From a bacterium (GTDB taxonomy: Bacteria > RBG-13-61-14 > DATKZS01): a DNA stretch of 64,000 nucleotides. Made by a program: the position numbers and the translations under genes. Shown piece by piece: positions 1 to 64,000 of the stretch. The stretch spans positions 288,001 through 352,000 of the forward strand of contig CAXXFL010000001.1 of the NCBI GenBank assembly GCA_963674965.2, in the 5' to 3' direction. The notes under the pieces were generated by a model. The model was given only the letters and a program-made list of their open reading frames with translations. It had not been told where the DNA came from and made no database searches. Each line of letters opens with the position of its first letter. Position 1 is the stretch's first letter.

Positions 1-781
1 CGAGCCTCGAGGTCTGCTCGAGGACCTCGGCGGTGAGGATGGTCCATTTTCCGGCCTGGTAAGCCTCGACCGCCTCCTCGAGCCTCCCGGCCGAGCGGTA
101 AAGGTCTCCCGCCTGGCGGGCCAGCAGACGAAGGGGCATGCTGTCCCTGGCCGAGAGGTCGTCGGGCAGCCGGGCTTTCTCCTGGCCGTGACATCTCCAT
201 ACCGCGTCGGCCGCCTTGGCGTGGTTCTGGCTTTTCTCGAACATGCGGGAGGCCCGGCGATAAAGACCAAGGTCAAGATAAATCCTGGCCGACCGCTCGT
301 TGTCGCCCGCCTTCTCGAAGGTCTCGGCCGCCTTGACCGCGTCTCCCGCCACGAGGTAGGCCTCGGCCGCTTGAGCGTGCTTTTGCACCTGCATGAAAAG
401 AGAGGCGGCCCGGGCGTAGTCCTTGCTCTCGAGCCAGGCCTCGGCCGCGCGGTCCACGTTCTTGGCCTTTAAGTAACTCTCGGCCGCCTTGAAGAAGTTC
501 CCGCCTTTTTTATAGAGCTCGGCCGCTTCCTCGAACCTCTCGAGGTGCAGGTTCAGGTCCCCCGCCAGGCGATAGGCCTCGACCTTGGTCAGCTCGCCGG
601 CCTTTTTCTCGATCCAGGCCTTGCTCTTCCCCTCGAGGTTGATCTGCGTCTCGTACTCGGCGAGCTTCTGGTCGCGCCTGTAAACGATAAGGAACAAGAT
701 GGCGAGAAGCAGCACGCACACGCCGGAGGCGGCGAGCAGGGTCGAGTAATCCACGACGGGGATGAGCTGGGAAAGGTTCAA
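1..781 (-). CDS. Membrane-anchored TPR/alpha-solenoid repeat protein (runs off window start)
   Basis: Not in ORF track because its stop is outside the window. Manual translation from TTG at 781 (TTGA overlap with the queH stop) gives MNLSQLIPVVDYSTLLAASGVCVLLLAILFLIVYRR (one TM helix), then ~13-aa repeats such as EAAELYKKGGNFF/KAAESYLKAKNVD/RAAEAWLESKDYA/KAAETFEKAGDNE. Frame open to position 1. Confidence 0.75.
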   Translation of the reverse strand, partial: MNLSQLIPVVDYSTLLAASGVCVLLLAILFLIVYRRDQKLAEYETQINLEGKSKAWIEKKAGELTKVEAYRLAGDLNLHLERFEEAAELYKKGGNFFKAAESYLKAKNVDRAAEAWLESKDYARAASLFMQVQKHAQAAEAYLVAGDAVKAAETFEKAGDNERSARIYLDLGLYRRASRMFEKSQNHAKAADAVWRCHGQEKARLPDDLSARDSMPLRLLARQAGDLYRSAGRLEEAVEAYQAGKWTILTAEVLEQTSRL

Positions 782-1344
782 TTGAGCCCCTCCCCTTCGC
801 GGGGGGGAGGCCCGAGAAACCTGTCCCTCTCGCTGTAAACGCAGCCGCAATATTGCTGCCGGTAAAGGCCCATCTCCTTGCTCGACTGGATGCCGGCTTT
901 CCAGCCCGTCCTGAAATCGCGGTAAAGGAACTTGACCCCGGCCTCCTCCGCCGCGGCCTCCGCCATGTCGCGTATCTTCTCGTGCTTTTGTTGCCTCGAG
1001 TATAAAAGAGTCGTCGTGAAGGCGTCGAACTTGCCCTTTCTCGCTATCCGGGCCGCGGCCTCGAGTCTTTTCCCGTAACAGAGAGTGCATCTTTGGGATT
1101 CGCGAAAAACGACCATCCGGAGCCATTCTTCCAGGTTGTAACCCGGGTCCTCGATCAGGGGCAGCCCCTTTTTCAGGGCCAGGGTCCTGACCGCCTCGAG
1201 CCGTCTTTCGAATTCCTGGTAGGGATGGACGTTGGGATTATAAAAATAAAGATGCAAAGACGCGCCCTCCGCCGTCAGGGCGTCCACCGGATAGGCCGCG
1301 CAGGGACCGCAGCAACAGTGGACGAGGACCCGGAGACGCTTCAC
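778..1344 (-). CDS. queH: Epoxyqueuosine reductase QueH
   Basis: VHCCCGPC, YFYNPNVHP-EF-RR, RC-LCY-RLE, FTTTL and YRQQYCGCVYS motifs. Start at GTG 1344 (GTGA overlap with upstream stop) or ATG 1350. Confidence 0.9.
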   Translation of the reverse strand: MKRLRVLVHCCCGPCAAYPVDALTAEGASLHLYFYNPNVHPYQEFERRLEAVRTLALKKGLPLIEDPGYNLEEWLRMVVFRESQRCTLCYGKRLEAAARIARKGKFDAFTTTLLYSRQQKHEKIRDMAEAAAEEAGVKFLYRDFRTGWKAGIQSSKEMGLYRQQYCGCVYSERDRFLGPPPREGEGLN

Positions 1345-3095
1345 TTCCATATAGGGACTCCCAGACAATAAAGGGCCGCCAGCGCCGCCCCCAGCGCGAT
1401 AACGTTGAGGGCCGATAAAAAGCCGTTGGCCACGAAGAGCCTTTTTTCCTTGCCCTCGCTCCCTCTCGAGGTAAGGAAACCCAGCGTGAAGGACATGAGC
1501 GAGACGAGTATTCCCGCCGTTGCCCCCATGCTCAGGGCCCTGGCGCCGGAGAACCAGAAATGGCCCGAGGAGGCGGCGAATAGAGGGGTAAGGGCGAAGT
1601 TGACGGGCCCGGCCACCAGACAGATAAAGAGGGCGAGGTAAACGGGCCTTGACCGGTGCGACAGTAGCAGGTATCCCATCTCCTGGGTCTTGCAGGACCG
1701 GCAGGATTTTCCCTCCTCGAGGATGGACCCGCACGACGGGCATCTCGGGTCCCCCTGCTTGCGCGTGATCCTGGCGCCCTCGATCCGGGCCCCGGTAAGG
1801 TCGGCGCCCGTCATCTCGACGTCCTCGAGGGTCGCGTCGCTCAGGTTGGCGCCGGTCATGGTGGCCTTTTCCATGACGGCGGCCTTCATGGTGGTCCTGC
1901 TCAGGTTCGCGTTTTGCAAGTTGGCGTGCTTTAAAAAGGCCCGGTCGAGCCTGGCGCCCGAGAAGTTCGCGCCCCTGGCGTTGGCCCGGTCGAGCGTCGC
2001 TCCGGTCAGGTTCGCCCCCGCCAATCCCGCCTTATGGAGGTTGGCGACCTTTAACGTGGCCAGGCTCAGGTCGGCCCCCGCCAGGTTGGCCCCGGAAAGG
2101 TCGCCGCCCGAGAGGTCCGCGCTTTTGAGGTTGGACTGGCTGAGGTCCATGCCCGTCAGCTTTATTCCCAGGGCTATGGCCTCCTCCAAGTCGGGGTTAA
2201 CCAGTCGGCATTCCTCCAACTCGGCCCCCGTGAGGTCGGCCTTGTAAAAGCCGCAGGAGATGAAGTCGGAACCCCGGAAATTAGACCCTTTAAGCTTGGC
2301 GCCAGCGAACTGAACGCCCATGAAGCCGGCCTTCTCCGCCTTGGCCCCCGCCAGGTCCGCGTCGGTCAAATCAACCGTCTGCCATTGGGCCTCGTTAAGC
2401 GAGGCGTCTTTAAAATCGCACCCGTCCAAAAGGGACTCGCGTAGGACGGACCCGGTGAGGTCGGCCCCCTCGAGGAACGCGCCCGGCGCGTCGAGACCCT
2501 TCGCCTTCAGCCCCCTTAAATTGGCGGACCGCAACGAGGCCCCCGCCAATAAGGCCGAGTCGAGCCTGGCGCCCTCCAATTTCGCGTCTTGCAGGTGAGC
2601 CTCGGAGAGGTCGACGCCGGACAGGTCCATCCCCGAGAGGTCCACCTCGGCCAGGGAGGAACCAACCAGCCTGGCGCCCTTGAAAAGCGAGGGCGATACC
2701 GTCGCGCCCGTAAGATCGGCCCCCTCGAGAGACGAGCCGGAAATCTCCAGACCCTGGAGGTTGACGCCCCTTAAAAGGCAGCGGGCAAAGTTACCGTTGT
2801 TGATCTTGGCCTCGTCGAGCGCCGCTCCCTCCAGGACCGCCGCCTCGGCCTCGCAGTTTTTGAGGACGCTTCCGGAAAGCACGGCGTTTCTGAGAACGGC
2901 CTTATTCAGAACGCAATCGCGGAAAAGGGCCCCCTCCAGGTCGGCGAAGGAAAGGTCGGCCTCGCTGAAGTCGCACTTGTCGAACACGGCTTTCCTGAGA
3001 AATATCCGGGACATGTCCCGGCCGGAAAAGGATTCCTCCCTCACGGTTTCGCCGCGTTTGATTTTTTCTTCCAGCTCTTTAAATTCTTCTTCCAA
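1341..3095 (-). CDS. Long pentapeptide-repeat protein with C-terminal zinc ribbon and transmembrane helices
   Basis: About 420 aa of A(D/N)Lxx repeats, then CPSCG...CRSC, then three hydrophobic segments. Confidence 0.85.
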   Translation of the reverse strand: MEEEFKELEEKIKRGETVREESFSGRDMSRIFLRKAVFDKCDFSEADLSFADLEGALFRDCVLNKAVLRNAVLSGSVLKNCEAEAAVLEGAALDEAKINNGNFARCLLRGVNLQGLEISGSSLEGADLTGATVSPSLFKGARLVGSSLAEVDLSGMDLSGVDLSEAHLQDAKLEGARLDSALLAGASLRSANLRGLKAKGLDAPGAFLEGADLTGSVLRESLLDGCDFKDASLNEAQWQTVDLTDADLAGAKAEKAGFMGVQFAGAKLKGSNFRGSDFISCGFYKADLTGAELEECRLVNPDLEEAIALGIKLTGMDLSQSNLKSADLSGGDLSGANLAGADLSLATLKVANLHKAGLAGANLTGATLDRANARGANFSGARLDRAFLKHANLQNANLSRTTMKAAVMEKATMTGANLSDATLEDVEMTGADLTGARIEGARITRKQGDPRCPSCGSILEEGKSCRSCKTQEMGYLLLSHRSRPVYLALFICLVAGPVNFALTPLFAASSGHFWFSGARALSMGATAGILVSLMSFTLGFLTSRGSEGKEKRLFVANGFLSALNVIALGAALAALYCLGVPIWK

Positions 3096-3275
3096 GACCC
3101 GTACTCTATCGGACCGACTCGCCTTTTTCTTCTTGCGCGGGAGTAAATCATCCCTAATCGGCCCAGTTTAAAATTATAGCACGCCGGCGAAAGGCGCAAA
3201 ACTTAGTGAAGTTCCCCCATTTTTTCAGACCTTGGGATGTACGTCTCGTGGCGGTCTGTAAACAAATCGAAGGCC

Positions 3276-3490
3276 AAGCCCGAAGGGCTTTAACATGAGT
3301 AGCCGCAGGCGCCAGCCTACGGGAGGCGTGGCCAAAAATTCTTCCCCGCCCCTGAAAGGGGCGAACCTTGCCGGGCGTAGGCAATACACGTCGCCGTTGG
3401 TCCGGCCCTTTCAGGGCCGAAGAATAGTTTCAAGCCATCCTTTCCGTAGGCTGGCGCCTGCGGCTATTCGAATTTCCCCCTTTCAGGGGG
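3276..3490. repeat. Nested-palindrome REP/MITE-like element
   Basis: Perfect 23-bp inverted repeat (3300-3322 vs 3444-3466) plus four short hairpins at 3276-3290, 3347-3363, 3403-3419 and 3476-3490. Confidence 0.8.
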
Positions 3491-3778
3491 AGGAGGCCGC
3501 GTCCGTTTCAGCGGCGCCCCAGACCATCCGCGCGAGGAGGCGACGGTTGATTTTCACCTCGAGCGGAGGACAACTTGCCGAATGAAAAAAGTAACCAAGA
3601 GCGAAACGGTCAAAATTGGGAGAAGTTCCGGCAAAACTTATCCCCCGCGATAAGAACGCGTAACTGGTATCGAAGTTTCTCTGGCCGCGGCTAAGCCGGG
3701 AATTAGATGGACCCGGGGGAGGGTCAAGGTGTATACTGGAAAAAAAACGGGGGCACGCCTCGATTAAAGGAATTGCAA

Positions 3779-4324
3779 ATGAATAAGGACCAGGCGATAA
3801 GGCTTATGGAGGAGAGGATCAAGAACAAGAACCTCAGGAAACACGTCCTGGCGGTGGCCGCCGTTATGAAGCGTCTGGCGGCCCATTTCCAGGAGGACGA
3901 GGAAAAATGGGAGGTGGTGGGGCTGCTCCACGACCTGGACTACGAGGAGACCGCCGACGACCCCGGCCGGCACGGTCTGGTCAGCGCCGAGTGGCTCGAG
4001 CAAATGGGCGTCGAGTCCGACGTGGTAAACGCGGTCAAGGCCCACGCGGACAAGGCCCCTCGCGACTCGATGATGGACAAGGCCGTCTACTGCTCGGACC
4101 CGGTTACGGGTTTCCTGGTGGCCTGCGCTTTAATCCATCCGGACAAATCCCTCGAGCCCATTGACGTGGAATTCGCCTTGAAGAGGATCAAGGAGAAGCG
4201 CTTCGCCGCCGGCGCCAGCCGTGAGCGCATGGCGTCCTGTTCCGAGCTCGGCCTTTCCATGGAGGAGTTCATGGGTATTGCCCTCGAGGCGATGAGGGAC
4301 AGCCGGAAGGTCCTCGGGCTTTAA
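3779..4324 (+). CDS. HD/HDIG-domain metal-dependent phosphohydrolase
   Basis: NLRKH-LAV, GLLHDLDYE, HG, AH and FAAGASRE motifs. ATG 3779 preferred as start. Confidence 0.85.
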   Translation: MNKDQAIRLMEERIKNKNLRKHVLAVAAVMKRLAAHFQEDEEKWEVVGLLHDLDYEETADDPGRHGLVSAEWLEQMGVESDVVNAVKAHADKAPRDSMMDKAVYCSDPVTGFLVACALIHPDKSLEPIDVEFALKRIKEKRFAAGASRERMASCSELGLSMEEFMGIALEAMRDSRKVLGL

Positions 4325-4386
4325 CGGGCGTTCCAGCCGCTTGGCGCCTGTTGCCCGCAAAGGGAGAATGGCGGTACAATATCCTT

Positions 4387-5538
4387 ATGAGCGAAGATGG
4401 ACAGGGTGAGGACGTAATATCTCTTGACGAGGTATTTCCCGACGACGAGACCATCAGCCTGACCCTCTCGGCCGAGGAGTGGGAAGTCATCATACTTCTG
4501 GCCGAGCTTGGAGGCTCGGGCTCGGTAAGGCTCCTGCGCGAGAAGTCGGGGATGGTCGAGGACGGCTTTAACTCTCTGGTTTCCTCACTTATCGAGCGGG
4601 GCATCGCGGCGCGGGGGGTCTCCGAGTCTCCCTCCGAGGCGGTAAAAAGCGCCCCCGACGCCGAGGTCGAGGCTTACCTCGAGTATCTTCAGGACCTAAA
4701 TTACTACCAGATACTCCAGCTTGACGCGGAGTCCGACCTGGGCGACGTGAGGCGCTCGTACTTTCGGCTCATGCGCGAGTACCATCCCGACCGCTTCATG
4801 AAGGAGCAGAACCTTAAAAACCGGGAGAACCTCAAAGAAATTTTCCGCATCTTGACGAGGGCTTACGAGACCCTTTCCGAGCCGGAGGCAAGGAGGGAGT
4901 ACGATCTTTCCATCCCCGACTTCACGGGGGTGTACGAGAAAGAGGACGAGCAGGCTTTCGAGGCCCTCTGGACGGGCGGGACCGACGTGGGTCCTCTTCC
5001 CGAGAAGAACCCCGAGCTGGCCCGAAGCTTTTTCGAGAGCGCCCTCGAGGACTTCCAGCGGGAGGATTACGCGGCGGCGGAGCTGAATTTCAAGCTGGCC
5101 TTGTCCCTGGACTCGGAGGTTGCGGACTACAAGTCGGGCCTGGCCAAGACGCGCCGCATACTCAACAAGGACAAGGCCCGGGAGTTGGCCGTAAAGGCCC
5201 TCTATTACGAGGAGGAGGACAAACACGGCCAGGCGGCCAGGGCCATGGCCAGGGCGGCCGAGCTCGATCCCGAGGTGGCCGAGTACCGCTATGACCTGGC
5301 CCGCATACTCGAGAGCCACCTTGACGACCCGCAGGCGGCCAGAATGAACATCCTCCTCGCCCTGGACCGAAAGCCCGGCAAGATCGACTATCTTCTGCTG
5401 TTCGGCAAGATTCAGGAAAAGCTGGGAGAAATCCCCGACGCCAGAAGGACCTTCAAGAAGATATTGTCCCTGGATAAAAACAACGCCCAGGCCCAAAAGG
5501 CCCTTGGCAATATCGAAAAGAAAGCCAAGAACAAGTAA
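4387..5538 (+). CDS. DnaJ-domain (HPD) protein with C-terminal TPRs
   Basis: NYYQILQL...YHPDRF...AYETLSEPEARREYD J-domain followed by TPR-like helices. Confidence 0.85.
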   Translation: MSEDGQGEDVISLDEVFPDDETISLTLSAEEWEVIILLAELGGSGSVRLLREKSGMVEDGFNSLVSSLIERGIAARGVSESPSEAVKSAPDAEVEAYLEYLQDLNYYQILQLDAESDLGDVRRSYFRLMREYHPDRFMKEQNLKNRENLKEIFRILTRAYETLSEPEARREYDLSIPDFTGVYEKEDEQAFEALWTGGTDVGPLPEKNPELARSFFESALEDFQREDYAAAELNFKLALSLDSEVADYKSGLAKTRRILNKDKARELAVKALYYEEEDKHGQAARAMARAAELDPEVAEYRYDLARILESHLDDPQAARMNILLALDRKPGKIDYLLLFGKIQEKLGEIPDARRTFKKILSLDKNNAQAQKALGNIEKKAKNK

Positions 5539-5561
5539 AGCGCTCCCGGCGGCGCGGGGAC

Positions 5562-6320
5562 CTAGGCCGGGGCCTTCCCATTATCGACTATTTCCCGGAG
5601 TTTGGCCGGATGGTCGGTAATGATTCCCTCCACTCCCAGGCCCAGCATCCTTTTCATCTCCTCTTCCCCGTTCACTCCCCAGGGCATGACCTTGATGCCT
5701 CTTTTGCGCTGGCGGGCCATGTATTCCTCGTCCACCTGGTAGGGCTGGGGGTGCTTGGAATAGGGCTTCAAAAAGGGCGCGAACCATATCCTGCGAAGGA
5801 GCAGAATGGGGTCGGAAATATAGTTCGAGCCCATTCGGATACGGGGCTCGAGCGCGGCCACTCTCTTGAGGATCACCGGGTTGAAGCTCGAGATGATTAC
5901 CGAGTCGATAAGCCCCCGTTCCCTTATCAGGGCCACGACGACTTTCTCGATGCCCTCGCAAAAGGGGTTGGGCCCTTTAAGCTCGACGTCGAGTATCATG
6001 TCCTTGCCGTAGTAATCGAGTACCTCCTCGAGGCGGGGGATGCGCTCGCCGGCGAAGCGGGGATGGAAATGGCTTCCCACGTCGAGCCTCTCGAGGGCGG
6101 CCAGGGTCATGGACTTGACCGCCCCTCTTCCCCCGGCGATCCGGTGTAAGGTCATGTCGTGAACCACCACGGGCGCCCCGTCCCGGGTCAACATGACGTC
6201 AACCTCGAACCCGTGCATGCCCGCGGCCTTGGCCTTCTCGAAGGCGGGCCAGGTGTTTTCAGGCGCCTCTCCCCCGGCGCCCCTGTGTCCCAGGAGAAGA
6301 GGAGTTGGAAAGTCCGTCAT
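5562..6320 (-). CDS. Glycerophosphodiester phosphodiesterase (UgpQ-like)
   Basis: GHRGA...PENT, EVDV-LTRDG, VVHD, ELK, SSFN and GIITDHP motifs. Confidence 0.9.
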   Translation of the reverse strand: MTDFPTPLLLGHRGAGGEAPENTWPAFEKAKAAGMHGFEVDVMLTRDGAPVVVHDMTLHRIAGGRGAVKSMTLAALERLDVGSHFHPRFAGERIPRLEEVLDYYGKDMILDVELKGPNPFCEGIEKVVVALIRERGLIDSVIISSFNPVILKRVAALEPRIRMGSNYISDPILLLRRIWFAPFLKPYSKHPQPYQVDEEYMARQRKRGIKVMPWGVNGEEEMKRMLGLGVEGIITDHPAKLREIVDNGKAPA

Positions 6321-6340
6321 CTAGCTAGTTCAAACCTCCG

Positions 6341-6805
6341 CTAATTTTCCACCTCGACGATCAACTCGACCGCCACCGAGGCCCCGGCGGGCAGCTCGGC
6401 CATGCCCTGGGCCATGCGGGCGTGTTTGCCCTTTTCACCGAAAATCTCGACCAGGACCTCGCTGGCCCCGTTTATTACCCCGGGCTGGCCCGTAAAACCG
6501 GGCGCCGAATAAACGCTTCCCGTCAGCTTGACCACCCTTTTCACTTTATCAAGGTCCCCGAGAAGTTCCTTGAGGACGCTGACCGCGTTAAGCGTCGCCA
6601 GACGAGCGGCGTCCCTGGCTTTCTCCACCGAGACCTCCGAGTCGACCCGACCTTGACAGCGCGTCTCGTCGCCAAAGCGGGGCAGTTGCCCGGAAACGAA
6701 AACCAGTCCCCCCGCCTTGACCGCCGGGACGTAGGCCCCCATTGGAGACGGGGCGGGCGGCAGTTCTATCCCTTTTTCCTTAAGCCTCTTCTCGATTTCA
6801 GACAA
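6341..6805 (-). CDS. RidA/YjgF family protein
   Basis: YVPAVKAGGLVFVSGQLP, NGASE and HARMA-G-ELP motifs. TTG start at 6805 behind a GAGGAGG RBS. Confidence 0.9.
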   Translation of the reverse strand: MSEIEKRLKEKGIELPPAPSPMGAYVPAVKAGGLVFVSGQLPRFGDETRCQGRVDSEVSVEKARDAARLATLNAVSVLKELLGDLDKVKRVVKLTGSVYSAPGFTGQPGVINGASEVLVEIFGEKGKHARMAQGMAELPAGASVAVELIVEVEN

Positions 6806-6954
6806 TGGATAATCCCTCCTCGCGCCGGAAGGCAAGATAATGTAAATTATACAACGCAAGGACGGACCGCGCCAGAGGCGGATGAAAAGCTTCCTTCCAA
6901 CCCGACTTTGAGCGGAAGCCCCGGGGGCTCGTCTAACCATTACGAGAGTCGATC

Positions 6955-7575
6955 ATGGACAAAGACGAAAAAAGACTGATAAAGCGGGCCCTGGCGGGCG
7001 ACGAGGAAGCCCGCTCGGAGATGGTAAAGACGAACTGGGCCATGGCCCGCCGGGTCATCCTCAACGTCACCCGCCGCCCGGACCTGGTGGACGACCTCTG
7101 CCAGGAGGCGTTTCTCCAGGCCTTCAGAAAATTGGGCAAGTTCAGGGGCCACTCGAAATTCTCCACCTGGCTTTACCGCGTATGCGTCAACGTTTCGATC
7201 GACGCCCTCAAAAAGGAAGACGCGACGCGGAGGACCAGGGACGCCGCCCTCGAGCTTGGCGATCTTCCCGACGTCATTATCGTCAAGCCGCCCAGAAGCG
7301 GTGAAAGACTTCTGCTCGACAAGGAGATGCAGGCGCGGGTATCGAGGGCCATACTGAACATTTCAGCCAAGTCCCGCGCCATTCTTTCCCTCCGCTACGT
7401 CGAGGAACTTTCCACGCCGGAGATATCCAGGATGCTGGACATCCCCGAGGGCACGGCGCGCTCGAGGCTATACTACGCGAGACTCGAGCTGGCCGACGCC
7501 TTGTCCGACTACATCGGGCCGGGCGAGGCGTCCGCCTTGAAAAGGGGTAAGAAAGATGCTCGGAAAGAAACCTGA
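6955..7575 (+). CDS. ECF RNA polymerase sigma factor
   Basis: DDLCQEAFLQAFRKLGKFRG-SKFSTWLYR (region 2) and EISRMLDIPEGTARSRL (region 4). Confidence 0.92.
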   Translation: MDKDEKRLIKRALAGDEEARSEMVKTNWAMARRVILNVTRRPDLVDDLCQEAFLQAFRKLGKFRGHSKFSTWLYRVCVNVSIDALKKEDATRRTRDAALELGDLPDVIIVKPPRSGERLLLDKEMQARVSRAILNISAKSRAILSLRYVEELSTPEISRMLDIPEGTARSRLYYARLELADALSDYIGPGEASALKRGKKDARKET

Positions 7576-8038
7576 AGACGAGGCCCTGGAGCTTGTCCGG
7601 TCGTATCTGGACGGGGACCTGGGACTCGAGGGAATGGACGGACTTGAAAAAGTCCTCGAGCGAAGGCCGGAGCTTGCCGTGGACCTGGCCCGTCTCGAGA
7701 TGGCCCTGTCCGTTTTTTCTTCAACATCTCCGGCCGGCGGAAACTTCGAGCCGCCTCCGGGCCTGGCGCGCAAAATCGCGAGCGAGTCTTTGGCCGCGCC
7801 TTCCCCTCGCCGCTTTTGGCGGACGGCGGCGGCGGGCATAGCCGCGGCGGCCCTGGTCCTGGCCGCGATTTGGGGCTTCTCGGGTCATCGGAAAAACTCG
7901 GGTCCGAAGGAAATGAACGAGATAAGGCTGGGTACTATCCACTACAGCGGCCCGGGAGTCGAGCTTCTTCTCCAGGAGGACCAGTTCATTCTCCACAGCG
8001 ACGGCGCGGGGAAACGGGGCATTGACCTTAAACTCTAA
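7556..8038 (+). CDS. Putative single-pass anti-sigma factor
   Basis: Overlaps the sigma gene end. N-terminal YLDGDL anti-sigma-like helix and one TM segment. Confidence 0.7.
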   Translation: MLGKKPEDEALELVRSYLDGDLGLEGMDGLEKVLERRPELAVDLARLEMALSVFSSTSPAGGNFEPPPGLARKIASESLAAPSPRRFWRTAAAGIAAAALVLAAIWGFSGHRKNSGPKEMNEIRLGTIHYSGPGVELLLQEDQFILHSDGAGKRGIDLKL

Positions 8039-8996
8039 ATATCCGCTCGCCTTGCTGGCGACGCTTATAATTCCCACGCTGATTTTCGCCGGCCAGGCGC
8101 CGAGCGTGATGCAAAGGGGAGGGCTCGTTATCGAGCGCGGCCGGACCGTTAAGGACGCGGTCGTCGCCGACGGCGACCTGGCCGTGAGGGGCCGGGTCGA
8201 GGGGTCCGTATTCGTTGTCAACGGCGACGCGCTGATCGAGGACGACGGAACGGTTGGCGGCAACGTCACGGTGGTGGGTGGTAACGTTTCCCTTTCCCAG
8301 CGCGCCGCGGTGCAAGGATCGGTAACGGTCTTTTCCGGCTTGGCTCGGGTGGAGGGCGAGGCTCGGGTGCTGGGCGATACGCGGTCCATCGAGGACCTCT
8401 CGACGCTTACCGACGAGAAGCTCTCCGTAATAAGCGAGTATCTTATATTCGAGCGGGTGACGCCTGCCGGCGATTTTCCATTTTCCGAGCTTAGTGAAAT
8501 GGACCTTTCACGCTGCGGGCTAAGGCCAGCGGGCACGGACGTTCCCCGTAAGCTTGACCTTTACAGGCTGGGCAAAGTCTTACCGCCCGAGGACTCGATA
8601 AAGGAGGCTCGGGAATTGGAGTTTCGGGCTAAAAATATCCGGGTCAAAGTCCTGGCTATTAAAGTCGCCGGCCAGGCTGAAGCGGAAGAGGTATGGGAGA
8701 GTATCCGGGAGGGCCGGGAGGAAAAGGCGACGAACTCGGTTCACAACTCCCTCGGGGACGGCGCCCACTGGTTTTTCAGGTCCAAGGGATCGTGCGTTGG
8801 GGCCTGGACGCGGGGCGAGTATATTTTCGTCGTCATCGCCCGTCACGACAAGGAGAACCTGAAAGAGGAGGAATGGAAAGACCTGGAGCTTATTCGGGAC
8901 GCCGCGGTCATGGAGCTAAAGCGGGGTCTTTTGGCCAAAGAAGCTCTGGTCCGGACAACGGAAGAGATGGGCGTCCGGCCATCTCAGACGCCATAA
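8022..8996 (+). CDS. Exported protein with bactofilin/polymer-forming-like beta-helix repeats plus C-terminal domain
   Basis: Signal peptide, then repeats GRVEGSVFVVNGD / GTVGGNVTVVGGN / AVQGSVTVFSG. Confidence 0.65.
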   Translation: MTLNSKYPLALLATLIIPTLIFAGQAPSVMQRGGLVIERGRTVKDAVVADGDLAVRGRVEGSVFVVNGDALIEDDGTVGGNVTVVGGNVSLSQRAAVQGSVTVFSGLARVEGEARVLGDTRSIEDLSTLTDEKLSVISEYLIFERVTPAGDFPFSELSEMDLSRCGLRPAGTDVPRKLDLYRLGKVLPPEDSIKEARELEFRAKNIRVKVLAIKVAGQAEAEEVWESIREGREEKATNSVHNSLGDGAHWFFRSKGSCVGAWTRGEYIFVVIARHDKENLKEEEWKDLELIRDAAVMELKRGLLAKEALVRTTEEMGVRPSQTP

Positions 8997-9023
8997 TAAC
9001 GTTCTCGCAAGGAGGAGAAGCGA

Positions 9024-9824
9024 ATGAAGCGAGCCGCGATAATGACGCTGGTTCTTACGGTACTGGGGTTGGCCTTGGCCGCCGGGGCCGCTGAGAGGAA
9101 CGATCTTATAGCTCTTGACTCGTCCATGTTCACGGAGCCGAAAGTCACCTTGACGGGGTTCGGCCTTAACGAGCCCGAGCCGTCGATGCCGAAAACCGGC
9201 GGCAACTGGGGAGGTTTCGGGGGGCCTATGGTCGCCTATCTGGACGTGGACCTTTCATGTTTCGATCCGGTTTCGGAATACCCGGGAACGGAGGGCCTCA
9301 AGGACGGCATGGCCCTGGTGGGGGGCTTTGGCGGCGCGGTCTATAAGAATTTCAAGTTCGGCGGCTTTGGCTTTGGCGGCAATACGGCCGTCAGTGGGGC
9401 GGGGCTCAACTCCAACCGTGAGGTCCTCTTGACCATTGGCGGCGGCGGCGTTTTCCTGGAGTACGATTATCCGGTCTCCGGCCGGCTCGGGGTCCTGGCG
9501 GGAGCCTGGCTCGGCGCGGGCAGGCTGTCCTTGAACGTTAAGGGACTGGACTCGCCTCCCATCGATTCGCGCGTGGCGAAATGGACGGCCAATGGTCCCT
9601 TTTTTATGGCGGAGCCCTACTTGGGGGGGCGGTTTAATTTCACGGACTGGTTCTGGCTCCAGTTGGACCTGGGCTATCTATACCTCGACCTGGATTCATC
9701 GGACTTCACTAATTACGGACTGGGCATGGACATGGCCGACGACGACGTTAACGGGGCTTTCCAGGCGACCTTGAAAATCGTATACGGTTTCGACCCGAGG
9801 TCCTCCAAGAAGTCGTCCTGGTAA
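9024..9824 (+). CDS. Putative outer-membrane beta-barrel protein
   Basis: Signal peptide, Gly/aromatic-rich amphipathic strands (GGFGGP, GGGGVFLEY, LQLDLGYLY), AGGAG RBS. Confidence 0.6.
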   Translation: MKRAAIMTLVLTVLGLALAAGAAERNDLIALDSSMFTEPKVTLTGFGLNEPEPSMPKTGGNWGGFGGPMVAYLDVDLSCFDPVSEYPGTEGLKDGMALVGGFGGAVYKNFKFGGFGFGGNTAVSGAGLNSNREVLLTIGGGGVFLEYDYPVSGRLGVLAGAWLGAGRLSLNVKGLDSPPIDSRVAKWTANGPFFMAEPYLGGRFNFTDWFWLQLDLGYLYLDLDSSDFTNYGLGMDMADDDVNGAFQATLKIVYGFDPRSSKKSSW

Positions 9825-9984
9825 AGGCCCCAACTCTATAACCGGGTTTCTTCGGCGCCATGGCGCCGGGCCGCCTTGTAATTTTAGCCAAGCGACGCTG
9901 GGCGGTCCCTATCATCACCCCTCTCCCAAACGCGGCGGGCGGCCACAAAGGCCGCCCGCGACAATTTTCACCGCGTTTAAACGG

Positions 9985-10545
9985 TCAGTTAACTCTTTCC
10001 ACGTACTCGCCCGTTCGCGTGTCGATCCTTAGCAGTTCCCCCTCGGTGATAAAGAGCGGCACCTGTATGGTTTTGCCGGTCTCGAGGGTCGCGGGCTTGG
10101 TGGCTCCCGAGGCCGTGTCTCCCTTTACTCCCGGCTCGGTATGGGCCACTTTAAGCTCGACGAATATGGGGAGGTCCACGCCGATGGGATGATCGTTATG
10201 GTACATGACCTTGACGATGATGTTCTCCTGCAGATAGTCCGCGCTCTCGCCCAGCTTGTCCCTGGTTATCATCACCTGGTCGTAGGTGTTCTGGTCCATG
10301 AGATGGTATTCCTCACCCTCGGAGTAAAGGTATTGCATCTCTTTAAGCTCGAGGTTGGGGGTGTCCACCTTGTCGCCCGACCGGAAATTGATGTCCCGCA
10401 CGTTGCCGCTTATGAGGCTCTTGATCCTGGTCTTGACGAAAGCCGCTCCCTTTCCGGGCTTCACGTGCTGGCACTCGACGATGACGAAGGGCTCTCCCTC
10501 CATCTCGATCTTCAATCCTTTTCTAAAGTCACTCGTGGTATACAT
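9985..10545 (-). CDS. efp: Elongation factor P
   Basis: HVKPGKGAAFV and PGVKGDTASGATKPATLETG...VPLFI motifs. Confidence 0.97.
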   Translation of the reverse strand: MYTTSDFRKGLKIEMEGEPFVIVECQHVKPGKGAAFVKTRIKSLISGNVRDINFRSGDKVDTPNLELKEMQYLYSEGEEYHLMDQNTYDQVMITRDKLGESADYLQENIIVKVMYHNDHPIGVDLPIFVELKVAHTEPGVKGDTASGATKPATLETGKTIQVPLFITEGELLRIDTRTGEYVERVN

Positions 10546-10601
10546 TTTTCTCTCCAAGCCAAGAAGATACGCTCGAGCGGCGTTAATGAACGCGAATTAT
10601 A

Positions 10602-11681
10602 TCATACTTCCCGGAGATTTCCCCCCGAGTCGGTAAGAAGCCTGTATCCGTTCCCGGTAATCAGCGCCATGTCCTCGATCCTGACCCCGCCCCAACCCGG
10701 GATATAAACGCCCGGCTCGACGGTCACCACGTTGCCCTCCTCGAGGACGTCCCTGGTCCGGGGATTCAAGGTGGGGCCCTCGTGGGTCTCGAGGCCAACG
10801 CCGTGGCCAAGGCCGTGCCCGAAATACTGGCCGAAACCGGCCGCGGCGATGATGTCCCGAGCGGTCTTGTCCACGTCGCTGGCCTTGACGCCGGGAGCAA
10901 GCTTCTCGATCGCCGCGTCGTGGGCCTCTCGGACCACGTTATAAACCTCCCGCTGGCGGGCGTTGGGTTTGCCCAGGCAGAAGGTCACGGTCTGGTCCGA
11001 CTGGTAGCCATTATAAATACCGCCGTAGTCGACCGTTACCAGGTCGCCCTTTTTCATTTTCCTGTCCGAGGCCACCCCGTGGGGAAGGGCGCCTCGCGGC
11101 CCGGAGGCCACGATGGTTGGAAACGGCGCCGGACCGCTACCCAGTTCCCGGAGCCTGGTTTCCAGGAGAAAGGCGAAATCAGACTCCTTCATGCCCGGCT
11201 TGGCCGATCCCATTACCTGGGCGAGCCCGTCGCGGGCCAGGGAGGCCGCCTTGCCGATAAGCCGAGCCTCATCCTCGTCCTTTTTCCGACGGAGTTCCTG
11301 GACGAAGCGGCCGGCTTTCACGAGCTTTATACCGCCGGTTTTTTTGCGCAGGGCTAAAAAGGACTCGTGACTCATCCCCCATGGCTCGAAGGCCAGGCGC
11401 CCGATCTTCAAGGCGACCGCCTTTTTAATAAGGTCGTCGGGGGTTCGGGTGATGGGTACCACCGTGACGCCGCCGCATTCCTTTTTTGCTTGCAGCGCGT
11501 ACCTGGAGTCGACGAAGACGTATTGCCCCCGCCCGGTCACGAGCATCATGGCCGTCGAGCCGGTGAAACCGGACAGGTAACGCAAGTTGGCCAGGTCCGT
11601 GACCATCATGGCGTCGGCGGGAAGGGCCAGGACCTTCTTGCGAAGGGCCTTTATCCTGGCGCCGGCTTTTGGTTTACTCAC
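10602..11681 (-). CDS. pepP: Xaa-Pro aminopeptidase (M24B)
   Basis: NLRYLSGFTGS, YQSD-T, HGLGHGVGLETHE and TVEPGVYIPGWGGVRIED motifs. Lies immediately upstream of efp. Confidence 0.9.
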   Translation of the reverse strand: MSKPKAGARIKALRKKVLALPADAMMVTDLANLRYLSGFTGSTAMMLVTGRGQYVFVDSRYALQAKKECGGVTVVPITRTPDDLIKKAVALKIGRLAFEPWGMSHESFLALRKKTGGIKLVKAGRFVQELRRKKDEDEARLIGKAASLARDGLAQVMGSAKPGMKESDFAFLLETRLRELGSGPAPFPTIVASGPRGALPHGVASDRKMKKGDLVTVDYGGIYNGYQSDQTVTFCLGKPNARQREVYNVVREAHDAAIEKLAPGVKASDVDKTARDIIAAAGFGQYFGHGLGHGVGLETHEGPTLNPRTRDVLEEGNVVTVEPGVYIPGWGGVRIEDMALITGNGYRLLTDSGGNLREV

Positions 11682-12552
11682 CCGCCACTCCCCTGAACTT
11701 CAGGTCAATAATGTATTTCTTTTTCGGCTCGGTAATGCATTCGCCTTTTTCATCCACCAACTCGGCCATGCAGGTGGCCACGATGAAGTGGTTTTCCGAG
11801 CCGTCAAGCTGATGGAGGTATTGAATCGCGTCCTGGACCGCCCGGTCCGGATATACGTGTAAAAGCTCCCAGTAAAAATGCTCCTCACCGTAAGGCTCGA
11901 CAACGTACGAGTCGGAAAGGCTCTTGCCGGGGGTGAGGTTTCCAGGGACCGGATGGTGAAGAAAGACCCCCGTTACCTCCGAAGAGTCGGAGATGGCCTT
12001 CTTCTTATAGACCGAGGTCAGGCCCGGGTTTAATATCTCGTCGCGGAGCGAGAGTATCTTTATGATTTTCTTCAGGTTTCCGTCCTTGTAATCGATGAGT
12101 TTCCCCGCCCTTATAAGTGGCAGGTAAACCAGCTTCTGATAGATATCCATGGGGAGAGTATCGAGGAATTTAAGAAGCGGCCGGTCGCCGTTTTCCTCCA
12201 GTAACAACTCGTGCCTGCGTTTAATCCTGGTGGGCTGGTCCCTGAAGAATTCCTTGAGTGCTTTTTGCTCCATGTATTCCTCGAGGGTGAGCATGGTTTC
12301 CTCGGGAGGGACCATCATGGCAGTTTGGTGGGCGTAGTACCCCAGGTAAGCCTCGAAGGCGGCGGTGGAAAGAAGGACCGAATCCACGCGGCGCTCGAGT
12401 AGTTGGGTAAAGTCATCCCGGTCGTCAATCTTGATGACCTGTCCTTCACGGGGGCACTTCATGAGCCTTTCCTCGAAGGCCCGCTCGGACTTCTGGGCCA
12501 TGGCCAGCAACCGGACCGGAAGGTAATCGGTCATCCAGGTAATTTCTTTCAT
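11674..12552 (-). CDS. Hypothetical protein
   Basis: 292-aa ORF with GGGAG RBS overlapping the pepP start. No motif recognised. Confidence 0.7.
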   Translation of the reverse strand: MKEITWMTDYLPVRLLAMAQKSERAFEERLMKCPREGQVIKIDDRDDFTQLLERRVDSVLLSTAAFEAYLGYYAHQTAMMVPPEETMLTLEEYMEQKALKEFFRDQPTRIKRRHELLLEENGDRPLLKFLDTLPMDIYQKLVYLPLIRAGKLIDYKDGNLKKIIKILSLRDEILNPGLTSVYKKKAISDSSEVTGVFLHHPVPGNLTPGKSLSDSYVVEPYGEEHFYWELLHVYPDRAVQDAIQYLHQLDGSENHFIVATCMAELVDEKGECITEPKKKYIIDLKFRGVAGE

Positions 12553-12692
12553 TTTTCACTCCCTTAACTATTGGCGGGTAAAACTTCCAGACCCTGTTCC
12601 GACGTTATAAGCCGATTTAAAGCATGTCAAGTCGATAAGGACCTAAATTAGCGAGCGGGTTCGATTTTCGCGGTCTAACTGATTTATAAAGC

Positions 12693-12717
12693 AAAAAGCC
12701 CGGCGAAAGGGCCGGGC
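12693..12717 (-). terminator. Intrinsic terminator after rpmB
   Basis: GCCCGGC/GCCGGGC stem followed by a U5 tract on the minus strand. Confidence 0.75.
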
Positions 12718-12739
12718 AATGTCGTCCCAATCAACCGAT

Positions 12740-12931
12740 TCAGATGGCTTTTTTGACTTTGCCCGCCCTGATGCAGCGAGTGCACACCCTCATGCGCTTG
12801 GGACCCTTTTCGGTCATGACCCTGACGCGCTGAATGTTAGGATAAGATTTCTTCTTGGTCCGATTATGGGCGTGACTTACGTTCATGCCCACTAATATGC
12901 CTTTACCGCAAATGTCACATACGCGACTCAT
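12740..12931 (-). CDS. rpmB: 50S ribosomal protein L28 (Zn-ribbon type)
   Basis: [10 protein letters not shown]...VSHAHNRTK...PNIQ...VCTRCIR. Confidence 0.97.
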
Positions 12932-13025
12932 TCCCAGTCCTCCTCAGTCAGATGCATTAAATGGTACATTAGCTTTCCGGGGAAGTCAAACCGTGAAATT
13001 CCCCGGATAGGGCGCTAAAAGGACC

Positions 13026-13310
13026 TTACTTTTCTGGGCGGTCTTTCCAGTTCCACCACTTTAAAAGCTCAGGGTCGCGCTCCTCGTTCTCGGCGAAATA
13101 CACGGCGCACCGGAAAACGTAAAGAACGCATCGGTCTATATGCCCGCCCCTTATCCGGCAAAGCTTTTGGTAGAGCTTTTCCGGGTCCTTTCCCTCAAGG
13201 GATTTGACCGATTTTACGCCCAGGTCGAAAAGGTCCCGCGAGATGGAAGGACCAACTCCCGGGATGGTCATTAAATCCTTGATAGCCTCTTTTTCCGAGA
13301 GTTTCGCCAT
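13026..13310 (-). CDS. Helix-hairpin-helix protein, Cdd1/McrB (mitomycin-resistance)-like
   Basis: IPGVG-SI-DL, DPE-LY-LC, DRCVLYVFRCAVYFA and WWNWKD motifs. Confidence 0.8.
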   Translation of the reverse strand: MAKLSEKEAIKDLMTIPGVGPSISRDLFDLGVKSVKSLEGKDPEKLYQKLCRIRGGHIDRCVLYVFRCAVYFAENEERDPELLKWWNWKDRPEK

Positions 13311-13329
13311 TTAGCCTCCTACGCCCGCG

Positions 13330-13905
13330 TCAAGGACAAGGCACGGGCACGACCTCATCGAGCGGACCCTCGAGCTTGAGGGCCCAGAAGTCGGGAAGAG
13401 GAAAGAATATCGGCCCAGCCTTGAAGACCTCCCATCCCAACAAAAGCGAGTTGTCGCCGGCGTTTACCGCCACCAGCGGGCAATAACCCAGGCCGGCCAC
13501 GTCGTACCAGGGGTTGCCCGCCTCGATGTAGTCCAGGTAGTTCTCGCCCGACCAGCCGCCGGGGAACTTGAGACCCTTGGCCGAGCGGACGCGGTAATGG
13601 CCGAATGATATGGGCTTGCCCCTCGAGTCGGTTTTGGGCGTGCCCGGACCGTCCCAGCCGGTCTGCTCCATGCGGACGTTCCATCCCCTGGTCTCGCCCA
13701 GCTTCTCGTCGTAATAAAAAGTCTTGCGAAAGGTCTTCCATAAAATGGCGTTGGCTATCTTGGGCAGGCTGAGGTCCACTCCCAGGTACATGTTCCCGGC
13801 CAGGGCCTCCACGTCCAGAGGGTTGGCCGCAAACACGATCCTTCTTCTCGCCGCGTTGTCCATTTTTAAAAGGTCCTCAAGGGTGATCTTGTCCTTGTCC
13901 GCCAT
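13330..13905 (-). CDS. Hypothetical protein
   Basis: 191-aa ORF with GAGGAG RBS and host-like codon use. Confidence 0.7.
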   Translation of the reverse strand: MADKDKITLEDLLKMDNAARRRIVFAANPLDVEALAGNMYLGVDLSLPKIANAILWKTFRKTFYYDEKLGETRGWNVRMEQTGWDGPGTPKTDSRGKPISFGHYRVRSAKGLKFPGGWSGENYLDYIEAGNPWYDVAGLGYCPLVAVNAGDNSLLLGWEVFKAGPIFFPLPDFWALKLEGPLDEVVPVPCP

Positions 13906-13952
13906 GATACTCCTCTCTTTCTTTAAACCCGGCGCGTTTGCCGGCGTGAGTT

Positions 13953-14945
13953 TTACTTTCCATGCGGCTCCAGGGGACCTTCATCAACCGGCATGGACGC
14001 GGGCGTGGGGTATCCCATCAGCTCGCTCACCGTTACCAGCTCGAAACCCCCGGCGCGAAGGCCGTCGATAATTTCCGGCAGCGCCTCCGCCGTGTTCCAG
14101 CCGCGGCCGTTAATGTGGAAGATAATGATCGAGCCGTTTTGGGCCTTATTCAATACTTCCCTCGCCATGGGTTTGGCCTTCACGCTTTTGGAAGGGTCTC
14201 CTGAAACGACGTCCCATTGGATAGGATATACGCCCATCTCGGCCGCAACCGCGAGGGATTTGTCATCGTAATATCCGTAAGGAAACCTGAACGTTATGCC
14301 CTGACGCCCGGTCATGCGCCATTGGACGTCCTGGGTCCTCTTGATCTCCTCCCTGACCCGCGCCTCGGATATCTTGGTGAAGTCGGGATGGATATAGGAG
14401 TGGTTGGCTATCTCGATGTTCGGGTTTTGCCCTATCATAACCGTCTGCTCGGGATGGCTCTCCATCCATTTGCCGCCAAGGAAAATGGTCGCCTTCGCGT
14501 CCTTTGCCACCAGGATATCCCATATCTTCTGGTCCCACCTGGCCGGCTTGGCCGTTTCGCAGGCGTCGAAAGTGATGGCCACCCGGGCCTTGTCGCGAGG
14601 CCCGTTGAACACGAGTCCCTTTTCCACCGGCGGCAAAACGGGCGCTTCATCCTTTGAAAAGACCTCGGTTTCCCGGGGAGGCTGACTTGTCGAGTTGCCC
14701 TTGGCCATGCCCTCGGGCGTTGCCAGGAGGGTCGATCCCAACTCAGGGGAAGGGGAATTTTCGGACCCTTCGACTCCGGAAGAAACCGACTTTTCATCGT
14801 TTCCCCGGGTGATTTCGGTTGGGGACGTCTCATGGGCGCCCGGCGCGGCCTCGGGCGTCTTTCCGACGTGGTCGTCTTGCCCGCGGCAGCAAAGGAAAAT
14901 CGAGCCCCATAAAATCGCGATCGTCATTAGAGCGGTTTTCATCAT
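13953..14945 (-). CDS. Polysaccharide deacetylase (NodB/CE4), probable lipoprotein
   Basis: AITFDAC, ATIF, IANHSYIHP, FRFPYG and GSIIIFH motifs. Signal peptide ending in Cys, then an S/E/P-rich linker. Confidence 0.85.
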   Translation of the reverse strand: MMKTALMTIAILWGSIFLCCRGQDDHVGKTPEAAPGAHETSPTEITRGNDEKSVSSGVEGSENSPSPELGSTLLATPEGMAKGNSTSQPPRETEVFSKDEAPVLPPVEKGLVFNGPRDKARVAITFDACETAKPARWDQKIWDILVAKDAKATIFLGGKWMESHPEQTVMIGQNPNIEIANHSYIHPDFTKISEARVREEIKRTQDVQWRMTGRQGITFRFPYGYYDDKSLAVAAEMGVYPIQWDVVSGDPSKSVKAKPMAREVLNKAQNGSIIIFHINGRGWNTAEALPEIIDGLRAGGFELVTVSELMGYPTPASMPVDEGPLEPHGK

Positions 14946-15103
14946 GTTCGGCCTTTCAAGATAAGAGCGTGGTTAAATGACGTCAACATAAAAGTTATTG
15001 TACCGCAACTCGATTATAAAGGCCATGGCGCGGCCTGGCCCGCTTGATAGGTTAATTGGCAATTGATAAGATTGTGTTGCCAGGTGAGCATCTTGCAAAA
15101 GTT

Positions 15104-15232
15104 CCGCTTTGGAATGCGGCGGCTCGACGCCGCTTTTCTTCCGAGCGGCTTGACGCGAGGCAAGCCGCTATATTGTTTGGCCTTGTCAAGCCAAGGCCAT
15201 AGAAAGCGGTCTCAAGCGACCGCACTCCTAAG
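15104..15232. repeat. REP-like multi-hairpin repeat, intact copy
   Basis: Near-identical to 61073-61095 joined to 62548-62653. Terminal inverted ends CTTTGGA(A/G)TGCGG...CCGCACTCC(T/A)AAG and four internal hairpins. Confidence 0.9.
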
Positions 15233-15283
15233 CTGGACTTTTGTAAGAAGCTCAGGTATAGAGCTTTTTTCGGGAATAAAAAG

Positions 15284-15913
15284 ATGAGCGTCGATGAAAA
15301 CGACATAAAGCAAAAGGGACCCGGGGTCGACAAGGCTCAACTGGTGGCTTTCGTCGATTTTCAGATAAGCCACGGCCGGGAAAAACGGACGGTCGTCGCC
15401 AGGCTGATCGAGAAGGGTCTAAGTCGCGCGGAGGCGGAGGCGTTTTTCGATGACGTGCTCCTGCGCATGGAGGCCGACGCGGCGAGAAGCGCCTTTAGCG
15501 CGGCGACGGTCTTCGCCTTTTTCCTTGGCGGCATGATTGGAGCGGTGATCGGGGTTGGGGTCTGGCTGTTTCTTGAATTCCTTTTTCCCGACGCGGTATG
15601 GTCCGGCCCCGCCGGGGTGGTCTCGGTCGGCGTTGGCGTTTGCGTGGGCGCCATGGTGGCGGCCCCTGGCGCGGGAGGAGTCGTATATCAGTCCGCCGCC
15701 GCCCTTGCCGCCTTGATCGGCGTGGGGGTGGGCGAGTTTCTTACCGGCGACTTCGGTCTTTGCAAAGGGTCCTTTAATGACCACTACGGCTCGGGCGGCT
15801 ACGATTGGACATGCGTGTTACTTAATCTGCCCGGCCGGATGTTCGAGCACGCCCTCTGGATCGGATTGGCGCTTTTATTGTGCGTCGTCCTGACCAGGAA
15901 AAGGACTCGTTAA
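15284..15913 (+). CDS. Hypothetical membrane protein
   Basis: N-terminal helical domain then about four Gly-rich hydrophobic segments. Confidence 0.65.
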   Translation: MSVDENDIKQKGPGVDKAQLVAFVDFQISHGREKRTVVARLIEKGLSRAEAEAFFDDVLLRMEADAARSAFSAATVFAFFLGGMIGAVIGVGVWLFLEFLFPDAVWSGPAGVVSVGVGVCVGAMVAAPGAGGVVYQSAAALAALIGVGVGEFLTGDFGLCKGSFNDHYGSGGYDWTCVLLNLPGRMFEHALWIGLALLLCVVLTRKRTR

Positions 15914-16062
15914 TCCGGAAGGTCCGTTCCGACGCGCCCTTGGGACCGGCCCGTGGTTTTTCGTCGCGCCGGTTTGGAGCCTCGGTTCAACGGGCCATAT
16001 ACTGACTAAAGCGGTGGGAAAGTATTTTTCGCCGCTCAATCCAACATTGGAGGACTTGGTTT

Positions 16063-18312
16063 ATGAGACCATTTTTCCGTTTTTTCTTCCTGGCCGCGAT
16101 CGTCTTCGCGTCCTCATTGCCGTTTTATTCCCGCGCGGCCGCCATGGAGGCTTTCTCGGAGACGGATACGGCCTCGACGCCGGACTCGGGCATGATCGAG
16201 GGATGCGACCCGGCCCAGCCCTGTTTTCGCTTCCTCTGGCCCGAGGAGCCCGGAAGCGTTAAAATGACGCCTCTCATCGGCGAGCCGGGAGAGTCGGGAG
16301 TTGAGGAGACCCCGCTCGGGCGGGCTAAAACGGCCATCGTTTCCTGGCGGTCTTCGGCGGGGGATGAGGTCCTCACGAGCAAGACTTATTATTATCCGGA
16401 CCATGGAGACTTCCGCTCCCTGGTCATCGAGACGGAAATCAAAAAGGAGATTTCGGTGGCCGGGGGTGATTATTTCAAGCCTCACTTCGCCGCGCCCGCC
16501 ATCCGCCCTCCCCTTTCCCACTCGAGGACCCTGTGTTACGAGGTCAACGCCTTCTCTCCGCCCAGCGACAAGCCCATCCCCACCAGCGGGCCGATCATGA
16601 CCTTTGACGACGACTTGAACGCCACCATATTCTCGCCGCTCGATAATTTCATGGCCTCCATGCAGGCGCCGGTGAACGGCGAGTGGCGTCTCGGGTTTGG
16701 GGGAAGCGTGAAGAACGTGCCGGCCGGGACGGTCCATCGGGTGCTGGTGGTATCCGGGCGCGGAGTCAACGCGACCATGGCCGCCTGGGGAGACGGGCTG
16801 AGGAAATGGCACGGCCGGGAAAGGCCGGCCAGGGACGCCGAGCCCGGATTGAAATACCTGGGCTACTACACCGATAACGGGGCTTATTACTATTACAAGA
16901 CCGCGCCGGGCAAGAACTATCACGACACCCTGATGGCGGTCAAGCGGGACGCGGACGAGCGAGGCATACCCTACGGTTATTTCCAGGTGGACTCCTGGTG
17001 GTATCCCAAGGCCAGGAGCAACAACATCATGAACGCCTTCACGGGCGGGGCCCTTTTATGGGAGCCCATGGATGATATGTTCCCCGCGGGCCTGGCGGGA
17101 TTCAGCCGCGAGTTGGGCCTTCCCCTGGTGGCCCACAACCGCTGGTACGACCGGACCTCGCCCTATTGCGATCGTCACGAGTGCGTAAGGGGGGAGGGCC
17201 ACAAGCGGGCGGCCCTTCCCATCGAGGACGAGTTCTGGGACGAGATCATGGACAACGCGGTCAGTTACGGCGTTTCGGTCTACGAGCAGGACTGGCTCCA
17301 TACCCAGATGAACATGATACCATGGCTGCGCTCGGGCCTGAACAACGCCGAGAGCTGGTTCGACGCCATGGTCCGGGCGGCCGACGAGCGGGGACTTCAC
17401 GTTCAGCTCTGCATGGCCTCGCCCGAGTTTTTTCTTCAGCAGGTAAAGCACCCCAACGTGACCGAGGTCAGGGCCTCGGGGGATTACATAGCGGGGGTTC
17501 CCAAGACCTATTACTGGCCCAAGTTCCATAAGACCTCCATGTTCGCCCACGCCGCGGGGCTGTGGCCGTTCAAGGACAACTTCCAAAGCTCCTCGGGCCA
17601 GAGGACGATAAGGAACGAGAAGTGGCCCTATGAGGAGGCCCTTATCAGCCTGCTCTCGGCGGGACCGGTGGGACCGGGAGACAAGATCGGCGCGGCCGAC
17701 GTCGAGCTTCTCATGAAGACGTGCCGGCAGGACGGCGTCCTTCTAAAGCCCGACCGGCCGGCCACGCCCATCGACCTCATGTTCCTGGACTCGAAAAAGC
17801 CCTGGATCGTCACCACCGAGAGCGACCACGAGGCCGGCAGGACCGTCTACCTGGCGGCGTTCAACCTGTGGCCCGCCCGGATGAAGGACCCCTCCATAGC
17901 CCTTTCTGACCTGGGAATCGAGGACGAGCGAATAATCTACAACCATAAGGAAAAGGACCTGCTTCTCGGGTCCGACCGGATCGATTTCGGAAAAATGAAG
18001 CGAAACGAGGCCAACTACTATGTCCTGGTTCCCATCCTCGAGAACGGCATGGCCCTTTTGGGAGAGACGGACAAGTTCGCCTGCCTCAGCGGCGAGCGTT
18101 TTCCCGAGGTCAAGATCGATGGTTGCGCGCTGAAAATTACGGTAATGGGGGTCCCGGGCGAGACGGTCCCCGTCTCCATCTACTCTCCTCGTCCGCCCCA
18201 GAAAATGGCGGGTTGCGGCATGGCCAATATGCCGGCCGATTTCAAAGAAGGTGTCATAACCATAAAAGTGGTAATACCGGCGAGCGGCCAAATTTGCGTC
18301 AGCGTCGAGTGA
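16063..18312 (+). CDS. Secreted glycoside-hydrolase-like protein (clan GH-D/Sip1-like TIM barrel)
   Basis: Signal peptide, YYTDNGAYYYY, FQVDSWWY, YEQDWL (nucleophile-like Asp), RASGDY (acid/base-like Asp), GPVGPGD and DG-LLKPDRP. Confidence 0.65.
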   Translation: MRPFFRFFFLAAIVFASSLPFYSRAAAMEAFSETDTASTPDSGMIEGCDPAQPCFRFLWPEEPGSVKMTPLIGEPGESGVEETPLGRAKTAIVSWRSSAGDEVLTSKTYYYPDHGDFRSLVIETEIKKEISVAGGDYFKPHFAAPAIRPPLSHSRTLCYEVNAFSPPSDKPIPTSGPIMTFDDDLNATIFSPLDNFMASMQAPVNGEWRLGFGGSVKNVPAGTVHRVLVVSGRGVNATMAAWGDGLRKWHGRERPARDAEPGLKYLGYYTDNGAYYYYKTAPGKNYHDTLMAVKRDADERGIPYGYFQVDSWWYPKARSNNIMNAFTGGALLWEPMDDMFPAGLAGFSRELGLPLVAHNRWYDRTSPYCDRHECVRGEGHKRAALPIEDEFWDEIMDNAVSYGVSVYEQDWLHTQMNMIPWLRSGLNNAESWFDAMVRAADERGLHVQLCMASPEFFLQQVKHPNVTEVRASGDYIAGVPKTYYWPKFHKTSMFAHAAGLWPFKDNFQSSSGQRTIRNEKWPYEEALISLLSAGPVGPGDKIGAADVELLMKTCRQDGVLLKPDRPATPIDLMFLDSKKPWIVTTESDHEAGRTVYLAAFNLWPARMKDPSIALSDLGIEDERIIYNHKEKDLLLGSDRIDFGKMKRNEANYYVLVPILENGMALLGETDKFACLSGERFPEVKIDGCALKITVMGVPGETVPVSIYSPRPPQKMAGCGMANMPADFKEGVITIKVVIPASGQICVSVE

Positions 18313-18438
18313 TCGGTCCGGAAAGTGGGAATCCGGGGAAAATAGGGTAAAATATTCACGGTCATTTTCGGCCTCGAGCGGAACTTGACCGACGACTCCC
18401 GCGTCGAATATTTCGCGGGCGCGAAAAGGAGATGGTTA

Positions 18439-18927
18439 ATGAGTGAATATTACGTGGAAAAGTCACTGGATATCGACGCACCCGTCGAGCGGGTCTGGGA
18501 CCTTTTGATCGATGTCGACTCCTGGAGCGAGTGGAAGCCCTTTATTAAAAAGGCGGCCGTGGCCGGCGGGTATAAATACCTCTCGAACGGATCGAAGCTC
18601 AAGATGAGCCTTATCGCCGCGGGCCAGGCCCCGGTACCCCTCAGGGTTACGGTGTCCGAGTTCCAAAAACCCAACTCCCTGGCCTGGGAGGGAGGCGTGA
18701 AGGGCCTCGTGCACGCGGTCCACGGCTTCGAGCTCAAGGAAGTGGCGGGCAAGACCAGGATAACCTCGCGTGAGCGTTTCCAGGGCGCGCTGGTTGGCTT
18801 CGTTCTGCGCATAGTAACGCCCGAGGACATGGAGGCCATGCATGAAAAATGGGTCCAGGCCTTCAAAGACAAGCTGGAGGGCAAGTCCGAGGAGCCCGAG
18901 GAAGACGCTCACGGCCACTCCCACTAG
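18439..18927 (+). CDS. SRPBCC/START-like lipid-binding protein
   Basis: IDAPVERVWDLLID-W-EW-P motif, AGGAG RBS before ATG 18439, His-rich tail. Confidence 0.8.
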   Translation: MSEYYVEKSLDIDAPVERVWDLLIDVDSWSEWKPFIKKAAVAGGYKYLSNGSKLKMSLIAAGQAPVPLRVTVSEFQKPNSLAWEGGVKGLVHAVHGFELKEVAGKTRITSRERFQGALVGFVLRIVTPEDMEAMHEKWVQAFKDKLEGKSEEPEEDAHGHSH

Positions 18928-18981
18928 CCCGTACGATGGAATACCGCGAGGCCCGGGACCTTCCCGCGGGAGTAAAAGCCC

Positions 18982-19536
18982 ATGAAAGACGGCCCTAAAA
19001 GCAAAATCTTTCTGGCCTTGACCGCGCTTTTATCGGCCCTTTTAGGGTGCTCGATCACGGTGGTGGTATTCCTCGTATGGCCCGACGCCCGTGTCTCGGA
19101 CGCGGCCAATCCGACGGAGGCCAAACTGGACCCGGAATTCCGGGCCGCCATCGACGACCTGAAGGTCAGTCTTACCCTGACCCGGCAGGAGATAAACGGG
19201 CTGCGGCTCGAGAACGCCGAGACGAGGGAGGCGGTGAGACTTCTGGCCGCCGATACTTTGGGGGAGGGCGTGGAGACCGCGCTTCCACCTTCATACGTGG
19301 CCCAGGTGGACACTTTCTTCAAGTCCGACGCGGCCAAGACGCTTCTGGACGCCAAGTTTCACAACGCTCGAAATATTACCTTCGGCCGCCCCCGCTTCGT
19401 GGGGCCTTACCTGATTACCGTTCCTTACTTCGTGGGGGGCGAGCCCTATTTCATGCTGGTGGAGATTACGGTCATGGACCTTTACGACCTGAAGTTCGAC
19501 GTGGTATGGGACGGGATGGTCGAGGACCTGAAGTAG
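18982..19536 (+). CDS. Hypothetical single-pass membrane protein with coiled coil
   Basis: N-terminal hydrophobic helix and a heptad-like segment. Confidence 0.6.
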   Translation: MKDGPKSKIFLALTALLSALLGCSITVVVFLVWPDARVSDAANPTEAKLDPEFRAAIDDLKVSLTLTRQEINGLRLENAETREAVRLLAADTLGEGVETALPPSYVAQVDTFFKSDAAKTLLDAKFHNARNITFGRPRFVGPYLITVPYFVGGEPYFMLVEITVMDLYDLKFDVVWDGMVEDLK

Positions 19537-19546
19537 CCTTATTGAA

Positions 19547-20356
19547 TCAATCGAAAACCAGGCGGCCAAGCGCCCGGCCGGGGTCGTCCGACTTCATCAG
19601 GGCGGTGCCGATTAAAAAGGCGTCCACCCCCTTCTCGCTCAGCCGCCTCAAGGTGGCGGCGTCGGAAAGACCGCTCTCGCTGACCACCGTTACTCCTTCT
19701 TTGAAATGAGGCAAAAGCGACACGGTCCTCTCGACCGACACGGAGAAGTCGCCAAGGTCCCGGTTGTTCACCCCGATAAGCTGGGGAGATGGATCGAGCG
19801 ACTGCACCCTTTCCAGGTCCTTTTCATCATGGACCTCGAAAAGAACCGCCAGAAGAAGGTCCCGGGCCCGGGCGTAAAGGTCCCTCATCAGGGAGTCCGA
19901 CAATATCCTGGCGATGAGAAGCACGGCGTCGGCGCCGGCCCAGGCCGCCTCCTCCACCTGGCTCGGGTCGATGATGAAATCCTTGCGCAAAATGGGAAGA
20001 TCGACCGTCTTCCTCACCCGCATCAGGAACCGGAGGGAGCCTTGAAAAAATTCCTCGTCCGTAATGACGGAAATGCACCTTGCCCCGCCTCCCGAGTAGG
20101 CCAGGGCGATGGCCTCGGGATCGAAGGGGTCCCGGATCACGCCGGCCGAGGGCGAGGCCTTCTTGATCTCGGCGATGACCGCTCTTCCCTTTTTTTCCCC
20201 GTCACGAAGGGCGGCGATAAAGTCGCGCCGCGGGTTTTCCGAGTGCCTTACCGTGGGCGGCTTGGGGCGGGGCAGGGACTTTTTCCTCTCCACCTCCTTG
20301 ACCTTGCTCGACACGATGCGGTCGAGAATGGTATCGGTCCGGATCAGTCCGCCCAT
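19547..20356 (-). CDS. trpC: Indole-3-glycerol phosphate synthase
   Basis: IAEIKKASPSAG, LRKDFIID, GVNNRDL and VSESG motifs. Confidence 0.95.
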   Translation of the reverse strand: MGGLIRTDTILDRIVSSKVKEVERKKSLPRPKPPTVRHSENPRRDFIAALRDGEKKGRAVIAEIKKASPSAGVIRDPFDPEAIALAYSGGGARCISVITDEEFFQGSLRFLMRVRKTVDLPILRKDFIIDPSQVEEAAWAGADAVLLIARILSDSLMRDLYARARDLLLAVLFEVHDEKDLERVQSLDPSPQLIGVNNRDLGDFSVSVERTVSLLPHFKEGVTVVSESGLSDAATLRRLSEKGVDAFLIGTALMKSDDPGRALGRLVFD

Positions 20357-20363
20357 TATCGCC

Positions 20364-21371
20364 TCACGAGCCAGAGACCCTGGCCAGGCTCTCGAGTTTC
20401 TTCATGGCCTCGCCCGAGGCCGCGGCGCGCCGAGCCAACTCGATCCCCTCCCCTATGGTCGAGGCCTTGCCGCCCACGTAAACGGCGGCGCCCGCGTTTA
20501 TAAGGACCGCGTCCAGGCGAGGACCGGAAACGTTACTTAGCGCTTCCCGGGCGATGCGGGCGTTTTCCTTGGGGTCTCCTCCCAGGAGGTCCTCCTTTTT
20601 GCAGCGGGAAAGGCAAAAGTCCTCGGGCGATATCTCGTAGGTTTTTACCTGGCCGTCCTTAAGCTCGCTGACGCGGGTGGGACCGGTCAAGGTTATCTCG
20701 TCAAGCCCGTCCGACCCGTGGACGACCATGGCCGCCTCGCTTCCCAGGTTCATGAGGACGTTCGCCAGGACCTCGGTAAGGTCGCCGTCAAAAACTCCCA
20801 TGAGTTGTCTTTTGGCCCCCGCGGGGTTCGTAAGAGGACCGAGCAGGTTGAATATGGTCCGGACGCCCATTTCCCGGCGGGGACCGATGGCGTAGCGCAT
20901 GGCGCCGTGGAGGGTGGGGGCGAAAAGGAAACCGATCCCCACCTCCCGGAGGCATTTCTCGACCGTGGCCACGTCGGCCTCGATGTTCACGCCCAGCTCC
21001 GCCAGGACGTCGGCGCTGCCCGAGGCGCTCGAGGCCGCCCTGTTTCCATGCTTGGCCACCACCAGGCCCGTCGCCGCGGCCACGAAGGCGGCGGTGGTCG
21101 AAATATTGAAGGTACACGAGTGATCTCCGCCCGTGCCGCAGGTGTCTATGCAGGGGCCCTCGAACCTTATGCGCGTGGCTTTCTCCCGCATGACCTCGGC
21201 GGCCCCGGTGATCTCGCCGACCGTTTCGCCCTTGCTCCGAAGGCCCATGAGGAAGGCGCCGATCTGAGCGGGCGTGGCCTCGCCGCCCATGATCTCGTTC
21301 ATGGTATCGACCATGGAACTCCTGTCCAGGTCCTTACCCTCAGCTAAAAGCGCCAGTGCTTCCTTGATCAT
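20364..21371 (-). CDS. trpD: Anthranilate phosphoribosyltransferase
   Basis: DTCGTGGD, FNIST, KHGNR and RTIFNLLGPLTNP motifs. Confidence 0.96.
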   Translation of the reverse strand: MIKEALALLAEGKDLDRSSMVDTMNEIMGGEATPAQIGAFLMGLRSKGETVGEITGAAEVMREKATRIRFEGPCIDTCGTGGDHSCTFNISTTAAFVAAATGLVVAKHGNRAASSASGSADVLAELGVNIEADVATVEKCLREVGIGFLFAPTLHGAMRYAIGPRREMGVRTIFNLLGPLTNPAGAKRQLMGVFDGDLTEVLANVLMNLGSEAAMVVHGSDGLDEITLTGPTRVSELKDGQVKTYEISPEDFCLSRCKKEDLLGGDPKENARIAREALSNVSGPRLDAVLINAGAAVYVGGKASTIGEGIELARRAAASGEAMKKLESLARVSGS

Positions 21372-21470
21372 TTCAAGATTCTCCCCGTGTTGAGGTACCG
21401 ATAAGGAAAAAATGTTATCACTTCATTTTTTCGTTGGCAAACAAAAACCGTCCGGGCGGCAAGAGGGGCC

Positions 21471-21968
21471 TTACCCGCATTCTCCTCCCCCGCCCGTTAA
21501 TATCTCGAGTCCATGATCGAGAGACGGCGCGATCGCCTCGAGCGACTCGCGAACGCCCTTTTCGCTTCCCGGCAGGTTGATAATGAGCGTCTTTCCCCTG
21601 ATGCCCGAGGTTGCCCTCGAGAGCATGGCGCGAGGAGTTTTTTTAAGTCCCGCCAGCCGCATGGCCTCGCTAAGGCCGGGGGTCGGTCTCTGGATGACGG
21701 CGGCGGTGGCCTCGGGCGTCACGTCGCGCGGCGAGAAGCCCGTCCCACCCGTGGTCACGATGAGGTCCAGTCCCGCCAGGTCGGACCAGGCGATCAGCTT
21801 GTCCTTTATGCCCTCGAGGTCGTCGGGAATAATCTCGCGCCGCTCGATGACCAGTCCCGCTTCCTCCAATATCTCGACGACGGCGTCTCCGCTTTTATCC
21901 GCTCTCTCGCCCTTGGCTCCCTTGTCGCTCAGGGTAAGGACGCCGGCCTTGTAGACGCGTTCACTCAT
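21471..21968 (-). CDS. mog: Molybdopterin adenylyltransferase (MogA/MoaB family)
   Basis: LTLSDK, D-SG, TTGGTGFSPRDVTPEAT and INLPGS motifs. Confidence 0.88.
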   Translation of the reverse strand: MSERVYKAGVLTLSDKGAKGERADKSGDAVVEILEEAGLVIERREIIPDDLEGIKDKLIAWSDLAGLDLIVTTGGTGFSPRDVTPEATAAVIQRPTPGLSEAMRLAGLKKTPRAMLSRATSGIRGKTLIINLPGSEKGVRESLEAIAPSLDHGLEILTGGGGECG

Positions 21969-21985
21969 GACGATTCCTCCTCCGC

Positions 21986-22960
21986 TCAGCCGCCTATCTG
22001 GTACATGGATCGGTTAAGCGGCCTGAAGCAGGCGGCCTCCTGGTCCGGCTTCATCCTGACCGCCTTCCGGAAAAGCTCCCTTAATCGGTCGTCGCTTTGG
22101 CCGCTCCGCATGGGTCCCTTAACGTCGATCTCGAGGTCCGAGGCCAGGCACGGCCTCAGCTTGCCGTCGGGGGTAAGCCGCATACGGGCGCACCACTTGC
22201 AAAAGGGCTCCGACATGGCGGAGATGAAGCCCAGGCGGCCTCCCCCCTTTTCGACCTCATAGACCGAGGCCGGCTTGCCCGTTTCCTTCCCGTCAATAAG
22301 CGACAGCGGACCGACGTTTTTCTCGATGATCTTTCTAAGCTCGGCCGAGGGGATGTACTCGGAGGAAGAAAGTCCGCAACCCGGCTCGGAGGAGCGGACG
22401 GATATGGGCATGCGCTCGATAAACCTGACCTCGACTCCTCCGTTTCGGGCGAACTCGACGAAGTCAATCACCTCGTCGTCGTTCTGGCCCGGGACCATCA
22501 CCACGTTGACCTTGACCGGAAGAAGACCGGCCCCGACGGCCGTCTCGATCCCGCGCCTTACCTTATCCAGCCAGGGACGCCGCGTGATCCTTTCAAAGCG
22601 GTCCGGACGGAGAGTGTCCATGCTGACGGTCACCCGGGTCAAGCCGGCCCTTTTGAGGTCCAGCGCGAATTTATCCAGCATCACCCCGTTGGTGGTCATC
22701 GGCAGGTCCATGACGCCCTCGATTTTTGCCAGACGCTCGACGAGTTTTAGAATGCCCTGCCTGACCAGGGGCTCGCCCCCGGTGAGACGGAGCTTCCATA
22801 CTCCCTCCTTTACCGCCACCCGCGCCACGCGCTCGATCTCCTCGAAGCGAAGTATCTCCGGGTGGGGAATGCGCGAAACGCCCTCCTCCGGCATGCAGTA
22901 AACGCAGCGCAGGTTGCACCTGTCGGTCACGGAAACGCGAAGGGCGTCAACCCGTTTCAA
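21986..22960 (-). CDS. moaA: GTP 3',8-cyclase MoaA
   Basis: SVTDRCNLRCVYCMP, TGGEP, FC-C-R-RLT-DG-L-PCL and C-terminal IGG. Confidence 0.96.
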   Translation of the reverse strand: MKRVDALRVSVTDRCNLRCVYCMPEEGVSRIPHPEILRFEEIERVARVAVKEGVWKLRLTGGEPLVRQGILKLVERLAKIEGVMDLPMTTNGVMLDKFALDLKRAGLTRVTVSMDTLRPDRFERITRRPWLDKVRRGIETAVGAGLLPVKVNVVMVPGQNDDEVIDFVEFARNGGVEVRFIERMPISVRSSEPGCGLSSSEYIPSAELRKIIEKNVGPLSLIDGKETGKPASVYEVEKGGGRLGFISAMSEPFCKWCARMRLTPDGKLRPCLASDLEIDVKGPMRSGQSDDRLRELFRKAVRMKPDQEAACFRPLNRSMYQIGG

Positions 22961-23399
22961 TCGAGTCCCCCGCTTTTATCTCGCCGCCGGCGACGACCTC
23001 GGCGAACACTCCCCGGCTGGGCATGACGCAGTCGCCGATCTTGTAATATATAGCGCACTTTCCATGGCAGTCCTTCCCGATCTTGCTGATCCTTATCCGG
23101 GCCTCGCTTCCCACCTTAAGCTCGGTACCCACGGGAAGACCGGTCAGGTCGATCCCCTCGGTGGTCACGTTCTCCGCGTAGGAACCGGGGCCCAGCTCGA
23201 TCTTGCCGGAGCAGGACTCGGCCGCCTCCGAGCGGGCCCGCCTTATGTCCTCGATGGCCAAAAGGCTTACCTGGCGAATTCCCGGCGCGGCGTGGGCGTC
23301 CCCCCTGACTCCCAGGTCCGGGACCAGCTCGATCGCGTCCACCGGGGTCTTGGACGTCCCCTTGCCGCGGCTCACGTTGACGGAAAATACTTTCGCCAT
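22947..23399 (-). CDS. MOSC domain protein
   Basis: GDAHA...RQVSLL, PG-YAENVTTEGID and IGKDCH-CAIY-GDCVMP-GVF. ATG at 23399. Confidence 0.88.
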   Translation of the reverse strand: MAKVFSVNVSRGKGTSKTPVDAIELVPDLGVRGDAHAAPGIRQVSLLAIEDIRRARSEAAESCSGKIELGPGSYAENVTTEGIDLTGLPVGTELKVGSEARIRISKIGKDCHGKCAIYYKIGDCVMPSRGVFAEVVAGGEIKAGDSIETG

Positions 23400-23401
23400 G
23401 A

Positions 23402-24694
23402 TTAGGCCAGGCGCCGGAGCATGGAACTTCCCGTCCTTCTCGAGCGCTTTTTCTCCTCGATGTTTTTCTCGTAAACCTCGGTCATGGACCGGCAGGCCGC
23501 GTCCCACGAGAAAAGCTCGACCACCCTTTTCCTGCCCGCTTCTCCCATGGCGGCCGCCCGCGCCGGGTCGCCGAGTAGCTTTTTTATGGCCATGGCCAAC
23601 GCGGTCGGGTCGCGGGGAGGAACGAGGAAACCGCACTCGCCGTCCTTGCCCACCACCTCGGGCAGGGCCCCGCCGGTGGTGCTTACCACGGGAAGGCCCG
23701 TGCTCATGGCCTCGGCCGCGGGGAACCCGAAGCCCTCGTACACCGAGGACACGACCCCTATCTCCGCCTCCCGATATTTCCGGGCCACCTCGTCGGTGGG
23801 TATCTTGCCCGTGCAGGTGACGCGGCCGCCAAGGTGGAACTTCTTCATCAGTTCCTCCATCAGGAGGTGGCGGGGGGCGCCGCCGTCCACCACCGTCAGG
23901 GTCACGTCCCTGGGCAGGTAGAGCATGGCCTCCATCAAATAGCGGATGCCCTTTTTCCTGTCCTCCGTGTTGCCCACGAAGATCAGACGGCGCGGGACCT
24001 TCTTGACCAAAGGGTCGGGGCTGAAGGTGTCCGTCTCGACCCCGTTGTAAACCACCGACACGCGGGAGCGCGGGACCTGGAAAGCCTCGGCCACCCCGCG
24101 GGCGGCCGCGTCGGACACGGTAATGACGTCGTCCATGTAAGGGGCCACGCGGCGGTTCATGTCGATGGGATAGTAGACCACCCGCTTCATCCGGTCGTAA
24201 ATTTTGGGAAGTTGCTGGAAGTCGGCCCTCCTGTCCTCCGAGAGCGGGTGGTGGATGGTGCTCACCACCGGGACCCCGAAGGCCTTCATAAGCACGAGAC
24301 CGTAGGCCAGGGTCTGGTTGTCGTGGATAACGTCGAAGCCGCTCTTATTCCAGATGCTCCGCAAAAGGTTGTAGGCGCGAAGGGAAAAAGCCAGCATCTC
24401 GGGGAAATAGCCGAAGCGCGTGGCGGCGAACTCGTAGAAGTTTATGGGCTCGAGGAGCTTGATGGGCGACTCGCCCGGCGGCATGAACCGGGTAAAGAAC
24501 TTACGCGTGGCGAACAAGTTGTAGTTGGGCAGCCTGTGCTGCTCGCACCAGGGCGTGTCCCACGTGTAGGGCGGGCCCTGGATCAGGTGGACCTCATGCC
24601 CTTGCCTGGCGAGCCACTTGGACAGGTAATATACGTAAACGCCCTGCCCGCCGCAGTACATGTTGCCGCGATAACTTAAAAGGCAGACCCTCAT
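23402..24694 (-). CDS. Glycosyltransferase family 4 (GT-B)
   Basis: GGQGVYV, RKKG and YEGFGFPAAEAMSTGLPVV motifs. Confidence 0.9.
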   Translation of the reverse strand: MRVCLLSYRGNMYCGGQGVYVYYLSKWLARQGHEVHLIQGPPYTWDTPWCEQHRLPNYNLFATRKFFTRFMPPGESPIKLLEPINFYEFAATRFGYFPEMLAFSLRAYNLLRSIWNKSGFDVIHDNQTLAYGLVLMKAFGVPVVSTIHHPLSEDRRADFQQLPKIYDRMKRVVYYPIDMNRRVAPYMDDVITVSDAAARGVAEAFQVPRSRVSVVYNGVETDTFSPDPLVKKVPRRLIFVGNTEDRKKGIRYLMEAMLYLPRDVTLTVVDGGAPRHLLMEELMKKFHLGGRVTCTGKIPTDEVARKYREAEIGVVSSVYEGFGFPAAEAMSTGLPVVSTTGGALPEVVGKDGECGFLVPPRDPTALAMAIKKLLGDPARAAAMGEAGRKRVVELFSWDAACRSMTEVYEKNIEEKKRSRRTGSSMLRRLA

Positions 24695-24831
24695 TTGGCT
24701 GAAATTCCCCGCGAAAATTAATCGGCGGCCCGCAACCGCCCTTAATAAAGGGTATCACGAGCGAGGAGGCCTAACAAACCCGCTAAGGCCCCGCGGCCGG
24801 GTATTCCTTGGATACATCGCCGGTCCCGGAC

Positions 24832-24860
24832 TTGCCATGAGGGCAAGGGAAAGATAGATT
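24832..24860 (+). promoter_or_regulatory. Sigma70-type promoter for the nucleotidyltransferase gene
   Basis: TTGCCA-17 bp-TAGATT. Confidence 0.55.
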
Positions 24861-24973
24861 GTTTTTTATGTTTTTCACGCTCGGCCCGTTGGGGTAAAGC
24901 CCGCGTCTCAGATACCGAAGTATCGGGAGACCCGTAGAGAACGGACGGGAAGCGTCATTTTTCGGAGGCGAAC

Positions 24974-25687
24974 ATGAAGGGAGTCATACTGGCCGGCGGC
25001 AAGGGTACCAGGCTGTATCCGTTAACCAAGGTGACCAACAAGCACCTCTTGCCCGTTGGCCGCGAGCCCATGATCTTCAACCCGATTCGAGTCATGGTCG
25101 AGGCCGGGATCACGGACGTGTTGATCGTTACCAGCACCGAGCACATGGGCGACATCGTGAACCAGCTTGGAAGCGGCAAGGAGTTCGGCTGCGAGTTCAC
25201 CTACCGGGTCCAGGAGGAGGCCAGGGGCATAGCCCACGCCCTGGCCCTGGCCGAGAACTTCGCGGGTGGCGAAAAAATCGTGGTCATCCTGGGCGACAAC
25301 GTGACCTCGGGAAGCATCAAGGAGCACGTGGACGAATTCAGAGATATGGACAAGGGGGCCAAGGTGCTCCTGAAAAAAGTGGGAGACCCCGAGCGCTACG
25401 GCGTGGCGGCCATCGACGAGAAGCACATCATCGAGATCGAGGAAAAACCCAAAAAGCCCAAAAGCGAGTTCGCGGTCATCGGCTATTACATGTACGACTC
25501 GAAGGTCTTCGACATTATCAAGGGCCTCGAGCCGTCGGCCAGGGGAGAGTACGAAATAACCTCGGTCAACAACGCCTACGTCAAGCTGGGCGAGCTGACC
25601 TACGGCATCCTCGAGGCCGACTGGACCGACGCCGGAACCTTCGAGTCATGGCAACACGCCAACCAGATGCTCCCGGGAAAGAGTTGA
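24974..25687 (+). CDS. Sugar-1-phosphate nucleotidyltransferase (RfbA/SpsI-like, short form)
   Basis: GVILAGGKGTRLYPLT...NKHLLP, LGDN, EEKP, RGEYEIT and WTDAGT motifs. Confidence 0.9.
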   Translation: MKGVILAGGKGTRLYPLTKVTNKHLLPVGREPMIFNPIRVMVEAGITDVLIVTSTEHMGDIVNQLGSGKEFGCEFTYRVQEEARGIAHALALAENFAGGEKIVVILGDNVTSGSIKEHVDEFRDMDKGAKVLLKKVGDPERYGVAAIDEKHIIEIEEKPKKPKSEFAVIGYYMYDSKVFDIIKGLEPSARGEYEITSVNNAYVKLGELTYGILEADWTDAGTFESWQHANQMLPGKS

Positions 25688-25910
25688 GAATGAAATGGCG
25701 GCCGATAAATGCAGTAAGCTCGAGAAGAGCTTCGGCTTCATGAACGGCCGCGCGGCCATGCTCAAGTCGGACCGCGCGGCGAACGTCGCCTTGAAGCTGA
25801 TGACAAAGACTATGGATTCGACTTAATCCGATCAAGGAGTTGATTAGCCGGTTCCTTGAAGTCTTTATACGCCTCCTGGACGGCTTGAGCGTGGTCCCCG
25901 AGCGAGAAAC

Positions 25911-26912
25911 TTACTCGAGATTAACCAGCAGACGCTCGAAAAAATCTCGCTCCTTTCGCGCCAGCTCGGCCAGTTCCGAGGCGGCGCGGCCAAAACCGCG
26001 CGGCTCGTCCCGTTCGCTTATCTCCTTAAGTAAATAGGCCAGCTCGGTCCAACCCCTGGCTATCTTCCGCATGGGGGCGGAGGGGGCCGCCCGCTTGAAG
26101 GCCGGATCGAGGTCTTGTATCTCCTCGAGGAAGTCCCCGTACATGAGCCGGAAGGCCCCGCCTCCGGTGCCTCGTTTTTCGATGACCTGGTAAAGCCAGC
26201 GGGCGCACCATTGCCAGTCCCGGGCCTTTTCCCACTCGGGCATGGAGGCGGCCGCTTTTTCCATGGCCCTTAGTCCGAAGAAGTCTCCCGAGGTCCCCTC
26301 TCCATCGATGAGGTCGTTGGCCTGCTTGACCAGGGCCTTTTTCACGGGGCCCGTTAAGTCCTTTATCGGCTCTCCCTTTTCGATGGGATAGTGCTCTCCC
26401 GTGTTCTTGAGTGACCCCGATCCTCCGTACCTGGCTTTTTCCAGGTCCGCGTAGGGAACTTCCTGCAAGTCGGGCCATTGGGTATCGGCCACTATGCCGA
26501 CCTTTTTCTCGTCGTCGTACCCGCACATGACGATGACGTGTCCGGCGAAGTGGGTGTTCGAGTTGTAATACCTGAGATAGGCCAGGTCGGCGCGCAGGAG
26601 GACGGGATTCCCGAGGTCGATTTGCCTCTTGGCCGAGGCGAGGGCGCGGTCCGGGTCTTTAAAGGTTATCCAGTCGAAGTCTCTTCCGAGGTTATGAAAG
26701 AACCTGGGCTCGAGGGACCGGCTCCTGGTGGCGGTCATCCTGGTGGGAGAGAGTCCGTCCGACTCGAAATAGGCGAAGCCGAGGCCGGAGCCCAGTCCGA
26801 AGCACAAGGGCTCGGACAAGGCGTGGCCATGGTAGTTCATTGCGTCGGAAATGGCGGTCGAGGCGCAGTGGTTTCCCGGCCGGTGTTTCCAGCCGGGGAG
26901 GGTCGTTTTCAT
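25911..26912 (-). CDS. BtrH N-terminal/DUF4872 protein (papain-like fold)
   Basis: HCAST, SEPLCFGLGSGLGF, HFAGHVIV-GYD and IEKRGTGGGAFRLMY motifs. Confidence 0.8.
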   Translation of the reverse strand: MKTTLPGWKHRPGNHCASTAISDAMNYHGHALSEPLCFGLGSGLGFAYFESDGLSPTRMTATRSRSLEPRFFHNLGRDFDWITFKDPDRALASAKRQIDLGNPVLLRADLAYLRYYNSNTHFAGHVIVMCGYDDEKKVGIVADTQWPDLQEVPYADLEKARYGGSGSLKNTGEHYPIEKGEPIKDLTGPVKKALVKQANDLIDGEGTSGDFFGLRAMEKAAASMPEWEKARDWQWCARWLYQVIEKRGTGGGAFRLMYGDFLEEIQDLDPAFKRAAPSAPMRKIARGWTELAYLLKEISERDEPRGFGRAASELAELARKERDFFERLLVNLE

Positions 26913-26936
26913 TTCCCGTTTGGCCGCAAGCGGAGT

Positions 26937-27737
26937 TTACTGGCTCAGCTTGCCTTGAATGATCTGGAGTTCCTTCTCCGCCCGCTCGACCTGGCTTTTC
27001 AGCTCGCAATAGTCCTTGTACTTTTTCTCCACGTCGACGAGCGAGGCTTTTTGCTGTTCCACCGAGTGCTTCAAGCTTTCGACCTGGCCGCCGAAGGGGA
27101 ACAGGCCGGAGGCGTCTCGGCTGGGGACCTCGGGCAGGGTCACGTCCACCACGCAGTCGTTCACGTCGTTCCACGCCTCGAGGTCGAAGCGGTAGAAGAT
27201 GACCGTGACTTTGCCGTTCCCGCCCACCCTGAGCGGCTCGCTCTTGATAACGTGGGGAGCGTCGATGGCCTGGAGGTCTTTTAAAAACCTTCCGGCCCCG
27301 GCCTTGGGAACGGATATTACCACCTCGAGGGGAAGGCCGATAAGATACAAGGGAAATTCATCGTCCTTGACCTCGGGAAGTGGATTGACCTGAAGGATCG
27401 ACACCCTTCCCTCGGTGGCCGAGTCGCGAATCTTGGCCTCGAGGCCGGCGGCGTCAAGCTCGGCGGGAAGGGCCAGACCGGACGCGTTTATCTGGGCTTC
27501 CAGGTCCTTCTTCTTTTTCTCCAGATCGTTCATCTTCTTAACGTCGGGCGACACCCAGCGATCCTGGAATTCCTTGATCGTCTGAAGGTCTCCCGCCAAG
27601 CTCGCCTTCAAGGTGTCGGCCTTGCTCTTTTGGTGAAGAAGATAAACCGCGGCGACCACGACGATAATAATCAGGATTACCGAGGCCACCCCTTTTTTCC
27701 AATCCACGTCCTCTAATACTTCATCCCAGTCTATCAT
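26937..27737 (-). CDS. Single-pass membrane protein with coiled coils (PilO/GspM-like architecture)
   Basis: TM helix, coiled coil, small alpha/beta domain, C-terminal coiled coil. Confidence 0.5.
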   Translation of the reverse strand: MIDWDEVLEDVDWKKGVASVILIIIVVVAAVYLLHQKSKADTLKASLAGDLQTIKEFQDRWVSPDVKKMNDLEKKKKDLEAQINASGLALPAELDAAGLEAKIRDSATEGRVSILQVNPLPEVKDDEFPLYLIGLPLEVVISVPKAGAGRFLKDLQAIDAPHVIKSEPLRVGGNGKVTVIFYRFDLEAWNDVNDCVVDVTLPEVPSRDASGLFPFGGQVESLKHSVEQQKASLVDVEKKYKDYCELKSQVERAEKELQIIQGKLSQ

Positions 27738-27902
27738 TTGATTCCCCTTTCCTCCTCAAGTTCAGCTTGGCCGCTTCCCCCTCAGTGTCCATTCCGTGAC
27801 GGCGATAGAGAAGGGTTATTCCACGTTTCCCGTCGAGGGGCTAATTTACTTTAGCATTTTTTTTTCGCGCGCTCAAGTCATAAAGTTATTTTTTCTTGAG
27901 AG

Positions 27903-29348
27903 TTACGTCTCGCCGAGCTTTTTATTCAATATCTCGTTTACCACCTTGGGATCCGCCTTGCCCCTGGTTTCCTTCATCACCTGGCCCACGAAAAATCCCA
28001 TCAGCTTGGTATTTCCGGCTTTGTACTTCTCGACCTCCTTGGGATTGGCGGCAATGACCCTCTGGCAGAGGTCCTCGATCTCGCCCGAGTCGGACATGGG
28101 CTTTAAGCCTTTTTCCTCGACGATTCGGGCCGGGTCCTTGCCCGAGGCGTACATTTCGGCGAAAACCTTTTTCCCGATCTTGCCGGTAATATGCCCCGAG
28201 TCGATCATTTTAATCATCGCGGCCAGGTCCCGGGGCTGGATGGGACAATCGGATATGGGACGCCCGTCCTCCTTCATCTCCCTTAAAAGCTCGGCCATGA
28301 TCCAGTTGGCCGCCTTTTTGGGGTCGGCTCCCTCCGATACCGTCCTCTCGAAATAGTCGGCCAGGGCCTTGTCCGAGGTCAGAACGGCCGCGTCCCGGCC
28401 GGGTATGCCGTGCTCTTTTACGAACCGGCCTCTTTTGGCGGCGGGCAACTCGGGCAGGGAGGCGCGGCATTTTTCTATCCAGTCCCGGTCCACGACCAGG
28501 GGCAGGAGGTCCGGGTCCGGGAAGTAGCGGTAATCGTGAGACTCCTCTTTTCCCCGCATGGGCAGGGTCTTGCCGGCCTTCTCGTCCCAGAGCCTGGTTT
28601 CCTGTACCACCTTTCCCCCGTCCTCGATTACGCGGACCTGGCGGGCTATCTCGTACTCGATGGCGCGCTCGACGTTCCTGAAGGAGTTCATATTCTTGAG
28701 CTCGGCCTTTGTTCCCAGCTCTTTTTGGCCTTTTTGGCGCACGCTGACGTTGGCGTCGCAGCGCATGGACCCCTCTTCCATGTTTCCGTCGCAGACCTCG
28801 AGGTAGACCAGGATGTCCCGCAGGGAGCGGAGGTACGCCCCGGCCTCGGCCGCGCTTCGCATGTCCGGCTCGCTCACTATCTCCATCAGCGGCACGCCCG
28901 CCCGGTTGTAGTCGGCGAAGCTCGAGTCGGACGAGGCAAAGGAATCGTCCGAGTGCACCAATTTGCCCGCGTCCTCCTCCATGTGCAGCCGGGTGATGCC
29001 GATGGTCCTTTCCACGCCCTCGACCATCACCTCGAGGCTCCCGCGCTCGGCCAGGGGAAAGGCGAATTGAGATATCTGATAGCCCTTGGGAAGGTCCGGA
29101 TAAAAATAGTTCTTACGCTCCCAGATGCTGCGCTCGTTAACCGTAAGGCCAAGGGCCAGGCTGGTCCGAACGCTCATGTCCACCACCTCCCGGTTAAGGA
29201 CCGGCAGCACGCCCGGCTGGCCCGTGCACACCCGGCACACGTGGGAGTTGGGCGGCGCCCCGAAGGCCGTCGAGCATCCGCAGAAAATCTTGGTCCGAGT
29301 CAATAGCTGGGCGTGGACCTCAAGCCCTATCACCGCCTCGTATTCCAT
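27903..29348 (-). CDS. gatB: Asp/Glu-tRNA amidotransferase subunit B
   Basis: IGLEVHAQL, RKNYFYPDLPKGYQISQ, HMEEDAGK and YRYFPDPDL motifs. Confidence 0.98.
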   Translation of the reverse strand: MEYEAVIGLEVHAQLLTRTKIFCGCSTAFGAPPNSHVCRVCTGQPGVLPVLNREVVDMSVRTSLALGLTVNERSIWERKNYFYPDLPKGYQISQFAFPLAERGSLEVMVEGVERTIGITRLHMEEDAGKLVHSDDSFASSDSSFADYNRAGVPLMEIVSEPDMRSAAEAGAYLRSLRDILVYLEVCDGNMEEGSMRCDANVSVRQKGQKELGTKAELKNMNSFRNVERAIEYEIARQVRVIEDGGKVVQETRLWDEKAGKTLPMRGKEESHDYRYFPDPDLLPLVVDRDWIEKCRASLPELPAAKRGRFVKEHGIPGRDAAVLTSDKALADYFERTVSEGADPKKAANWIMAELLREMKEDGRPISDCPIQPRDLAAMIKMIDSGHITGKIGKKVFAEMYASGKDPARIVEEKGLKPMSDSGEIEDLCQRVIAANPKEVEKYKAGNTKLMGFFVGQVMKETRGKADPKVVNEILNKKLGET

Positions 29349-29377
29349 CTCAAGCCTCCCGGTCTCGAGTATTCATA

Positions 29378-30835
29378 TTAAAGAGGGGGCCTCATCGAGC
29401 TCCATTCCGAGGCCGACTCGTAGGCGTGAGCCAGCTTGAAAATGACCTCCTCCTGAAAATGCCTCGCCATGATCTGCATGCCCACCGGAAGGCCGCCGCC
29501 GGTGAAGCCGCAGGGAACGCTCATGCCCGGCAGGCCGGCCAGGTTGCAGCTCAGGGTTAGAACGTCGGACATGTAAAGCGAAAGCGGGTCGCTGGATTTC
29601 TCTCCCAGCTTGAAGGCCGGCGTGGGCGTGGTGGGACAGACGACGGCGTCGACTTTCTGGAAGGCCCGGTCGAAGTCGTTCTTGATGAGGGTCCTGACCC
29701 GGCAGGCCTTGAGGTAATAGGCGTCGTAATAGCCGGCGCTGAGGGCGTAGGTCCCGATCAGGACGCGCCTTTTCACCTCGGGTCCGAACCCCTTGTCCCT
29801 CGTGGCCCGGTACATTCCGATGAGTCCGCCTCCCTCGTCCACGCGGGGCCCGTACCTCACCCCGTCGTAGCGGGCCAGGTTGCTCGAGGCCTCGCAGGGG
29901 GCGATGATGTAGTAGCAGGCCACGCCGTATTCCGCGTGGGGAAGGTCTATTGGTATCGTCTCGACTCCCAGTTCCTCGAGTCTCGATATGGCGTCCCTTA
30001 CGCGGGCCTCGACCTCGGGATCGAGGCCGGCGGCGAAGTACTGGCACGGAACGCCGACCTTCATGCCCTTGACCTCCGCGCCCAGGACCGCCTCGTAGTC
30101 GGGCGCCGGCTTATTCACCGAGGTCGAGTCGAGAGGATCGAACCCGGCGATGGCCCGCAGCATGATGGCCGCGTCCCTCGTGGTCCTGGCGATGGGGCCA
30201 ACCTGGTCCAGGCTCGAGGCGAAGGCGATCACGCCGTAGCGGCTCACTCTTCCGTAGGTGGGCTTGATCCCCACCAGGCCGCACCAGGCCGCTGGCTGGC
30301 GGATCGAGCCGCCCGTGTCCGTGCCCAGCGCTCCCAGGCACTCGCCCGCCGCCACAGCCGCGGCGGACCCGCCCGAGCTGCCGCCGGGCACGCGCTCGAG
30401 GTCCCAGGGGTTTTTGGTCGGCTTGTAGCCGCTGCCCTCGGTGGTGCTGCCCATGGCGAACTCGTCCAGGTTGAGCTTGCCCGTTATCACCGCGCCCGCC
30501 TCTTTAAGTTTCGCGGTGACCGAGGCGTCGTAGGTGGGCCGGAAGCCCTCGAGTATGCGCGAGCCGGCGGTGGTCGGGATACCCTCGGTGTTGATAATGT
30601 CCTTGACCCCGATGGGCACGCCGAGAAGGAGCCCGTCCTCCCCCCGGCCGATGGCCAGGTCGGCGCGGCGGGCCATGTCCAGGGCGGCCTCGGCGGTCAC
30701 CTCCAGGTAGGCGTCCACCCTGGGCTCGACCTCGGATATCCTGCCCAGGACCGACTCGGTCGCCTCGACCGAGCTAATATCCTTTTTCCTCAGCTTTTCC
30801 CTTAGCTCGCTGATGGAAAGCTCGTATGGCTCCAT
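29378..30835 (-). CDS. gatA: Asp/Glu-tRNA amidotransferase subunit A
   Basis: Amidase signature GGSSGGS...GTDTGGSIRQPA and SSNLARYDG. Confidence 0.98.
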   Translation of the reverse strand: MEPYELSISELREKLRKKDISSVEATESVLGRISEVEPRVDAYLEVTAEAALDMARRADLAIGRGEDGLLLGVPIGVKDIINTEGIPTTAGSRILEGFRPTYDASVTAKLKEAGAVITGKLNLDEFAMGSTTEGSGYKPTKNPWDLERVPGGSSGGSAAAVAAGECLGALGTDTGGSIRQPAAWCGLVGIKPTYGRVSRYGVIAFASSLDQVGPIARTTRDAAIMLRAIAGFDPLDSTSVNKPAPDYEAVLGAEVKGMKVGVPCQYFAAGLDPEVEARVRDAISRLEELGVETIPIDLPHAEYGVACYYIIAPCEASSNLARYDGVRYGPRVDEGGGLIGMYRATRDKGFGPEVKRRVLIGTYALSAGYYDAYYLKACRVRTLIKNDFDRAFQKVDAVVCPTTPTPAFKLGEKSSDPLSLYMSDVLTLSCNLAGLPGMSVPCGFTGGGLPVGMQIMARHFQEEVIFKLAHAYESASEWSSMRPPL

Positions 30836-30882
30836 TACCTTCTCCCCCGCGAAATAAGCGCCCGGGGCGTCCCGGCGCCGGG

Positions 30883-31170
30883 TTACTCGATGATCCTGGG
30901 CACCTTGAAAAAGCGGTCTTCCCTGTCCGGCGCGTTGTCCAAAAGGCGCTCGGGATCCTCGGCCGTTTTGACCTCGTCCTCCCTGAAAGCGTTCACCACC
31001 TCGATGGCGTGGCGGGTGGGCTCGACGCCATCGACGTCAAGCTCGTCGAGTTTCTCGAAATAATCGAGTATACGGCCGAGCTGGCCCGTGAACTCCTCGG
31101 TCTCCTCCGGGGTCAAGGCCAGGCGAGCCAAATTGGACACGCGTTCGACTTCCACTATGGATATCTTCAC
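30883..31170 (-). CDS. gatC: Asp/Glu-tRNA amidotransferase subunit C
   Basis: V-LARL, FREDEV and NAP-FFKVPRII motifs. GTG start at 31170. Confidence 0.95.
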   Translation of the reverse strand: MKISIVEVERVSNLARLALTPEETEEFTGQLGRILDYFEKLDELDVDGVEPTRHAIEVVNAFREDEVKTAEDPERLLDNAPDREDRFFKVPRIIE

Positions 31171-31302
31171 CTTAGCTACTCCCTGATAAAAAAATGAGGC
31201 GGCCAAACCGCCCCTTCAACGGCCACGCTCGAATCCCTAAAGGTTTTTAAAGATTATCATAAGGCCGGCGACCCTTCAAGAAATTACGGCGGGACGCCAT
31301 AT

Positions 31303-31356
31303 AAAAAGTCCCTTTCCGCTCTTGTGCTTAGGTTGGGTCACGAAGCGAAAAGGGAC
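31303..31356 (-). terminator. Long hairpin/terminator downstream of the 31419-31880 gene
   Basis: GTCCCTT...AAGGGAC closes an imperfect long stem, with a U5 tract on the minus strand. Confidence 0.55.
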
Positions 31357-31418
31357 CTAAAATTCAGGTTTCGAAATTATATACCACGGCCGGGGCCAAA
31401 AATGCAAATCGAGATGGA

Positions 31419-31880
31419 TTAACCCTCCATTTCCTCCTTGACGAAGGGCAGCCGAAGCAGGGACTCGATCTTCTCGATGGCCGCGTTTCTCTCTTCCCCC
31501 TCCATGTGGTTCCTTACTTTTCTGGCCAGTCTTTCCAGGGCGTCCGCGTAAGTACCCCGGCCCGGCTCGTCGGCCTCGGAAGCGGACGCCTGGCCGGAGT
31601 CCGGATCGGACACGGGAAACACCGAGTCCATAAGCGCCTGGTCGTTTAGTAGTTCCTCTCCGGCCTCGTGTATCCTGACCAGGTGAATCTCGGGGTAGAC
31701 GGCGCCGGTGGGATAGCTGGTGGCGAGGCGGACGAACCCTTTGTCCTCGAGGAAAAAAAGGTTCTTAAACACCGTCCGGGCGTCGGTCCCCATCGTTTCC
31801 ACCAGCTCGGTGAACCTTATCCTGCCGGCCTTGCCGGACAGGGCGGCCAACACCTTGCGGCTGAGTTCGTTGTTAGTCAT
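31419..31880 (-). CDS. Hypothetical protein with winged-helix-like N-terminus
   Basis: Helix-turn-helix/wing pattern (FTELVETMG...NLFFLEDKGFV...IHEAG), GGAGG RBS. Confidence 0.6.
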   Translation of the reverse strand: MTNNELSRKVLAALSGKAGRIRFTELVETMGTDARTVFKNLFFLEDKGFVRLATSYPTGAVYPEIHLVRIHEAGEELLNDQALMDSVFPVSDPDSGQASASEADEPGRGTYADALERLARKVRNHMEGEERNAAIEKIESLLRLPFVKEEMEG

Positions 31881-32013
31881 CTGATTGCCTCCCGCTCGTC
31901 CCCTTTTCTTTCGCCGATCCGAACGACGACAATGTTATCATCCGGACGCGCCCGATTCAACGGGCAAGACGGGTGGAAAAGATTTTTTCCCACTCGGGAC
32001 GGCGCGGGCCGGG

Positions 32014-33558
32014 TCACTTGGCCTTGGCCTTTTTTTGCCTGGCCGCGGCCATTTTCTTTTTCGGGTTCGACTTGCCCTGGCCGGCGGGTCTTTTGCTCTC
32101 GAGCAGGTCGATGAAAATCTCCACCACCTCGGGATCGAACTGGGTCCCGGAAAAGCGGTTGAGCTCCTCGATGGCGTCATCCTCGGACATGGCCTTCCGG
32201 TAAGGACGGTCCGAGGTCATGGCGTCGTAGGAGTCGGCCACGGCAAGAATGCGCGCCCCCTTGGGGATGTTCTTGCCCTTGATGCCCTCGGGATAGCCCG
32301 ACCCGTCGTACCATTCGTGGTGGTAAAGCACGAGGGGAACCACGCCCCGCAGAAAGTGGATCGACTCAAGTATCTGCTTGCCCATGACGCAGTGGTCCTT
32401 GAACATCTCGTGTTCCTCGACCGTGATCTTCTCCGGCTTGTTGAGCGCCTCGAGGCGGATGCCGATCTTGCCGATGTCGTGGAGAAGGCCGGCCCATTCT
32501 ATCTTCTCCGTTTCCTCGGGACTGAGGCCCATGGCCTCGGCGATCTCGACGGCGTACTCGGTGACCCGCCTCGAGTGGCCCGAGGTGTATTTGTCCTTGG
32601 CCTCGAGCGTGCTCACCAGGCCCTGGATGGTGCCCCTGAACGTGCGCTGGAGGTTCTCGAAGAGACGAGCGTTCTCGATGGCCTGCGCGGCGCGGGAGGC
32701 CAGGATGATGAGAAGCTTGCCCTGGCCCTCCGTGTAACGCTGGCTGCGGTTGAAGGAAAAAGCGTTGATCGCCCCGATGATATTGTCCCTTACCTTGAGG
32801 GGAACCGACAGGAGCGAGACGTTGGCCTTGTTTTTGGGGACCGATTTAAAAAACCGCTTGGCCTTGGGCCCGGAAATCACGAGAAAGGGGTTGGACCTGA
32901 ACCAGTCCAGGACCAGGTCAACGTCGGCCTCGCAGCCCGGACCCTCGTCTCTTCCGTCCTGGCAGAGGGTATGCGTGAGATAGGTGATGGGCTGGGAATC
33001 GTCGTCCCGCGGCTCGTCGATGAGAAGGCTCACGCAATCCGAGTCGAGCTCGGCCTGGGTGGTCTCGAGGATCATGTGCAGTATGGTGTCAAGGCTAAGG
33101 GTCGAGGTCATGGCCTCGCTCACGTTGTAAAGGCTCATCACCTCTTTCAAGCGGATGTTCTCCCGCTCGAGCTTTTGCTTCTCGAGGGCCCGCTTGATCA
33201 CCTGGAGCATCTCGTCCACCTTGAAGGGCTTTAACATGTAGTCGTAGGCGCCCTGCTTCATGGCCTGGATGGCCGTCTCCACGGTCCCGAAGCCGGTCAT
33301 GATGATGGTGATGATATTGTATCCGCGGGCGCCGATCTCGCGGAGCAGGTCGATGCCGCCCATGTTGGGCATCATAAGGTCGGTGATGACCAGGTCGTAA
33401 GGATTGCGCTCGAGTTCCGCCAGGGCCAGTTGTCCGTCGGACTCGACGGCCACCTTGAAGCCTTCCTCCGAGAGAAAGTCGGAAAGGATGTCCCGGATGA
33501 CCTTTTCGTCGTCCACGACCAGAATCCGGGGGCTGTCCTGACTGTAAATGTACTCCAT
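32014..33558 (-). CDS. Response regulator with REC-GAF-HD-GYP (c-di-GMP phosphodiesterase)
   Basis: LVVDDE/TDLMMP/KPF receiver domain, GAF segment, LLHDIGKIG and HHEWYDGSGYPEG. Confidence 0.93.
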   Translation of the reverse strand: MEYIYSQDSPRILVVDDEKVIRDILSDFLSEEGFKVAVESDGQLALAELERNPYDLVITDLMMPNMGGIDLLREIGARGYNIITIIMTGFGTVETAIQAMKQGAYDYMLKPFKVDEMLQVIKRALEKQKLERENIRLKEVMSLYNVSEAMTSTLSLDTILHMILETTQAELDSDCVSLLIDEPRDDDSQPITYLTHTLCQDGRDEGPGCEADVDLVLDWFRSNPFLVISGPKAKRFFKSVPKNKANVSLLSVPLKVRDNIIGAINAFSFNRSQRYTEGQGKLLIILASRAAQAIENARLFENLQRTFRGTIQGLVSTLEAKDKYTSGHSRRVTEYAVEIAEAMGLSPEETEKIEWAGLLHDIGKIGIRLEALNKPEKITVEEHEMFKDHCVMGKQILESIHFLRGVVPLVLYHHEWYDGSGYPEGIKGKNIPKGARILAVADSYDAMTSDRPYRKAMSEDDAIEELNRFSGTQFDPEVVEIFIDLLESKRPAGQGKSNPKKKMAAARQKKAKAK

Positions 33559-33916
33559 ACCGCTACCCGTCTATATTAAAAAATTCATGCCAAATTGTCA
33601 AAGGCGTCAAGACCTCATTCTCAAACGCTTATTTCTCGAATTCCATTGTGAAACGCCATGGTCCGGCGATCGGCTTCTCGGTTGCGGTAAGAAAGCGAGG
33701 CGCTGGATTTTATCACCGAATCCCGGGAGGGACTTCTATGTTTCTATAATGACTCACCATCCTGCATATTTCAACCCCGGGGGCAGCAAAAAATATTTAC
33801 CAAAAGGTATGCGCGCCGCTTGGCGATAGCGCTCGTTATGCATAAAAACGTCCAACGCGGATCGGGCCGGATAAATCTCGCGCCGTCGGGCCGGGGCGCA
33901 AGGGGATATTTTTTTC

Positions 33917-33960
33917 TTGACAAAGGCCCCTCCGGATGATATGACTGACATATCAGTCAT
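33917..33960 (+). promoter_or_regulatory. Promoter with overlapping palindromic (TetR-type) operator
   Basis: TTGACA 33917-33922, 17 bp, TATGAC. Perfect inverted repeat ATGACTGA-CATA-TCAGTCAT at 33941-33960. Confidence 0.8.
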
Positions 33961-34010
33961 TATTTGGCCGGGGCGGCCGACGACGAGAAAAGCCGCCGGG
34001 GAGGAAAAAA

Positions 34011-35288
34011 ATGATACCTGGAAAAATCGAATTCAAAAACTATAAACCAAGGCAAGACCACCCGGACTGGGACCGGGTCCACGCCCGGGCCGTGCAAAAA
34101 GCGGCGGAGGTCATGCCCCTCATTCACAAGGACTCCGACGACACCCTGGTGGACAAGGCGGCGGACAAGGTAAGGATCGCCAGGAGCCTGGCCGCGGCGA
34201 TGGACAATTTCCGGGTCAACCGGAGGCGCTGGCAAGAGGGAAACCACGCGCTCAGGCCGCTTTACTTCATCTGGACCATGCTCTACTCGTGCAATTTCCG
34301 CTGCGCTTATTGCGACGACCACCGGGGCAACCACTACTACGACCTCGAGGACAACCCCCTGTCCTTTGCCGACCGCTTGAGGGTTTTAAAGACCATGCGA
34401 ACGGGCACGAGCGCGGTGTACTTCTGCGGGGGCGAGCCCACCATGGTTTCCGACCTTCCCCTTTTCACGGACGCGGCCTTTCACATGGGCTACAAGCCGC
34501 TGATGATAAACACCAACGGTTTTCTCCTCCACGCCAACCTCAAGAAGCCCGAGTGGCGAAAGTGGCTGCGCCAGATGGACATAATAATCGTCAGCCTGGA
34601 CGGGTTGAGCGTTCCTCGCCTCCAGGAGCTTTGGGGGATCAAAAAGGTGGAGACGGTTTTCGAGAACCTTCTCATGCTTCGCGAGCTGCGCCGGGTGGTG
34701 GACTTCAAATTGGTGGTCAACACCGTGATCGGCCCGGACTCGGTTGACATGGCCTCGGAAGTTTTCGACTTCGTGGGCGACCTGGGCGACGTCTGGTTCG
34801 TGCCGGTGCCGGTGAACTATCACGGCCACGACCAGGACGGCTTCGCCTTCGAGCGCGACGTGATCCAGCGGGACGACTACAAGGAGCTGGCCGCCAAAAT
34901 CCTGGAGCGCAAGAAGAAGGGGCAACTGGTGATCGGCTCGTCGCGGATACTGGAAATGCTCCTTTCCGTGAAGCCCTACACCTGTCTGCCCACGCTCAGG
35001 CCTCACGTCGATCCCGACGGGAACGTGTCCTGGCCCTGCCGGGCGCCCAGGAACGTAAAGCCGGTTGGAGTCAACGTGCTCGATTTCAATCATCTTGACG
35101 CCGCGTGGGAGGCGGCCGACAAGCTGTTCACGGCCAGGGACTTCCACGGTCCCGGACCCAACCAGTGCGGCGACACCTGCGCCTGGATGCAAAATTACAC
35201 CACGGCCAGGTACCACGACTTTCTGACCGACCCTCTGCGCGCGGGCATGTTCTCCGAGATCAAGGAGTTCGCCTTTCGGAACAAGTGA
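34011..35288 (+). CDS. Radical SAM protein with C-terminal Cys cluster
   Basis: CNFRCAYC, GGEP, NTNG and VSLDG motifs. C-terminal C...C...CGDTC. Confidence 0.88.
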   Translation: MIPGKIEFKNYKPRQDHPDWDRVHARAVQKAAEVMPLIHKDSDDTLVDKAADKVRIARSLAAAMDNFRVNRRRWQEGNHALRPLYFIWTMLYSCNFRCAYCDDHRGNHYYDLEDNPLSFADRLRVLKTMRTGTSAVYFCGGEPTMVSDLPLFTDAAFHMGYKPLMINTNGFLLHANLKKPEWRKWLRQMDIIIVSLDGLSVPRLQELWGIKKVETVFENLLMLRELRRVVDFKLVVNTVIGPDSVDMASEVFDFVGDLGDVWFVPVPVNYHGHDQDGFAFERDVIQRDDYKELAAKILERKKKGQLVIGSSRILEMLLSVKPYTCLPTLRPHVDPDGNVSWPCRAPRNVKPVGVNVLDFNHLDAAWEAADKLFTARDFHGPGPNQCGDTCAWMQNYTTARYHDFLTDPLRAGMFSEIKEFAFRNK

Positions 35289-35325
35289 GGCCGGGCCGGG
35301 GGCAAAAGGAGGAAGGGAGAAAAAC

Positions 35326-35988
35326 ATGAAGAGGAAATCCGCGAAAGCCAGGCCCCGCTCCCTGGCCCGGGAACTACGGCGGGAACAGATACTCGAGGCC
35401 GCGAGAGGGGTCTTCGCCGAGAAGGGCTACCACAACGCCTCGGTAAGCGACGTGGTCGGGGCCTGCGGGGTCGCCCAGGGCACGTTCTATCTTTACTTCA
35501 AAAGCAAGCGCGAGGTCTTCGGGGCCCTGCTCCTCGAGTTTGCCGGCCTTATCCATTCGTCCTTTTTTATTCCGGGCGCGGACGAGGTGTCCACTCCGGC
35601 CGAGGTGGAAAAAAGGTTCAGCCGCGTGTGCAAAACGGCCCTGTCCATGCTGCGGGACAACGAGGACCTGGCCAGGATATTCCTTCTCGAGGCAGGGGCC
35701 AGGGACCCCGGCTTCGAAAAAGAGATTGGCGACTTTTACGACCGGCTCACGAGAGGGGCGGCCATGAACCTTAAACTGTGGATGGACAAGGGCCTCCTGA
35801 GGCGGGCCGATCCCCTGGTCATAGCCAACTGCGTGGTGGGCATGGTCGAGCGCCTGGCCCGGCAGCGGCTCTCGGGCAATTTGGAGGGCGACTTCGAGGC
35901 CATGGTCGAGGAGGTGGTCGCCTTCGAGCTTTACGGCATACTGAACAAAAGCGGCAAGGGCCGCCGACGGGAAAAGACCAATGAGTGA
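35326..35988 (+). CDS. TetR/AcrR family regulator
   Basis: ILEAARGVFAEKGY...GVAQGTFYLYFKSK HTH. Confidence 0.93.
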   Translation: MKRKSAKARPRSLARELRREQILEAARGVFAEKGYHNASVSDVVGACGVAQGTFYLYFKSKREVFGALLLEFAGLIHSSFFIPGADEVSTPAEVEKRFSRVCKTALSMLRDNEDLARIFLLEAGARDPGFEKEIGDFYDRLTRGAAMNLKLWMDKGLLRRADPLVIANCVVGMVERLARQRLSGNLEGDFEAMVEEVVAFELYGILNKSGKGRRREKTNE

Positions 35989-36742
35989 GCCAATCGACGC
36001 CGCGGAAGGGAAGGGGGCTTATAAAGCGACGCTCGGCGAGCTTTTGGCCGAGGCCGCCGTGCTTATATCCATCGCGGTCCTGGTCTTTTTCTTTTGCAAG
36101 GATACCGGGGTCATGTCCATCGCGGTTGGCGTCTTCATCGCGGGCCGTTTTGTCTTTCTTTACCGGAGGGGCGACCTGGCCGTCTTTGTTCTCGGTTTCG
36201 TCGTGGGTGGAGGAAACGACCTCCTTTCCATGTACAAGGGCGTGTATTATTACACGCCGCCCACCATTCTTCCCGTGCCCATTCCGGTTTGGATGCTATT
36301 TTTCTGGGGTGAGGCCTTCCTTTTTTTCCGCCGTCTCATGCGCTATGGCCCCTTCATGGGGGAGGACAAGCCCCCGGAAAAACTGATTGACGCCCCGCTG
36401 GCGGCCGACGCGGTCATCGCCGTCGTTTACCGCTTCATCGTTTACCGATGGGCCTCGGAGCCCTTCCTGCCCGACGCCCTTTACGCGGCCATCCTGGTGG
36501 TGAGGCTGATACTTCTTCCGCCCAAGGCCCACGAGCGTTACGTCATGCTGGCCATACTCGCCCTTGGTCCCTTTTACGAGATACTGCTCATCAAGGGCGG
36601 CCTTTACGTGTATCAGAACGGGGTGGTATTGGGCATGCCCCTTTGGCTGGTCATCTATTGGGTCTTCATCTTCAGGTTCCTCAAGGCGATCATCGACAGG
36701 ATGGAGTACTTTCTTTCGCCGTCACGGTTCCCCTATTATTAA
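35981..36742 (+). CDS. Polytopic membrane protein with internal duplication (DUF2878-like halves)
   Basis: Two copies of a D/E-x5-G-x-Y-x-Y...P-x-W-x4-W motif among about 8 TM helices. Confidence 0.7.
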   Translation: MSEPIDAAEGKGAYKATLGELLAEAAVLISIAVLVFFFCKDTGVMSIAVGVFIAGRFVFLYRRGDLAVFVLGFVVGGGNDLLSMYKGVYYYTPPTILPVPIPVWMLFFWGEAFLFFRRLMRYGPFMGEDKPPEKLIDAPLAADAVIAVVYRFIVYRWASEPFLPDALYAAILVVRLILLPPKAHERYVMLAILALGPFYEILLIKGGLYVYQNGVVLGMPLWLVIYWVFIFRFLKAIIDRMEYFLSPSRFPYY

Positions 36743-37019
36743 TCGGCCTGGATTTCACGGGTCCCCGGCTTTGCTCTTTATGGGGGCGGCTCATTCTTTT
36801 GTTGAAAATCGGCTCGTTATTAACTAGAATCCTATAAGAGCGTCCTCGAGGCTGAAATTATTTAAGTGATTGAAAGTTATTGATTATGTAAATTTCGCGG
36901 AGCCGACTACGCGAGCGTCGCCGGGAAGGAACACTATATCCTTGCCGTCACTTATATTGACCGCTTGAGATCGGCCCCGAATGAATAATGGAGCCGCGCG
37001 GCGGCTTCGGGCGAAACGG

Positions 37020-40000
37020 ATGGCCACCAACAAAGAAAAATACATCGCCAAGGCGCAGAAGTTTCTGAAAAGGGGACAGATACCCAAGGCCATCGCCGAA
37101 TACCAGCGCGTCTGGGAAATAGACCCTCGCGACACCAGGGTTTGCATCAAGCTCGGCGACCTGCACCTTAAAAACAAGGACAGGACCAACTCGATCAAAT
37201 GCTATTTCGCCGCGGCCGAGGTCCTGACCAAGGACGGCTTCTACTCCAAGGCCGCCGCCTTGTATCACCAGATGATAAACATCGACGAGTCCAGGATCGA
37301 CCTGCAGAAGAAACTCGCCGAGACCTACTTCAAACTCGGGCTTAACGCCGAGGCCATCGAGAAGTACGAGATCATAGCGGCCAACTACGAGCGGGAGGGA
37401 AAGCTATCCGAGGCCATCGAGACCATCGAGATAATCTACGACCTCGACCCATACAACATCAAAAACGCCACCCGGCTGGCCGAGCTTTATTACAAAAGCG
37501 GCATGAAGGACGAGGGATACCTCGCCATCAGGACCGTAATCGACCAGTTCAAGAAAAAAGGCCGGATCGAGCAGGCCGTCAAGCTGATGGAAAAGGTGGC
37601 CAAGATCGATCCGGGCAACCACCAGAACCTCAAGGAACTGGCCGAGGCCTACCAGGAGCACGAGCATTGGGAGCAGGCCTACCAGGCCCTGGTGGCGGCG
37701 CTTAAAACGGGATCGAAGAACACGGAGACCCTCGAGCGCCTGGCCGAGATATCTCTCAAGTCGGGAAGGACGGACAAGTCCATCCAGGCCCTGCAAAAGC
37801 TCTACAGCGTTTACTCGAAGCGGCCCGAGGAAAAAAAGAAATACATGGCCGCCCTGGAGAAGCTCGAGACCCTGGTCCCCACCAACTTCGACTATAAAAA
37901 GGAACTGGCGGACGTCTACCTCGAGGAACAAAACTGGGAGGCGGCCTACCGCATCCTCACCAGGGTCCAGACCAAGTTCCCCGAGGACGAGCAGTACCTG
38001 GAAAAGCTGGCCCACGCCGCCATGCAGGTCAACCGGCCCCACAAGTCGGCCCAGTTCCTGAAAAAGCTCTCGGCCATTTACTTCCGCAAAGAAATGCCGG
38101 AGAAGGCGGAAGAGTGCCTGGAAAAGGTCATCGAGATATTCCCCGACGACCCCGAGGCCCTGGCCATTCTCGGCAAGAAGCCGGCCCCGGCCCCGGAGGA
38201 AGCCGGCCTCGAGCCAGCGGCCGTGGAGGAAGAACGCGAGACAAAGGCAAGGGGACCCATGCCGTCGCCCGAGCGTGAAGACGAGGCGGACGAATATTTC
38301 GAGGAAGAATATGAGGAAAGGCCTCGTCCTTCCTCCCGCCGCCGCGAGCCCGTCGAGGAAGAGTTCATCTACAAGGACGGGCGAAGGAGAAGAAGGGATT
38401 ATCCGCCCCCGCCCCGAAGGCGGGAATACGACTACGACGACGACTACGACGACTACGGCGAGCGGGACGATTACGGGCCTCCTCGCCGGGCCGAAAGATA
38501 TCCCCAGGCCCCAAGGTACCGGGCCAGGCCGGCCAGGACCGCGCCAGACGAGCCGGCTTACGGGCCAAGGCGGGAAGAGCCGGAGGGCGAGTTCGTCATT
38601 AAACCGACCGACTACGCCGAGGCGGTCGAGGTCATCGTCGATGAAGCGGCCATTGCCCCGCCGGAAAAACCGGAGCCCCTGGCCGAGCCCGCGGAAAAAG
38701 AGCCAGCGGGTCTTCCTCCTCAGGAGCCGCCGCTGGCCCTGGAAAAGCCGGCCGAGGAAGAAGACATAAAGGCCGAGCCGCTTTCTCCTCAGGCCCTCAT
38801 CAACCATCTTTCCCAGGCGCGGGTCTACCTGGCCTTCGCCAGGGACAACGGTCCTTTTGGCCAGATCATGATCGACGTGAACGGCCAGGGGAAGTCGATA
38901 TCCTCGTCTTCCTCCCTCGAGCGGGGACTTCTCGAGGCCGGGATCAACCGGCGGGCCATCGGCGACCTCGAGGACGCCATAAGCGAAATCCTCGAGCCCG
39001 AGGAAATCTCGTCCATCAAGGCCCTTCTCAAGAAACTCCTGGCATCCGAAAAGGGGACAAGCCTGTTCGAGAAACTCACCGAGGGAATGGCCGCGGCCAA
39101 AGCCGGGCTGGCGGAGGCCCAGACAACCGGGCCGCCCCTTCCCGAGACGTCCGAAGAGGCGGCCCCCCCGCCGGCCGAGACCACGCCCGCCCCTCAAACG
39201 GCCGAGGAGGGCGAGAGCTCGGCGGCTGGCGAGATGATACCCCAGGACAACGACCTGGACGATTTCTTCGACGACTTCCTGAACGCCTACCACGTGGAAC
39301 CGGAAAAAATCCAGCCCGCGCCTCTCGAGGCCAATGAGGAAAAAGAGGAAAAGCCCAAGGCGGAGGATTTCAGTTTTCCCGTCGAGGACGACATCGAGAG
39401 CTTTTTCGACGAGTTCCTCGAGTCCTACTCCGAGTCGAAAGTATCTCTTCCCCAGGAGCGCGACATCGACAAGTTCCTTTCCGACTTTTACGGAAAATAT
39501 AAGACCGGTTCCAACGGCGACGTCTCCGAGACAAGCAACCCCGGGATATCGACGGGAGAACTCTTGAAGGACGCGGCCAAAGCTGACGTCGAGGACAAGG
39601 AAATCGAGGCCTGGCTGGCCGAGGTCGAGAAAGAAATGGAAGCTGAGACCAGGGCCATGGAAAAACCCGGGGCGGCGGGCGCCGGCGCCCTTTCATCCGA
39701 GTCGCCAGTCCGCGAGTCGGCGGCTAATGAGGGGCCGGATGATGACGAGGATGACGACGACCCGGGCGACTCTTCCTGGCACGATGACTGGCCCGAGGAG
39801 GAGGGTCCCGAGGAGGACGTGGTAATTATCTACCCCGAGTCTTCCGCCTCCCCTCGAGCGCCGATCGAAGCGGAAGTCGGCGGCGACGAAACCGGCGACG
39901 CGGTCGAGGAAATCGAGGCCCTGCCCATCTCGAGCAAGGCCAGGGAGTCTCGCGAGCCAAAGTTCGACGACGAGGATATGGCGGTCGAGGTTATCGAGGT

Positions 40001-40712
40001 TATGGCCGGTCCCATCGAGGAGGAGGAGTTGATCTCGCCCGAGGACATCTTCACGGGGGGCGAGGTTTATGAAATCGAGTCGGAGGATTCCGAGCTTCCC
40101 GAGGATGAGATCGAGGTGGTGAGAAGGGCCGTGGCCCCGGGAGGGACGCCCAAATCCGTCTTTCCTCCCCTGGAGGTGGAAGAAGAGGAGATCGATTCCG
40201 ATGAGGAGAACGGCGAGGAAGATGACGATGACGACGACGACGAGGAAATCCTTCTCGATGAAAGCGACGATGAAGACGAGCCCGGGGGACCCGCCGCCGA
40301 GGACTGCCAAATCGAGCCGGAGGACGCCGAGATAATCGAGGAGGAAGAGGAGGAAAAAACGGCGGCTCGGACGGAACAAGAGGAGCGGAAGAAAGCCTCG
40401 CTCGCCCGGGAGGCGGCCTACGCCGACAAGGTGGACTTCGAGCTGGCCGGCGGCGATCATTCCCACGACGATGAGGAGGAAGCCGAGGCGGGCCCGGCCG
40501 CGGACGATGACGACTGGGACGACGAGGACGAGGAGGACGACCTCGAGGCGGTGGAAGACGCCATCGAGGATGAGATGGAGGCTGACGAGGGCAACGGGTC
40601 CGGCAAGGGCGAAGCCGCCTCTGATTACGCCTCGGACGTCAACTTCGAGTTCTCCGACGACTCCGACTACGAGGACGAAGACGAGATATCGGCCGCGGGC
40701 GTGAAGCGGTGA
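37020..40712 (+). CDS. Giant TPR protein with long acidic disordered C-terminus
   Basis: About 390 aa of TPRs, then an R/Y/D-rich segment and several hundred E/D-rich residues. Confidence 0.8.
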   Translation: MATNKEKYIAKAQKFLKRGQIPKAIAEYQRVWEIDPRDTRVCIKLGDLHLKNKDRTNSIKCYFAAAEVLTKDGFYSKAAALYHQMINIDESRIDLQKKLAETYFKLGLNAEAIEKYEIIAANYEREGKLSEAIETIEIIYDLDPYNIKNATRLAELYYKSGMKDEGYLAIRTVIDQFKKKGRIEQAVKLMEKVAKIDPGNHQNLKELAEAYQEHEHWEQAYQALVAALKTGSKNTETLERLAEISLKSGRTDKSIQALQKLYSVYSKRPEEKKKYMAALEKLETLVPTNFDYKKELADVYLEEQNWEAAYRILTRVQTKFPEDEQYLEKLAHAAMQVNRPHKSAQFLKKLSAIYFRKEMPEKAEECLEKVIEIFPDDPEALAILGKKPAPAPEEAGLEPAAVEEERETKARGPMPSPEREDEADEYFEEEYEERPRPSSRRREPVEEEFIYKDGRRRRRDYPPPPRRREYDYDDDYDDYGERDDYGPPRRAERYPQAPRYRARPARTAPDEPAYGPRREEPEGEFVIKPTDYAEAVEVIVDEAAIAPPEKPEPLAEPAEKEPAGLPPQEPPLALEKPAEEEDIKAEPLSPQALINHLSQARVYLAFARDNGPFGQIMIDVNGQGKSISSSSSLERGLLEAGINRRAIGDLEDAISEILEPEEISSIKALLKKLLASEKGTSLFEKLTEGMAAAKAGLAEAQTTGPPLPETSEEAAPPPAETTPAPQTAEEGESSAAGEMIPQDNDLDDFFDDFLNAYHVEPEKIQPAPLEANEEKEEKPKAEDFSFPVEDDIESFFDEFLESYSESKVSLPQERDIDKFLSDFYGKYKTGSNGDVSETSNPGISTGELLKDAAKADVEDKEIEAWLAEVEKEMEAETRAMEKPGAAGAGALSSESPVRESAANEGPDDDEDDDDPGDSSWHDDWPEEEGPEEDVVIIYPESSASPRAPIEAEVGGDETGDAVEEIEALPISSKARESREPKFDDEDMAVEVIEVMAGPIEEEELISPEDIFTGGEVYEIESEDSELPEDEIEVVRRAVAPGGTPKSVFPPLEVEEEEIDSDEENGEEDDDDDDDEEILLDESDDEDEPGGPAAEDCQIEPEDAEIIEEEEEEKTAARTEQEERKKASLAREAAYADKVDFELAGGDHSHDDEEEAEAGPAADDDDWDDEDEEDDLEAVEDAIEDEMEADEGNGSGKGEAASDYASDVNFEFSDDSDYEDEDEISAAGVKR

Positions 40713-40727
40713 CGAGGGTGTTCCTTT

Positions 40728-40771
40728 AAAAATAAAGCGGCCCGGGGACTTTTCCTCGGGCCGCTCGCTTT
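40728..40771. terminator. Probable bidirectional terminator between convergent genes
   Basis: AGCGGCCCG...CGGGCCGCT stem with an A-tract before it and T residues after it. Confidence 0.6.
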
Positions 40772-40784
40772 CCCGGTTTGACGG

Positions 40785-43400
40785 TTATTTTTTATACCCC
40801 GGTCCCGGCTTGATGACCAGTTCCTGGCCCACCCTAACGCCGTCCGACTCGAGTCCGTTCCATTCCTTGATCTCCTCGACGTGGACGTCGTGCTTCCTGG
40901 CTATGCCCCAGAGGGACTCGCCCTCCTTGACCACGTAGGTGATGGCCGGTCCGCGCTCGCCCTCTTCTTTAGCCGAGCTCGAGCCGCTTCCCGAGGACCC
41001 CTTGGGTTTGTTCGAGGAGGAGCCGCTCGAGCCGCTCGCCGAGTATCCCGGTCCCGGCTTGATGGTCAGCTCCTGGCCCGGCCGCACGCCGTCCGACTCG
41101 AGGTGGTTTAACGCCTTAATCTCATCGACGCGAACGTCGTGTTTCCTGGCAATGCCCCAAAGCGACTCGCCTTCCTTGACCGTGTATTTAATGGGCGCTC
41201 CCCTCCATCCTTCCTTTTTTTCGGTGGAGGGCTTGGGCGCGGGGGCCGCGGGCGCGGTGGAATTGGCCCCGGATGGACCGAAGGTTTTCACGCCCTTCTC
41301 CGGCGCGGCGGCCGCCTCGGTCTTGGGAGGAGCGGGGGCGGGGGCGGACTTGGCCGGCTGTTTGGGGGCCTTGTATTCCGGTCCCGGCTTGATGGTCAGT
41401 TCCTGTCCGGGCCTGAGTCCGTCGGACTCGAGCCCGTTCATCTTCCTTATGTCCTCCATGTGCGTGTCGTGGTCCCGGGCCACCTGCCACAGGTTGTCGC
41501 CGTCCTTGACCACGTAAATCACCTTGCCATTGCCGGCCGACCTGGTCGTGCCGTGGTTGGGGTTGCGGGGCACGGAAGGCTGGGTCCCACCCGAGTCCCG
41601 ATCGGGCGTAACGCTCCTTCTCGTTCCCTCTAGTATCTCCTTGGATGTTGGGGGCATGCCCTGAGGAGCGCTCTTGGGAACGTTGAGGGTCAGCTTCTGG
41701 CCCGGACGTATCGAGCAATTGGGATCGAGCTTGTTGTCCGCGATGATATGCTGGCTGGTGATGCCGTAATGGCGGGCGATGAAGTAACAGCGGTCGCCCT
41801 CCCGCACCGTGTAGTCCACTTTCCTCGAGTTCTTGATGGGAGTGAGCTTGTTCTTCTCGGCCGGCGTTACCTTTATGTCGGAGCTTACGTTCTTGATGAC
41901 CAGGCTGGTCCCGTAACGAAGGTCCTTGGGGTCGTCGATATCGTTCCACTTGAGGATGTCGTCGACCGAGACGCCCCACATGCGGGCGATCTCCCAGGGC
42001 GTGTCGCCGGCCTCGACCACGTAGACGCGGTCCTTCTTTCCATGCGGCACGGGAGCTTTCTTCTTGGGAGCGCCGCCAAGGTCCTGGTCGATCTTTTCGT
42101 AAACGTCATCCCTTGGTTCCCATTTTACGGGCTTGGGTTTCTTTCTCTCGTTATCGGGCGCCGGCATGGGCTTCTTTTTGCCGTCGAACTTGGCGTCGCC
42201 CCGGACCGGAATGGTAATGGTCTGTCCGGGATAAAGCCTCGAGCTTAGCCCCTGGTTCATGGCCAGGACCGAGTCGGTGCTGACCCCGTAACCCGCGGCG
42301 ATGGCCTGAAGTGTCTGCCCGCTTTCGACCTTGTGCCGCTTGAAGGCGAACTTCTGCTCGGGCGAGAGGGCGGCGTAGGCTTTTTTGAACTCCTTGGCCT
42401 TTCCATATGGCACCTTGACCTGGTATCTTCTTTGTCCCGGCGGGGTGCAGAACTGGAGTATCTCCGGGTTGAGGGCCAGGATATGTTTTTCCGTCGTTCC
42501 CGCGCAGTCGGCCACGACCTTCAGGTCTATGGCGTCCTCCACGGCGACCTTCGAGTATTTAATGGGCGGAAGGTACTCGACGTCCAGGAACCCGTACCTT
42601 TCCGGGTCCTGGCCGATGATGGCCGAGGCGATGATAAGAGGCAGATAATTTCTCGTCTCGGCCACGAGCTTCTTTTTATCGCAAAGGCACCAGTAGTCCG
42701 GGCAACCGGTGCTTTGCAGGCGGCGGGCCACCAGGGCCTCGCCCGTGTTGTAGGAGGCGGCGGCCAGGTGCCAGTCGCCGAACATGCCGTAGAGGTCGCT
42801 CAGGTAGTTAAGCGCGGCTTGAGTGCTCTTCTCCGGGTCGTAGCGCTCGTCCACCCAGTAATCTATGCGCAGGTTGTACCTGAGACCGGTGGAATGGATG
42901 AACTGCCAAAGCCCCTTGGCCCCGGCGTGACTCTTGGCCTTGGGCTGGAAGGCGCTCTCGATCATGCACAGGTAAAGGAGTTCCTCGGGCATGCCCCGCT
43001 GATGTACCTTGTCCAGGATCATGTCGCGGTAAAGGCCCGAGCGCTGGAGGCGGGTCTGCATGCCCCGCTTGCCCTTGGTGGTGTAATGTCGCAGATAGGA
43101 CTCGACGCTGGGAGTGAGGGGAAGAGGAAAGGGGCCGGAGCCGACCACCCAGTCGCTTTCGCCGCCGAGGAATATCTGGTCGCCCGGTGACGACAGCTCC
43201 CTTAAAACCTCGGGAAGGGGAAAGGACTTGTCCCATACGCGCACGTCCTCTTTAAGAGGAAATACGTACGATTCCTCCCATCTGTCCTCAACATCTTCCT
43301 CGTCGGGCATGCCCGAGCCGTTGTCGGTCCCGGCGAAAGAGATATTACATACAAATAGCGTCAGGATTGCAAAAAGCAATCCATTTATCCTGACTCTCAA
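40785..43400 (-). CDS. mltD: MltD-like lytic transglycosylase with six clear LysM domains
   Basis: SLT motifs IESAF, GLWQF, DERYDPEKST, AASYN-GE and ETRNY, followed by six YxV-xGD/E-LW-IA LysM repeats. Confidence 0.88.
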   Translation of the reverse strand: MRVRINGLLFAILTLFVCNISFAGTDNGSGMPDEEDVEDRWEESYVFPLKEDVRVWDKSFPLPEVLRELSSPGDQIFLGGESDWVVGSGPFPLPLTPSVESYLRHYTTKGKRGMQTRLQRSGLYRDMILDKVHQRGMPEELLYLCMIESAFQPKAKSHAGAKGLWQFIHSTGLRYNLRIDYWVDERYDPEKSTQAALNYLSDLYGMFGDWHLAAASYNTGEALVARRLQSTGCPDYWCLCDKKKLVAETRNYLPLIIASAIIGQDPERYGFLDVEYLPPIKYSKVAVEDAIDLKVVADCAGTTEKHILALNPEILQFCTPPGQRRYQVKVPYGKAKEFKKAYAALSPEQKFAFKRHKVESGQTLQAIAAGYGVSTDSVLAMNQGLSSRLYPGQTITIPVRGDAKFDGKKKPMPAPDNERKKPKPVKWEPRDDVYEKIDQDLGGAPKKKAPVPHGKKDRVYVVEAGDTPWEIARMWGVSVDDILKWNDIDDPKDLRYGTSLVIKNVSSDIKVTPAEKNKLTPIKNSRKVDYTVREGDRCYFIARHYGITSQHIIADNKLDPNCSIRPGQKLTLNVPKSAPQGMPPTSKEILEGTRRSVTPDRDSGGTQPSVPRNPNHGTTRSAGNGKVIYVVKDGDNLWQVARDHDTHMEDIRKMNGLESDGLRPGQELTIKPGPEYKAPKQPAKSAPAPAPPKTEAAAAPEKGVKTFGPSGANSTAPAAPAPKPSTEKKEGWRGAPIKYTVKEGESLWGIARKHDVRVDEIKALNHLESDGVRPGQELTIKPGPGYSASGSSGSSSNKPKGSSGSGSSSAKEEGERGPAITYVVKEGESLWGIARKHDVHVEEIKEWNGLESDGVRVGQELVIKPGPGYKK

Positions 43401-43876
43401 GGCCCGTCCTCCATAACTTTCGCGATGAGCCGCGTTCCTCAGCTTTTTCCAACTCGGGAACGAAGGCCGTATTCAATCTTGGGCCTCCCCGGGATAAGCC
43501 CGGAAAATTTAAAGATTTCACTGAAAATACTCATGCCTGTCAAATGACGGGCAATCTCCGTCGACGAATACTTAAGCGGCAAATAAAACAATAACGGTAA
43601 ACGCCCGTATTCCCAGCTATTTAATGCTAGCTCATTTATCCAGTACTGTCAATGTCGGCCGTTTTTAACCTCCGGCAAAAAAGCCCTTTCCCTCTCATTG
43701 TTATCTTTAGATGAAGATTCGTTCCCAAACGTTCCCCCATCGCCAAAAATTATGCCGAAAAAAAAACGCCTTCCAAAGGGAGGGAAAAAAAATCTTTCAA
43801 CCGCCAATGGAAGGCGCTTTTTGCCTTTTTATCCGGCACTTAAAACGGAAGCCGGGCGTTTATCATTGCCCTTGCC

Positions 43877-44875
43877 CTATTTTTCGACGATGGTTTCCTC
43901 GATCTTGACGCCGAAGTGTCTGCCCGCCTCCTCGGTAAAGGCCAGGACCCGGTCGCCGCTTTTTAGCTTGGTAATGGACACGGGCTCTCCGGTTGGACGG
44001 GTGAGCCGGATGGTCTCGGCGTTCTGCATGACCAGGGAGATGGGCTTTCCCTTATATTCGGCCTCGACCAGCATCATGGGCCTTTTCTCGACCTTGGCCC
44101 GACCCACGAAGCCGACCTCGGTCTTTCCCTTCTCGTTGACGATAAGGACGGGGTCGCCCACCTTGAGGTCGGCCAGGTAGGCCGTCTTTCCCTCGGGGAC
44201 CTTGGCGTAGGCGTGGACCGCCCCGGCGTTGACCCGGAAGGGGCGGGTGGCGCAATATGGGGTCTCGACGTTCTCCGCGTAGACCAGGAACATCCCTGAG
44301 GACGCGTTGCCCACCAGCATGCCCTGTCCCGGCGTCATGTTGGTGATGGTATCCACGCAGACGCGGTCGCCCATGCCCAGGGGCTTGACGTTTTTAACGG
44401 TGGCTTGGATGAGCTTCAAGCTCTCGCCCTTTTCGCGGACCACGGCGGCGGTCTTTTTGATCTCGGAGAGGTCCTCCGTGTCCAGCACCACGCCGTCCAC
44501 GCCCCGCTCCATTATCTGGAGGGCGATGCCCGCCTCCTCGGCGCTCCGCACCCAGGCGAGCAGCCCCTTCTTCCGCTTGGCGATAAGGTTCTCGAGGGGA
44601 ATGACCTTCCAGTCGCTGGGCTTCACGATTAAAAGCTTGTCCGAGGCCACTCGGGCGGCCTTTTCCTCGTCCCTGGCCGAGTCGATCTTGACCTCGATCA
44701 CGTCCTCCCCGAGACGGAGGTCCCCGTCGGCGGCCACCGTGGTTATAAGGCCAAGCTCCTTGACCTTGCCCGACTTGCCCTTGGGCAGGACCACCGCCTC
44801 GGCCCCGCTCTCGAGGGCCGTGGTTACGATCTTCTTCGCGTAGGGCCTTACGTTGACCCAAAACTTACCCGCCAT
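43877..44875 (-). CDS. 3-dehydroquinate synthase II (archaeal-type AroB')
   Basis: WKVIPLENLIA, GDRVCVDT, RPFRVNAGAVHAY, QNAETIRL and GRHFG motifs. Confidence 0.92.
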   Translation of the reverse strand: MAGKFWVNVRPYAKKIVTTALESGAEAVVLPKGKSGKVKELGLITTVAADGDLRLGEDVIEVKIDSARDEEKAARVASDKLLIVKPSDWKVIPLENLIAKRKKGLLAWVRSAEEAGIALQIMERGVDGVVLDTEDLSEIKKTAAVVREKGESLKLIQATVKNVKPLGMGDRVCVDTITNMTPGQGMLVGNASSGMFLVYAENVETPYCATRPFRVNAGAVHAYAKVPEGKTAYLADLKVGDPVLIVNEKGKTEVGFVGRAKVEKRPMMLVEAEYKGKPISLVMQNAETIRLTRPTGEPVSITKLKSGDRVLAFTEEAGRHFGVKIEETIVEK

Positions 44876-44940
44876 TTGCGCCTCCAGCCGTTAAATCGTC
44901 GGGCGGCCCCCCCTCGGACGGCCGCGCCGGAAATGTTTTC

Positions 44941-45735
44941 TCAGGCCTTGAGTATGGCCATGGCCTCCTCGAGGCTCTTCTTCTCGTGCACGATGGCGCA
45001 GGCCGCGGCCACCAGTTTCCTCGGGTCCTTGTGCTGGAAGGCGTTCCTTCCCATGGAAAGACCCGCGGCCCCGGCCTTGACCGCTCCCTCCACCATCTTG
45101 AGGGTGTCCTCGTCGGAGAGCTTCGAGCCGCCCGCTATCACCACCGGGACCGGCGCGCCCTCGCACACCTCCCGGAAGCTATCGGGCGATCCCGTATAAG
45201 GCACCTTGACGATGTCCGCGCCAAGCTCCGCGCCCACCCGCGCCGCCAGCTTGACGTTCTCCACGTCCTTTTCGTCCGAGACCTTGGGACCGCGCGGATA
45301 GACCATGGCCAGGAGCGGCATGCCCCAGTAATGGGCCTTCTCCGCCACCTCGCCGAAGGCCTCGAGCATCTCGCCCTCGTTCTCGGCCCCGATGTTGACG
45401 TGAATGCTCACCGCGTCCGCGCCCAGGCGTATGGCCCTCTCCACCGAGCACACCAGCACCTTGCGGTTGGGGTCGGGGCAAAGGGAAGTGCTCCCGGAAA
45501 GGTGAACGATGAGACCGATGTCGCGGCCATAAGCGCGGTGGCCCTTGCCCACCATGCCGCCGTGCTCGACCACGGCGTTGGCGCCGCCCTCCGCCACCAT
45601 GTCCACCGCCTTGGGCAGGTCGATGAGACCCTTGATCGGTCCCACCGACACCCCGTGGTCCATGGGAACGATAACGGTCGTCTTCGAGGAACGGTTCATA
45701 ATCCTCTCCAGCCTGATTGACTTGCCAATAATCAT
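44941..45735 (-). CDS. 2-amino-3,7-dideoxy-D-threo-hept-6-ulosonate synthase (AroA', class I aldolase)
   Basis: [25 protein letters not shown] and GRNAFQH motifs. Adjacent to DHQ synthase II. Confidence 0.88.
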
Positions 45736-45834
45736 TTTTTTCCTCCCTTGATTCTATCGCGCGTCGGCGCGTGAAAGACTAAAATTTTCTCAGCGTCCGT
45801 TTGGTCATCTCGTCGGCGGCCCCGAGCCGCCCGG

Positions 45835-47187
45835 TCAGGTGATGATCTCCTCGACCGCCTCGAAAAGCGTCTCCAGGCCGAACCGGAAACCGTCCAGGGG
45901 TATCCGCTCGTCGTGGCCGTGGGCCAGGGTCTTGAAGCTCACGTCGGCGGGAAGACGAAGCGGCGAGAACCCATAGCACTTCATGCCCAGCTTCTTGTAA
46001 TGAGACGCGTCGGTAAAGCCCGTCACCAGGTTGGGCACCACCGCGGCCTCCGGGTCCTTTCTCAGGATGACCTTTTTAAAGGAGTCCATGATCGGGTCGT
46101 CCACCGGGGCGCTGGTGGGCGTCAGGTCGCTGATCACATCGATCTCGGCCTCCTCGCCGATAATCGCCCTGACCTCGGCCAGGAACTCCTCCCGGGAGGA
46201 ACCCGGCAGTATGCGGCCGTCCACCTCGAGGGTGGCCTCCGAGGGCATGACGTTGGTCTTCTCGCCCGCCCTTATCACCGTGGGGTTGGCCGTGTTGTGA
46301 AGCATGGCCGAGAAGGCCAGGGCCATGTCGCGGTCGGGCATGACCTTGTCCAGGAGCAGCCCCGAGAGCGACGGGTTGAGAAGGGCCTTGAAGACCATGC
46401 TTTTAGGAAACTTCATGTTGGCGCTCATGAGCTGGACGAACTTGACCACGGCCTCGGCGTTGTGCTGGGGCAGCCGCCTGGCGCCGAGCCTGGCCGCTAT
46501 CTCGGCGGCCTTTATCAGGGCGCCCCTCGGGTCGGGAATGGACCCGTGGCCGGGGTCGCCCTTGGTCTTGATCCGGAGCCAGCAGACGCCCTTTTCCGCC
46601 ACCTGGATCAGGTAGAAGCGCCTGCCGCCGATCTCCATCGAGAAACCGCCCACCTCGCCCACCGCGTACTCGGCCTTGATCTTGTCCGGATGGTTCTCGA
46701 CCATGAAGCGCGAGCCGAACTCGCCGCCGGCCTCCTCGTCGGAGACGCCCAGGAAGATAAGGTCCCGCTTGGGCTTTATGCCCGCCCGCTTCATGAGGAC
46801 CAGGCTCATGGCGCTCATGGTGACCATGTTCTTCATGTCCACGGTCCCGCGCCCGTAGAGGAAGCCGTCCTTCTCGACCGCCTCGAAGGGAGGCACGGTC
46901 CACTTGTCCGGCTCGACCTGGACCACGTCCAGGTGTCCGTTCAAAAGGAGGGGGGGCTTCTCTCCCGTTCCCCTCAAGCGGCAGACCACGTTGGACCGGT
47001 TCTCGGCCGAGTCGAAGGTCTCGGGCGACAGCCCCTCCCTGGCGAAGAGGTCGGCCAGGTACTGGATGGCCGGTTTCTCGTTTCCAGGCGGGTTCACGGT
47101 CTCGAATCGGATCAAGGTCTTAAACAGGTCGAGGGCCTCGGAATAGGTCTCGTCCCAGTTGACTTCTTTGTATAAAGGCATTTTCAA
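45835..47187 (-). CDS. M20/M25/M40 family metallopeptidase/amidohydrolase
   Basis: GHLDVV, GRGTVDMK, DEE, GHGS, FTD and HGHDE motifs. Confidence 0.9.
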   Translation of the reverse strand: MKMPLYKEVNWDETYSEALDLFKTLIRFETVNPPGNEKPAIQYLADLFAREGLSPETFDSAENRSNVVCRLRGTGEKPPLLLNGHLDVVQVEPDKWTVPPFEAVEKDGFLYGRGTVDMKNMVTMSAMSLVLMKRAGIKPKRDLIFLGVSDEEAGGEFGSRFMVENHPDKIKAEYAVGEVGGFSMEIGGRRFYLIQVAEKGVCWLRIKTKGDPGHGSIPDPRGALIKAAEIAARLGARRLPQHNAEAVVKFVQLMSANMKFPKSMVFKALLNPSLSGLLLDKVMPDRDMALAFSAMLHNTANPTVIRAGEKTNVMPSEATLEVDGRILPGSSREEFLAEVRAIIGEEAEIDVISDLTPTSAPVDDPIMDSFKKVILRKDPEAAVVPNLVTGFTDASHYKKLGMKCYGFSPLRLPADVSFKTLAHGHDERIPLDGFRFGLETLFEAVEEIIT

Positions 47188-47436
47188 ACCCCCAACGGCG
47201 ATGAGGGACTTGCGTCCCCCTCCGTCCGGACAAGAGCGGGCCTTGCCCGAGGCGGCGACGATCTTTATCTATATCAGGTTTATCGGCCCCGCTCAATTTT
47301 ACTTTTTTCCTCCCCCTGTTGACTCACGCGGGCAAGCCGTCCTAGGATTTATACAACGCGGCCGTCGCGTTTTCGTTACTCCATAGCCGCGTCCCGCCGG
47401 CGGCCGGACGCCACGAGGATTTTGAATCGGTGAGTC

Positions 47437-48429
47437 ATGAATAAAAAGTTCATTCCCTTGATCGCCATCTTGGCGGGAGGCATCGCCTTTGCCGCGTGGT
47501 ATTTTCTCGCGGGAAGCGGGAACGGCGCGAAAACGACCTTCAACGGCGTGCTCGAGGCCGTGGACGTCGACGTGCGGACGGAGGTCGGCGGCGTGGTCAT
47601 GTCCTTCTTTCCCCGGGAGGGCGACGAGATAAACGCGGGCGACCCCATTTGCGCGCTGGACACGGAGAAGCTCGAGATTCAGCTCCGGGGCGGGCGGGCC
47701 GAGCTGGCGGCCCAGCGGGCGATGCTCGAGGCCATGGAAAAGGGCGCTCGCGGCCAGGAGCTCGAGCAGGTGCGGCTGGCGCTCGATCAAGCCCGGATAC
47801 AAAAGGAGCAGGCGGAAAAGGACTACGGCCGGCTGGACCGCCTTTATAACGGAAAGCACGTTTCGGAGCGGGAAAAGGAGACGGCCAAGATGGCCATGGA
47901 CCTGGCGGGCGACCAGGAGAGGCGGGCCCGCGAGCAGCTCAGCCTGGCCGAGGAGGGGGCCAGGGAGGAGGAGATCAAGGCGCAGCGCGCCGTTGTTGAC
48001 GCGGTCCAGGCCAAGGTCGACTATTACGCGGCCCAGCTCGAGGACGCCACCGTCACCAGCCCGATAACGGGACGGCTGATCGAGCGCTACCTCGAGCCGG
48101 GTGAGCTGGCCACTCCCGGCGGCCTGGTGGCCACGGTGAGCGACTACTCGACTCTCGAGGTCAAGGTCTACGTGCCCGAGGACCGGGTGGGCGCGATCGA
48201 GCTGGGGAGGAAGGCCCTGGTCTATCTCGATTCTTTTCCGGGCGAGCCCATGGCCGGCAAGGTCACCCACAAGTCGCGCCAGGCCGAGTTCACTCCCAAG
48301 AACGTGCAGACCAAGGAGGAGCGGACCACCCTGGTCTACGAGGTGACGGTCACGGTGGAAAACCCCGGGGAACTTTCAACGGCCGGGCTGCCGGCGGACG
48401 TTGACTTTAACGTCGCCCCCTCCAACTGA
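47437..48429 (+). CDS. HlyD-family membrane fusion protein (YbhG-like)
   Basis: N-terminal TM helix, lipoyl half-motifs, coiled-coil hairpin, AEFTPKNVQTKEER. Confidence 0.9.
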   Translation: MNKKFIPLIAILAGGIAFAAWYFLAGSGNGAKTTFNGVLEAVDVDVRTEVGGVVMSFFPREGDEINAGDPICALDTEKLEIQLRGGRAELAAQRAMLEAMEKGARGQELEQVRLALDQARIQKEQAEKDYGRLDRLYNGKHVSEREKETAKMAMDLAGDQERRAREQLSLAEEGAREEEIKAQRAVVDAVQAKVDYYAAQLEDATVTSPITGRLIERYLEPGELATPGGLVATVSDYSTLEVKVYVPEDRVGAIELGRKALVYLDSFPGEPMAGKVTHKSRQAEFTPKNVQTKEERTTLVYEVTVTVENPGELSTAGLPADVDFNVAPSN

Positions 48430-48454
48430 CCGCGGCGACGGACGACGTGACGCC

Positions 48455-49399
48455 ATGAACGACAAGCGCCGGGAGGACGGACCGGCCATCAAGGTAAAAG
48501 GGCTTCGCAAGGAGTTCGGTCCCTACGTGGCCGTTAAGAGCATCGACCTCGAGGTCGAAAAGGGAGAGATTTTCGGGTTCCTCGGACCCAACGGCGCGGG
48601 CAAGTCCACCACCATCCGCATGCTTTGCGGGCTGCTTCGGCCCACGGCCGGGGAGGGGACCGTGGCCGGCTACGACGTCCTGGCCGAGTCGGAGAAGATC
48701 AAGCGGGTCATCGGCTATATGAGCCAGCACTTTGGCCTTTACCAGGACCTTACGGTGGAGGAAAACGTCGAGTTCTACTCGGGCATCTACCTGGGCAAGA
48801 AGTCCATCGAGGTCCAGGAAAAGGTCATCGCCGAGCTGGGGCTCGAGAAATACAGGAAGTTCCTGGCCGGCAACCTCTCGGGCGGATGGAAACAGAGGCT
48901 GGCCCTGGCCTGCGCCATCTCCCACTCGCCCAGGATACTTTTCCTCGACGAGCCCACGGCGGGCATCGATCCCACCAGCCGCCGCGTGCTGTGGGACTTC
49001 CTCTACGAAAAGGCCGACCAGGGCGTCACCCTCTTCGTCACCACCCACTACATGGACGAGGCCGAGCACTGCCACCGGCTCGGGTTCATCATGGACGGGA
49101 CCCTTACCGCCTGCGCCACCCCCCATGACATCAAGACCGGGCAGATGCACGGAGAGGTCATAACCCTCCGGGCTGACGACAACACGGCCGCCTACGCCGC
49201 GCTCAAGGACTCGCCCGACCTCCTGGACGCCAACGTGTACGGCGACTCGATCCACCTGGTGGCGAAGTCCGCGGCCGAGGCTATCGGGCGGGTTTCCGCG
49301 GCCCTCGGGTCGGCCGGGATCGAGGTACTCGAGATCAAGCGTACCGAGCCGACCATCGAGGACGTCTTCGTGGCCCTGAGCAAGGAGGCCATCTCTTGA
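48455..49399 (+). CDS. ABC transporter ATP-binding protein
   Basis: GPNGAGKST, LSGGWKQR, LDEPT and TTHYMDEAE motifs. Confidence 0.93.
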   Translation: MNDKRREDGPAIKVKGLRKEFGPYVAVKSIDLEVEKGEIFGFLGPNGAGKSTTIRMLCGLLRPTAGEGTVAGYDVLAESEKIKRVIGYMSQHFGLYQDLTVEENVEFYSGIYLGKKSIEVQEKVIAELGLEKYRKFLAGNLSGGWKQRLALACAISHSPRILFLDEPTAGIDPTSRRVLWDFLYEKADQGVTLFVTTHYMDEAEHCHRLGFIMDGTLTACATPHDIKTGQMHGEVITLRADDNTAAYAALKDSPDLLDANVYGDSIHLVAKSAAEAIGRVSAALGSAGIEVLEIKRTEPTIEDVFVALSKEAIS

Positions 49400-50523
49400 A
49401 CCGGATTTATTTCCTCGCCCGAAAGGAGTTCATCCAGCTGGCGAGGGACTGGCGCACGCTCACTCTGGCCCTGGTGCTTCCGGTTTTCGTGCTGCTTCTT
49501 TTCGGGGTCGCCATCTCCCTGGACGTGAAGGACGTGAAGATGGCGGTGGTGGACCGCGACGGGTCGAGGACCTCCCGCGATCTGACCCTCGAGTTCTCGG
49601 GCTCGGGTTACTTCAAGACCGCCCCGGTCGGGATGGACGAGGCCAAACTCATGCTCGAGGACGGAAGCGCCATGGTGGCCCTGATCATTCCTCCCCATTT
49701 CGAGCGCGACGTGGCGCGCGGCTCTTCCCCCGCGGTCCAGATTCTGGTGGACGGGTCCAACGCCAACACCGGAAACATCGCCCTGGGCTACGCCAACGGC
49801 ATCATGGCCGGCTACGCCTTCGACCTGGCCGTCCAGCCTATCCAGGCGGCGGGCCTCATGCCCGAGGCCGGCATGCCTCCCATCAAGCTCGAGCCCCGGG
49901 CCCGGTTCAACCCCGCCCTCTCCTCGACCACCTTCTTCGTGCCCGGACTAGTGGCACTTATCATGATGATCACCGTGGTCGTGCTCAGCGCCCTTTCCAT
50001 CGTCAAGGAAAAAGAGCTGGGCACGCTCGAGACCCTCATGGTCTCGCCCCTGGCCAGGTACCAGTTCATCCTGGGCAAGCTCGCGCCCTACTTCGTCCTG
50101 GGCTACGCCGACCTCTTCCTCATCCTGGGAGCGGGCAGGATTTTCTTCGGCATGCCCTTTCGGGGAAGCCTCGTCACCCTCACCGTTCTGTCGGGCTTCT
50201 TCATCCTGGGAGGACTCGGACTGGGGCTGTTCATCTCGACCGCGGCCAACACCCAGCAGACCGCCTGGATGATATCCCTTCTCGTGACGCTCCTGCCCTC
50301 GATCATCCTCTCCGGCTTCGTCTTCCCCATCAGGATCATGCCCGTCTGGCTCCGGGCCGTGACCTACCTGTTCCCCGTCCGCTACTACCTCACCATCGTG
50401 CGGGGAATAGCGCTCAAAGGCTCGGGGGTCGCGGACCTGAAAATCGAGATACTCGCCCTCCTCGCCATCGGGTCCCTCTTCCTCGTCTCCTCGATAATAC
50501 GATTTCATAAGAGGGTGGTCTGA
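49396..50523 (+). CDS. ABC-2 type permease (YbhR/YbhS-like)
   Basis: KEFIQL-RD, FNP-L, VPGL, EKELGTLE, GKL-P and LSG-FP motifs. Confidence 0.9.
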   Translation: MNRIYFLARKEFIQLARDWRTLTLALVLPVFVLLLFGVAISLDVKDVKMAVVDRDGSRTSRDLTLEFSGSGYFKTAPVGMDEAKLMLEDGSAMVALIIPPHFERDVARGSSPAVQILVDGSNANTGNIALGYANGIMAGYAFDLAVQPIQAAGLMPEAGMPPIKLEPRARFNPALSSTTFFVPGLVALIMMITVVVLSALSIVKEKELGTLETLMVSPLARYQFILGKLAPYFVLGYADLFLILGAGRIFFGMPFRGSLVTLTVLSGFFILGGLGLGLFISTAANTQQTAWMISLLVTLLPSIILSGFVFPIRIMPVWLRAVTYLFPVRYYLTIVRGIALKGSGVADLKIEILALLAIGSLFLVSSIIRFHKRVV

Positions 50524-50744
50524 AAAGCCCTATCCGCGCCACTCCTGATCCGAGTCAGGCCCCGGCGACGTGAAAGGACGGGGCGACCAAGCCCCCCGCG
50601 CCCGATCATAGGAATCGTCTTGCCGTAAATTCCGCGACGTCCAAAGCCGGACGTCTGTATTTCCCATTGACGCGCCCTTGATACGGCGTTGACGGACAAG
50701 ATACAATCCCTCATAATAATGAAACGTTACGCTTAAACGACGCC

Positions 50745-53700
50745 ATGGAAAAAGAAAAGAAAAACCCGAAAAACGAATCGAATGAAAATGGGACGCCCTT
50801 GGTTTCCGATGAAGCCGAGTCCGGGAAGAACTTGGAAGCCGAGGATCCCATCCAGATTGGCGGGGGAAATGAAGTTGACCATGACCCGACCGAGCCCGAC
50901 TCCGCTTTTGCGCGACTGGGTTTTTTCGGGTGGTCCCTATTCGTTTTCGCCGTTTTGCTGGACTCGGTTTCAATGTATTTCCAGAATTACGACTCGGCGC
51001 ATTTTTTCCTGAACCTCGAGTCCATAATGCTAGGGGCCCGGCCCGCCGAGATTTACTGGGTGATACTTGCCATAGGCGTCCTGTCCCTTTTAATCTGGGC
51101 CAGGCTGGCCATGGCTTCTTTGCGCAAGGCGTCCGACGGCCCCCGCCTTTTCGCCGCGCTGCTCGGGTTGCCCGCCGTCTTCGCCGGCTTCAAGGTCCTC
51201 GAGTACGCGATCTTCAAGGCCATGGAGAGTCCCGGCATATTCGAGATCGGTGGGGAGAGGATTTCCATTTGCCTGGCCGCGTCGCTTTTAGCCGCCCTGG
51301 CCCTGTCGTCCTTTATCTCGACGTCCGCCGCTTCCGGACCGGATATCAAGGCGGCAAAGCGGATGGCCCGGCTGGTAAAAATTTTCTTCTTCAGTATTTT
51401 TGCCGGCGGCCTTTTCCTCGTCCTTAAAAACGCCGGCCTGGTACTACTGGCGGCCCCTGTCGTCGGCTATGGTCTTCGGGCGGCTTTCAACCTGTGGGTT
51501 TTTCTCCGCGTTATAAGGTGGCTCGGACGGCGGGCGGAGGCGGGCGCGGCCATAAGAAGGCCCTCTCCTCCCAGCCCGGCGGCGGCTTTTTTCACTGGCA
51601 TCCCCGCCCTGTGCCTTACCGCTCTTTGCTTCCTGGTACCCGGACCGACCCAGCACCTGGACGCGGTCGAGCCCCCGGCCGCGGTGATCGACGGGTTGCC
51701 GGTGGTCCCCAGCCGCTTCGAGGAGCGGGACGGGGCGATGGTTTTATCCTCGACGCGCCTCAGCGTGGTGGTCCATGAGGACCCCTTCAGCTTCGCGGTC
51801 AAGGACGAGCGCAACCGGGTGCTTTTCCGAACATACGACGAGGCGGACGCCGGTCCCCATTACCGGGGCCTGGCCCTTAACCACGAGTACCGGGCTTTTC
51901 GCGAGATACCCTTCTCGCGGGAAGGCGAGCTTCTCAAGTCCCGCGTAAGGGTCGGCTCGAGTCCTTTCCTGAAGGCCGATGACATGAGGCTCAGCGCCAA
52001 CCGACTGGTGGCGACGGGAAAGATCGGCATCCAGCCGGTGGTGGTGAACTTCTCCTTTCCCGACGAGGACGTATTGAAGGTCACGGCGGAGGCGGGAGGG
52101 GGATCGCCATTTCGGTCCTACAACTCCTCAATGGCCTTCTACATGGGACGGGAGGAAAAAATCTTCGGCCTGGGAGGAGGCCTCTCGGCGCCGCTCGAGA
52201 AAGGCAAGAGATACGACCTGACCCTCGAGCCGCCGGGCGGCGGGCCGCCGGAGTCGCCGGGTCTTTTATCCAAATGGAGCGGGGGCAGGGCGGAGGTTTT
52301 CCTGGGCAAGGGAACGGGACGGCTTATCGTGCCCTTCCTGTATTTCTCCCGCGGCGTCGGCCTTTTCATCGGGGAGGGCAAAGACCCGGCCGTCGAGCTG
52401 GCCCTCGAGAAGCAAGACGCCTTTCGCGTCGCCGGGGAGGGGCCGCTGACCTTGTACATTGTCTCGGGCCAGGGAGCGGAGGAGGTTTCGGCCAGGTTCG
52501 CCCGTCTTGCACCCTCCCGACCCGAGACGCCGGCCTTCGCCCTGGACCCGTGGGCGCGGGTGGCTGGAGACTCGGGCGAAAAGGTCAGGCGCCTGGCCGA
52601 CAGTCCCTCCCTTGCCGAGGCGGGAGTCAAAGGCGTGATAGTTACCCGAGTCGAGGAGGACGGCCGTATGCCGATTATCGGCGACCTCGCTCCCGACCTT
52701 ATCGAGGCGGCGGCCGAGGCTTCCGGCGCGGGACTGAAACTCTTTTTTGAGGACGGACTCTGGATCGGCCGGGAGGATGACGATTATGAAGCCGCGGCGC
52801 GGAGCGGTTTTCTGGCCGCCAATCGGACGGGCCTTCCTTATCACGCGATCGGCCGCTCGGGTTTTATCTGCCTTCTCGATCTTACCAACCCCAAGGCGCG
52901 GGGCTGGATAGCCCAGCGCTGGAGGAGCACGCGGCCCGATAAGAGGGAGAGCAAAGGACCGGCGCCGGGATTCATCGGCGCGGTCCTGGACCGTACGGCC
53001 TTGCCTCCCCCCTCGAGCGTCTTCCATAACGGGAAGTCCGGCCTGGCCATGCGGGACTCGTATACCGCCCTTTACGCCGAGGCCGTCAGGTCCGTCCTGG
53101 GCGATGACGCCGTGCTTATCACGGGGGCCGGCTACTCCGGCGTCGAGAGGTTCGTCAACCTGGCCGCCGGCGAGGACTCGATACGTACTTCCCGGGCCTT
53201 CGACTGGAAAATGAACATGACCATGGCGGGTTCGCCCTTCTTGCTGGGCCCCTATAGCTCGGCCGACCTGGTCGGGTCCTGCCTGTTGCCGCCCGGCTTC
53301 GAGAAGTGGGAGGAGGAATCGGCCCCGAGGCTCGAGCTGCAAAAATGGACCGGACTGCGCTCGAGGCTGTTTCCTTATCTTTTCACCCTCGCGAAAAGGG
53401 CCGGGGAAAAGGGAACGCCCGCCGCCGTAAACCCCGCGGCCAAGTGGCCGGGCGAGAACGCCTGGGACAGGTATCGGGGCCACTATATGCTTGGCGAGTC
53501 TCTTCTGGCGGTCGAGCCGGGCCTCGTCAAAACCGACGTGGTCCCTTTTAGAAGAGCGGTCAATTTCCCGCCCGGCCGCTGGATGAAGCTCGATTCCCTC
53601 GAGATTTTCGAGGGCGGATACAGGGACGTCGAGTACCGGGATAAGAAGTCTCCCCTTTTGTTCCTCCATGAGGGGCGCCTGCTGCCGGTCCACGAGGAGG

Positions 53701-54041
53701 ACGGCCGGCCCGCGGCCGAGACGGGGACCGATACAAGGACGTCATCCGATATCACGGTCCACTGGATTTACGGCCAGCCGGGGTCGTTGGAGCTCTTTGA
53801 CGGCGCCCAGATATCGGCCCGCGTGGCGGGCGAGTCGATCCTTTTCCGCGTCGAGTCGGGAGATGCACGCCAATACTCCTGGAAAGCGTTCGACTGTCCG
53901 CCCCCCCTGGCGGTCTATGCGGGGGGAGCGCGCCTGGACGGGACCATGTATTCCTACCAGGAGCGGGCCCGGGTGTTGAAGATTTACGGGTCGCCCGGCC
54001 CTCCCGTGGACCTCGAGGTGGTCTCGAGTCTGGCCGAGTAA
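50745..54041 (+). CDS. Multi-TM membrane protein fused to a divergent GH31-like glycosidase domain
   Basis: About 7 TM helices, then GH31-like motifs (EKIFGLG, VPF-SRGVG, LLDLTNPKARGW, FHNG, LFPYL, YMLGESLL, FPPG-W, PLLF). Confidence 0.65.
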   Translation: MEKEKKNPKNESNENGTPLVSDEAESGKNLEAEDPIQIGGGNEVDHDPTEPDSAFARLGFFGWSLFVFAVLLDSVSMYFQNYDSAHFFLNLESIMLGARPAEIYWVILAIGVLSLLIWARLAMASLRKASDGPRLFAALLGLPAVFAGFKVLEYAIFKAMESPGIFEIGGERISICLAASLLAALALSSFISTSAASGPDIKAAKRMARLVKIFFFSIFAGGLFLVLKNAGLVLLAAPVVGYGLRAAFNLWVFLRVIRWLGRRAEAGAAIRRPSPPSPAAAFFTGIPALCLTALCFLVPGPTQHLDAVEPPAAVIDGLPVVPSRFEERDGAMVLSSTRLSVVVHEDPFSFAVKDERNRVLFRTYDEADAGPHYRGLALNHEYRAFREIPFSREGELLKSRVRVGSSPFLKADDMRLSANRLVATGKIGIQPVVVNFSFPDEDVLKVTAEAGGGSPFRSYNSSMAFYMGREEKIFGLGGGLSAPLEKGKRYDLTLEPPGGGPPESPGLLSKWSGGRAEVFLGKGTGRLIVPFLYFSRGVGLFIGEGKDPAVELALEKQDAFRVAGEGPLTLYIVSGQGAEEVSARFARLAPSRPETPAFALDPWARVAGDSGEKVRRLADSPSLAEAGVKGVIVTRVEEDGRMPIIGDLAPDLIEAAAEASGAGLKLFFEDGLWIGREDDDYEAAARSGFLAANRTGLPYHAIGRSGFICLLDLTNPKARGWIAQRWRSTRPDKRESKGPAPGFIGAVLDRTALPPPSSVFHNGKSGLAMRDSYTALYAEAVRSVLGDDAVLITGAGYSGVERFVNLAAGEDSIRTSRAFDWKMNMTMAGSPFLLGPYSSADLVGSCLLPPGFEKWEEESAPRLELQKWTGLRSRLFPYLFTLAKRAGEKGTPAAVNPAAKWPGENAWDRYRGHYMLGESLLAVEPGLVKTDVVPFRRAVNFPPGRWMKLDSLEIFEGGYRDVEYRDKKSPLLFLHEGRLLPVHEEDGRPAAETGTDTRTSSDITVHWIYGQPGSLELFDGAQISARVAGESILFRVESGDARQYSWKAFDCPPPLAVYAGGARLDGTMYSYQERARVLKIYGSPGPPVDLEVVSSLAE

Positions 54042-54057
54042 TTTACCGCCGGTCCTT

Positions 54058-55083
54058 CTAGAATTTCACGATCACCTTCATCGCCTTCCCGCTCCGCATG
54101 GCGTCGATGCCCTCATGGATGCGGTCGAGGGTAGTAAGGTGCGTGATCAGGTGGTCCACCTTGAGCACGCCAGACTCGAGCACCTTGAGGGCGTCGGGAA
54201 AGGTGTGGCGGGCGATGTACGAGCCCATTACGGTCAGCTCGTTTCGCGTTATGTCGTTCTGGCGTATCTCGGCGAGCGCGTTCTGGTTCTGGCCGAAGAG
54301 CATGATCCGTCCTCCCCTGGCGGCCAGAGATATAGCCTGGCGAAAGAGGGAACCCACCGCGTCGATAACCACGTCGGCCCCGCTCCCGGTTTCCTCGAGC
54401 ACCGCGGCCTCGAGGTCCTCCACCCCCGGGTTCACCACCCTGGTGGCGCCGCTTTTTTTGGCGAACTTGCGCCTGAAGGCCTGGGGCTCGCTGAGAATGA
54501 CGGGACGGCACCCGGCGGCCCGGGCCAGGCCGGTGAAGTACTGGCCGATGGGACCGCCCCCCAGCACCAGGCAGGACTCGCCCGGATAAAGCCCGAGCTT
54601 TCTGACCGCGTTGTTCACGCAGGAGAGGGGCTCGGCGAAGACGGCCGTCTCGGGCGGCAGGCCGGGGTCGTAAGGATAACACTGGTTGGCGGGCGCGACG
54701 TTGAAGGGCGCGAACCCTCCGTCGATGAAGATGCCCAGGGTGGTCATCTCCGAGCACATGTTGTGCTTGCCCGTCAGGCAGGCCTGGCAATGGCCGCAGG
54801 TGACGTTCGGGTCCACGGCCACCTTGTCGCCGGGCTCGAGACCGTGGGCGTCCGGGCCCGTCTCGATAACCTCGCCCACGTACTCGTGCCCGAGCACCGC
54901 CCCCACCGCGGCTGGATGCCCCGGCGGCACGGCCAGGATATGCACGTCCGTGCCGCATACCGAGGCGGCCTCAACCTTGATCAGGACCTGGTCGGGCTTC
55001 CCGATCTCGGGAACGGGAACCTTCTTTAACGCCAGCCTTCCGTCTCCCTCGAAAACGGCGGCCATCATTGTTTTGTTTTTCAT
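54058..55083 (-). CDS. Zn-dependent alcohol dehydrogenase (sorbitol/threonine dehydrogenase-like)
   Basis: CGTD-H, GHE, CGHCQAC...C, EPLSC and GGGPIG motifs. Confidence 0.92.
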   Translation of the reverse strand: MKNKTMMAAVFEGDGRLALKKVPVPEIGKPDQVLIKVEAASVCGTDVHILAVPPGHPAAVGAVLGHEYVGEVIETGPDAHGLEPGDKVAVDPNVTCGHCQACLTGKHNMCSEMTTLGIFIDGGFAPFNVAPANQCYPYDPGLPPETAVFAEPLSCVNNAVRKLGLYPGESCLVLGGGPIGQYFTGLARAAGCRPVILSEPQAFRRKFAKKSGATRVVNPGVEDLEAAVLEETGSGADVVIDAVGSLFRQAISLAARGGRIMLFGQNQNALAEIRQNDITRNELTVMGSYIARHTFPDALKVLESGVLKVDHLITHLTTLDRIHEGIDAMRSGKAMKVIVKF

Positions 55084-55579
55084 CTTCCAATCCTCCAGCG
55101 CAAAGCATAGCCAAAAGCGGTGGGCCAGGCAAGCGGGAAAAAGCGCGCGAGGGAGAGGCCGCCTTGCCGAGTGGGAACGCGAGGTTTAACTTGCTTGGAT
55201 TACACGGGATTAGGCGAAAAGCCAAAGGCGTTATTTACGATCCAACCGCCCGGGCCAACCCATTATTATCGCGGCGGGAGATCGGCGCGCCGGGGACCAT
55301 CTACCATAACGCGACTATCCCGCCCCGCGGCGATCTGTCGGGGAAGGGAAGGTATTGCCCACGGATCGATTATGCACCGGCGGTGACGATAGAAGGGTAT
55401 TGACGGGACAAGGGGGAAATAGGAAGTCCTTTTGCCTTGTTGACATCCAGCCCGCGGCTTCGCCGCCCACGCAATATGCGTGGGGGACCCTGATTAAAAA
55501 CCTGTGGGTGGCGCGGATAGCTATCCGGGCCATCCGCGCGGGCCACCATCGCGCCTCCCAAATGCACCGTGCCCCGCAT

Positions 55580-55614
55580 AAAAAAATCCCCGGGAGGGTC
55601 GCTCCCGGGGATTT
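55580..55614 (-). terminator. Intrinsic terminator of the porin gene
   Basis: AAATCCCCGGGAG/CTCCCGGGGATTT 13-bp stem with a U7 tract on the minus strand. Confidence 0.85.
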
Positions 55615-55649
55615 GTGGTCAGCTTCGCGTATAAGACGCGCGGCCGGTT

Positions 55650-56861
55650 TTACTGCCAGACCTGCACCTGGATAAGGAGCATGTCGTTGTCAAGGCTCTG
55701 GAATTTTCCGCCAACGTTATTAGCGGCCATGTTGATGTCGCTTCCCTCTTCACCCGCGAAGATGTAGTTGATCGAGGCCTCGGCGCACTCGTTGATGCGG
55801 TAGTTCGCGCCCAGGGTGATCCAGTCGAGAGCGTCGTAATTGTTGACGCTGCCGGCCTCGTTGAGGGTGTTGGGGTCGAAGTACTCGTAGCGGGCGGCGA
55901 TCTCGAGGGAGTCGATGATCCAGTAGCCAGCGGTTACCTGGTAGCCCATCCACTCGAGGTCCTCGATTTTGTTGCCCGCGGCGTTCAGGGTGTAATCCGA
56001 GGCGGTCATCTGCATGTAATCGGCGTTGATCTCGAACCTTTCCATGGCGTAGCCCAAGGTCACGACAAAACCGGAAGCGTTGTACTGCTCGGTCCCCGTG
56101 CCGGAGGTGTCGCCCACCAGGCCGGGCATAAGGTCTTCCTGCCATCCTTCCTGGAGCCAGGTGAACTCGACGTTCATGCCTTCCATGGGGAAGACCTTTA
56201 TTCCGGCCATCCAGGACTTCTCGAGGTCCACGTCCAGGTTGGGCTGGCCGCCGGCGAAGCCGTTAAAGTAAGCGAAGTCGATCTGGACCATGTCCATGGG
56301 CTTGATGGCTATGTCGAAGCCGGTGGCCTGCCATCCGAGTCCAAGGGGCATGTAGGCGTTTCCGCCCTGGTTGGGCAGCACGTTCATGAGGGGGAGCATG
56401 ATAAGGTCCCAGTCATTGGTCTCCCTCTGCTGGTAGGTGGACACGGGCAGGTTGAAGGTACCGACGTCCACGGTGGTCATGGGTATGAGGTCGGCGATGG
56501 ATATCTTGGCCTGGCGCACGCCCACGGTGCCCATCTCGCCGGGATTGCTCATCCACATCATCGAGGTGGCCGGGCCGGCCTGAAGCTCGATCAAATAGGA
56601 AACGTTCTCGCCCACGGTGCCGACAATGTCCAGCTCGACCGTGGGGGTCGAGAACTGCTCGATGCCCTTGCCGTCAAGGCCCCAGGCCTGTCCGGCCGTT
56701 CCCGCGCCAACCGACGCCTCGTCCTCGGGCATGTACATGTAAGCCCACTTGATCTTGCCGCCGAGCTGAATGGTGCCCATCGAGGTCTCGACCTGCGAAA
56801 GCGCCACGCCCGGGACCACCATCGCCGCTATCATCAAAAATACCAGCCAACTTTTTTTCAT
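55650..56861 (-). CDS. Outer-membrane porin (OprO/P-like beta-barrel)
   Basis: Signal peptide from ATG 56861, strands such as LEIAARYEYFDP and ITLGANYRI, C-terminal LIQVQVWQ. Confidence 0.8.
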   Translation of the reverse strand: MKKSWLVFLMIAAMVVPGVALSQVETSMGTIQLGGKIKWAYMYMPEDEASVGAGTAGQAWGLDGKGIEQFSTPTVELDIVGTVGENVSYLIELQAGPATSMMWMSNPGEMGTVGVRQAKISIADLIPMTTVDVGTFNLPVSTYQQRETNDWDLIMLPLMNVLPNQGGNAYMPLGLGWQATGFDIAIKPMDMVQIDFAYFNGFAGGQPNLDVDLEKSWMAGIKVFPMEGMNVEFTWLQEGWQEDLMPGLVGDTSGTGTEQYNASGFVVTLGYAMERFEINADYMQMTASDYTLNAAGNKIEDLEWMGYQVTAGYWIIDSLEIAARYEYFDPNTLNEAGSVNNYDALDWITLGANYRINECAEASINYIFAGEEGSDINMAANNVGGKFQSLDNDMLLIQVQVWQ

Positions 56862-57786
56862 TTCCTCTGCCTCCTTAATCGTCAATGTCTTTCTTTTCCG
56901 AATTGCTCTTAGATTCCCAATTAAATATTTTACTTTTTCAGCCGGCTGCCCGGCCCTTTTACCGCTTCTTATATAACCTGTAAGCCGTTTCAAGCAACCT
57001 TGCCCGAAAACGACGAATTTTTAAGCGCCTGTTCCTTTAAGCCCCCTTCCGCCGGAGTCGTCCGGCCGCTCGCGCCAACTTTTCCCGGATTGGAGTACGC
57101 TAGTTGATTTTTACGACAAGCCGCGTCGGCTGTGACCGTATTATGACGCGTTGCCTGGAAAACCAACCGGGCCCCCGGAGTCGCGAATAATAGGTATTTA
57201 CCTCCTTTCGCGGAACTCTTCGGCGATATTTCCTTTTACCTTTTGTAGCGTTACCACTTTCCTTTTACGCCAATGGCCGAAAATTTCGTCCATTCCCCCT
57301 GGCGGCTCGTTTAGCCTAGATAAACGAATAGCTCCCGATGAAAGCTATCATCAATGGAGCCAAATATGAAACCGGGTCCAATCTTTCCATAATCACTTAG
57401 GAGCTTTTGGGCCGTCACTTAGTTGTTAAAAACCGTTCACCTCATTATGAGCGCCAAACATTAGTTCAGGATTAAAACTACATTAATTTTTTCTAATCCC
57501 ATCCTAACTCCGATTTAACGGGATTATAACCCATCAGGCGAAGGGAATCAAGTTTTTCAAGGCTTATTGTTAAATTTTATTCCCGCCGCCCGAACTCTTG
57601 GTCCAGGTCGGACAAAAATCAAATCTCCTTGCCGCGAGATATTTCAAATCCATGAAGGGCAAAGGCAAGGACCGCTTTCTCGATCACGTTCAAGCGCGGG
57701 TGGCGTCAGTCTCCGTTCCACTTCGCCTTGGCGGCCGGCGTCAAATTGTAATATCATTGAAGCTCGTCATTGGACGGACGCTGGAA

Positions 57787-59406
57787 TTGAAAAGAGCGGG
57801 ACAGATACTGAGGTCCGCCGGGCTGATCGGGGGAGCGACCCTTTTCAGCCGGGTCTTCGGCCTCATAAGGGACATGGTCATGACCCACGCCTTCGGGGCG
57901 GGCGTGGTGGCCGAGGCCTTTTACGTGGCCTTCATGATCCCGAACCTTCTTCGCCGCCTGGTGGGGGAGGGCTCCTTGACGGTGGCCTTTATCTCGGTGT
58001 TCACCAAGCTTCGTTCCGAGGGGGGGGAGGAGGAGGCCAGACTGTTCGTCCGGAGCTTCTGGACCCTGATGACCGTCGTCCTGGCGGTCCTGACCCTTAT
58101 AGGCATGGCCCTGTCCCGCTTCATCGTGACCCTCTTTACCAACCCGGCCTTCCGGGCCGAGCCCGAGAAATTCGAGTTGGCCGTCACCCTCACGCGCCAG
58201 ATGTTCCCTTACCTTTTCCTTATCGGGCTGGTGGCCCTGTCCATGGGCATACTCAACTCTTACAAGCGCTTTTTCGCCTCGTCCTTCCACCCCGTGCTCC
58301 TCAACTTCGCCTGGATAGCCGCGGTCCTTATACTGCGCGGAAGGCTCAAGGACCCCGGCCTTATACTGGTTATCGGAGTGCTGGCGGGAGGACTTCTCCA
58401 GCTCGCTCTCCAGTTCCCCTTTTTATGGAAAGAGGGCATCAGCGTCCTGCCCCGCTTCAATTTGGGTCACCCCGCCATCTGGCGGGTCGGCAAGCTCATG
58501 ATACCCTCGACCTTCGCCGTGGGCATAGTGCAGATCAACACCATGATCGCCACCTATTTCGTCACGGCCTTCGACGGCGGCAGGTCTCATCTTTTTTACA
58601 GCAGCCGCCTTACCGAGTTCCCCTACGCCATCTTCAGCCTGGCCATCGCCACGGCCGTGCTTCCGGTCCTTTCCGAGCACGCGGGGAAAAAGGACGTGGG
58701 CGCGCTCATGGACGTGCTCGTTTACGGCCTAAGGCTCACGGCGATCGTGACCGTGCCCGCCTCGATCGGTCTGGCGCTGGTGGGCCGGCCGCTCATCCAC
58801 GTCATCTTCGAGCACGGCGAGTTCACCGCCGCCGACACGGGCGGTACCTCGATCATGCTGGCCATGGCCTGCATCGGACTTTGGGCCGTGGCCGGACACC
58901 GGCTGGTGGTCCAGGCCTACTACGCCGTCGAGGACATGAAGACACCGCTGTGGAGCGCGGCCCTGGCCATGGCCATCAACGCCGCCTGCTGCTTCGCCTT
59001 CAACCGCTTTACCGGCCTGGGCGAGGCGGGCGTGCCCCTGGCCTTGTCCCTGGCCACGATGGCCAACTTTTTCGCGCTCTGGTTCCTGCTTCCCGCCAAG
59101 GTGGGAAAAATCGACGGCAAGGCCCTTATCAAGACGACGGCCTTGTCCATCCTGGCCTCCCTGCCCATGGCCGCCCTGGTCTGGATGGCCAACGGCCTGG
59201 ACATGTGGGACCGGCCGGACATGAGGGCCGTGAAGACGGCGGCGCTGGGCCTCGAGGTCATGGCGGGAGCGGTCCTATTCGTAATCATGGCGAGGCTTCT
59301 GGGCCTTGGCGAGGTTAACGATATCGTCGACGCGGCGGCGCGAAGGTTTGGTCTTAAGAAAAAACAAGTAATCCAGGCTAGTGAGGATAAAGACAATGAA
59401 GGTTAA
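57787..59406 (+). CDS. murJ: Lipid II flippase MurJ (MviN)
   Basis: SRVFGLIRD, AF-IPNLLRRL-GEG-L-AF and RL-EFP motifs. TTG start at 57787 likely. Confidence 0.95.
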   Translation: MKRAGQILRSAGLIGGATLFSRVFGLIRDMVMTHAFGAGVVAEAFYVAFMIPNLLRRLVGEGSLTVAFISVFTKLRSEGGEEEARLFVRSFWTLMTVVLAVLTLIGMALSRFIVTLFTNPAFRAEPEKFELAVTLTRQMFPYLFLIGLVALSMGILNSYKRFFASSFHPVLLNFAWIAAVLILRGRLKDPGLILVIGVLAGGLLQLALQFPFLWKEGISVLPRFNLGHPAIWRVGKLMIPSTFAVGIVQINTMIATYFVTAFDGGRSHLFYSSRLTEFPYAIFSLAIATAVLPVLSEHAGKKDVGALMDVLVYGLRLTAIVTVPASIGLALVGRPLIHVIFEHGEFTAADTGGTSIMLAMACIGLWAVAGHRLVVQAYYAVEDMKTPLWSAALAMAINAACCFAFNRFTGLGEAGVPLALSLATMANFFALWFLLPAKVGKIDGKALIKTTALSILASLPMAALVWMANGLDMWDRPDMRAVKTAALGLEVMAGAVLFVIMARLLGLGEVNDIVDAAARRFGLKKKQVIQASEDKDNEG

Positions 59407-59950
59407 GAAAAAAGTCTACATGGCCCGCTTTAAGACCGATTGGGGCGAGGCGGGAATAGGCTGGACCGACGACGGCATATGCCGCCTGACCCTTCCCTCG
59501 CGGGACGGGCGCGACGTCCTCGCCGAGATCGCCGAGAGCTTTCCCGGCGCCGGGTCGGGAAACCCCGCCGAGGTGGGCGACGTGGTGGGAGAAGTGCGGG
59601 ATTATTTCTCCGGCAAGGCCCCGGCCCTCAGGTTCGAGGTGGACCTTGCCTGGGCCACGCCGTTTCAGAGGTCCGTGTACATGGCCCTGCGCTCGATCCC
59701 CTACGGCCAGACCCGAAGCTACGGCCAGATAGCGGCGTCCCTGGGCAAAGCCGGCGCGGCCAGGGCGGTGGGAGCGGCCAACGCGGCCAACCGAGTCCCC
59801 CTCATCATCCCCTGCCATCGGGTGATATGCGCGGACAAGAGCCTGGGTGGGTTCTCCGGCCCCGGCGGCCCGTCCTTTAAAAAAAAGCTCATCGAGCTCG
59901 AAACCCGTACGAGAAGCCGGATCGCCAAGCAGGTTTTCTGTATTTTTTAG
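59396..59950 (+). CDS. ogt: Methylated-DNA-protein-cysteine methyltransferase
   Basis: IPYGQTRSYG, ARAVG and IIPCHRV motifs. Confidence 0.93.
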   Translation: MKVKKKVYMARFKTDWGEAGIGWTDDGICRLTLPSRDGRDVLAEIAESFPGAGSGNPAEVGDVVGEVRDYFSGKAPALRFEVDLAWATPFQRSVYMALRSIPYGQTRSYGQIAASLGKAGAARAVGAANAANRVPLIIPCHRVICADKSLGGFSGPGGPSFKKKLIELETRTRSRIAKQVFCIF

Positions 59951-60005
59951 CCCCCGCCTTGTAACCGTCGGCCGCGATGATTATCCTAATAAAAGGAGGT
60001 TATGC

Positions 60006-60206
60006 ATGGCGATAATTCAATACCATTGCATGTCCTGCGGGACTAACTTCGAGGATTTTCGAAACATCCATGAAAAAGACCAGTTAGGCAAATGCGTCGC
60101 CTGCGGATCGGACCGGGTGAAAAAGCTCGAGGAATGCGCGTCCGAGTGCGGCTGCGGCTGCGGCTGCGACGAGCCGGGAGCGCATATGAGAGGTCATAAA
60201 CATTAA
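60006..60206 (+). CDS. FmdB-family zinc-ribbon protein with Cys/His-rich tail
   Basis: YHCMSCG-FE...CVACGS, tail CASECGCGCGCD...HMRGHKH, AGGAGG RBS. Confidence 0.8.
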   Translation: MAIIQYHCMSCGTNFEDFRNIHEKDQLGKCVACGSDRVKKLEECASECGCGCGCDEPGAHMRGHKH

Positions 60207-60246
60207 ATAATATGGAATGTTAAGCGTTATTAAAAGGAGAAGGGAA

Positions 60247-60444
60247 ATGCCAATATACGAATATCTTTGCACCTCCTGCGGACACATGTTCGAGGACGTA
60301 AGGCCGGCCAGCCAGGCGGACGACCCGGAGGAATGCCCGAAATGCGGCAAGAAAAAAACCGAGCGCCTTATGTCGGCTTTCGCCACTTGTGGGGGCGGCC
60401 CGGGCGGCTCTTCCAGCAGTTGCGGGTCTGGCGGCTTCTCTTGA
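60247..60444 (+). CDS. FmdB-family zinc-ribbon protein (possible Sec read-through of UGA)
   Basis: MPIYEYLCTSCGHMFE...CPKCG...RLMSAF motifs. Confidence 0.88.
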   Translation: MPIYEYLCTSCGHMFEDVRPASQADDPEECPKCGKKKTERLMSAFATCGGGPGGSSSSCGSGGFS

Positions 60445-60550
60445 GGCCCCTGACGCGGACCGTGCGTCCGTCGGGAAAAATTTAGCGGGTGGTGAAGGTC
60501 CATCCGCTAAAACGCTCTTTATTACTCGCCGCGAATTTCCTTGATATAGG

Positions 60551-61033
60551 TCATGGCAGATTGTCCAGATCGGTACTCACGCCCGAGAGGCTGGTTTTTT
60601 TAAGTTCCTCCCGCGAGGCCAGTATTTCGAGGGAGGATATCCGGGGAATGTTCCTTATCCGACCTATCGCCTCGGCCACGGTTTTTTCGTCCATGCCATG
60701 GACCATGATGTACACGCACCAGGGGTAGCCGTCCGGGTGAGACCTGTGATAACAGTGGCTCACGGCCTCGATGGCCGCCGCGGCTTCACCCGCCGCCTCG
60801 AGGCCGGCCTCGTCGGTCCGGGCGATAACCATGGCGTTGTGCTCGTAGCCCATGGGCTGGTGGCGGACCGAGGCCGAGAAGCGCCTTACCTTGTTCTCGC
60901 TTATGAGGCGCGAGATACGGGACAATACCTCCTCGACGGTGATCCCGAGCTTCCCCGCCAGGGCGTTGAAAGGCTCGGCCTCAATCTCGAGGCCCTTGGC
61001 CGCCGCGTCGATGAATTCCCTGTCCGTTACCAT
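60551..61033 (-). CDS. ahbB: Siroheme decarboxylase subunit AhbB (NirH-like)
   Basis: Lrp-like N-terminus, NAM, VSHCYHR, MVHG and ELKKTS motifs. Confidence 0.85.
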   Translation of the reverse strand: MVTDREFIDAAAKGLEIEAEPFNALAGKLGITVEEVLSRISRLISENKVRRFSASVRHQPMGYEHNAMVIARTDEAGLEAAGEAAAAIEAVSHCYHRSHPDGYPWCVYIMVHGMDEKTVAEAIGRIRNIPRISSLEILASREELKKTSLSGVSTDLDNLP

Positions 61034-61072
61034 GCCGGCTGTTTCCTCTTTCTAGAGCCTCTTGTATAAGTC

Positions 61073-61095
61073 CCGCTTTGGAGTGCGGCGGCTCG
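61073..61095. repeat. REP-like repeat, left fragment (split by IS)
   Basis: CCGCTTTGGAGTGCGGCGGCTCG matches 15104-15126 with one mismatch. Confidence 0.9.
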
Positions 61096-62543
61096 TGTAC
61101 AGACCGGAGACATGCTTCACAAGTGTTCGGGCACATAGGTAACATATTTCCTCGCTTGCTCGCGCTCCTGCTATTGACCTATTTTTCCTCGACCTAAGTT
61201 TATCTATGCATCGATCACGTGGCCAGTCAAGGGCGGCGCAGCCGTCCCGCAGGGATTTACCCTTGACGGGCCTCGTGGAGATGCTATCGTCCTCATGGTC
61301 GAGAAAACCTTTTATCACGTTTGCCTCCAGCTATGGTCTCGCAGATCGACGACCATGATCCGTTGGCGGCAGTAATAAACCTCGATCACGCCGTCCACTT
61401 GTGTATTTCGCAAGCCGACCTTTTCACCAACGAAGGCCCGCCCCACTGGATAAAACTCGCCTTTGATTCTAACCGCCCCGCCCGGGTTCACCTTGCAAGT
61501 CGGCCAATCATCCCGATACCAGACTTCGGGCAGAGTCTCGGGATAGGCAAAGGGGCTCATCGCGTAACGGCTGGCCGGCGTGTTCATGTCCAGGGCCTCG
61601 TGGGGACGTTCATGGTTATAGCAGTCGCGAAAACGGTCGAAGGCTTTCTGACAGTCGTTCAGGTCGCCGAAGTTGCGTCCCCTTATCGCCTCCTCCTTAA
61701 GGGTCCGGTTGAACCGCTCGTTCTTGCCCTGGGTCTGGGGATGAAAGGGACGGCCGTGGCTGATGCCGACGCCGAGCCTGATCAGCCAGGCGCTCATGTA
61801 GTTGTAACGCGAGTTCGGCGCGCAGAAGCTCGATCCGTTGTCGGTAAGTATGCGGCTGGGCAGGCCGTAGCGCATGAAGACCGGCGCCAGGCTTGCCCGC
61901 ACGGTGTCCGCCCGTTCGTTGGAGCAGGCGGTGACCGTCAACGCGAACCTGGAGTGGTCGTCCACCACGGTGAGAGGGTGACAGGAACCGGCCGCCGTCG
62001 GAAAATGTCCCTTGAAATCCATCTGCCACAACTGGTTGGGAGCCTCTCGTTCGAAACGCTTCATGGGACCGCGAGCCTTGCGCTGGGCGTCCCGCAGCCT
62101 GCCGTTGCGGTCGAGGATCGCCGTGATCGTGCTCGGCCTTGGCACTTCGTCGTGACCAAGATCGATCAGCCGCCGCTCGATTTTGCGCCCTCCCCAGGTC
62201 GGATGCTCGTCGCGAACCGAAAGCACCAACTGCTCGACCTCCGGGCAAACACGCTGGGGAGATCGCCTGGGACGGCGGGACCTGTCACATGCCCAGTCCT
62301 CTTCACCGCTTTGCCCACGGCTGATCCACTTGTAGCCGGTGCGGCGACTGATACCGAATCGACGGCATAACTCGCTTATGTTGGAACCTGGCTGCATCGC
62401 TAAATAAACAAAATCCTTCCTCTGAGACACTTCGGTAACCTCATTCCATGGCATCTTTCTTCTCCTGTATTGACATACAGAAGAATGTACCAACTGTTAC
62501 CCATGTCTCCGAACACCTGTTACCCATGTCTCCGGTCTGTACA
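61096..62543 (-). mobile_element. Complete IS481-family insertion sequence (1,448 bp)
   Basis: Perfect 19-bp TIRs TGTACAGACCGGAGACATG (61096-61114 / 62525-62543), TGT...ACA ends, subterminal repeats, and CTCG duplicated at 61092-61095 and 62544-62547. Confidence 0.95.
61315..62454 (-). CDS. IS481-family DDE transposase
   Basis: MPW-E..., HTH SELCRRFGISR-TGYKW, WQMDFKG, DDHSR, TDNG and HPQTQGKNERFNRTLKEE. Confidence 0.95.
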   Translation of the reverse strand: MPWNEVTEVSQRKDFVYLAMQPGSNISELCRRFGISRRTGYKWISRGQSGEEDWACDRSRRPRRSPQRVCPEVEQLVLSVRDEHPTWGGRKIERRLIDLGHDEVPRPSTITAILDRNGRLRDAQRKARGPMKRFEREAPNQLWQMDFKGHFPTAAGSCHPLTVVDDHSRFALTVTACSNERADTVRASLAPVFMRYGLPSRILTDNGSSFCAPNSRYNYMSAWLIRLGVGISHGRPFHPQTQGKNERFNRTLKEEAIRGRNFGDLNDCQKAFDRFRDCYNHERPHEALDMNTPASRYAMSPFAYPETLPEVWYRDDWPTCKVNPGGAVRIKGEFYPVGRAFVGEKVGLRNTQVDGVIEVYYCRQRIMVVDLRDHSWRQT

Positions 62544-62653
62544 CTCGACGCCGCTTTTCTTCCGAGCGGCTTGACGCGAGGCAAGCGGTTTTATTGTGAG
62601 GCCTTGTCAAGCCAAGGCCATAGAAAGCGGTCTCAAGCGACCGCACTCCAAAG
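62544..62653. repeat. REP-like repeat, right fragment (split by IS)
   Basis: Matches 15123-15232 apart from a few substitutions in the middle and near the end. Confidence 0.9.
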
Positions 62654-62699
62654 TGGCTATGCCGCCAAAAAAAAATGGCTTTTACAAGAAGCTCTCCGC

Positions 62700-63167
62700 T
62701 TAAACCTCGAACTTGACCCCGAGCTTAAAGGATTTTCCCTTGGGCAGGACCCGAACGTCCTGGAGCCCGGCCCGCTCGGTCACCCGCTCGAGCACGGCCG
62801 TACGGGCCTCCTCGTTTTCCGCGATCACCGTGAACCAGAGGTTCCACTCGTGCTCGCGAAGATAGGCGTGCGTGATCTCCGGATAATCCGCCATTATATC
62901 ACGGGCGTCCTCGACCCGCTCCGGCGGAAGCTTGGCCGCCACCAGGGTACCGCTCATGCCCCAGGCCGGATAATTCACGATCGGGCCAAGACGCCGCACC
63001 ACGCCCAGGTCCCACATCCGACGGATACGGGCGATGACCTCGTCCTCGGTCAGCCCGAACTTCCCGCCCAGCGCCTGAAAAGGACGGGGGACAAGCGGGA
63101 CCTCGAGCTGTATCTCGTTAAGTATCTCACGGTCGAGGTCGTCGAGTTTGTCGCCGCTTTGAATCAC
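62700..63167 (-). CDS. ahbA: Siroheme decarboxylase subunit AhbA (NirD-like)
   Basis: D-LDREILN-IQ-PL-PRPF, TLVAA, THAYLREH-WNLWFT and FKLGVKF motifs. Confidence 0.85.
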   Translation of the reverse strand: MIQSGDKLDDLDREILNEIQLEVPLVPRPFQALGGKFGLTEDEVIARIRRMWDLGVVRRLGPIVNYPAWGMSGTLVAAKLPPERVEDARDIMADYPEITHAYLREHEWNLWFTVIAENEEARTAVLERVTERAGLQDVRVLPKGKSFKLGVKFEV

Positions 63168-63182
63168 CTCGCCTCCTTTTTC

Positions 63183-64000
63183 TTACGTTCCGCCGCCGTG
63201 GGCGCAAAAGGGCTCGGCCGCCAGGTCGTCGCCCGTGACCGCGTAGGCCCTTGCCCGGCAGCCCCCGCAAACCCGGATGTAACCGCAGGCGCCGCAGGCG
63301 CCCTTGTAGCTTTTAAAGTCGCGCAGTTTGGCGAAAAGCTCCGAGCGCTCCCAGATTTCCCTGAAAGAAGCCTCCTTCACGCTCCCGGCCTTGACCGGGT
63401 AATAGCCGCAAGGAAAAACGTCGCCCTTGTAGCTTACGAACACGAAACCAACGCCCGCCAGGCACCCCCTGGTCCGCGCGTTAAGGCCGAAGTGCTCGAC
63501 GTCCACCGGGATGCCGTCCGCCTTGGCCCGCTGCCGTAGTATCCTGTAGTACTGGGGCGCGCAGGTGGGCTTGATCTCCATCTTCTCGTCGCGGTTTTTC
63601 TCGTAGATATAATTGAGGACCCGCTCATAGTCCTCGGTCCCGATCAGTTCCTGGTCGCCCTCGCCGCCCCTGCCGGTGGGCACGAGCATGAAAACGTGCC
63701 AGGCGTCGGCCTCGATCTTTTTGATGAGATTGAAAACGTTTTCCAGGTCGTGAAGGTTCCTTCTCGTGAGGGAGGTGTTGATCTGGACCTTGATTCCCGC
63801 CTCCTTCAGAATCCTCACGCCGCGAAGGCTTGACTCGAAGGCCCCCGGCTGGCGGCGGAAGTCGTCGTGAACCGCGGCCGCCGAGCCGTCCAGACTGATC
63901 GAGCAGGTCTTGACGCCGGACTCGAGAAGCCTCTTGGCGACGCTCTCGTCCACCATGGTGCCGTTGGTGGACACGGCGGCGCGAAGTCCAAGGCCGGTCA
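63183..64000 (-). CDS. ahbD: Radical SAM/SPASM haem b synthase AhbD (5' end outside window)
   Basis: SISLDG-HD-FR, LVPTGRG, PTCAPQYYRI, GCLAG, PCGY and CGAC-CGGCRARAY motifs. Upstream of ahbA/ahbB. Confidence 0.82.
   Translation of the reverse strand, partial: TGLGLRAAVSTNGTMVDESVAKRLLESGVKTCSISLDGSAAAVHDDFRRQPGAFESSLRGVRILKEAGIKVQINTSLTRRNLHDLENVFNLIKKIEADAWHVFMLVPTGRGGEGDQELIGTEDYERVLNYIYEKNRDEKMEIKPTCAPQYYRILRQRAKADGIPVDVEHFGLNARTRGCLAGVGFVFVSYKGDVFPCGYYPVKAGSVKEASFREIWERSELFAKLRDFKSYKGACGACGYIRVCGGCRARAYAVTGDDLAAEPFCAHGGGT

Follow-up and report, generated by a model that had tools for sequence, protein, structure and literature searches.

The window, by which we mean the whole analysed stretch of 64,000 nucleotides, contains a 1448-bp insertion sequence (IS) that splits a copy of a 186-bp MITE. 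In the region 60551-63974, a radical SAM/SPASM gene is followed by two co-oriented nirDL-like genes, and the MITE and the IS are located in the short gap that separates these two. The gene group is probably a haem biosynthesis operon, on which the MITE and the IS may possibly exert a polar effect. Excision of the IS and of one CTCG copy rebuilt GGAGT-GCGGCG-GCTCGA-CGCCGC-TTTT, identical to the empty copy near position 15104, which confirms the preliminary description of an insertion into the loop of the first hairpin (H1) with a 4-bp CTCG duplication. The duplication corresponds to bases 2-5 of the 6-nt loop, and its centre coincides with the hairpin axis. The features of the locus are summarized in Table 1.

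Table 1. Features at the insertion locus and at an empty copy of the host repeat, with positions in the window
Feature	Position	Strand	Remarks
Second NirDL-like gene, downstream neighbour	60551..61033	-	MITE and IS lie between both genes
Host MITE, left part (end GAGCCTCTTG...)	61055..61095	+	
Target hairpin H1, left half	61080..61095	+	GGAG tag, stem GCGGCG, loop start
Target-site duplication CTCG, first copy	61092..61095	+	
IS481-family insertion sequence, 1448 bp	61096..62543	-	one of nine near-identical genome copies; NCBIfam NF033577, 279 bits
TIR downstream of transposase gene	61096..61144	.	42 of 49 bp matched, outer 19 bp perfect
Transposase gene, 379 aa from ATG	61315..62454	-	HTH region N-terminal, triad D146-D205-E246, beta-strand domain C-terminal
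TIR upstream of transposase gene	62495..62543	.	motifs repeated internally; putative transposase binding sites
Host MITE, right part	62544..62694	+	188 bp in total minus the IS; window copy without flanking duplication
Target-site duplication CTCG, second copy	62544..62547	+	
Target hairpin H1, right half	62544..62558	+	loop end, stem CGCCGC, T run
MITE hairpin H2	62569..62586	+	overlap with 12-bp H1-centre mimic; target use 0
MITE hairpin H3	62600..62619	-	7-bp stem, minus-strand loop GCTTGA; target use 0
MITE hairpin H4, inverted partner of H1	62627..62644	-	stem GCGGTC, loop GCTTGA; target use 0
NirDL-like (siroheme decarboxylase-type) gene, upstream neighbour	62700..63167	-	
Empty MITE copy, 168-bp short variant	15086..15253	+	AGGT duplication on flanks

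The insertion sequence and its transposase

As in other members of the IS481 family, a single open reading frame of the 1448-bp element encodes an IS481-type DDE transposase. The ends of the element are TGT...ACA with terminal inverted repeats (TIRs), as expected for IS481, and TGT ends have been described as a feature of IS3 and IS481 (bioRxiv 2022.12.17.520857). The TIRs were originally taken to be perfect, which holds for the outer 19 bp but not for the full length, with 42 matches in 49 bp. The transposase gene has an open frame of 392 aa from a TTG at 62493, or 379 aa from the ATG, and in a profile search the protein scored 279 bits against the NCBIfam IS481 model (NF033577; cut-off 224), in agreement with the earlier view that the gene is intact. 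With the IS3 and IS21 models, the scores were below the respective cut-offs. The residues D146, D205 and E246 were invariant in 80 aligned sequences. The structure model of the transposase had a pLDDT of 85.7, and the top Foldseek matches were 8b4h, 7svw and 8q4d, with IstA and TnsB as the closest folds. A promoter scan returned three weak plus-strand matches, none of which was interpretable.

In one public sample, which may be the source, the read depth over the IS was approximately 8-12x that of the flanks. The IS was assembled as one 1450-nt contig in this sample, none of its contigs spanned the whole IS locus, and the sequencing runs X1 and X2 yielded short pieces only. Read joints skipping the IS were considered as an empty allele at the window locus; this was rejected, as other, empty MITE copies are the simplest source.

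The host repeat is a MITE

The host repeat is a non-coding MITE with a 186-bp consensus, 78 copies and inverted ends of approximately 15 bp. A duplication of 4-5 bp was observed for 45 of the 61 copies with both ends found, and a search of Rfam gave no match for the repeat. The extent first assigned to it, 15104-15232, is too small: the MITE covers 61055-62694 in the window and 15086-15253 in the empty copy. The characterization of the repeat as REP-like needs to be modified in a similar manner. A hairpin of the repeat is indeed targeted (9/9), but it is located inside a MITE and is not a free RAYT-type REP.

H1 and H4 are short, GC-rich, intergenic palindromes headed by GGAG and arranged as inverted partners, and the GTAG or CGTC tag of canonical REPs was not observed; in the available text of two REP papers (PMC8266576, PMC3733652), the word GGAG was not found. 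A cognate RAYT was sought in the source genome, and none of its five Y1 transposase loci is flanked by the hairpin. In a set of 32 loci examined from a longer list, a related GGAGTGCGG hairpin was present about 100 bp past the Y1 gene at one locus. The host hairpin is REP-like, not a proven REP. One Y1 (IS200/RAYT-like) gene (L002:1240-2251; G000 C1:1588139-1591480) is flanked by a different 124-bp hairpin repeat family, in both direct and inverted orientation.

The catalogue of hairpin positions in the genome is dominated by the MITE, as 78 of 80 positions represent H1 of a MITE copy, and all 70 genomic GCGGCG-N6-CGCCGC sites fall on catalogued positions. The H1 hairpin was also found outside the source genome, in 8 of 12 further genomes from the phylum, where it frequently forms inverted pairs. 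Since the same hairpin stands in different surroundings in these genomes, it is probably older than the MITE.

The same 15-bp ends as in the MITE were found in an element of ~1.37 kb with two identical copies, which encodes DUF772 and DDE_Tnp_1. Its IS5/IS1182-like transposase scored below all IS5 and IS1182 cut-offs, and a clean duplication was not seen. The element is intact at G000 C6:305099 and C1:87746 (L006, L007), both with the same left flank, and decayed pieces were located near C1:951242-952063 and C2:466349. One of the intact copies and both decayed pieces directly adjoin MITE copies. The ~1.37-kb element is the likely, though putative, mobiliser of the MITE. Three other MITE copies (G000 C7:490735, C7:680716 and C6:84959) contain an insert of 56-119 bp at the tagged end of H4, surrounded by a CTCC-type short direct repeat. 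No further copy or parent element of these inserts was found in the genome, and they are possibly the scar of a second element targeting the same MITE.

All genomic copies of the IS occupy the H1 loop

Nine full copies of the IS were identified in the 6.5 Mb genome, with 0-2 substitutions relative to the window copy and a 1-bp deletion in one of them; no solo IS ends were found in the genome. The near-identity of the copies suggests that the element has been recently active. All nine copies were collected, as had been recommended in the preliminary description, and 9/9 are inserted at the same 4 bases of the H1 loop, from which the empty repeat can be rebuilt. None of the nine is located at an unrelated site, which had been named as the sign of a chance insertion. 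Five copies are oriented in H1 as in the window and four are reversed. The duplication is CTCG in seven copies, CTTG in one and mismatched in one (G000 C2:628815, CTTG on the left and CTCG on the right), for which later mutation, conversion or recombination are the readings offered. The target-site duplication is thus 4 bp in eight of nine copies, which is inside the range for IS481 (2-15 bp, mostly 6; PMC10045372).

The genome contains 78 H1 sites in 6.5 Mb, as compared to 188,480 CTYG tetramers and 5900 GC-rich perfect hairpins. For eight independent events, the odds of obtaining the pattern by chance are approximately 1e-27 given a required CTYG tetramer, and approximately 1e-16 if any GC-rich hairpin serves. 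As a control, we analyzed 14 other multi-copy repeat families of at least 600 bp, for which one copy in all was located near a MITE. Thus, the evidence is strong and we conclude that the insertion pattern represents real site-specific targeting and is not due to chance. Selection against other insertions could have sharpened the pattern.

The occupied MITEs differ by 0-23 nt in pairwise comparisons (mean 12.8), and for seven of the nine, the nearest MITE copy is an empty one. At least eight separate landings are indicated, as the host MITEs are up to 23 bases apart and no IS copy has more than 2 differences from that in the window. The divergence of the host MITEs rules out the amplification of a single insertion by the MITE, except for one pair. 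The two members of the pair, G000 C3:274460 and C5:401202, have an identical MITE (with a rare first-base variant) and an identical IS allele in the same orientation, while their flanks are unlike and each has its own duplication. They probably represent a joint hop of the MITE and the IS, as a 1.6-kb composite using the MITE ends; alternatively, the IS may have landed twice, in twin MITEs, or gene conversion may be responsible.

Relatives target hairpins in other repeats

Relatives of the element, 43-55% identical, were gathered among the matches listed: species genomes and metagenomes contributed 80 loci each, and a further 8 loci were from plasmids. A total of 169 loci were examined (one own copy included), of which 109 had both ends and flanks. 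Four of these, with flanks that are reverse complements, were excluded as likely artefacts of assembly. A clean duplication was lacking in 49 of the loci with both ends, which were left unscored, and 56 were scored. Using a stem of at least 8 pairs as the criterion for a hairpin, the sites were located in a hairpin for 46 of the 56 scored loci among the matches listed, as compared to 44/1100 flank controls and 22/1120 shuffles. After clustering at 90%, the corresponding number for these matches was 30/38. The 10/56 sites under the 8-pair threshold, again among the matches listed, were the element's own 6-pair site and those of nine relatives. Two plasmid copies among these, from Cupriavidus and Acidovorax, are plainly outside hairpins. 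In seven loci (L114, L122, L133, L140, L190, L023 and L051), the left and right flanks are reverse complements of each other, which probably reflects long inverted repeats misassembled from short reads.

The duplications in the 56 scored loci from the matches listed were 5 bp (38), 6 bp (15) or 4 bp (3). In the relatives, the cut usually misses the hairpin axis by 2-4 bp, yields duplications of 5-6 bp and is at a fixed distance from a one-sided motif, which means that a symmetric model is not general. Among the matches listed, CCCTCTCCC...GGGAGAGGG repeats account for most of the targets. In the same matches, the left flank contained a CCYYYCC tract in 101/142 cases versus 18/1110 controls, and the third-strand motif was present in 33/113 clusters versus 1/1030 controls. 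These target motifs correspond to the BoxC/PIT triplex motifs compiled in PMC4666352. The H1 hairpin class was the target in 0/113 clusters of relatives from the same matches, and BoxC-like sites are nearly absent from the source genome (4 loose matches). In some genomes of Chloroflexota (L093, L099/L100), two IS copies are located a few hundred bases to ~2 kb apart, inside BoxC-type repeats that neighbour each other. Based on the sequence comparisons, we suggest that palindrome targeting is a clade-wide trait with the BoxC repeat as the commonest target, a trait published so far for one IS481 element within the literature searched.

The best relatives with DNA context, from species genomes and metagenomes among the matches listed, are 54-55% identical, and the nearer proteins P0002-P0006, which have the SF motif and are 63-75% identical, are available as sequences alone. 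The element was found in 0/40 related genomes, the junction pattern gave no match in viral contigs, and the protein tree neither placed the element nor ordered the target changes. A target switch in the lineage of the element is thus putative. Residue S208 aligns with A188 of the PFV integrase, which contacts a target base (PMC4005685). The subsequent residues 209-211 are SFC in the 1448-bp element and PWG in 123-126 of 127 relatives, and SF(C/S) characterizes a 6-member sub-lineage nested in the CW group of the 120 closest proteins. Candidate specificity residues may be those directly following the second catalytic Asp, together with residues of the C-terminal domain at ~315-379, a hypothesis for which the link to the target comes from one element.

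Recognition of the target site

The intact copies in the genome number 66 for H1, 68 for the H2 mimic, 56 for H3 and 46 for H4, and insertions were observed at H1 alone. For eight events, the exclusive use of H1 has a probability of approximately 0.015 versus H4 alone and 6e-4 versus H3 and H4 together. One or two of the four H1 copies with a CTTG loop are occupied, so the loop sequence is not the filter. H4 differs from H1 in two stem pairs near the cut, and the mimic differs farther out. Since neither the sister hairpins with a tolerated loop nor bare CTCGA are used, the reading of a palindrome of ~14-18 bp is favoured.

Our main interpretation, to which we assign a probability of roughly 0.7, is that the 1448-bp element is a site-specific IS481 element, in which one DDE transposase captures a palindrome of ~14-18 bp with a centred 4-base cut in a MITE-borne target. 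According to this model, a single DDE transposase assembled on both IS ends would capture the palindrome GCGGCG-G-CTYG-A-CGCCGC, and strand transfer would be staggered by 4 bases and centred on the axis, resulting in either orientation. The specificity would come mainly from the stem sequence, read on both sides of the cut, and a bendable or extruded centre may assist recognition. In the source genome, the target would be available only within the 186-bp MITE, which would spread fresh intergenic landing sites and has probably carried the IS along once. It is plausible that the host repeat serves as a putative "safe harbour" for the IS. The element would be part of a wide palindrome-targeting IS481 clade near ISRm20 and ISEc19, the lineages of which use different repeats.

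A less probable explanation is that the transposase reads structure first. It would recognise the tip of a hairpin or cruciform in its extruded form, or single-stranded DNA folded at a fork or terminator, with the stem sequence largely irrelevant and H1 the best exposed hairpin. Consistent with this, the relatives insert at or near the tips of unrelated hairpins (BoxC-like, CCTGTG-type in ISRm20, GTCATTCCCGC-type and CTTTTCTTTG-type), the folding of the MITE is far stronger than that of shuffled sequences (z -4.9 to -8.3), and the T run after H1 is terminator-like. However, of the hairpins in the genome, 5900 are GC-rich and perfect and 139 have a 6-nt CTYG-centred loop, and H1 alone is used. 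H4, which equals H1 in stem length and likewise has a T run and a tolerated loop, was used in 0/9 cases. H1 might be more extruded or exposed than H3 or H4 in the folded MITE, for which alternative folds are predicted. The sequence reading and the structure reading are not fully separable from genomes alone.

We consider it improbable that the transposase binds a motif in one flank, for example on the GGAGTGCGGCG side, or a bound host or RAYT protein, and cuts at a fixed distance with the palindrome being incidental. Such one-sided binding would agree with the BoxC-targeting relatives, in which the IS end is located 12-14 nt from CCYYCACCC, off the hairpin axis, in 15 of 28 measured cases among the matches listed, and with the conserved upstream REP described in the SBW25 paper (PMC11708052). 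The cut in the 1448-bp element is, however, exactly on the axis, H4 is unused although it also has GGAGTGCGG, and the hairpin flanks none of the Y1 transposase loci of the source genome (0/5).

It is highly improbable that one or two chance insertions were multiplied by an IS-carrying MITE or by gene conversion, which would account for the identical MITE and IS at C3:274460 and C5:401202, with different flanks and separate duplications, but fits this pair only: both orientations occur, and host MITEs of different sub-types, up to 23 nt apart with IS copies at most 2 from the window copy, refute it for 8/9. The suggestion that the IS prefers CTCGA or CTCGAG, combined with purifying selection against harmful insertions, can practically be dismissed, since CTCGAG is abundant (10,762 sites) but the target is CTCGAC or CTTGAC, one copy duplicated CTTG, no copy is outside the hairpin despite 50,987 occurrences of CTCGA in the genome (0/9 at the other ~50,000), and the other repeat families show no clustering in the MITE.

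The four similar hairpins per MITE, of which one is used, represent a natural experiment on long-site choice by a plain DDE transposase, and the determinant is thus testable with few target variants. The system also illustrates a nested dependence, in which a MITE provides the landing site of another element and has probably transported it once. A broader and tentative reading, which we regard as possible but doubtful, is that a phylum-crossing IS481 clade (the ISRm20/ISEc19 group) obtains long-site specificity from one small DDE protein, without an ATPase or targeting gene, and that its main landing pad is the triplex-forming BoxC/PIT repeat. Retargeting of lineages to other palindromes would then occur by a few changes, either next to the second catalytic Asp or within the C-terminal domain, and the 1448-bp element would represent such a lineage, now dependent on a MITE for the seeding and movement of its site. 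If true, the clade would offer an integrase scaffold that is compact and can be retargeted, and would connect a transposon to the genome instability associated with BoxC.

Comparison with known systems

In the preliminary description, the targeting of REPs was not known for IS481, but it has already been published for an element of Pseudomonas fluorescens SBW25 (pflu2158, pflu4347, pflu4873 and pflu5832; Ngan et al. 2024, PMC11708052). This element is 1.3 kb with 49-bp repeats, and is described as inserted at one REP position with a 4-bp duplication. Compared by description, the target of the SBW25 element is a RAYT-type REP or REPIN, whereas that of the 1448-bp element is a GGAG-headed hairpin in a 186-bp MITE, used in both orientations. 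In the mainly open-access literature, no paper on an IS481 element targeting a MITE hairpin or BoxC was found.

In other families, the targeting of REPs is known for IS3, IS110, IS4, IS256 and IS5 members (PMC1525189), including IS1397, ISKpn1 and ISPsy8 (IS3), IS621, ISPa11, ISPpu9/10 and ISRm19 (IS110), and ISRm22 (IS4). As described there, all copies of these elements are located at one point of a palindromic repeat, like those of the 1448-bp element. Insertion is at the palindrome axis for ISRm22, and in both REP orientations for ISPsy8. The transposases belong to families other than IS481, which is mentioned 0 times in the available text of that paper.

The closest named elements are ISRm20 of Sinorhizobium and ISEc19 (yagA) of E. 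coli K-12, with 47% and 46% identity over the whole protein and the same type of ends. ISRm20 is inserted in a hairpin loop with a 5-bp duplication at the two loci examined. ISRm20 and ISEc19 differ from the 1448-bp element in their target sequences, in the 5-bp duplication and in having PWG rather than SFC after the second Asp. One end of ISEc19 abuts a BoxC half-site (L104:336-430; MG1655 ~282,050-282,140), and triplex motif no. 3 of PMC4666352 (282,101-282,136) is located ~40 bp beyond this end. In the text available from that study, transposase remnants near the triplex motifs are reported as not found.

In the structure model, the HTH, the DDE core and the C-terminal beta domain of the transposase appear to be shared with IS21 IstA, TnsB, MuA and retroviral integrases, with a low global TM of ~0.4, and the 1448-bp IS has no room for a partner ATPase or a targeting gene. 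Thus, the basic phenomenon, an IS481 element at a fixed point of a REP, is already known. The distinct features here are that the site rides in a MITE, that the 4-bp cut is centred and that the sister hairpins are unused.
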